Virus record (IMG/VR): IMGVR_UViG_3300037045_000039
Coordinates: 1-33,835 of that record
Reading direction: 5' to 3' (one strand)
Length of the DNA stretch: 33,835 nt
DNA from: a virus
Taxonomy: Duplodnaviria > Caudoviricetes
The notes below the pieces were generated by a model. The model was not told the DNA's origin, made no database searches, and worked only from the letters and a program-made list of their open reading frames with translations. Made by a program: the position numbers and the translations under genes. The number at the start of each line of letters is the position of its first letter. The stretch's first letter is position 1. Positions 1 to 33,835 of this stretch are shown here, piece after piece.

Positions 1-238
1 TTTCTTGCTTATTTGTAAGATGAAATCCTTTTAAAACAGAACACTTATAAAAATCATCAGGTATATATGACTTCATTGCCTATGGTCTTTATATCATATT
101 TATTGACTATTGTGTTTAATCGATTGAACAATCTAATTAAAAAAATATCTCTCCTACTGTTTTTCCAAGGGCTTCAGCTATTTTTTTAAGCGTACTTGTT
201 GTAGTTACATCTACACGTCCACTTTCTAATCCAGAAAT
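1..238 (+). repeat. Terminal direct repeat, copy 1 (circular overlap)
   Basis: Matches 33598-33835 except A128 versus G33725. Confidence 0.97.
114..129. promoter_or_regulatory. Putative repressor operator downstream of cro
   Basis: GTTTAATCGATTGAAC, a near-perfect palindrome matching three sites in the cro-cI spacer. Confidence 0.7.
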
Positions 239-325
239 AATTGTTCTCGAAACCCCTGAAATTGCTGCTAATTTCTCTTGTGACAAATTTGATTCCTCCC
301 TAAAATACTTAATCTTATTTTTCAA
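137..325 (-). CDS. Cro-like XRE HTH regulator
   Basis: 62 aa HTH (LSQEKLAAISGVSRTIISGLESG); divergent from the cI-like gene; TTG start with GGAGGTG RBS. Confidence 0.88.
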   Translation of the reverse strand: MKNKIKYFREESNLSQEKLAAISGVSRTIISGLESGRVDVTTTSTLKKIAEALGKTVGEIFF

Positions 326-358
326 TTCACACCTCCATCGTGTATTCTTTATGATTTT

Positions 359-446
359 AGTTTAATCCATTGAACAAAAAAGTCAATACATTTTTGTTAA
401 ACTGATTAAACATTTTATTGATTTTAAGTTTAATCGGTTGTACAAT
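359..446. promoter_or_regulatory. Genetic switch: divergent sigmaA promoters overlapping three operators
   Basis: Operators at 360-375 GTTTAATCCATTGAAC, 396-411 GTTAAACTGATTAAAC and 428-443 GTTTAATCGGTTGTAC. Rightward promoter TTGATT(418)-17-TACAAT(441); leftward TTGACT(386-381)-16-TAAACT(364-359). Confidence 0.75.
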
Positions 447-476
447 ATAATAAACAGTCATGTTGGAGGTGATAAA

Positions 477-872
477 ATGTTGTTGGGCGAAATTGTTAAA
501 AAATATCGCGAAGATAACAAATTGACTATGGAAGATTTCGCAAAAAAAAGTAATTTGAGTAAAGGCTATATTTCTATGTTAGAAAAAAGTATAAATCCAA
601 ACACTAATAAACCTATTAGGCCAACAATTACTACAATAAATTCCATTGCAAAAGCGATCAGTATGGATTTTAATGAGCTGTTTAATTTGCTCGATGAAAA
701 TCACGAAATACTATTAACTTCAGTTGACTCTGAAGATTCAATTTCTGAGAGCAGTTCTATTAAAGTACTTGCAGCACATGCTATTGATGATCTCACAGAA
801 GATGAGCAAATCGAAATTATTAAATACGCAAAATACATTAAATCGCAGAGAGATGAGGACAACAAAAAATGA
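477..872 (+). CDS. CI/ImmR-like XRE repressor
   Basis: N-terminal HTH (LTMEDFAKKSNLSKGYISMLE); C-terminal LAAH..DLTEDEQIEIIKYAKYI tail typical of ImmA-paired repressors; GGAGGT RBS favours the ATG at 477. Confidence 0.88.
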   Translation: MLLGEIVKKYREDNKLTMEDFAKKSNLSKGYISMLEKSINPNTNKPIRPTITTINSIAKAISMDFNELFNLLDENHEILLTSVDSEDSISESSSIKVLAAHAIDDLTEDEQIEIIKYAKYIKSQRDEDNKK

Positions 873-1243
873 CCCAGGCACTTACCATCGGTAGCCGTAT
901 CAATATAAGAAGATCTGAAAATAATATGTCTATCGCCAAATTGTCAGTCGTCACTGGAATTTCTAAGACAAGTTTATACAATTATGAAAAACCAATCGAT
1001 TCAAATATTCCCACAAAAAATTTACTATTATTAGCAAAAGCACTTTATTGCTCTCCTAATTACTTGTTAGGTTGGCCTATTAGTGCAGAAGATTTTAAAG
1101 CTGGCTTATACGTAGATGAAGACATCTGCAATGAGTCCCCCAAAATCAAATCGGAACTTCTTGAAATGGTAAACGATTTATATGATTTTGAGGTCTCATG
1201 TTTACATTCATATGCGGAATATTTCTTAGTGAAAAGAAGATAG
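869..1243 (+). CDS. Second XRE-family HTH protein
   Basis: HTH MSIAKLSVVTGISKTSLYNYE...LAKALYCSPNYLLGW; ATGA overlap with cI. Confidence 0.8.
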   Translation: MTQALTIGSRINIRRSENNMSIAKLSVVTGISKTSLYNYEKPIDSNIPTKNLLLLAKALYCSPNYLLGWPISAEDFKAGLYVDEDICNESPKIKSELLEMVNDLYDFEVSCLHSYAEYFLVKRR

Positions 1244-1254
1244 AGAGGTCTCAT

Positions 1255-1710
1255 TTGAATCACCTTTATAAAATAATTGATGATGCATACATCACACTAG
1301 TGGAAGATGATATTCCTGGTAAAGTCAAAGGGCTTTACTTCGATAATATCATCGTGTTACATAAAAGTATTGAAACTGAAGCTGAAAGGAATTGTATCCT
1401 GGCTGAGGAAATTGGTCATTACTTCACAGCAAGCGATATCATAATTGATAAATCAAAACTAAAAAATCAAAAACAAGAGGAAGCTGCACATAGGTGGGCC
1501 ATTAAAGAACTGATTGATCCTGTAAAGTTTATTTATGCTTTTAAAGCTGGTGTCCGTAATAGATGGGAGTTATCACAATTCTTTGACGTAACAGAGGAGT
1601 TTATCGAAGAGTCTCTTGCACATTTTAAGAAGTTTTATGGTGAGTTTCTCATCATTGACGAATATACTATTTACTTTGATCCGTTATGGATCTACAAATC
1701 GTTCGATTAG
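1255..1710 (+). CDS. ImmA/IrrE-family metallopeptidase (antirepressor protease)
   Basis: KGLY..., LAEEIGHYFT (EExxH variant) and QEEAAHRWA motifs; position next to the repressor; TTG start at 1255 after GAGAGG. Confidence 0.88.
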   Translation: MNHLYKIIDDAYITLVEDDIPGKVKGLYFDNIIVLHKSIETEAERNCILAEEIGHYFTASDIIIDKSKLKNQKQEEAAHRWAIKELIDPVKFIYAFKAGVRNRWELSQFFDVTEEFIEESLAHFKKFYGEFLIIDEYTIYFDPLWIYKSFD

Positions 1711-1719
1711 GGGGAAAAT

Positions 1720-2757
1720 ATGAGAGAGAAAAGAACCAAAATATCTAAACCGTTTTATAAGAAGTGGTGGTTTGTTACTCTTGTTGTACTTGCTATACTA
1801 GGCACAGCATTTCCATCTGAAACTGAAGAGTCCACTACTGAAATTGCTGTTCAAACGACAGAACTCATTTCCATTGTACAAGAACCGACTAGTGATGTAA
1901 TTGAAGTAACAACAGAAAAAATAACCGAAACTTATCAAGCGACTCAAAAAGTTGATTTATCACAAAAGGTTGCTGGCGTTACTTCTCCCAATGATTCTGC
2001 AAGTTCCTATGAATTTAATGGCAATACATATAAAATCATTAAAGTTGATGGTGGCGATATATCGGGTTATAGACAACCAAATGTAGCGGTCAATATAGGT
2101 TTTGGCGATAGGAATTACTGGGCATTTACTAATGAACATTCTCAATTGGTTTATGTAATTGCTGATGAAATTATCTTACAAGATGAATTGAATGAGATCC
2201 TTTTATCTGACGGTAGATATTATACTGATGAAGCAAAGGTACCTGGTACTGAGGATCCTGATTTAGATGAAGGACATGTCATTGCTGATTCTCTTGGTGG
2301 TGTCTCAAATGCTTACAATATAACACCTCAAGATAGCACATTAAACCGTTACGGTGATCAGGCTTATATGGAAAAAGTAATTCGTGATGCAGGTGGATGT
2401 ACAAATTTTATTGCTACTATTTCATATCTGAGCACAGACACTCAAATCCCTTTGCATTATAGATTTGAGTATGATCTTAAAGGTAATAGAATTATAGATG
2501 AATTCGATAATGTAAATCCTGATAAAGTTAATGCGGCGCTTAATACTACAGAAGCGGCTACAAATGCACCAACATCATTACAAGTACCTCCAGTGGTTGC
2601 TGATACTTCCGAATTGAAAAGAGTAGATACTAACGGCAACGGAAAAGTCACCATTGCTGAGGCAAAAGCAGCAGGTTTTAAAATGCCTATATATAGTGAT
2701 CACTGGCTTTATAATTATATGGATGATAGAGACGGTGATGGCAAAGTTGGAGAATAA
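1720..2757 (+). CDS. Membrane-anchored DNA/RNA non-specific (betabetaalpha-Me) endonuclease with C-terminal EF-hand/Ca-binding-like motifs
   Basis: KPFYKKWWF followed by a TM helix; Thr/Glu linker; DEGHVIADSLGG..NITPQ...LN nuclease motif; DTNGNGKVTIAE and DRDGDGKVGE loops. Confidence 0.82.
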   Translation: MREKRTKISKPFYKKWWFVTLVVLAILGTAFPSETEESTTEIAVQTTELISIVQEPTSDVIEVTTEKITETYQATQKVDLSQKVAGVTSPNDSASSYEFNGNTYKIIKVDGGDISGYRQPNVAVNIGFGDRNYWAFTNEHSQLVYVIADEIILQDELNEILLSDGRYYTDEAKVPGTEDPDLDEGHVIADSLGGVSNAYNITPQDSTLNRYGDQAYMEKVIRDAGGCTNFIATISYLSTDTQIPLHYRFEYDLKGNRIIDEFDNVNPDKVNAALNTTEAATNAPTSLQVPPVVADTSELKRVDTNGNGKVTIAEAKAAGFKMPIYSDHWLYNYMDDRDGDGKVGE

Positions 2758-2870
2758 ATAAAAAAAACGCCCCTGATGTTCGTGCATCAGAGACGTTTCG
2801 ATACAAGAGCCTTGGCGGCTGATGTACCCTACTTCAAGCTAAGTATATCAAAATATCGCCTATGGTTCAA
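2758..2870 (-). ncRNA. Predicted ~75-nt antisense RNA unit upstream of the integrase
   Basis: Minus-strand TTGAAC(2870-2865)-17-TATACT(2847-2842) with TG extension; terminator hairpin at about 2765-2798 followed by a U-run; no ORF seen. Confidence 0.6.
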
Positions 2871-2904
2871 TCCTTTATATTTGAGCTAGAAAGGTGGTTT
2901 TTTT

Positions 2905-3930
2905 ATGCGTAACCCAAACGGATATGGCAGTGTGGTCAAGCTTGGTGGCAAGAGGAGGAAACCCTTTTGCGCGCGCGTTACCGCTGGATGGTCCGACGAT
3001 GGCAAGCAACTTTATAAGAACATTGGTTATTATGGATCCGCTGTTGATGCTAATTTGGCACTGTCAGATTACCATCGCAATCCTTACTCTATTGATGCCT
3101 CTAAAGTTACCTTTAAGGATATGTATGAAAAATATACGTCGACTGCTCGCTTTGTTAAACTCTCACGTTCGAGTCATATCGGTTATCAAGCTGCTTATCG
3201 TGCGTGTCCAGAACTCCATGAGATGCGCATGGTTGATATTAAAAAGAATCACATGCAAATATACCTCGATGATGATGAACGTGGTCACGGCTCCAAGCGC
3301 AAGATGCTCGTGCTATTTAAATCACTATTTGCTTTTGCAGCAGAGAATGACATTGTATCGAAAGAGTACTCCGATTATCTCAAGCTTCCTACCGATTTTG
3401 ACAAAGTACCAAAGGTGCCTTTTACGGAATCAGAGATTTTCACTTTGTTTGAAAATGCGGACCGTATGGCATACATCGACGTCATATTGATCATGATCTT
3501 CACTGGCGTTCGGATTGGTGAGCTTTTGGATATCAAATCTATAGATGTCGACATCAATGAGCGCTTCATGGTTGGTGGTCTGAAGACTGCCGCTTCAAAG
3601 AATCGATTAATCCCTATAAATAAGAAAATCATTCCATTTGTTCGGTCCTGGCTAGACCAAGGTGGTGAGTATTTAATCGCAGCACCTAATGGCGGCAAGA
3701 CTGCTTATTGGAACTTTTATAACACGCACTGGAAGAACATCATGGAGAAGCTTGCCATGGTCCACACGCCTCACGATACACGTCACACTTGTGCTACGCT
3801 TCTAGATAATGCGGGCGCAAATAAGGTGGCACGTCAGCGCATATTAGGCCATGCAAGCAAAGATGTAACTGATAAGACTTACACGCATAAAGACAAGATT
3901 CAGCTACTTAAGGCGATTGATCTCATATAA
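2905..3930 (+). CDS. int: Tyrosine integrase
   Basis: RNPNGYGSV arm-binding N-terminus; catalytic residues R (TGVRIGE), K (LKT), HxxR (HDTRH), H (LGH) and Y (TYTH). Confidence 0.96.
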   Translation: MRNPNGYGSVVKLGGKRRKPFCARVTAGWSDDGKQLYKNIGYYGSAVDANLALSDYHRNPYSIDASKVTFKDMYEKYTSTARFVKLSRSSHIGYQAAYRACPELHEMRMVDIKKNHMQIYLDDDERGHGSKRKMLVLFKSLFAFAAENDIVSKEYSDYLKLPTDFDKVPKVPFTESEIFTLFENADRMAYIDVILIMIFTGVRIGELLDIKSIDVDINERFMVGGLKTAASKNRLIPINKKIIPFVRSWLDQGGEYLIAAPNGGKTAYWNFYNTHWKNIMEKLAMVHTPHDTRHTCATLLDNAGANKVARQRILGHASKDVTDKTYTHKDKIQLLKAIDLI

Positions 3931-3934
3931 GTTT

Positions 3935-4125
3935 GTATATTGTGCGTATATTGTTTGTATATTGTCTCTGGAAAAAGTGCCCGTTTTGGGCTTATATGGA
4001 AAACAAAAACCCCCGAACCGCAATGGTTTGGGGGTTTGCATTTTGAATTGAATTATCGTTTTGAGAATTGACGCTGTAGGCATATCAATGCTAGAATCAA
4101 TTATTGTATATTGTACGTATCTTTC
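3935..4125. other. attP with arm-type repeats and rpsI-derived core
   Basis: GTATATTGT at 3935, 3946, 3957 and 4106 (degenerate copy at 4117); core 4053-4070 on the minus strand reads CAA TTC TCA AAA CGA TAA = QFSKR*. Confidence 0.85.
4000..4037 (-). terminator. Intrinsic terminator (likely the replacement rpsI terminator; may be bidirectional)
   Basis: Hairpin AAACCCCCGAACC-GCAAT-GGTTTGGGGGTTT with a T-rich tail on the minus strand. Confidence 0.85.
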
Positions 4126-4180
4126 AACTTTATCGCTCGATAACTTTCTTCTATTATATGTTCGTGTTTAAGGAGTTTCT

Positions 4181-4489
4181 ATGCCAACCATAATAATCAA
4201 GCGTCCTCAATCAAAACCTCAATTACTTGATGTGATCTCAAAGAATCTTGCTGAGTTGTACCAGGAGTTAAATATCAGGGCCAACCATGAGCCAATCGGT
4301 ATTGGTCTAGTCATGATCACTCAATCTAATGTTGAGTTTGATGAGCCAAATCTAATTTATGAAGGTAAAGGTATTCTCGGTACCGTTTATGTCGTGCGCG
4401 CTACGAGAGATAGAATAACCGATTTGAATGACGGTGATGTAGAATACTTTATTCACTGTGTTGATATTATGAATGGCTATGAAGAGTAA
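4181..4489 (+). CDS. Accessory gene next to att, DUF3846-like
   Basis: AAGGAG RBS; runs opposite to the lysis genes; pattern resembles DUF3846 by eye. Confidence 0.6.
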   Translation: MPTIIIKRPQSKPQLLDVISKNLAELYQELNIRANHEPIGIGLVMITQSNVEFDEPNLIYEGKGILGTVYVVRATRDRITDLNDGDVEYFIHCVDIMNGYEE

Positions 4490-4493
4490 CAAG

Positions 4494-4526
4494 AAAAAAA
4501 GCGGTCTCCGAAGAGGCCGCTTCTTT
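4494..4526. terminator. Bidirectional intrinsic terminator
   Basis: AAGCGGTCTC-CGAA-GAGGCCGCTT flanked by A and T runs, between convergent genes. Confidence 0.88.
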
Positions 4527-5148
4527 ATTTCTTGATCTTTTTAATTGCGTTTTTAAATGCAGACTTTAGGTAGTCTGGATTTGCTGAGATTTCTTTGTTT
4601 AATACTTTTAGCCAATGCCCCGCACTTGTAATAATTTCGCAGGCAATCATATCATTGACCAATTGTTCTATTTCTGTTTTAGGTTTGGCAATGTTCATTA
4701 AAATTTCAAGAGGATCAATAGAGTTTGGATATTTACCGGCACCAGATATTCCTCTATCCCAAAATACTTTATTATCTCCGTAACTGCCCTCTCTGATTTC
4801 GAAGTGAAGATGCGGACCAGTGGATGCACCAGTAGAACCGAGATAACCTATTGTATCGCCGCCGTTTAACTGAGCGCCTTGTGCAGCGCCTTTTTTACTT
4901 AGATGGGCATATACTGTCAAGAATCCTTTGTGTTCGATGACGACGTACCAACCTAGCGCTGTGTGAAATTGAGATATTAAAACTTTGCCGTTTGCGATGG
5001 CGTGAAGCTTTGTTCCCGCGGGATATAAGATGTCGATGCCGTTATGGAAGTCGGCGCGCTTGGTTATTGGATGCGTTCTTTGTCCGTATAGACCTTTTAT
5101 CTTTTCGCGATCGAGGTCTTTGATTGGTAGGTGGGTTATGTTAATCAT
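4525..5148 (-). CDS. Endolysin, M23 peptidase
   Basis: HNGID (HxxxD), YAHL and STGPHLHFE (HxH) motifs; follows the holin. Confidence 0.92.
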   Translation of the reverse strand: MINITHLPIKDLDREKIKGLYGQRTHPITKRADFHNGIDILYPAGTKLHAIANGKVLISQFHTALGWYVVIEHKGFLTVYAHLSKKGAAQGAQLNGGDTIGYLGSTGASTGPHLHFEIREGSYGDNKVFWDRGISGAGKYPNSIDPLEILMNIAKPKTEIEQLVNDMIACEIITSAGHWLKVLNKEISANPDYLKSAFKNAIKKIKK

Positions 5149-5354
5149 ACGTCATCGCTTTTGTTTGCTGAATCAACTAATCCCTCGCCGACAATGTAAG
5201 CCACGACTGAAGCGCCAGCCATGATTAATGCCGCAACTTGTGCAGCTTCATTTTGATCATTCGTCTTGGCGATAACAATCATCGATACAAATCCAGCGAC
5301 TGCCGCCCACATTTTGCGTGATGTTAATTTTCTTTTCCAATCAACTTTATTCAT
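5145..5354 (-). CDS. Holin
   Basis: MNKVDWKRKLTSRK, two TM segments, directly upstream of the lysin; RBS favours the ATG at 5354. Confidence 0.82.
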   Translation of the reverse strand: MNKVDWKRKLTSRKMWAAVAGFVSMIVIAKTNDQNEAAQVAALIMAGASVVAYIVGEGLVDSANKSDDV

Positions 5355-5556
5355 AATCATTCTCCTTTTCGATTTTTTTCTTCTTGATTCCTGCCAGAGT
5401 CCACAACTCAACCGTGGTAAAGCCAAACCATGCCCCTACAAGCGCTGTAGGTTCGTTTGATGTGTGATAGAATACGATTAATACTGCGGTTGTAAAGATG
5501 ATGTTTAGGGCGATTATAAAGGCTATTAAGACTTTAGAAAACTTAGGTTTCTTCAC
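5347..5556 (-). CDS. Small two-TM lysis-module membrane protein
   Basis: GTG start overlaps the upstream stop; two hydrophobic segments with EP between them; basic tail. Confidence 0.7.
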   Translation of the reverse strand: MKKPKFSKVLIAFIIALNIIFTTAVLIVFYHTSNEPTALVGAWFGFTTVELWTLAGIKKKKIEKENDYE

Positions 5557-5963
5557 CCTGCACCGCCTTTCGTAAATGCCAACCATACAAGTCCGAATAC
5601 CGCTGATATCGAAAGTGATATTAAAAGCCATTTCACCTGCTTCAACATTTTCTCTGCATCTGCGCCTGACTTTTTTTCGACTATCTCCAATCTATTAACA
5701 AGCTTCGAAACGGTTTCTTTTGTTTCCATTTTTTCTTCTATGGTGTCGATTTTCTTTCCTTGCTCTTTCATCGTTTCGACTATCGCTTCAAGCTGCTTTC
5801 CTTGGTGCTTGGCTTCATTCGCTATGGTTGCGACGTTCGTGTTCATGGCATGGACCAAATCAATAAGTTCGGAAATGTTGTCTAATCTCTTATGCGCCGA
5901 TTTTGTCGATGCTTTCAGTTCTGCAAAATCCTGTATACAGGTCGGATTCTGTTCATGGACCAT
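5553..5963 (-). CDS. XhlA-like coiled-coil protein with C-terminal TM
   Basis: STKSAHKRLD motif, coiled coil and C-terminal TM; first gene of the lysis cassette. Confidence 0.7.
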   Translation of the reverse strand: MVHEQNPTCIQDFAELKASTKSAHKRLDNISELIDLVHAMNTNVATIANEAKHQGKQLEAIVETMKEQGKKIDTIEEKMETKETVSKLVNRLEIVEKKSGADAEKMLKQVKWLLISLSISAVFGLVWLAFTKGGAG

Positions 5964-5974
5964 AACGACCCCCT

Positions 5975-7339
5975 TTAAATAATTTCTTCGTATCCAATGG
6001 ATCCCGATGAATGTTGCTGAGTGATTTTAGATATATAATCTGATATTCTGCCTTTGCCTAATCTACCGCCGCTATCGACCGTGAAATCTGTTCTATAACC
6101 TTGCTTGCCGAAGCTGTGCGTGACTTCTGTGATGACGCCGATATCTTCTGTTCCTGAGTCGCTAACAATATGCGCATAATCACCTGGCATGATGTACGGT
6201 CTGAACGGACCTGTGAAGCTTTCGATTTTACCGACATTTTCGAGTCTTAATGCGAGTTCATCTGCGTATAAAATCGCTTGGTACTCTTGCATGCCATCTT
6301 GAACACTTACATAGAGCGTCTTGTTTGCCTGTAGATTCCATCCAGTGTAAGATGCTACATCTCTATAGACTTTGACTGAGAAGTCGCTAGTATGGACGCA
6401 AACGCGTCTGTAGGCATCCATATCATCGCGCGTTATGTCGCGGCTGAAAATGTCTGTGTTGCGATTAAATGTGAATGTTCCAGGCTGAGTGAATTGATTA
6501 TATGAAGGACTGCCAACTACCACGGTTCCATCGCTTAATTCTTCGGCCTTCCAATTAATCAACGCCTTAAATATTTCCTTTGAGGCATCGAGGACTGAGG
6601 TATTCGGGTCAAATGTGAAGCTGTTCATTGCTGTGGTTTCTTCGATTAAAAATTGATCGGTGTTTAAGTTGGCGTTCTCAAGCATCGTTTTGATGATTAG
6701 ATGGATGTAGTTGTAATAAAATTGATTATTTTCATCGAGTGATTGGTCGCTGAGTGCTTTTCCTATGAGATTTCTACCATCTACGCTGACTTCCGGTCTG
6801 AGTGGCGAAAATTCACTCCTATCCACATAATACACGCCCATCTCAACATCTTCGCTGTCGCCCATGCCGAATAGATATTGTACCTTGGCGCCAGGCGATA
6901 ATAGGGCTTCTTTTTCGCTAATGGCCACGTTGAGTTGTTTGTCTGATGACTCGTCAATCGGATTAGCGAGCGTCGTTGTGAATGATACAATCGGATTGTC
7001 GATGGTTAATTTGATTGAACCGTTTTCGAGATAGTCCTCAAGTTCAAGCGCAAACTCGTAAATGATCATCTTGTGCGTGTCGGCTGACTTATAAGAGCCA
7101 GCCATTCCGAAACCGTTTATCGTTTTAATCTCTAGGTTTGTGATGCTCGAATCTTGCGACACGTCGGCGGTTGCCTCTAGTTGCGGAGTTCCGTATTCAC
7201 CATTGAGTTTCTTTATCGGGATACCTTGCATATCTCCCGCGCTTAAGCAGAAAATCTCTGCTGACGTGTCGTAAAATTGAATGACGTCCGGGTATGAGCC
7301 AGACGCCAGATTGACTAGGTTTTCAAATATCAGTTCCAT
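5975..7339 (-). CDS. Tail protein, baseplate hub/Tal-like
   Basis: MGVYYVD...VDGRNL and PYIMPGD...ITEVTHSF..GYRTDFTV patterns typical of hub proteins; lies in the tail module. Confidence 0.65.
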   Translation of the reverse strand: MELIFENLVNLASGSYPDVIQFYDTSAEIFCLSAGDMQGIPIKKLNGEYGTPQLEATADVSQDSSITNLEIKTINGFGMAGSYKSADTHKMIIYEFALELEDYLENGSIKLTIDNPIVSFTTTLANPIDESSDKQLNVAISEKEALLSPGAKVQYLFGMGDSEDVEMGVYYVDRSEFSPLRPEVSVDGRNLIGKALSDQSLDENNQFYYNYIHLIIKTMLENANLNTDQFLIEETTAMNSFTFDPNTSVLDASKEIFKALINWKAEELSDGTVVVGSPSYNQFTQPGTFTFNRNTDIFSRDITRDDMDAYRRVCVHTSDFSVKVYRDVASYTGWNLQANKTLYVSVQDGMQEYQAILYADELALRLENVGKIESFTGPFRPYIMPGDYAHIVSDSGTEDIGVITEVTHSFGKQGYRTDFTVDSGGRLGKGRISDYISKITQQHSSGSIGYEEII

Positions 7340-7348
7340 AGCACCGCC

Positions 7349-7732
7349 TTAATATCCCCTATCGAATATTACAATTTCCCCATCTTCAAATATCTCTACT
7401 GTGAATGTTGACTTTGGATTCCTTGGGTCTTTTGGCCATTCGTCTAAATATGAATACCATGCTTCGTGAAGATTGTTTGTTGTTATCTCAATGTCACTTC
7501 GGGCTTTTGTTCCGCCGTCGTGTGATGACCATGTTACGCGTGTGCTAGGGTAGTCGATGGTAAACAGTACCGCGGCATCGTGTAGTTTTTTAACTGTTAA
7601 ATCATAAGCGACATCTTCGGCTTTGTTCTTGGCACCCATGATGCTTGGGACTAAAACGAGTATTAAGATGCCTATGATGGCGATTACTACTATTAATTCA
7701 ATGAGGGTAAAGCCTTTTTTCTTTTTCGTCAT
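7349..7732 (-). CDS. Type IV pilin/pseudopilin-like protein with class III signal peptide
   Basis: MTKKKKG|FTLIELIVVIAIIGILILVLVP: basic leader, G-1/F+1/E+5, hydrophobic helix with P22; C-terminal YLDEWPKDP. Confidence 0.92.
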   Translation of the reverse strand: MTKKKKGFTLIELIVVIAIIGILILVLVPSIMGAKNKAEDVAYDLTVKKLHDAAVLFTIDYPSTRVTWSSHDGGTKARSDIEITTNNLHEAWYSYLDEWPKDPRNPKSTFTVEIFEDGEIVIFDRGY

Positions 7733-7905
7733 ACTTCTACCTCGATTACTTCTGTGAAGGTTTCGTCAATAACTTCCGTTTCTTTTGTTTCGCATGGTTC
7801 AACTTGGATTTGTTCTTTGCATCCTGTGCATTCAATGAAATCGCTGATTGTCCAGTATTCTAGTTGTTTGCCGCATTTGGGGCAGTTGATTATTTTGGTT
7901 GTCAT
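7729..7905 (-). CDS. 58-aa zinc-ribbon protein (not in ORF track)
   Basis: MTTKIINCPKCGKQLEYWTISDFIECTGCKEQ...; AAAGGAG RBS; its stop overlaps the pilin ATG (ATGA). Confidence 0.75.
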   Translation of the reverse strand: MTTKIINCPKCGKQLEYWTISDFIECTGCKEQIQVEPCETKETEVIDETFTEVIEVEV

Positions 7906-7918
7906 GGGTACTCCTTTC

Positions 7919-9517
7919 TTATAGTGGGCGGATGAATTCTAGGATTGGGCGGAAACCGTAGCCCGAAGTTGCTGTCGATGGATCACATGTATTTGAGCGT
8001 GTGACGGAGTCAATGCCGCGTACCGTGCGAGCCGAGCCGTCGATTTTCGAAGTCAATGTGTACATGTTTGTGATCCCCAATTCTGCATCCGTGAAAGATG
8101 CCCATGTGTCGTAATTCGTATGCAACGGATACATGAGTGCGTTCCATTCTGTGTCGCTAAGCATTCTAACCGCGTACAATCCGCCTTGAACGGCTACAAG
8201 TTTTTCGCCGTAAACACAGCCTAATGCGTTAAGTGTGTTCCATGAGATTGTGTGCCTAATACACATTTTAGATAAAAGATATCTTTGACCATCTTTGGCA
8301 ACTTTTGACCATCCTGCGAGCGAATTTATCAATGTGCCCGTTGTGACTCCGAGTAATGTACATAGGTCTGCGCCATTAATAAAATCATCCGCTGCAACTT
8401 CTCCAAAATAACCATAATTTGTGTCGCCTGCGATTGGGGTTTCCGAACCGGGCATTGCAGTATAATCTGTTGCAGGTTCTACTGGTGATGGTTGCGCGCC
8501 TGCAAATTGAATTGTGATCGATGGCTTAAATGTGCAATTGATGTCTTTAGGGAACAAGCTAGTCATGTAACTCATCGTTACCGCGCCTGTTGTTGGCGCA
8601 GGATTAAATACAATTTGTTCAGCCGCGTTTTTCGTCCAGTTGTTATTTTGAACGCCATCAACTTTCATTACAATATTGCTGACATCTTGATTTGGAATGT
8701 TGAACGTTGTTTTAACACCGTTCGCCGTGCCGACATTTACATTATTTTTCTGTAGTCCTGTAAATACGCCAGTTCTTGGAATTCTGCATCTAACTCCGAC
8801 CGATGTCCATGCGAAGTATCGAATGTCTTTGTTCCAATCTGACACTCCCCATTCTGCTGAAATCTTTGTTGATTTTGCAGCTGCGTCTATTGTTCGAGTA
8901 CCTGTTTTTGTTTGGCCAATCGCTGTAAATTCATCCGTTTTAGTGAGCGATACACCCATTATATTTCCTGGTGCTGAGCCACCTGTGAGATAATCTCGCA
9001 ATCCGTTGCTGATGAAATTTAGTCCACTATCAACGTCGTATAATTCAACGTAAACAGTCGCGTAAATGTCGATAATTTTGGTGATGGTCTTTTCGATTTC
9101 AATCGGGTTGCCTTCTGAATCTGTGATTAATGCGTGTGTGTTGATTAGTGTTGTGTCGTCACTGATTCCAACTTCTCGCAAAAACATGCCATTGTTATCA
9201 TTGACGTCTAGTCTGATTTTTCTAGTCCATACACTTAACGGGTACGACCTCACTAGGGTTACATCTGTTGCAGCTTTATAATTAACTCGTGAGAATAGCG
9301 TCGTTCTTGCGGCCGATAGCGCGCCTGTTCCGCTACCGTATACGATGTTCGTAAAAAATGTTGAGAAATTTGTTAATCTCGTGTACATCCTATCAAGTAC
9401 GATGTTTTCCGCTTGTGGCTTTAACTCTGCATATGCCTTGCTGATTTCTCCCGTTTCAACGTCAGTAATCACAAAGTCGAAGCGGTTGTGTACTATTGGT
9501 CTTATCTGTTTTTCCAT
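7919..9517 (-). CDS. Tail fibre/receptor-binding protein with C-terminal C-type-lectin-like domain
   Basis: N-terminal collar-like region (YGSGTG..., LREVGI); C-terminus EWNALM...RTVRG...GYGFRPILE. Confidence 0.72.
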   Translation of the reverse strand: MEKQIRPIVHNRFDFVITDVETGEISKAYAELKPQAENIVLDRMYTRLTNFSTFFTNIVYGSGTGALSAARTTLFSRVNYKAATDVTLVRSYPLSVWTRKIRLDVNDNNGMFLREVGISDDTTLINTHALITDSEGNPIEIEKTITKIIDIYATVYVELYDVDSGLNFISNGLRDYLTGGSAPGNIMGVSLTKTDEFTAIGQTKTGTRTIDAAAKSTKISAEWGVSDWNKDIRYFAWTSVGVRCRIPRTGVFTGLQKNNVNVGTANGVKTTFNIPNQDVSNIVMKVDGVQNNNWTKNAAEQIVFNPAPTTGAVTMSYMTSLFPKDINCTFKPSITIQFAGAQPSPVEPATDYTAMPGSETPIAGDTNYGYFGEVAADDFINGADLCTLLGVTTGTLINSLAGWSKVAKDGQRYLLSKMCIRHTISWNTLNALGCVYGEKLVAVQGGLYAVRMLSDTEWNALMYPLHTNYDTWASFTDAELGITNMYTLTSKIDGSARTVRGIDSVTRSNTCDPSTATSGYGFRPILEFIRPL

Positions 9518-9525
9518 TTGCCCTC

Positions 9526-10026
9526 CTAAGGATTTACTATGGTTACGTCGGTGTATTCAACAGTTGCGGTTAATGCGTTTGCTTTTATGGTGTGTTGTTC
9601 GGTTGATGATGCGCTTAGATATTGGATTAAAGAATAATCTAATGTTGCAATAATTATGCCTCTAATGGTTTCTTCATCGTTCGGGTTGATTTCACGGCGC
9701 AAATCTGTTGCCGTAAACGGATAGTTAAAACTCAACACATCGCCCGTTGTTCCTTTTAAATTTCCTAACGCTTGATTGTAACTGACTGTCAGTTGACCTT
9801 CGACGTTATTGAATCGTGCGAATTGATCAACTGTGATTAATAGTGTCCGTGGTTCTGTTGGATGCGCTACGACCGAGGTTACCGTGTATGTTTTGGCGAT
9901 TATCGGTCCATTGATGTATTTGTATTCTTGACCTGTCACGCTGAACGCCGACACATTGCCTGTAACATCTCCAAGTAATGGCATGGTGAATTTGATTGCT
10001 ATTTTCTTTCCTTCTGCTTTACTCAT
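9526..10026 (-). CDS. Minor tail protein, Ig-like beta-rich
   Basis: Tail operon position; beta-rich; FNNVEGQLTVSY resembles FNNAYGNLSVNF in the upstream gene. Confidence 0.6.
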   Translation of the reverse strand: MSKAEGKKIAIKFTMPLLGDVTGNVSAFSVTGQEYKYINGPIIAKTYTVTSVVAHPTEPRTLLITVDQFARFNNVEGQLTVSYNQALGNLKGTTGDVLSFNYPFTATDLRREINPNDEETIRGIIIATLDYSLIQYLSASSTEQHTIKANALTATVEYTDVTIVNP

Positions 10027-11302
10027 TCCACACCCCCTCAACTTCTGGTACTGGGATGAATGTTGGTACTAAGTTTGTAGGTAAGAAAGCGAGTGAAAAT
10101 GAAATCATGTCCTGTTCGTTCTCGCCTTTTGTTATTCCGCCACCTGTGAAATTAACCGATAAATTGCCGTAAGCGTTATTGAAATCGGACGTTTCTAATG
10201 TGTAGATGTTTCCTGAAACGTGCGTGATGCCTAACACTTGGAATAATGCGCTGTTTTCATCGGTCAAGCTGAAATCCGTCGGTGAAGGCGTTGTGAGTCC
10301 GTGTTCGAATTCTACTGTTATTGAATAGCCCCAGTTGTCCAACTCGTCGGGTTCGTTTTCTGCGGATAATATTGCGTTGTAAGGTACGGCCCATAATAAA
10401 CGCGCTGTGACATCGCTGATCGCCGTGAAAATTGATTCTGTGTGTTGTGGTTCAAAGTATTCGATGTAGTCATATTCGACCGATGCGCCAAATGGTGAGG
10501 CTACAATTGACTCATGACCGATAGCCATGCCCGCCCAATTTCTCTCACTGATTAGCCAATGGATTTGGTTTGTTGTGGATTGGACAACGAAGCCCATTCG
10601 ATAATCGTTTAAGAGAAATAAATTTAAATTTGTAATCTGAAAATTAATCTCTGCGACACTTCGGGCGGGTTCCCAATTTTGTACTCCGCCGATGTCTTGG
10701 CAATAACTGCGGTAATATAAAAAGCCGTCAGATTTGATATATCCGACGACTATCCCTTGGTCGCGTTCGGGGTAATACTTGTTTTTCCATCCACGCATCG
10801 CCTTGACTTTTAAAACGTCTGTAGCGAGTTCTACACGGGTTAAAACGTTATCCCAATGTTGCGCCCATAACACGTTCGAAGTGTCAACCCACATAACCCA
10901 CGGCTTTTCTGATGTTTGTAATCGCCACTTTTTGCGCCATAGATTCCAATCGCCATCGAATGCTAAGGCTACTGCGATTCCCGCGCCGAGGTCAAATTGA
11001 TGTTGCCAGCCATCTTCTAACAAATCGGGATACTCTCTAATGGTGGTTTTGACGATGCCGTTGTCCACGTGGATTTCATGGATTCGGTCTGGGCGTCCAT
11101 AGGGGCGTTGGCGTCTTGGTGCTAGGCTGATGTCGCCAAGGCCTGTTTTCGTGCGGATCGTCTCGACGGTCCAATAGGTAGAATCCACTACGGCCGACCG
11201 CGCCCTCGAGACTTGCACGCTCATGCGCGGCTGTGCATTGTTTGCCGGCGTCTGCAAATTGGAATTGAGTTTTGCGAGCAAGTCAGGGCTTATTGGTCTC
11301 AT
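10019..11302 (-). CDS. Minor tail/baseplate protein
   Basis: Starts MRPISP with ATGA coupling; second gene after the tape measure. Confidence 0.65.
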   Translation of the reverse strand: MRPISPDLLAKLNSNLQTPANNAQPRMSVQVSRARSAVVDSTYWTVETIRTKTGLGDISLAPRRQRPYGRPDRIHEIHVDNGIVKTTIREYPDLLEDGWQHQFDLGAGIAVALAFDGDWNLWRKKWRLQTSEKPWVMWVDTSNVLWAQHWDNVLTRVELATDVLKVKAMRGWKNKYYPERDQGIVVGYIKSDGFLYYRSYCQDIGGVQNWEPARSVAEINFQITNLNLFLLNDYRMGFVVQSTTNQIHWLISERNWAGMAIGHESIVASPFGASVEYDYIEYFEPQHTESIFTAISDVTARLLWAVPYNAILSAENEPDELDNWGYSITVEFEHGLTTPSPTDFSLTDENSALFQVLGITHVSGNIYTLETSDFNNAYGNLSVNFTGGGITKGENEQDMISFSLAFLPTNLVPTFIPVPEVEGVWNE

Positions 11303-11646
11303 AGGGTTCCTTCCTCTAAAATGTTGAGTTTTAGAACTGCAAAATAGTATTCTTTGGTGATTCTTTTCCACGTTGGCTTATCAAGCAATAGGCCAGTGTA
11401 TACCGTTGTCTCTTTGACTAATTTGAACTTAGCGCCTGTTGCTCTGAGGTTGTTGATCAAGTCAACTTGCGCATTGGATGAGAGTGTTTCGAATTTTACA
11501 GACTTGCTTGCAGCTCCAATGATTTGAACATGAGATTGTCCATCGAGGGTTTGATTGATCACTTCGATTGCGTCGTTGTCAGCTGGCTCAATTGTTCCAA
11601 TGTTCTCGCTCAGCACGACATTTGCGATGGTTAGAAGTTGATTCAT
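11299..11646 (-). CDS. Distal tail (Dit)-like small protein
   Basis: Immediately follows the tape measure gene with an ATGA overlap. Confidence 0.55.
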   Translation of the reverse strand: MNQLLTIANVVLSENIGTIEPADNDAIEVINQTLDGQSHVQIIGAASKSVKFETLSSNAQVDLINNLRATGAKFKLVKETTVYTGLLLDKPTWKRITKEYYFAVLKLNILEEGTL

Positions 11647-13676
11647 GTCGTTCTCAACTCCCTTCTCAATATTTGATTCACCGTTGTTTCGACAACGGCA
11701 ACTAATTCACCTTTGTTGTTTATGCCTTCGTGTCTAATTACGCCAGTGTGATTTACAGTTGAGTTTGAGCCACCCGCTCTGTATCGCTTATTCTCTTCAG
11801 CTGTCAAAATGCCTTCGCCTTTGTGAACTTCGGCACGGTATCCATCAAATGGAACATACGAAAGGCCGTTTTCATGAGTGCCGTTGATGTATCCTTTTAA
11901 ATCTTTTGTTGTGCCTGAGTGAAGTGATGAACCTGCGCTGAATGCGCTTGTTATAGTACTCACGATTCCTGAAACGAATCCAGCAACCTTATCTTTGAGC
12001 CATTGTGCCATGCCCAAGATGCCATCCCATATGCCCGATACGATGTTTCCACCGATTTTCAGCATGTCTTTAGGCAAGTTCAGGAATGCGTCTTTAATGG
12101 CTGTGATGATTTTCGGCACTTCTGTTTTCGCTTTGTTGACGCCATCTGTTATCCAAGTACCAATGGCAGCAAGTGCTTTTTTGAGTTCTTCAGCCAATTT
12201 AGCAGGAAGTCCTGCGAAGAAACCGACGATTTTACCTATAAAGGCAGGAACATCTTTTGTAATCCAGTTTAGGACGTTGGTGCCCCACTCTTTGATTTTG
12301 TTCATGGCAGCGGCTAATGCTTCGCTAACTTTTCTGCTGATCGCGTCCCATGCCTTAGCTGCAAACTCTTTGATTTCATCGAAATTCTTATAAAGTAAAA
12401 CGCCGATAGCAATGAGTGCACCTATGGCTAGTACAACCAAGGTTATTGGCGAGGTGATGAATGCCATGACAGCACCAAATGCTGTGGCGGCGGCGGTTGC
12501 TATGCCCGTGGCAATGGCTGCCGCAGCTATCGATATGTTGTATGCCACGATAGCGACCGTTAAAGTTCCTACCACTATGGCAATAATGGTAAGCAGCGTT
12601 TTGTTTTCCTCAATCCACTTTGGTAATACTCTGAACATATCCACCAAGCCTTGAAGCGCTGGGGCTAGAAATTTTGCAACTTCTGTGCCGACGCCTTGAA
12701 ATATGCCTTTTGAAACCGCTTTTAACTCATCCATGCTGTCTGCAAATTCATTTGCACTGTCAAGTGCATCTTGACTTAATATAAGGCCTGCAGATTCAGC
12801 TTCATCACCCATGGTTTTTAGAGCATCAGCACCGCCTAGAATTAGCGGATTAAGATCCTGCGCTGACTTCCCAAACAATTCCATTGCTGCTGCATCTCGT
12901 TCGGTTTCATTTGTCATTTCACTTAGTGCTTGAATTGCGTCAGCAAATACGTCTTCATTGTCTCTAAGTTCACCTGTTACATCGTCTTTGAAAGAAACCC
13001 CCAGTTTTTCAAATGCTTCAGTGGCGGCTTTTCCTCCGTTTTGTGCAGCACCCATGTTTTTTGTCAACTTACTCATTGAGCCTGTCAACGTTTCCATTGA
13101 TACATCGATTCTGTCCGATGCATATTGGAACTTTTGAATCGTATCTGTGGCGATTCCTGTCTGTTTGGATAGCGTGTTGATGTCGTCGGCTGATTGTCCC
13201 GCTTTTACAGCTGATGCAATGAGCGTACCGCCTATAGCTATCGCTACACCGCCAGCAACTTTACCAATGTTTTTTAAATTATCGATAGCCTGATCGGATG
13301 ACATTGCTGTGTTTGTTTTTTTAGCTTGATCTTCGACTTTTTTTAGTTCTTGCTCTGTTTTGATTATTTCGCGTTGGAGTCCGCGATATTGTTCCTCTGA
13401 AATTTCACCTCGTTTAAATTGCTCTTGTGCTTGTTTTTCTGCTTCTTTTAACGCTTTTAGTTTGTCGCCTGTGTTTTCTATCGAGTCGCCAAGCAATTTT
13501 TGTTTTTGAGAAAGGAGTTCGGTGTTAGTTGGATCAAGTTTGAGAAGCTTTTCAACTTCTCTGAGTTCCGATTGGAGTTTCCCAGTTTTCGAATTTACAT
13601 CACCAAGTGCTTTATCTAGTGGCGCGGTGTTACCACCAATCTCAATATTGATACCTTTGATTTGATTTTTAGCCAT
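11643..13676 (-). CDS. Tape measure protein
   Basis: MAKNQIKGINIEIGGNT...LLKLDPTNTELLSQKQ N-terminus; TM segments; W/F-spaced repeats; GLSYVPFDGYRAEVHKGE C-terminus. Confidence 0.95.
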   Translation of the reverse strand: MAKNQIKGINIEIGGNTAPLDKALGDVNSKTGKLQSELREVEKLLKLDPTNTELLSQKQKLLGDSIENTGDKLKALKEAEKQAQEQFKRGEISEEQYRGLQREIIKTEQELKKVEDQAKKTNTAMSSDQAIDNLKNIGKVAGGVAIAIGGTLIASAVKAGQSADDINTLSKQTGIATDTIQKFQYASDRIDVSMETLTGSMSKLTKNMGAAQNGGKAATEAFEKLGVSFKDDVTGELRDNEDVFADAIQALSEMTNETERDAAAMELFGKSAQDLNPLILGGADALKTMGDEAESAGLILSQDALDSANEFADSMDELKAVSKGIFQGVGTEVAKFLAPALQGLVDMFRVLPKWIEENKTLLTIIAIVVGTLTVAIVAYNISIAAAAIATGIATAAATAFGAVMAFITSPITLVVLAIGALIAIGVLLYKNFDEIKEFAAKAWDAISRKVSEALAAAMNKIKEWGTNVLNWITKDVPAFIGKIVGFFAGLPAKLAEELKKALAAIGTWITDGVNKAKTEVPKIITAIKDAFLNLPKDMLKIGGNIVSGIWDGILGMAQWLKDKVAGFVSGIVSTITSAFSAGSSLHSGTTKDLKGYINGTHENGLSYVPFDGYRAEVHKGEGILTAEENKRYRAGGSNSTVNHTGVIRHEGINNKGELVAVVETTVNQILRRELRTT

Positions 13677-13950
13677 TAGCCCCCTCCTTTCCGAATTTTT
13701 CTCTAAGACGTTTGCGGTCTGGCTTTGTTTGTTCGAGCATCCAACAACGGGCTAAGTATTCTTGCCCTTTTTCGGTCTGCATGTATTTGTATATGACTGC
13801 ATCTCGAAGTAATGACCAGTACTCGAATACTTCCAAATTTCCGATACCTATAAAATTTAAACCCGTATAGTCACATACGAGTTTGTCTTCAAAGTGATTT
13901 AATTCATAATGTCCCTCGTTTTTATCATCTGGACAACGAGGGATTTTTAG
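13669..13950 (-). CDS. Tail assembly chaperone gpT segment, read by -1 frameshift
   Basis: Open -1 frame of about 93 codons with no start codon near its 5' end (LKIPRCPDD...YWSLLRDAVIYKYMQTEKGQEYL...DRKRLREKFG), after the slippery C CCA AAC. Confidence 0.82.
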   Translation of the reverse strand, partial: LKIPRCPDDKNEGHYELNHFEDKLVCDYTGLNFIGIGNLEVFEYWSLLRDAVIYKYMQTEKGQEYLARCWMLEQTKPDRKRLREKFGKEGANG

Positions 13951-14246
13951 TTTGGGTCGTTTTTTCTAGCCTCATGCATCCACTTGAAAAATTCTTCAAT
14001 GACCATTAACATTTGATCATAATCAAGGTCGTCGATAATTTCGATTGAGACTTGGTGGCCTTTTGAGTTTTTAGATAATATCAATCTGATTGCTTCAGCG
14101 AGTTCGTCCATTGCTTCTTCTGATTTTGTTTTTGTCAAAGCAAGAATTTTTTTAAGTGTTTTCATCTTTGGTGGTTCAACTTTCAATGTCAAATCGCCCA
14201 GTTTGATGTCGAAATAACGTTTTTTCACTTTGTTCAAGTCAAGCAT
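13947..14246 (-). CDS. Tail assembly chaperone (gpG-like)
   Basis: Lies between the major tail and tape measure genes; ends GAC CCA AAC TAA. Confidence 0.85.
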   Translation of the reverse strand: MLDLNKVKKRYFDIKLGDLTLKVEPPKMKTLKKILALTKTKSEEAMDELAEAIRLILSKNSKGHQVSIEIIDDLDYDQMLMVIEEFFKWMHEARKNDPN

Positions 14247-14260
14247 TTCACACGCTCCTT

Positions 14261-14291
14261 AAAATAAAAGAGGGCATTTCTGCCCTCTTTA
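14261..14291 (-). terminator. Intrinsic terminator after the major tail gene
   Basis: AAAGAGGGCA-TTTC-TGCCCTCTTT with a T tail on the minus strand. Confidence 0.8.
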
Positions 14292-14312
14292 GATTATTTT
14301 CGTTTAATTCAA

Positions 14313-15131
14313 TTAGCCAATTTGATTCACAACTGTGACCGTTCCAACTGCTTTGGCTTTGTTTGTGCCATCCACTTCGATGATCGTCAATACTTGGCCA
14401 CTTGTAGCTGTAAACTCTGTCGTACCAGGTGTGACCGCGGTCCATCCAGTTGTGTAAACAGAATCATATACAACCACTTCAGCTGCTTCACCAATTTTGC
14501 CTTTATAGCTATTGCCCGCAATCAATGTAGGCGATACTGTGTCAACTTTGGTTTTGCCTGCTGTGCCTGAAATAACGACCACTGTCAAGACATCAAGCCA
14601 TGCATATTCTTCAGTGTACTTGATGAGAGTACCTTCAGAATCTTGTGGTTGCGCTTTGAATTCAGCGTCGACAACTGTTTCTTTGTTTTTGACGAATGCC
14701 ATAGAGAAACCCGCTTGGTTTTGACCAACGATTGTCACTCTGATGTCGCCATCTGCAGGATCTTCATGCAAGAAGTGAATAACATACTTTTTGCCGTTAT
14801 TGTTTTTGATCCCGCCGATTTTCACCGTTCTGATACCGCCAGCCTCAGTCACTCTAGCTGTGCTTGACAGTTTGGCTAATGTCTTGCCGTTCCACGTCAT
14901 GATTCCAGATTTGAGAGTTGCTTCTTCATCAGTGATAATCATCTTTGTGACGGTACCACTATCGTCTTTTGCCTCGTAGAACGTCGGCTTGTATTCTAAA
15001 CTCGCACCACCTGAAATCTTTCCGACTTCATTATCGTCAGTTTCAATTGTGGCTTGCGCTGGAACCTCGCCAGTGAACTCTAGTACAAAAAGCCTTCCGC
15101 TTCCTAATACTATCTTTTCTTTGTCATCCAT
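14313..15131 (-). CDS. Major tail tube protein with C-terminal beta-rich extension
   Basis: IVLGSG...GKISGGASLEY N-terminus; synteny; about 95 aa C-terminal appendage. Confidence 0.88.
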   Translation of the reverse strand: MDDKEKIVLGSGRLFVLEFTGEVPAQATIETDDNEVGKISGGASLEYKPTFYEAKDDSGTVTKMIITDEEATLKSGIMTWNGKTLAKLSSTARVTEAGGIRTVKIGGIKNNNGKKYVIHFLHEDPADGDIRVTIVGQNQAGFSMAFVKNKETVVDAEFKAQPQDSEGTLIKYTEEYAWLDVLTVVVISGTAGKTKVDTVSPTLIAGNSYKGKIGEAAEVVVYDSVYTTGWTAVTPGTTEFTATSGQVLTIIEVDGTNKAKAVGTVTVVNQIG

Positions 15132-15461
15132 TTAAATACCTACTTTCTCGAAAATCGTGATGCTATAGGTTACCAGGAACAATTTTTCTGTTTCAATATA
15201 AACTTCTAAAGTCTCATAATCAGGGTCAATGATGCCGATGATGTCCTCAATCGTCTTCTCAGCAATAGAATCTTTTTTCTTGGTATAAAGTTCAACGTTG
15301 TAATTCTTGAATTTGCCGTGAACCTTAGAATCAGATGAAACATTTTCACTTGATGGTCGAATAAACGTGACATAAGGTGGTACTTGTCGCTCTTCAAAAC
15401 TGCTATAAGCAGTTGGATATCCGGATTTTTCAAGTTCGATTTTAAGTTCTTTTTGTGTCAT
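15132..15461 (-). CDS. Tail terminator/completion protein
   Basis: GYPTAY..PPYVTF..SD..VELYTKKKD; synteny. Confidence 0.78.
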   Translation of the reverse strand: MTQKELKIELEKSGYPTAYSSFEERQVPPYVTFIRPSSENVSSDSKVHGKFKNYNVELYTKKKDSIAEKTIEDIIGIIDPDYETLEVYIETEKLFLVTYSITIFEKVGI

Positions 15462-15850
15462 TTCTCTATAGCCTCCTTGATCCGGTCTTCCAATGTGTCT
15501 GCAATTTTTTGAGCATTCGACCAATGTGGAAACGCTCGAGTTCTTCCACCTTTTATTTTTGCGTGGCCATATTCCAGTAAATGAGCAATTCGATATTTTT
15601 TATTGTGAATCACCAACTTGTAGAAGCCTTTATTCTTACCTCTCACCTTATACTGGTCTTTGATGTAAAAACTCTTAGCATATTCTCCTGTTCCATCTAA
15701 CCTTTTTATCATTGGATCGTGTTTTAGACTATCAAGAGCTTCAGCTGCAACCGCTTCTATCGTCTGTTTGAGCACTTCCTCAATTTCTACTGAGTATTCT
15801 TCGAGCTCTTTTGCAATCAAATTGGCGAGTTGATCTACCGTCACATCCAT
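15458..15850 (-). CDS. HK97 gp10-like neck protein
   Basis: YRIAHLLEYGHAK..GGR..AFPH motif. Confidence 0.85.
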   Translation of the reverse strand: MDVTVDQLANLIAKELEEYSVEIEEVLKQTIEAVAAEALDSLKHDPMIKRLDGTGEYAKSFYIKDQYKVRGKNKGFYKLVIHNKKYRIAHLLEYGHAKIKGGRTRAFPHWSNAQKIADTLEDRIKEAIEK

Positions 15851-15865
15851 AACACACCTGCTTTT

Positions 15866-16195
15866 TTACTGTTCATCTGCAAGAATAGTCTCGCATGTCA
15901 ACTCAATATTATCTATGTCGACTTCGTATGTTCTTATAACTCGATAATACTTGCCTTCAAATTTCAGTCTATCTTGCCCGAAATATTCGTATGGATGGAT
16001 AACCAATGTAATTGTCGGTTTTATTCCTGCTGTGGCAGCTTTGTAAAATTCATTACCAGTAATTGATTTCTTTCCGCAAAGAATTTTGTCGACTGCAGTT
16101 TCAATTATCTGATTTCCATCGTCATCCGTTGTTGGCGCGTCTGGATCTTCAGGTTCTACAATTTTTATGAGTTCAACTTCATAATCATAGGTCAT
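15866..16195 (-). CDS. Head closure protein (stopper)
   Basis: KSITGNEFYKA..G.KP..EY...YRVIRTY..IELTCE. Confidence 0.85.
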   Translation of the reverse strand: MTYDYEVELIKIVEPEDPDAPTTDDDGNQIIETAVDKILCGKKSITGNEFYKAATAGIKPTITLVIHPYEYFGQDRLKFEGKYYRVIRTYEVDIDNIELTCETILADEQ

Positions 16196-16464
16196 GTTTT
16201 CCCACCACCTACATGGATTGTCAAACTGTGGAGCCTGTATTTAAGGTGTCTTGGCATATCTTCTTTTGGTTTTTCGTACCTGAAAACCGAATAATCGACA
16301 CAGAACATTAAATGATAAGAGTTACTGCTATCAAGCAGTAACCCTCTTTCATCTGTGAGTTCCTTGACTACAGCTTCAACAATAGCAGTCAAATATATGT
16401 CTCTAACATTAGAAGTGATTCCTTTGCTAGCCTTAACCAGTTCTACTATTTGTTGAATGTTCAT
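16192..16464 (-). CDS. Head-tail connector (gp6-like)
   Basis: RDIYL...MPRHLKYRLHSL; follows the capsid gene. Confidence 0.82.
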   Translation of the reverse strand: MNIQQIVELVKASKGITSNVRDIYLTAIVEAVVKELTDERGLLLDSSNSYHLMFCVDYSVFRYEKPKEDMPRHLKYRLHSLTIHVGGGKT

Positions 16465-16475
16465 CTAAGCCTCCA

Positions 16476-18143
16476 TTAAGATTTAGTTACGATGACAGTG
16501 TAAGTCTTAGTTGTAGTACCATTAGTAACAACAACTTCAACTGTGTTTTCGCCAGCATCCCAAGTAGGCGCATCGCCACTTGCGATAACAACTGTGTTGA
16601 CTTTGATGACAACATTCGCTTTGGCAACAGCAGCAACTGCAGATACAGCGTTGGTTGCGTTAGTTGTAGCTACAGTATACGCACCAGTTGCGCCGTCAAA
16701 TACAGGCGATAAAGCTAGAACGCCAATCTTGAGTTCTTTCAAGTACGCGTCTGAAGGATTCGCTGTATCAGGAGAGAAAGCAACGGATGCCGTTGGTGTT
16801 ACGTTGTTGATGTTGACATGAACGAACGATTCTCCAAATACAGGCTTGCCGTCATAACGTGCAGTGCCTTTGAAAACAGTGTTGTCTTCAATGAACTTCA
16901 CGTGCTCAGATTGAGCCAATGTCATGCCAGCTCTTTCGGCTAAAGAGTAAAGTGATCCGTAACCGCCAACGATATCGTAGTCAGCCATGAAATCAAGTTC
17001 AATGATCTTGCCGCCCTCGATAGGCATCGTATAGTTCATACCTGCTACAAGCGCGCCTGCAGCGTTGAATGCGATCATTTTTGACATGATGAACATTCTT
17101 GTTGTTCTGTTCATAACCCAGAACGTGCCGCCCTTCGCATAGTTTGGTCGTGCAATTGCCAGCTTCAAAATCAAAGCAGCAAAGAATGCTTCTGATGAAA
17201 GAGCTGAACTTGCAAATTTTGTTACGTTTGAAGTTCTAAGATCTGTCCATGCAGGTGCTTTTTCTGACCAGTCCGATGGCTTAGCAGCTTGAGCTAAGCG
17301 CGTAACGATACCAAGTGGCATCTTCTTACCCGTACCGTAAACAATCGCTTTATCAACCGCAAGACCAATTGCTTGAGCAATCGCATCAAGAATCTCAGCT
17401 GCTAAATTGATATCGCTGTCTTCTAGTGTTGAGTTGCATACTGCCATGAAGCCGCCAACTTTGAATCCATCAAGTTCAATTTGATTGAACACGATAGACA
17501 GTTCATTGAGCGTTGCACAAGCTTCCGTCCAAATACCTTCTGGAATAGTGCCAGCGATGTTCTGTCTACCTTTTCCTTTGATCGGTCTGAGATTGACTTC
17601 TGCAATCAACTTGCTGTATCTGTGCAAATTGTCTTTGACAAGTTCGAGCATCACATCAGGGAAGTTAAGTTCAGCACCGCTGACACTTCTGTTTTGTGTC
17701 TTCGGACCAAGTTGTCTAACTTGCTCTAAAAACTCTTTGACTTCGGCTCTAGTGACAAGTGCAGTTCTTTCTTCGTATGACATGTTTCTGAATAATCCAT
17801 TGATTCTCATTTGTGTACCTCCCTCAGTTTTTTCAACCTTTTTACTTCTTGATTCTGGCTCAACATTTGATGGCGCTTTGCTGTTGAGCTCTTCAATTTC
17901 TTGCTCTAAAACAGTGATCTCACCTTCAAGTTTTGATTTCTTTTCAATGAGCGTGCCTTTACTCGCTTCAATTGCATCGATCTCATCGTCGACAATTTGA
18001 ATCTCTTCTTCTGTGACCGCTTGCTCCAGTGCCACTTCAACATTTGTTTCTCTTTGTTCAATTGCTGACAGCTCTGTTGAGATTTCTGCCAATGCCGCTT
18101 TTCTTTGTTCGATTTTTCTTGCATTAACTAATTGTCTTAACAT
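16476..18143 (-). CDS. HK97-fold major capsid protein with coiled-coil delta domain and C-terminal cadherin/Ig-like domain
   Basis: N-terminal coiled coil; FKGTARYDGKP core end; then DAYLKELKIG..LSPVFD..YTV..GENTVEVVVTNG..KTYTVIVTK. Confidence 0.93.
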   Translation of the reverse strand: MLRQLVNARKIEQRKAALAEISTELSAIEQRETNVEVALEQAVTEEEIQIVDDEIDAIEASKGTLIEKKSKLEGEITVLEQEIEELNSKAPSNVEPESRSKKVEKTEGGTQMRINGLFRNMSYEERTALVTRAEVKEFLEQVRQLGPKTQNRSVSGAELNFPDVMLELVKDNLHRYSKLIAEVNLRPIKGKGRQNIAGTIPEGIWTEACATLNELSIVFNQIELDGFKVGGFMAVCNSTLEDSDINLAAEILDAIAQAIGLAVDKAIVYGTGKKMPLGIVTRLAQAAKPSDWSEKAPAWTDLRTSNVTKFASSALSSEAFFAALILKLAIARPNYAKGGTFWVMNRTTRMFIMSKMIAFNAAGALVAGMNYTMPIEGGKIIELDFMADYDIVGGYGSLYSLAERAGMTLAQSEHVKFIEDNTVFKGTARYDGKPVFGESFVHVNINNVTPTASVAFSPDTANPSDAYLKELKIGVLALSPVFDGATGAYTVATTNATNAVSAVAAVAKANVVIKVNTVVIASGDAPTWDAGENTVEVVVTNGTTTKTYTVIVTKS

Positions 18144-18738
18144 TATTTAACCTCGCTTTCGTATTGTGTTTTCTCTGCTCAAGTTGCTTTTGTTTATGGC
18201 GATCAACGTCAGCTTTACGCTCTAAGACGCCAGCTTGAGCACTTGTCTCCGTATATTGAGGAAATGTCACAACCGACACTTCGTGCAAATCAATCTTCTT
18301 GATGATCCACTTGACAGTTCCGTCTTCACGCCATTCAGTCTCTTCCTCAAGAATATTGAAACCGAAAGAACATTGGTCAACGTCACCGCGTTCGACACGT
18401 GCATAAAGGTTCATGGCATCAGTGTCATTTTCATTGACATAAATCACACCCCAAACGCCATAAGCATCAATTCGAAGTACAAGTGTTCCCTTCTTGTTTC
18501 TTCCGAGAACCAAATGATGTTCGTGATTGTTTAGCGCTCTTATGTCATTTGAAAGTGTCTCATTGCATGCATCAGGATGAATCACTTCATAAGCACCTGG
18601 CCACAATTCGGTTTCTGTGTTGAAAACGATGAAGCAACCCTCAATTACTTTTTTTGCATTGTCACCTTCTGCCCTAGTAGTCAGCTTCGATGTAATGCTT
18701 CGCATTTGATATACATCTCTAATCTCTTCACTCATCAC
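18124..18738 (-). CDS. HK97-family prohead protease
   Basis: ALNNH..VLGR, DQCSFGF and [12 protein letters not shown] motifs. Confidence 0.93.
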
Positions 18739-19943
18739 TTCTCTTCCCCTCCTTCCTTGTTGAGTTTTTTCTGGTCCCCAATCATTCCGGCAGGGATGTA
18801 GTTCTCGAGTATGATTCTTTCATCAAGCCCATCAATTGGTGATAAACCTAACGAATCTCTGACCTCGTTTCCAGTCATAATACTTCTGACAAATAAATTT
18901 GAGCCTAGATCAGCCAAGTCTTTTAAGTCATACGCGTACAAGCTGCGTGGATTCAACTTGAAATACCAGCTCGATTTTTCAATCAAACCTTTTGTTAGGG
19001 TTTGCTCAATCGTTTTTGCAATTGACATGATTCGCGTTCCGATAAAGCTATTGAATTCATCTCGCTTAAACTCGCCTACGCCCAAGAAAAAAGCAGGTAC
19101 CTGAATGATTCCTGCGACGGTTCTTTTATCTATGAGCACTGCATCATTAATCGCAAGATCATTGAGAGACAGTGGCTTTATTTGGTCCACTTTCATGAAC
19201 TCACCTGGTATTACCCAAGGTTGTCCAGCTTCAGTGTTGCCAATGTAGTCGTCGAGAATCTTTTTTCGACCTTCTTCGTTAGACATTTCTTCACTGAGCG
19301 CATCAATCGAGACTATGACAGATGGTTTCCACTTGTCACTCATGAATGCGTTCTTAGTTTTATTTGCCTGCTTCAGGTTGTTGGCCACATCTTTGAGTTC
19401 GACTCGATTTCCTGTACCCATCCAAGGTTTTTCAGGATCCGGATTAACCACAAAGTGAAGCACTTCGTCATAGTTGTACTCTTGACCTTGATAAATGACT
19501 TTGTAACCATTCGGTGTCGAATCAAATCGAACATAAGATGGTCTTAACGGAATCAGTTCTTTGATATTGCCGTTGCTATCATAGATCGGATAGACGATAC
19601 AGTTCCCATCTCCCTCTAAAAGCATGATGTAAACTATGTTGTATAGCCACGCCTTGCGCGTCATGAGCGAGTATGGATTGATGTCTATTTTTCTAGCTAG
19701 CTCGTTTTTGACACGTACATCACCTTTGTCTGTGTTTTCCATGAGGTGAATGGTCATAGAGCTAACCAAGTCTGCAATTTTACTAACAGCCATTTTTACT
19801 TCTGCATTCTGACTCAACTTCGTATAGCCAGCTGTGCATAAGGTCTCATATCCATCCAGTGAAGTGAGCCATCCAACGTTCGATGGTTCTGACCTAGTCT
19901 TCTGCTCAGGCCTTTTATTACCTCGGTTTTTCTTTCTAGACAC
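18735..19943 (-). CDS. HK97-family portal protein
   Basis: 402 aa; [13 protein letters not shown] and MTGNEVR motifs; follows TerL. Confidence 0.93.
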
Positions 19944-19953
19944 GGGTGCCTCC

Positions 19954-21699
19954 TTATCGTTTGAAGAAGTCTGAAGCTGCAGCTGATGTTTCTGATGCTT
20001 CGAGCATCCTTACACAAGCGAATACCGCTGCATCAAATATGTCTATCCGGTCATTCTCGCCAATCTTTTCGTATTGGATCATGTCATCGGTTTTCTCGAT
20101 CGCCTTGACGTTGACCAAGCAGTACTCGAAAGGTTCTGCATGCAGATAGTAGAGCTCTTTATTTTTTGCTTTTGTCTCTATGTGTCTGAAGCCTTCAGAC
20201 TTTTTATAAAAGTATTGCGGTTGATCAACAATAGTGAATCCAGCTCTTTTCATTTTTGTGAAGAATGACCTTGCAAACTTTCTATCATGGCCAACTTGTT
20301 TAATCTGGAATCCCATCTTTTTCATTTTGACAAACCAGTTCACCACTTCATCGGTGTTGACTGTTGGCGCATTACACATGTCAAGCCAACCATCGTCTTT
20401 CCACCCAAATAAAGGGATGCCGTCGTCTTCCGACTTGCGGTGTGCCTCTGTGATTGGGAACCATGCATGAGGGATGATGATGTCAATCTCTTTTCGTTTT
20501 CCATCTATGATGGTTGTGTATGTTCCATAGAGAACCGCTGCCGTTAAGTCATAAAGTTTCGAAAGGTCCGCGCCACCATACCATTTGATTGGCAACTTTG
20601 CGAGTTGTTCCAATGTCCATTTGAAACTTCCATCAGAGCGTCTGAATTCATCAAGATTGAAATACGCTTTCAGTGCAGCGGTGAATACATTGAGTGATTT
20701 TGCGAAGAAGTCTTTGCGCTGTTGTGGATCGTTGAGCGCCTGAAGTGCATCGTTTAAAATGTCATCTGGTCTTATGCTTTCGCCATAACCAGGATTGGAC
20801 ATCTCGTGCACTTTAGGATCCGTGTAATCAATGTCACCTCCAACTTCTTTCGGACTGGCCATCGCGATAAACACGAAATACTGTTCGTCGACGACGGTAC
20901 CATCGAGTATCTTTTTACAATACTGAAGGCGCCTGTAACAAAACGAGTTCATGTTATCCCCGGCTGTTGAGATGCCTATCATCAATTTGTTGGTGTAAGC
21001 TTTCATTGCTTCTTTGATGACGTTGTACTGCTTTGCCGTTTTGTAGGCGTGGAGTTCGTCAGCAATTGCTATGTTACAGTTCAACGAGTCTTGCTTGTCT
21101 GGATTTGCCGCCAGCGCTTGAATAAATAAAGAGCCTTGTGAGAATTCTCTATACATCGAGTGCTCTTGGTTATTGTCCAAAATCCTGAATTCATCCTCTT
21201 CGCCCATTTGCTTAATGTTGTAATGGATGAACTTGAAACTTTGAAGTGCTTGGTTCATGGACGCCGCTACGATATACACGGTACTTCCACTTTTTCTTTC
21301 TAGGATGCCAAGCGCCCAGGCAAGCGCAGCTGAGAAAGTTGTCTTCGCATTCTTTCTTGGAATGAAAATGAACGCCTCTTTGAATCTGCGTATCTTTGTA
21401 CCGGCTCTATAGAATCCCAAGATGTTGTAAATCTGAAATTTATGAAATGGCTGCAATAAAAAAGGCTTGCCTCTCAATGGGGTACCATCGATGAGCTCAC
21501 CTTTTTCATGGACAAATGTTTTTTCTATGATGCCTATAACAAATTCAGCATCACTTGGATTGAATGTGTAACTTTCATTTTTTAGATCTCGAAAGAAACG
21601 CTCACATGCTTGGACAATTTCTGGACACGCAAGCTTGCGCCCCTCAACTATGCTATTCGCGTAGTCCATAACCTCAATGTAATTTGAGTAGTCTGTCAT
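19954..21699 (-). CDS. terL: Terminase large subunit
   Basis: Walker A IPRKNAKT, Walker B IADELH, ISTAG, GADLS nuclease motif, RIDIFDA. Confidence 0.96.
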
Positions 21700-22088
21700 T
21701 TCATACTTTCAATGGCCGCTTCTAGTTTAGATTTTTTGCCACGCTGCTTCTTGATCCCGTCGATACTTTTGGGATTGAGGCACAATCTATCCGAGTAGGC
21801 CATGATATCTTTTCGTAGTGTCTCCAAGGTGGATACGAGCGGGGCTTTCTTTGAACCGCCTTGGGCTGTTGATTCTTCAAACTTGAAATCACTGAACTCG
21901 AATCTATATGTCAGGACGTTGTACTGATAAACAAGCTCAACATACATATCGATGATCTTGCCATATTCCTTTTTGTAGACGCCAAGCTCTGTCATATCCT
22001 TGATCGTTGCTTTCTTGATTGTGCTCTTCCCAGGAGGCGTTTTTAATTTAGGTTTTTTGACGCCAACTTCATCGTCTTTAATTTCCAT
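21696..22088 (-). CDS. terS: Terminase small subunit (P27-like)
   Basis: [16 protein letters not shown]...LCLNPKS; coupled to terL; GGAGG RBS. Confidence 0.88.
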
Positions 22089-22109
22089 TTTTGCCTCCAA
22101 AAAAAAGTT

Positions 22110-22190
22110 TTTGAGAACCGCTCTATTGGAGAAGATTCCCCCATCCGGTCCCGGTGGTTTATAATTTGTATGCTTGAAGGAGGGGGGATA
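22110..22190. other. Candidate cos region
   Basis: G/C-run-rich stretch (CCCCCCT...GGGACCGGATGGGGG on the minus strand) at the HNH-terS junction, the usual cos position in HNH/P27 phages. Confidence 0.5.
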
Positions 22191-22452
22191 CCTTGATTTG
22201 CCAACGCTTCCCGGCTTCGGTTATCTCATTGGTTACTCTATCATGCATAGTGTTGTGCTTAACGTTGCATAAAGATACTAGGTTATCGTTTACAAATGCT
22301 AGATGTGGATGGGTTTCAACTGGATAAATATGATGTACCATCTCAGCATCATGTCTCTTGCCAAATCGCTTGCATTCTTGACAGATATAACCATCTCTTC
22401 TTAATATTTTGGCACGTTTGTTTTTCCATTTTTGCGTTTTGTGTACGCTCAT
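22159..22452 (-). CDS. Terminase-associated HNH endonuclease (HK97 gp74-like)
   Basis: RDGYICQEC..VHHI..NLVSLC..HN..H; upstream of terS. Confidence 0.92.
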   Translation of the reverse strand: MSVHKTQKWKNKRAKILRRDGYICQECKRFGKRHDAEMVHHIYPVETHPHLAFVNDNLVSLCNVKHNTMHDRVTNEITEAGKRWQIKVSPLLQAYKL

Positions 22453-22655
22453 CTCGGCGTCGCCTTTGCATCACACAGCGTGCACCAGTCAGTGTGCAAG
22501 TATTCGCCACACCTAAAGCACTGTATGAGCGTGAGTTCGTCGTGCCTGCTACACGCTGAAATGCTGCCACTTCCGTCTGTACATTCATGGCACCGATCGC
22601 AATCTATTCTGTTCAAGCATTCATGACACACGCAACCATCACACATACTGTTCAC
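22449..22655 (-). CDS. Small Cys-rich hypothetical protein
   Basis: Several CxxC pairs; ATGA-coupled to the HNH gene. Confidence 0.6.
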   Translation of the reverse strand: MNSMCDGCVCHECLNRIDCDRCHECTDGSGSISACSRHDELTLIQCFRCGEYLHTDWCTLCDAKATPR

Positions 22656-22659
22656 CTCA

Positions 22660-22694
22660 AATAAAAAACCACCCGATGATCTCGTGGTGGTTTT
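22660..22694 (-). terminator. Intrinsic terminator in the late-operon leader
   Basis: AAAACCACC...GGTGGTTTT stem with a T tail on the minus strand. Confidence 0.7.
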
Positions 22695-22758
22695 AACATA
22701 TGCGCCTGGTCTTAACGATAACTATCTGCCAAGCTCTCTCATAGTTTCTTACACTAAC

Positions 22759-22800
22759 ATTTTAACACCCGTTATAGGCTTCAAAGTTCGCATTTAGTTC
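22759..22800 (-). promoter_or_regulatory. Putative activator-dependent late promoter
   Basis: Extended -10 TGTTAAAAT (22767-22759) with no consensus -35, immediately after the RinA/ArpU-like gene. Confidence 0.55.
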
Positions 22801-23221
22801 ACACTTTATATCCAAGTTTCCCTGCGATTAGGTGTATCACTTCACCTCTCCACTTATAGAACGTTGTTTTTCCAATGTTTAGTTCTTCCCATATGCCCAT
22901 ATCTGTATATCTTCTGTTGAAATATTTCATTTCAATCAGTCTATATTTGTTTGGTTCCCCACATGATTTGATAATACCGAGTGATTCTTCAATCGCTCTG
23001 ATGCGATTACCTAATACGATATACTCAAGGCTTGTCAGTAGCTTTGTCGCCTTGGCTTCTGTTGGATTGCCTATGCCCGCTTGGACTGTTACATCGCTGT
23101 GTGCGGTTCCCTCGATGATGTCCGATTGCATTCTTTCGAACTCACGTTTGGTTTCTTTGTAATTGAAGAGCTCGCTCTCTATCAATCTAAAGTGAAGTTG
23201 TTCTGTTGTTCTTTTCTTCAC
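22799..23221 (-). CDS. RinA/ArpU-family late transcriptional activator
   Basis: IESELFNY...GNPTEAKA...LIEMKYF...IGKTTFYKWR; last early gene. Confidence 0.85.
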   Translation of the reverse strand: MKKRTTEQLHFRLIESELFNYKETKREFERMQSDIIEGTAHSDVTVQAGIGNPTEAKATKLLTSLEYIVLGNRIRAIEESLGIIKSCGEPNKYRLIEMKYFNRRYTDMGIWEELNIGKTTFYKWRGEVIHLIAGKLGYKV

Positions 23222-23267
23222 ATGTACCCCCTATGCCTCTAAATGCATTTGTCCTAATGCCTTTGTC

Positions 23268-23444
23268 CTAATGCTTGCCCTCGTTATCCGCATTGGCTGC
23301 ATCATGGACCATCTCTTTATATCTCAACGTCTGATATTCTTCTTGCGATATGATCACGTGCGATTCAGCATATTTGAAATGGCAGCTGACACATGTGTAC
23401 TCACCATCTTTTGTTTTCGCCCCACAACTTAAACATCTACCCAT
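23268..23444 (-). CDS. 58-aa CxxC hypothetical protein (not in ORF track)
   Basis: MGRCLSCGAK...YTCVSC; GGAGGTG RBS. Confidence 0.65.
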   Translation of the reverse strand: MGRCLSCGAKTKDGEYTCVSCHFKYAESHVIISQEEYQTLRYKEMVHDAANADNEGKH

Positions 23445-23457
23445 CTGTTCTCACCTC

Positions 23458-23898
23458 CTAGAACGGAACATCATCGTCATCCTCTATCGCCTGAAAGTCT
23501 TCAAAGCTTGGTGCCCCGAAACTGAAATCATTGCCTGCAGCCCCCGCTTCTTTCTTCTCGCCCCACTCGAGGAACTCAACACGATTCGCCAGTACCTCTG
23601 TTGTGTATTTCGTTTCGCCTGTTGTTGCTTTGAATGAGGATGTTTGGATTGAGCCTTGGATAGCAACCAATTTACCTTTGGCCAGATACTGACTGCAATT
23701 CTCTGCCTGTTTGCCCCACACGACAATCCGGATGAAGTCTGCTGTCGGCTTGCCTTGGGCTTCGAACTCTTGTTTCTTCTCACGCGTTAGGCCTTTGTCT
23801 ATGGCCAATGTGAAATTGGCAACTGCTTGACCAGTACCTGGTACGAATCTTAGTTCTGGATCTCGTGCGAGTCGGCCAATTAGTACTACGTTATTCAT
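23458..23898 (-). CDS. ssb: Single-stranded DNA-binding protein
   Basis: MNNVVLIGRLARDPELR OB-fold start; DDDDVPF tail. Confidence 0.96.
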   Translation of the reverse strand: MNNVVLIGRLARDPELRFVPGTGQAVANFTLAIDKGLTREKKQEFEAQGKPTADFIRIVVWGKQAENCSQYLAKGKLVAIQGSIQTSSFKATTGETKYTTEVLANRVEFLEWGEKKEAGAAGNDFSFGAPSFEDFQAIEDDDDVPF

Positions 23899-24407
23899 AG
23901 AGCTTTCCCTCCATGACGATAAGGCCTTGTCTTGTTGTACTCGTGCTTCTGTTTGAGTACTTGCTCGATATCAATTCCTGCGAATTCACAATAATCAAGA
24001 ATCCTTATTATGCAGTCTGCCAATTCAGATGCTATGCCTTCTGGTTTATTCGCTGCACAGTATGCGCAAACTCCACACCCGCCTCCACCGTTCGCTTTTA
24101 AATCTTCCATCTTACAAGCAGTATATAAAATTGGCCTATTGTGTCTATGTTCTTCTAATGCTTCTGATAATTCTGAATGACACAGTGCTATGATTTCACC
24201 GAACGACCTTTCGGTCTCCCACCAACCATGAGCAATTGCGTTTTGATGAACGTCCTTTGCAAATTCATTGAGTTTTATACATTCTGTGCCCCACTTATCC
24301 GCTTTTTCTTTCAGTACTTCTAACTCTGTTTCTGCTTTTCTTACAAGTTCTTCATTGGTACAATTCATCATCACCGCTAGTATGTTTAATATTTCAACTT
24401 TCATCAT
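23895..24407 (-). CDS. MazG-like nucleotide pyrophosphohydrolase
   Basis: IALCHSELSEALE...ELADCIIRILD...K..YN..RPYRHG. Confidence 0.82.
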   Translation of the reverse strand: MMKVEILNILAVMMNCTNEELVRKAETELEVLKEKADKWGTECIKLNEFAKDVHQNAIAHGWWETERSFGEIIALCHSELSEALEEHRHNRPILYTACKMEDLKANGGGGCGVCAYCAANKPEGIASELADCIIRILDYCEFAGIDIEQVLKQKHEYNKTRPYRHGGKAL

Positions 24408-24420
24408 TTGCCCTCACTTT

Positions 24421-24708
24421 CTAATATTCAATAGCCTGACCGCAATTTGAACAATATTTCCAATTAACATCATGGTTACAAATAGGACAAGCTTGACTTG
24501 AAGTTTCTGTTTTAATCGCTTTCAATGGCGTTTGTTTTGATGCTTTTTCTACACTTTCCATTAAGCCTTGTTCTTTTATGATCACGACAATGCCTCTGAT
24601 ATGTCTTTTTAACTGTTCTTCTGCTTTTCTGTCATGTTCAATCGCGTTTACTTCTATTAGCAGCTTTGTAGTAGCTTCGCATATACGTTTGCGTTCGTCT
24701 TTCGTCAT
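24421..24708 (-). CDS. Hypothetical protein with C-terminal zinc ribbon
   Basis: KQTP..CPIC..YCSNCGQ. Confidence 0.7.
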   Translation of the reverse strand: MTKDERKRICEATTKLLIEVNAIEHDRKAEEQLKRHIRGIVVIIKEQGLMESVEKASKQTPLKAIKTETSSQACPICNHDVNWKYCSNCGQAIEY

Positions 24709-24717
24709 GACTTACCT

Positions 24718-24912
24718 TCACCTTCCCCAAGCACACTTGAATATCTTTGATATGTTTCGCTTGATCCGTCTAATCGTCGCTCTTGGGCTGTGTAGCTTGA
24801 TGATATATGCCCTTTTCTCTTCTTTGTACAGACATAGGTTGCAGTAGTTAACGTTTACTTGATTCCTCCAACCTCTACACTTGGTACATCTTGAAGGTGT
24901 CCACTCTTTCAT
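24718..24912 (-). CDS. Hypothetical CxxC protein
   Basis: ATGA-coupled; CTKC/CNLC. Confidence 0.6.
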   Translation of the reverse strand: MKEWTPSRCTKCRGWRNQVNVNYCNLCLYKEEKRAYIIKLHSPRATIRRIKRNISKIFKCAWGR

Positions 24913-25682
24913 TTGACAAGGAACTCCTTCCTGATTGTAATTGCGATTTCAATGAGGTTGCTTAAGACCTCGACAGCATTTTCATCAGATATCCTTGCAA
25001 TCTCATCACCGATAAAGTTACGTGCTGCGCCAGTCAATGCTTTTTTGTATTGATGTTTGATTATGTCCATAGTTCTTTTGCGTGTCTCGCTAATCTCAGC
25101 TGATTCAATGAAAATTAATTGATCTGTTTCAGCTTCAAATTTTTCATTATGTGTCAGCAATGGTATTTCTGGTATTTCTGGTATTTCTGGTATTTCTGCT
25201 TTTTCCTTTATTTCCAACCATGGTTTTTGTGATGCGATTTGATTTATTTCATCGGCAATCTCTTTGCTTCTTCCTACAAACTCTGCGGTTACCTCAGCTG
25301 TATCCGATTTACCTTTTCCGTCCGGTACCAACCATGCTTCTGGTTGCATATCGACGATTGGAATGATTTGAATTCCTGCGTGAGGTGGTTCCGATGTCGG
25401 TTGGCCTTCTTTTGGCAAACTTAAAAGATTTTCTAATACCTCGTTCTGTTTCTTCTTCCTATCGATTTTCTGCTTTTCAATTTTGTTTTGAAGCACCTGA
25501 CGTTTTTCATCGATCGTGATGCCTTGCTTTTGATTTTTAGATCCTTTTGGTCTTCCCATACCGTTCCTCCCGTTCAACAGTTTCTCTAGTTCATCCGGAC
25601 TTGCCGTATAGACTGTACATGTGCTGTGTTTGATTTGGTTCTGCGTGTGTGCGATTTCCCTCTCTCTGTCAAGAATACTCAT
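24909..25682 (-). CDS. Hypothetical protein with GRPKGSKN (AT-hook-like) motif and (EIP)4 repeat
   Basis: 257 aa ORF; GGAGGTG RBS. Confidence 0.7.
   Translation of the reverse strand: MSILDREREIAHTQNQIKHSTCTVYTASPDELEKLLNGRNGMGRPKGSKNQKQGITIDEKRQVLQNKIEKQKIDRKKKQNEVLENLLSLPKEGQPTSEPPHAGIQIIPIVDMQPEAWLVPDGKGKSDTAEVTAEFVGRSKEIADEINQIASQKPWLEIKEKAEIPEIPEIPEIPLLTHNEKFEAETDQLIFIESAEISETRKRTMDIIKHQYKKALTGAARNFIGDEIARISDENAVEVLSNLIEIAITIRKEFLVK
25161..25198. repeat. 9-bp tandem repeat (TGGTATTTC) x4, in frame
   Basis: Directly visible; encodes EIPEIPEIPEIP. Confidence 0.92.
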
Positions 25683-25712
25683 GTGATCACCTCCGTTGTT
25701 ATTCTGTGAGGC

Positions 25713-25868
25713 CTACCCACTGAACTTCATCTCCCCTCTGCCACCACATGAGCAACGATTTTGATACCACTGCTGCTTTGCGGTGCTCTTCGCTGTATCT
25801 ATTGGCAATTCCTTTTTGCAGATTTTACATATGCCTATCATGCCTTGTTTTGGATCTGGTTTCTTCAT
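25713..25868 (-). CDS. 51-aa Cys-containing hypothetical protein (not in ORF track)
   Basis: MKKPDPKQGMIGICKICKK...CSCGG; fills the gap in the operon. Confidence 0.55.
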   Translation of the reverse strand: MKKPDPKQGMIGICKICKKELPIDTAKSTAKQQWYQNRCSCGGRGEMKFSG

Positions 25869-25876
25869 GGTGCCCC

Positions 25877-26179
25877 CTATAGTATGATTTTTAGTTTACC
25901 GCTTGAGTATATTGGTCGCTTGCCTTTATCTATGGCGTATTTGATTTCCATTTTCGCGCCATCGCTTGTGGTCCAGTTCTCAAGGAGGAACACTGCGTCA
26001 CACACGTCTATCATGGCAAAGCATATATGCATATACTCATGATGCTCGAATCCCGGATATGGAAGTATCGATGGATTCAATACGCTGTGTCCTTGAAGCT
26101 TCAGGAACGTCTCAGCTTTCTCGAATTCCAATTTGTAATTTTCTAGCCCTGTGATCTTGCCGGCAATGTACACCTTCAT
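25877..26179 (-). CDS. DUF4406 (nucleoside deoxyribosyltransferase-like fold) protein
   Basis: KVYIAGKITG..LNP..YM..CDAVFLLENW..S.GA..E. Confidence 0.88.
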   Translation of the reverse strand: MKVYIAGKITGLENYKLEFEKAETFLKLQGHSVLNPSILPYPGFEHHEYMHICFAMIDVCDAVFLLENWTTSDGAKMEIKYAIDKGKRPIYSSGKLKIIL

Positions 26180-26538
26180 AGATAGTTCCTCCCGAAGATT
26201 GCTAAGAGGCTTAACTCTGGATGCTCGCGTTCAAATTTGTGTTGCATTAGCTTTTGAAGGCTCTTGTTGTATTCTTGCGATGGTTCGCGCTGTACGATGT
26301 CATGACATCCAGGATGACACAATGGCACTTGCAATTTGTATTTCTCAGACAGCTTCTTGTACTTGTTTCCCATTAGTGGCTCATGCCATGTGATTGTGAA
26401 CCATGGCGCCTTTTTCTTACACTTGAAGCACTCAGCCTTTGAAAATGAAATATTCTCATCGACATCGACTTCACATGCAAAACATACTTGAAGGCCTTCA
26501 GGAATGATTTCCCCGCAGCACACGCATCTATCTTCCAT
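26176..26538 (-). CDS. Zinc-finger/HNH-like hypothetical protein
   Basis: CVCCG..IPEG..VC; HE..G..VPLC..CH..; FGRNYL terminus. Confidence 0.7.
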   Translation of the reverse strand: MEDRCVCCGEIIPEGLQVCFACEVDVDENISFSKAECFKCKKKAPWFTITWHEPLMGNKYKKLSEKYKLQVPLCHPGCHDIVQREPSQEYNKSLQKLMQHKFEREHPELSLLAIFGRNYL

Positions 26539-26828
26539 CAGTCACCACCGCCATCCAGTGTCTTGACCAGATACCAATTATCTTCAATCCACTTTAGCCA
26601 TCTGACGTCTATGTCTTCCCATTCGGTTAGTTTTTCATTTGCAGTGGCCAAATCGGTGGTCATGCTTAGTATGATGATTTCGTTCTTTTCGATGGCATCC
26701 ATGAGAGCCTGTTGCTCTGTCTCTATGGTGTTTATTCTCGCTTGGTTGTCTTGCTCCATCTTGTGGAAGATTAGGATTAGCACCACTATGATGGCTATGA
26801 TTACACATACTTGATCACGTTTTTTCAT
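26538..26828 (-). CDS. Small protein with N-terminal TM and coiled coil
   Basis: MKKRDQVCVIIAIIVVLILIF; ATGA coupling at 26828. Confidence 0.65.
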   Translation of the reverse strand: MKKRDQVCVIIAIIVVLILIFHKMEQDNQARINTIETEQQALMDAIEKNEIIILSMTTDLATANEKLTEWEDIDVRWLKWIEDNWYLVKTLDGGGD

Positions 26829-27070
26829 AAGCGTAACGGGCTCCATTTCTCTTTTAGATATTTTGAGTGAAGTTCTGCATAGAATGGTTTCTGATCTGGA
26901 CATTTTCGTTCAAGCTTCTTGGTGGCTCTGCAGACGCTTTTTACTGTGGTGTATATCTTCATGTCACCTTTTGAAGTCATGAGGGCAATGTGCTTGCCCC
27001 CTACACGCTTGGTCCTGCCTGTGAAGTATTGTTTCAATCCGCTTTCGGTTGTGCCTGATATGATGTACAT
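26825..27070 (-). CDS. Hypothetical protein
   Basis: GGAGG RBS; operon-consistent. Confidence 0.6.
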   Translation of the reverse strand: MYIISGTTESGLKQYFTGRTKRVGGKHIALMTSKGDMKIYTTVKSVCRATKKLERKCPDQKPFYAELHSKYLKEKWSPLRL

Positions 27071-27092
27071 GGTGGCGGTTACCTCCTGGTGG

Positions 27093-28097
27093 CTATTGCT
27101 TCAGCTGCTCAAGCAATTTATTGGTTGCGCCTTTATACTTTTCATATTCACCAGCATCCGATGCTTTCATGGCATTAAGCACATTGATCATTTCATCGAA
27201 CAAATCGGTAACCACCTGGAACATCGCTTTATACTTAATTGTATTTTCTGATGCTGCAATCTTGGCTTTGAGCGTCTTGATTTCAGCCAATGCGCTTTCA
27301 GACTCTACTTCCTTGATGACTTCTATGGTCTTTTCGATTTCAATCGGTTTGTATGAAGCAATCAACTCTGATTTTTCAGCTACTTGCTTTTTAAGAGCTT
27401 CGGCCTCTAAATTCGCTTGATTCAATTTGTCCTCTAAAGTTTTGACTAGTTCTGGATCAACAGAATCCGTTGCCTTGCTTTCATCAAGTTGCTTTTGCAG
27501 ATTGTCTACTTCGCTGATTTTGCCCTGCATCTCTTCTATTTTACCTTTGTAATTTTCAATCTCTGATTCATATTGGCCGATTTCAATGGAATGCTCTTTA
27601 ATTTCAGTCTCTAATACCGTTTGATTGTCGATAAGGGCTTTGACTCTTCCCTCTAGGATCTCTTTTTCTCTTAGAATGTCATTTTTCTCTTTGATAGCTG
27701 CCTCTAAATCTTTAACCGATAAGCTTGGCACATCGTTCTCTGCGATGAAGTTTTCGCGTTCTTCAAAATCCAGTTTAAGCATTGCGACTGCTTGCGTGTA
27801 ACCCAAATCCGCAATCGAATTTCGTATTTCATTTTCTAATAGATTTTGGCCATATTCGTCGTATATTCTCATCAGATTTTGAGCTGTTCTTTGGGAATAA
27901 CTCACTTCGGTTTTAAGCCAATTTTCCCAATTACCATGACCTACCATTTGTTTGGCTTCTTTCAGCCGTTTGCCAATTTCAATAGCGCTGCTTAAAAGTA
28001 TCTTGTCCGTTTGAGATTTGATCACATTTATTTCTGTAGCGATTACATTGTCATCTCTGACTATTTCTGTTCTTTCGTTAATTTGCAATTTGTTCAT
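27093..28097 (-). CDS. DUF3102-domain coiled-coil protein
   Basis: AIEIGKRLKEAK..GHGNW..WL..YSQRTAQNLMR. Confidence 0.88.
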   Translation of the reverse strand: MNKLQINERTEIVRDDNVIATEINVIKSQTDKILLSSAIEIGKRLKEAKQMVGHGNWENWLKTEVSYSQRTAQNLMRIYDEYGQNLLENEIRNSIADLGYTQAVAMLKLDFEERENFIAENDVPSLSVKDLEAAIKEKNDILREKEILEGRVKALIDNQTVLETEIKEHSIEIGQYESEIENYKGKIEEMQGKISEVDNLQKQLDESKATDSVDPELVKTLEDKLNQANLEAEALKKQVAEKSELIASYKPIEIEKTIEVIKEVESESALAEIKTLKAKIAASENTIKYKAMFQVVTDLFDEMINVLNAMKASDAGEYEKYKGATNKLLEQLKQ

Positions 28098-29646
28098 GAG
28101 TTACGCTCCTATTCTTTCTTTGTATTTTATTCAGAAATGCTTTTAGTGCTTTATTGGCCTCAGGATTTTCAGTTACATTTTTGTTGCTTTTTCCTCTGCA
28201 CTGCACCAGCTTCATATGAGTGTCCACTTCGATTGTGTAGAAAGGTTCGTCGATGTTTTCTTTTTCTCTTAAGAAAAATAGATTCGTTTTGCCTTCCACA
28301 TATTTGTTCGCGTAGGTACTTACGCAGTGATGTAGTTTCTTGCTTTCGTTGACAAGGTCTTCCACGCTTGTCGGTGGAAAAATTTCAAAGTTCCCTGTAG
28401 TAATGTTGAACTTCGATAATTCTTGCGCTCTGGCAATAGCTTTCTGTCGCTGTGCCTCATTGAATTCCTGTTTAATTTGAGCACTTAAATTGGTGTGATG
28501 CCTGTTTAAGTCTTTTGGATATATGTTGCTTTTAGTTGCCACAATTTGTAATTTTTCCATATCATCAAGCATGTCCGTGAAGTCACTTAGCGCAACCCCA
28601 AAACTGTAATAAATTTTAGGCGCTTTCATTTTTTGCTTATTTAGGTAATTTGCGATTTTACTCGGTTTGTCTAATTTCATCAATTTGTAGAGCTTCTGTT
28701 TTATTCCGCCTATTTGATTGATCAGGCTTACTGTCGCTTCAAATTCATCCTCTATGCTCATCCCAAACTTTTTAATAGCTTGAAATGCATATAGATCCAA
28801 ATAGCGTTTTTCCGATGTGTTTTGAAATAGCTTTATTTCACTTCTGTTTAGCTTCAGCATCTTTTGAACTGTTTTTCCGTTCCAGTTAATCGTTCCAAAT
28901 GTATTCCCTTTATAGTTAACTTTTTCTTCGATCAGACTGCCTAACCCCATATTTATTAAAAGCTCGATGTTCGGATGGTTTGTATATAAGTCTAACAAAT
29001 CAAATCCGTCACACCTGTTCAGCAGCTTAACTGGAAAATATCTAAATACTTTGCTTTTTTCAAGTACACTTTGCAACTGTTCCGTACCGAAGCCTCTGAA
29101 ATACCAATTACCTGAGTTGATTTTGTACATTGATCTTGTAAAATCCCATTCATTTCGCCAACTAGAGTAAATCATTGTTCTGTTCATCCCTCCCATTTCA
29201 AAATAATATCTAGCATTGTTTATAATCTTGTCACTGACTTTGATTTCTTCAAATGAGCCGTTTATTGTTCTCGATACAGAAAATTGATAGGCAACTATGA
29301 TATCTTTTGAAGCGCTTGACGTTTCAAAGTATATGAAATCTGCATAAGTTCCACTAGCATGAGAATGAAACTTGGTGTTTCTAACTTCCAAACTACTTTT
29401 GCAATTTTCACATTCAACAAACGATCTCTGTTTAGGTACTTTTTTTAAATCTTTTTTATGGCCACAATAAGAGCACACGGTTCTTATTGTTGAGCCTTTT
29501 TTGTTCACAAATAAAAATCTGTATCCTTTTAAGATCTGATCATTAACAAATTCTTCAATGTGCCTCATGAAGTTGGTGTCATTAACATGCTTAAAGTGAA
29601 TGTCGTAGTCGCTTGGATTCCTGTATTCAACATTTTTCGTTTTCAT
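28078..29646 (-). CDS. PcfJ-like protein
   Basis: N-terminal CxxC pairs; C-terminal YPKDL..H, E...LHHCV..Y, FFLR..PFYTIEV, QCRG..N. Confidence 0.88.
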   Translation of the reverse strand: MKTKNVEYRNPSDYDIHFKHVNDTNFMRHIEEFVNDQILKGYRFLFVNKKGSTIRTVCSYCGHKKDLKKVPKQRSFVECENCKSSLEVRNTKFHSHASGTYADFIYFETSSASKDIIVAYQFSVSRTINGSFEEIKVSDKIINNARYYFEMGGMNRTMIYSSWRNEWDFTRSMYKINSGNWYFRGFGTEQLQSVLEKSKVFRYFPVKLLNRCDGFDLLDLYTNHPNIELLINMGLGSLIEEKVNYKGNTFGTINWNGKTVQKMLKLNRSEIKLFQNTSEKRYLDLYAFQAIKKFGMSIEDEFEATVSLINQIGGIKQKLYKLMKLDKPSKIANYLNKQKMKAPKIYYSFGVALSDFTDMLDDMEKLQIVATKSNIYPKDLNRHHTNLSAQIKQEFNEAQRQKAIARAQELSKFNITTGNFEIFPPTSVEDLVNESKKLHHCVSTYANKYVEGKTNLFFLREKENIDEPFYTIEVDTHMKLVQCRGKSNKNVTENPEANKALKAFLNKIQRKNRSVTHEQIAN

Positions 29647-29655
29647 TCGCCACCT

Positions 29656-30201
29656 CTAAAATAGATCTTCCAAACTGATATTGATGTTTCTCTTAGGTTT
29701 CACGTCAACTTCATTTGGCTCAAATACAATCTCTTTGATTCCGAAGTACTCGAGTACAATTTTTAGTCCTTCGTCTGGGGAGAACATTGCCATATTGCCC
29801 TGTTTGATTTTTTTAGCTTCAGCTTCCATGTGTTGTAAGCTGCCTTTGATTGATTTTGTTTCATCGAGTATGTTTTGAGCGTATCCGTTATTCTTGTTCA
29901 GGTACTCAATCATGTACTTGCCGACGTACTGAACATATGAGTTCTTCTTCTCGGCTTCGATTTCATCTTGAATTTTCTTAATAGCTTCGTTTAGCATGAC
30001 AACCTCCTCAAATTTGCTTACATGTTTGTTATTGTGGATTTCAGATATTGCGGTTACATATTGGCAATTAGGTCTGACAAATTTCTTTTTGTCGACAAGG
30101 AAGCACTTTGACTCACACACTTGAGTCCGAACACAACTTACGCAGCAGTCATCTTGGCATTTGACACCTTTTAGGCCTTTGTATCCGCACTTGTACTTCA
30201 T
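29656..30201 (-). CDS. PcfK-like protein with Cys-rich N-terminal extension (strong internal start at 29997)
   Basis: KSIKGSLQHMEAEAKK..VLEYFG..ISLEDLF; adjacent to PcfJ; internal GAGGAGG RBS. Confidence 0.7.
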   Translation of the reverse strand: MKYKCGYKGLKGVKCQDDCCVSCVRTQVCESKCFLVDKKKFVRPNCQYVTAISEIHNNKHVSKFEEVVMLNEAIKKIQDEIEAEKKNSYVQYVGKYMIEYLNKNNGYAQNILDETKSIKGSLQHMEAEAKKIKQGNMAMFSPDEGLKIVLEYFGIKEIVFEPNEVDVKPKRNINISLEDLF

Positions 30202-31007
30202 CCCGTGTCCTTCCTTAACCTAAGATAGATATAATAGCCTGTCAGATCGTTGTGACTGACCTGTATGCCATAATCCTTGTCTGTGATGTGCCATCCTGGG
30301 TATTTCTTCTTCCAGTAGTTGTTGTCCACCAAGCCATGCGCAATTCGTTCTAGTTGTCTTTTAGAATACTTTCTGTCATTCGGTGGCGCTTGCAGTGGCC
30401 TAATGAGATTTTGAGAAGACGACCAGCGTTTCTTTCGATTAGGCTCTTTGGTGAGATAGGATGCCAGTGCTGCAAGTCCATTTTCATCGGGCTGTAATCG
30501 ATCGGCATTGATGCGGCCAATCTTTTCGCCCTTCTTCTGACCCTTCTGTCTTTTTCGCCTCCAAAGGTCCTCAACTTCGTCTCTCTCTAAACCGCCATTC
30601 ATGACTATGTGATGATGTACTCTTGTCAGCTGATCATCTTTGAAGGTGAGTTCTGTGACGAGGATGTACTTGATCGGTGATGGTCCTTTTTTCTTTCTGA
30701 GATAATTCACTCTTCGGATGAAATTCTTTGCTTCTGTTTCTGCTTCTTCTACCGTGCCTGGATGATGTCCGATTTTATATGTGCATGTGACATGTATGTC
30801 ATCTTGAGTGAAATTAGAATTTAGTAATTGGATCAAATATCGTCTTGCATTTTTATCATTGAGATTTTTCTGTTTGGGTGCTGTTACTTTTTTTCTCTTT
30901 TCTCTTTTCCCCCTGGAGACATCCTGCTGTTTTTTTGTGAACGGATATATGTCCACTTCCATGAATCGGTCTCCACAATAGATCTTTTTCTCTCTAATGA
31001 AATTCAT
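30198..31007 (-). CDS. HUH-superfamily rolling-circle replication initiator-like protein
   Basis: Motif I HVTCTY, motif II RVHHHIVMN (HUH), motif III ALASYLTK (YxxK), in canonical order. Confidence 0.8.
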   Translation of the reverse strand: MNFIREKKIYCGDRFMEVDIYPFTKKQQDVSRGKREKRKKVTAPKQKNLNDKNARRYLIQLLNSNFTQDDIHVTCTYKIGHHPGTVEEAETEAKNFIRRVNYLRKKKGPSPIKYILVTELTFKDDQLTRVHHHIVMNGGLERDEVEDLWRRKRQKGQKKGEKIGRINADRLQPDENGLAALASYLTKEPNRKKRWSSSQNLIRPLQAPPNDRKYSKRQLERIAHGLVDNNYWKKKYPGWHITDKDYGIQVSHNDLTGYYIYLRLRKDTG

Positions 31008-31082
31008 TCAGTCGGTCTCCTTATAGTTGTAAAGTTAATACCTATTACGAGGGCGATTAAGCCCTTGAGTTACTGTATTTAC

Positions 31083-31195
31083 TTGACGTTGACCGTTATG
31101 TAATGTATAATAAAGACAACACAAATACATTTTTATCGGTCAGATGAAAATGAGTTCTGAAGCACAACGTTAACGGCGTTAGTGCTTTTTCTTTT
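31083..31195 (+). ncRNA. Predicted ~75-nt countertranscript upstream of rep
   Basis: TTGACG(31083)-17-TATAAT(31106); terminator AAGCACAACGTT..GGCGTTAGTGCTT-TTTCTTTT at 31160-31195; no ORF with an RBS. Confidence 0.7.
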
Positions 31196-31197
31196 GC

Positions 31198-31620
31198 CTA
31201 AATTTCAATTGCTTCATCATCAGTGTTTTGCCTCTCAATCTTGAGTCCATCTTTCTTTCTACCGATCTTTGCTTTTGCGCCTTGTGATAAGTTCAAATTG
31301 AGATTTCCAATCATTCCGTCATACACCATGGCCGATGCCAAGACTAAAAAGTCCTGTGTTGCTTCCGGCATAGCTGCGTGTTCTTCATTTTCAGATTTTC
31401 CGAACATTTTTCTAATTGCATCTTTTGAGCTCTTTAATGTTTCTTCTCTTCTCTGAATGACCGCGATTTCATGTTCGTGGTCTTTTTGAATCCTTTTAGC
31501 ATCTGAACAATCGCAAAGCATTGTCGCTTTTGAATCTGCTGTCATGCTTGGATTATGTTCCAATTCAAGCTCTACCCATTGGCCACAGCATTGGCATGCA
31601 CCTCTCATAGTTTCTAACAT
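31198..31620 (-). CDS. Hypothetical protein (CxxCG...CxC)
   Basis: RBS before MLETMRG; GACQCCGQ..CDC. Confidence 0.7.
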   Translation of the reverse strand: MLETMRGACQCCGQWVELELEHNPSMTADSKATMLCDCSDAKRIQKDHEHEIAVIQRREETLKSSKDAIRKMFGKSENEEHAAMPEATQDFLVLASAMVYDGMIGNLNLNLSQGAKAKIGRKKDGLKIERQNTDDEAIEI

Positions 31621-31766
31621 TTGAATACCTTCCTTCTTGGAGTTTTCTTTAATCGATTCACCGCACATCTACAGTCTGGACACAGATAATCGCTTACTGG
31701 CGGTGGATTAATCTTGCTCACCTGCCACCTTTGTGTGCAGCACTTACAATCCCTATAAGTCTTCAT
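31614..31766 (-). CDS. 50-aa zinc-ribbon protein (not in ORF track)
   Basis: MKTYRDCKCC...YLCPDC; RBS present; coupled to its neighbours. Confidence 0.6.
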   Translation of the reverse strand: MKTYRDCKCCTQRWQVSKINPPPVSDYLCPDCRCAVNRLKKTPRRKVFKC

Positions 31767-31767
31767 A

Positions 31768-31926
31768 TTATCCTTCCTTCATTTTCGCCTCAGATTCAAG
31801 GGTACTTTCTTCTGCTTTTATGAGTTCAATAATCCGCTTTATAGGGACCGTTGTGCTGAATCTTTCAATATTGTTTACTTTTGGCAGCACTGTTGGTGTG
31901 AGGATCACTACTGTCTTATTTGTCAT
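31768..31926 (-). CDS. 52-aa hypothetical protein (not in ORF track)
   Basis: MTNKTVVILTPTV...; fills the operon gap and overlaps the upstream stop. Confidence 0.5.
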   Translation of the reverse strand: MTNKTVVILTPTVLPKVNNIERFSTTVPIKRIIELIKAEESTLESEAKMKEG

Positions 31927-32347
31927 GAGTAACCCCCAATTTGGAGTCTATCAACATCAGAACAACAACGACCATTCCAATCATCAGTAACCATTCACCA
32001 CCTACAGCGAAGTATCCGCGAGTTTCATATGCTTCTTTGACTGCCAAGTAAGTTACGGGTGCAGTAACGAGCGTGGCAATAATCGTCTTTCCGATCGTCT
32101 TGAGTATTTGGATTGATGCGCCGGCAATAGCTTCGGTTGCCTTTCGTAGTGCTCTCTCGAATCCTTGTTCGCTTTTACCTCGAAGTACGCTTCTTTGATG
32201 TCTAGAATTGAATCGAAGGCCATTTTCATTTTCAAAGTTTCCTGCTTTAGTACTTCTACCGCTACACTCAACTCGTGCATTAAAATGATTATTCTTGCCT
32301 GTAAAACCGCCGACTGCTCTGTTGATATAATCATGACTTGCATGCAT
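31916..32347 (-). CDS. Membrane protein with AYETRGYFAVGGEW motif (start uncertain)
   Basis: Two TM-like segments in the C-terminal half; overlaps the 32053-32343 ORF. Confidence 0.55.
   Translation of the reverse strand: MHASHDYINRAVGGFTGKNNHFNARVECSGRSTKAGNFENENGLRFNSRHQRSVLRGKSEQGFERALRKATEAIAGASIQILKTIGKTIIATLVTAPVTYLAVKEAYETRGYFAVGGEWLLMIGMVVVVLMLIDSKLGVTHDK
32053..32343 (-). CDS. Hypothetical protein
   Basis: ATG 9 nt after GGAGG; helical composition. Confidence 0.45.
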   Translation of the reverse strand: MQVMIISTEQSAVLQARIIILMHELSVAVEVLKQETLKMKMAFDSILDIKEAYFEVKANKDSREHYERQPKLLPAHQSKYSRRSERRLLPRSLLHP

Positions 32348-32377
32348 ATATTCCTCCCTATTGAAAATCTCTTTATT

Positions 32378-32824
32378 TTACTGAGCGTCCTTCAGCTCAT
32401 ACTTCTCTGACAATTCTTTGTAGTTCGGTGGTGTGATACCTGTGTACTCTCTAAACCTGTGTGGTGAAATGTAATAGGTCCACTTTGAACCCATCTTGAT
32501 CGCTGTTCCAAATGGCAATAATCCGCGCTGTAATCCAATTCGAATATACTGGCCATTTCTTCCCATAAGCTTTGCAGCTTCATCCACTTTCAAATTACAT
32601 AGATTCTTCTTTTCTTCCATTTCGATAAGCCAATCCTCTTCAACATCTAAAGCTTTGGCCAATCTTGTCATGTACTCTGGTCTTGGTACATTGTCACCAG
32701 ACATGTACATGCTTAATGATGGTTTGCTGATACCTGTTTTCACAGCAAGATCTGTCAACGTCATCTTCCGATCCATCATGGTTTGGCTTAGCCTTTGAGA
32801 GAATACGACTTTATTAATTTGCAT
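32378..32824 (-). CDS. XRE HTH fused to an excisionase-like DNA-binding domain
   Basis: N-terminal HTH LTDLAVKTGISKPSLSMY; C-terminal VDEAAKLMG..YIRIGLQRG.LPFG..WTYYISP. Confidence 0.75.
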   Translation of the reverse strand: MQINKVVFSQRLSQTMMDRKMTLTDLAVKTGISKPSLSMYMSGDNVPRPEYMTRLAKALDVEEDWLIEMEEKKNLCNLKVDEAAKLMGRNGQYIRIGLQRGLLPFGTAIKMGSKWTYYISPHRFREYTGITPPNYKELSEKYELKDAQ

Positions 32825-32859
32825 GTGGCGCCTCCTTTCTTGCTTATTCGTAAGACTGT

Positions 32860-32887
32860 TTGACACCTTCTTCCATTTTGTTACAAT
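32860..32887 (+). promoter_or_regulatory. Strong sigmaA promoter
   Basis: TTGACA-16-TACAAT with TG extension. Confidence 0.8.
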
Positions 32888-32909
32888 GAAAATGAAAGGA
32901 GGTGATAAT

Positions 32910-33134
32910 ATGAAAAACTTTGAAGATTTTTTAGACTATATTAAATCTGATCCAGACAACAACATTTATGAAAAGAATGCTCAGATGTTTGAATCTGAAA
33001 TTGAAGCATTAAAATCGGATGGCAACATTCCAAGCGAAGCTGTGTTAATTGGTGCGATAACAGTAACTTTAAAATCATACTCAAATGATTTGCTAAGAAG
33101 ATATCACGCTTGGTTACACCTTGAAGAAGATTAA
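32910..33134 (+). CDS. 74-aa counter-oriented accessory protein
   Basis: Has its own promoter; AAGGAGGTG RBS before the ATG at 32910. Confidence 0.78.
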   Translation: MKNFEDFLDYIKSDPDNNIYEKNAQMFESEIEALKSDGNIPSEAVLIGAITVTLKSYSNDLLRRYHAWLHLEED

Positions 33135-33391
33135 TCTCGCATTTCTCTCCTGATTTGATCTGCTACATAAGCCATTGTTTCTCCAGAGACTATGGCTTTT
33201 TCTTTTACTAACTCCGTTCCTCTAAATCTGTAATACTCTGAGTCAATTACCTTATTGAACGCTTCCCTCAGTTCAACATATTCCTTTGGCATGTCTTCAA
33301 ATTCATCGAATTCCAAAGTTTCTCTTAAATCTTTTTCTATAATCAGCACATTTCTCAATCTGTCTTTTGCACCTTGAATAAGTTCGTCCAT
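33131..33391 (-). CDS. Hypothetical early protein
   Basis: GGAGGA RBS before MDELIQ. Confidence 0.65.
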   Translation of the reverse strand: MDELIQGAKDRLRNVLIIEKDLRETLEFDEFEDMPKEYVELREAFNKVIDSEYYRFRGTELVKEKAIVSGETMAYVADQIRREMRD

Positions 33392-33392
33392 A

Positions 33393-33587
33393 TTATCCTC
33401 CAATTTTCATATTTTCATTGTTCATTCTTTCAGCGATCTCGTGCGCTTCTGCTGAGTCTTCCATATATCCCGTTGCATATTCCCTGTTGCCTGAATGATC
33501 TACTGCTAATGTGTCTTTAAGCCTGTAGACTGCGAACATGGACTTGTTGTTAATCCCGTTTCTTTCGACTTTCCATTTACCTGGCAC
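33393..33587 (-). CDS. Hypothetical early protein (VDHSGNREY motif)
   Basis: GTG start with AAGGAG RBS; the motif looks like a recurrent Firmicute phage family. Confidence 0.72.
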   Translation of the reverse strand: MPGKWKVERNGINNKSMFAVYRLKDTLAVDHSGNREYATGYMEDSAEAHEIAERMNNENMKIGG

Positions 33588-33597
33588 TTTCTTCTCC

Positions 33598-33835
33598 TTT
33601 CTTGCTTATTTGTAAGATGAAATCCTTTTAAAACAGAACACTTATAAAAATCATCAGGTATATATGACTTCATTGCCTATGGTCTTTATATCATATTTAT
33701 TGACTATTGTGTTTAATCGATTGAGCAATCTAATTAAAAAAATATCTCTCCTACTGTTTTTCCAAGGGCTTCAGCTATTTTTTTAAGCGTACTTGTTGTA
33801 GTTACATCTACACGTCCACTTTCTAATCCAGAAAT
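33598..33835 (+). repeat. Terminal direct repeat, copy 2
   Basis: Matches 1-238 with one mismatch. Confidence 0.97.

Follow-up and report, generated by a model that had tools for sequence, protein, structure and literature searches.

The tail-tip region of a tailed virus genome (Caudoviricetes; IMGVR_UViG_3300037045_000039, positions 1–33,835; the whole 33,835-nt stretch that was analysed is hereafter called the window) carries a real and intact gene for a type IV prepilin of 127 amino acids (positions 7349–7732, minus strand), which, judged from related tail modules, is an optional accessory cassette, an insert rather than a core tail gene. The reading we prefer, to which we give a little less than an even chance, is that the phage pilin is built into the pilus of the host and thereby masks a receptor, which would counter superinfection or the loss of progeny. 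The window is a complete temperate siphophage, with a 238-bp terminal repeat at its ends (one mismatch) and genes for a tyrosine integrase, a capsid protein and a tape-measure protein.

The initial annotation had recognized a class III prepilin (KKKKG|FTLIE, with P22) between a fibre gene and a hub-like gene, and this was confirmed by a PF07963 score of 38 bits against a cut-off of 21.2 and by a regular expression for the class III motif, which matched once in the window and never in 100 shuffled versions of it. The open reading frame at 7349–7732 also has E5 and G14, and the basic leader, the G|F cleavage site and the hydrophobic helix are all present. The assignment draws further on phrog_3433 (“pilin”), whose match is limited to residues 3–42, on the family alignment, on host homologues and on an AF2 model (pLDDT 89), in which a long helix (residues 10–60), predicted to anchor the protein in the membrane, is combined with strands forming a small beta head. 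The best structural matches in VIA include PilJ (Z 5.0), PulG (4.5), PilA4 (4.4) and PilA1 (4.2), all of them weak, and a Foldseek search with the same model returned nothing at E ≤ 0.001, with pilins appearing at E 0.2–2. A metagenome contig from run X1, which may be the window's own source sample, covers 7328–7888 without a single differing letter, and identical letters across the pilin gene were found in groundwater DNA runs, one of which is possibly the source sample; RNA runs were absent from the listed holders of this sequence, which speaks neither for nor against expression. Homologues, the matching read contig and the shuffles together rule out an assembly artefact or a chance motif as the origin of the gene.

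On the same strand, the pilin gene is preceded by an open reading frame for a 58-aa CxxC protein (7729–7905, minus strand), zinc-ribbon-like with an acidic tail, for which Pfam gave weak zinc-ribbon matches below the cut-off and the ESM Atlas only generic zinc-domain clusters. Farther upstream lies the gene for a fibre-like tail-tip protein of 532 aa (7919–9517, minus strand), a candidate receptor-binding protein that matches phrog_4176 (tail fibre) over residues 38–157. The downstream neighbour encodes a hub-like tail protein of 454 aa (5975–7339, minus strand; phrog_1887 tail protein, E 1e-6), homologues of which occur at 37 viral loci and in 8 of 401 genomes. The structure model of the fibre was unusable (pLDDT 37) and its sequence had no match in the PDB; known pilus binders had no match among the tail proteins of the window. 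Jumbo phages of Pseudomonas and Erwinia have virion structural proteins homologous to the C-terminal domain of the fibre (approximately residues 355–531; window 7922–8460, minus strand).

The tight packing of these genes was also described correctly at the outset: an ATGA overlap joins the CxxC frame to the pilin start, and the pilin stop and the hub-like gene are 9 nt apart. Three cases are intact, namely the window and the IMG/VR loci L081 and L082; in these the CxxC gene is always the upstream neighbour, and the overlaps with the upstream gene measure 4, 23 and 29 nt. Between 7000 and 8600 no sigma-70-type promoter was found on the coding strand and one site on the opposite strand against 2.8 expected; none of the three intact cases has a sigma-70-type site above chance, and a terminator-like site 41 nt past the pilin stop is no more than chance would give (2 found, 1.4 expected), in agreement with the earlier statement that the gene has no promoter or terminator of its own. 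The same agreement holds for the stated lack of a prepilin peptidase, ATPase or platform gene, as tblastn with host proteins (E ≤ 1) found no homologue of PilB, PilT, PilC, PilD or PilM in the window; the sole host pilus query with a match was PilA (38%, E 5e-23). The suggested reliance on host pilus machinery fits this evidence and has a tested precedent in P-FimU (PMC12952977).

Searches with the neighbours of the pilin yielded approximately 81 distinct viral contigs (hand count) and 10 prophage loci, from which 62 slots (58 viral, 4 prophage) were counted that had homologues of both the fibre and the hub in view; contigs with the slot cut off and L082, whose hub piece fell below the threshold, stand outside this count. 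The pilin family occupies only two of the 62 slots (L081 and the 5′-truncated L239, which retains just the 3′ part of the gene), which amounts to 2 of 36 once the slots are clustered at 90% identity of the hub, and the other 60 homologous tail modules have neither an intact nor a partial pilin. Among them are L275 and L286, which match the window at 90% identity in the terminase, 65% in the capsid and 67% in the hub and yet lack the pilin. A profile of the pilin head alone recovered three loci in IMG/VR. Since the CxxC frame is present in 35 of the 62 slots and the pilin in 2, the former belongs to the tail module and the latter is the insert; the CxxC protein as a dedicated pilin partner was rejected because 34 slots carry it without a pilin, and by this count its gene is ordinary content of the module.

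Gene order in L081 and L082 is as in the window (fibre, CxxC, pilin, and the hub or an N-terminal piece of it). L082, the third phage with the pilin in this slot, has a different backbone, and its tail-tip block (L082:1663–8588) consists of a 450-like domain, a 171-like gene, a short fibre, CxxC, pilin and a 98-aa hub N-terminal piece; the block, grafted onto this other backbone, is thus itself a portable module. The pilin accompanies a long fibre in the window and L081 and a short one in L082, and long-fibre relatives such as L256–L259 are without it, so its presence does not track the fibre type. The conserved linkage to the tail module that the initial annotation had proposed to look for was accordingly limited to 2 of 62 slots plus L082 outside the count, and the covariation with the receptor-binding protein did not appear. 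Judged by conservation in homologous tail modules, the pilin fails as a core tail-operon gene, and the view of it as an integrated late gene rather than a moron was wrong as far as gene content goes; it behaves as a moron by gene content, but as one that is wired into the operon.

Relatives of this tail module differ in other tail-tip genes as well. In some, the tail tip contains sugar-binding domains of the F5/8 type C, and L259 (7878–9601) and L359 (135–1253) carry Avd-like and reverse transcriptase genes between fibre and CxxC, of which a remnant is seen in L258 (8667–9017) and none in the window at that place. These genes look like a diversity-generating retroelement aimed at the C-terminus of the fibre, and together with the sugar-binding domains they suggest that receptors may vary.

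Rarity among relatives goes along with selective constraint. Pairwise dN/dS values of the pilin were 0.18 (window and L081), 0.09 (window and L082, with dS near saturation) and 0.25 (L081 and L082), which indicates purifying selection. One part of the situation named beforehand as damaging to the idea, absence from related phages, was found in 60 of 62 relatives; the other part, decay of the gene, was seen in the truncated L239 but not in the window. The pilins of L081 and L082 are 75% identical (dS 0.57), as against 26–38% identity and a dS of 1.4–1.8 for the fibre, CxxC and upstream genes of the same two loci, so that the cassette appears to move between tail modules while keeping its slot. 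The L239 remnant is 99.5% identical to the L081 pilin over 215 nt, with fibre and hub proteins at 66–67%; this too suggests that the pilin has passed from one tail module to another at a single slot, although the near-identity of L239 and L081 could instead reflect an assembly chimera.

Protein searches recovered 42 other homologues with open frames, 44–87% identical to the window pilin (the next match had 38%), none of them from NCBI or UniRef; no GenBank phage matched the pilin, and scans of metagenomes and genomes, dominated by matches to the generic N-terminal motif, gave no close family member among the matches listed. Phage context was read in the three intact cases, the approximately 40 other members being known as proteins only. 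A quick ML tree was computed from 131 mature pilins, with 3 leaderless rows and the distant P0139–P0149 left out; in it, all 42 rows of the family fall into a single clade (SH-aLRT 97), nested in a group (SH-aLRT 91) that holds all 12 host pilins included. The comparison with host pilins proposed earlier thus placed the phage family in a clade of its own. Residues W68, W92, Y95, P100, V112 and I114 of the head are invariant in 16 aligned phage-family and host pilins, and such an invariant core agrees with a subunit that is competent for assembly.

Among 401 genomes from the order to which a Gudongella genome belongs, which we take to be the Tissierellales, 13 gave a match to the head profile (best E 9e-10); none of 301 did so in the order of an Anaerosolibacter genome. 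The host homologue follows a pilC-like gene in 12 of the 13 loci (one is cut by a contig end) and, again in 12 of 13, is itself followed by a gene for a prepilin peptidase; pilus machinery was confirmed with Pfam for two of these loci, and some of the operons also hold a second PilT-like ATPase. As the profile matches the pilin beside pilC and pilD and not the minor pilins of the same operons, and by analogy with the synteny of comGB and comGC, where ComGC follows ComGB (PMC3244431), this host protein is likely a major pilin. The nearest cellular relatives that could be placed are the pilins beside pilC and pilD in Tissierellales pilus operons. One of these (P0044, Keratinibaculum) has the signal and the head motifs in common with the window pilin at 38% overall identity, and the heads of phage pilin and seven host pilins are 24–36% identical; the phage family differs in forming a separate clade and in having no assembly genes nearby. 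Eight of these 401 genomes contain the tail module; none of the eight is among the 13 with a head-profile match, and none has a family pilin. Pilin genes were present in all five tail-module genomes tested, which is a weak sign given a background frequency without control.

Phage-encoded pilins have been described before. According to Sztanko et al. (PMC12952977), P-FimU of F10-like prophages of Pseudomonas aeruginosa is encoded within the tail cluster and is not required for replication; it enters the working host pilus and blocks the adsorption of related phages, and lysogens transcribe p-fimU, for which a separate promoter is predicted. The window pilin resembles P-FimU in being a type IV pilin that is encoded among the tail genes of a temperate siphophage and needs host machinery, and in its divergence (P-FimU is approximately 30% identical to its host subunit, compared with 24–36% for the heads here); non-essentiality, shown for P-FimU, is suggested for the window pilin by gene absence. 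The two differ in that P-FimU copies a minor tip pilin of a Gram-negative host, has its gene between those for tail tube and chaperone and is present in all F10-like phages its authors examined, whereas the window pilin resembles what is likely a major pilin of Gram-positive anaerobes, is encoded among the tail-tip genes and is rare among relatives; moreover, it overlaps the upstream gene with no promoter detected, unlike the gene transcribed in lysogens. It is no homologue of FimU and hence not a P-FimU member, even if our best guess has it work in a similar way. The same source (Tables S3 and S4) lists untested PilA copies in a Xylella prophage (P-PilA) and in Nankokuvirus (Pseudomonas), Vibrio, Aeromonas and Synechococcus phages, which are likewise major-pilin-like genes in phage genomes with a proposed role in adsorption but for which all listed hosts are Gram-negative. 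“Undescribed system”, as the initial annotation put it, was therefore too strong in view of P-FimU; the concept of a phage pilin in the host pilus is already in print, which limits the surprise, and what the window adds is likely a Gram-positive major-pilin variant. No report of a Gram-positive phage pilin, or of a competence pilus as a phage receptor, was found in the open-licence literature. A receptor-blocking gene beside a receptor-binding gene is also found in phage T5, where Llp is a lipoprotein that plugs an outer-membrane receptor; it is not a pilin and not homologous to the window pilin.

Under the masking reading, the pilin would be translated from the late transcript in coupling with the CxxC frame, cleaved at G|F and N-methylated by host PilD, and co-assembled with the host pilin by host PilB and PilC, and its head, only 24–36% identical to the compared host pilins, would mask or dilute the surface bound by phages. 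The gain would be superinfection exclusion and fewer progeny lost onto the pili of the dying cell; protection of a lysogen would require an internal promoter, none of which was found. An altered pilus receptor had been the first hypothesis of the initial annotation, and it fits the present evidence: the P-FimU precedent tested in PMC12952977, the accessory spread, the purifying selection, the slot-keeping mobility, the invariant head residues and the single clade are all consistent with masking. Several points speak against it. That the window phage binds pili is something we infer rather than observe, and tail-tip receptors may vary among its relatives; the pilin has no promoter above chance, whereas p-fimU has a predicted one (PMC12952977); replacing a major pilin takes far more protein than replacing a tip pilin; and the presence of the pilin is independent of fibre type. 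A more specific proposal, that siphophages of Tissierellales/Clostridia attach to the type IV pilus of the host by means of a widespread tail-tip module and exchange among their tail operons a mobile major-pilin mimic that, expressed as a coupled late gene, recoats this pilus against kin phages, we regard as doubtful.

The divergent head would equally suit a dominant-negative pilin that is processed and then jams assembly or titrates PilD, so that pili vanish and pilus phages and DNA uptake are blocked. Inhibitors of pilus assembly are known from Pseudomonas phages (Aqs1, PMC11436027, and Zip), and truncated phage PilA copies have been proposed to act in a dominant-negative way in PMC12952977. 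Yet the whole head is under purifying selection, more than a poison subunit would need, and the same text has the pilus working on with P-FimU proteins, so we consider this explanation unlikely. Lysogenic conversion, in which the phage subunit would alter host adhesion or DNA uptake without relation to adsorption, suits a temperate phage with integrase and terminal repeat, host homologues in pil operons that partly hold a second PilT-like ATPase, and the frequent disturbance of competence by mobile elements (PMC12378983); we rate it as quite unlikely, as no promoter for expression in a lysogen was found and the fixed place beside tail-tip genes in different backbones would be left unexplained.

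Late-operon coupling would give the high output that a decoy needs, and the family members (44–87% identical to the window pilin) might still bind tail tips from membrane or debris and soak up competing phages, but a binding pilin would inactivate the phage's own progeny too, and tail-tip binding by the pilin is purely hypothetical, which makes a decoy improbable. A neutral passenger acquired from a host pil operon would account for the rarity among relatives and the truncated copy in L239, but hardly for dN/dS values of 0.09–0.25 or for 42 open-frame homologues at 44–87% identity in one clade, and we hold it to be very improbable. The least probable reading is that of a virion or tail-assembly component linked to the adjacent fibre, also advanced in the initial annotation: position and upstream overlap in three phages (4, 23 and 29 nt) would agree with it, but 60 of 62 homologous modules do without any copy, L239 has lost the 5′ part, and the helix is that of a membrane-anchored pilin.

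If the masking reading were true, receptor replacement by a phage pilin, so far shown for a tip pilin in Pseudomonas, would reach a likely major pilin and Gram-positive anaerobes, and the type IV pilus would become a candidate receptor for siphophages of a large group that is as yet unstudied (approximately 81 viral contigs, 8 of 401 genomes). The more specific proposal that we regard as doubtful would also mean that tailed phages of Gram-positive bacteria use a type IV pilus receptor, with L099 as an independent capture of the same trick. Natural variants of one tail module with and without the pilin make the question directly testable.

Prepilin motifs are frequent in IMG/VR (approximately 650 stretches estimated, 234 of 599 confirmed). 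A scan of 32 proteins, pilins and their neighbours, taken from some of these loci gave tail-gene matches only for L099 (IMGVR_UViG_3300025000_000129), an unrelated siphophage with Firmicutes-like genes in which two prepilin genes (130 and 131 aa; region 4693–11419) stand directly after tape-measure and tail-tip genes, with a 185-bp gap upstream; this pair is likely an independent capture. At L246 (IMGVR_UViG_2901118534_000001, 17609–19772), a pilin frame lies beyond an integrase and an unknown gene, with an in-frame stop just before the cleavage motif, as if an element had integrated into a host pilin gene at its 5′ end.

Elsewhere in the window, the integrase has named relatives at no more than 54% identity, and a putative attachment core (4034–4051) lies between integrase and lysis genes. 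Read on the minus strand, it gives the end of a peptide, then a stop and a terminator-like hairpin, presumably resembling the 3′ end of rpsI, and its exact 20-mer is absent from the 301 and 401 genomes searched. A membrane-anchored protein of 345 aa with a nuclease-like domain (PF13930; 1720–2757, plus strand) is encoded beside the repressor region and has a weak match to a “superinfection exclusion” PHROG. For a 427-aa protein, the ESM Atlas gave a propeller lead below 0.9. The major tail and capsid proteins (14313–15131 and 16476–18143, minus strand) have C-terminal surface domains, of the SbsC C-terminal type and a cadherin-like beta sandwich.
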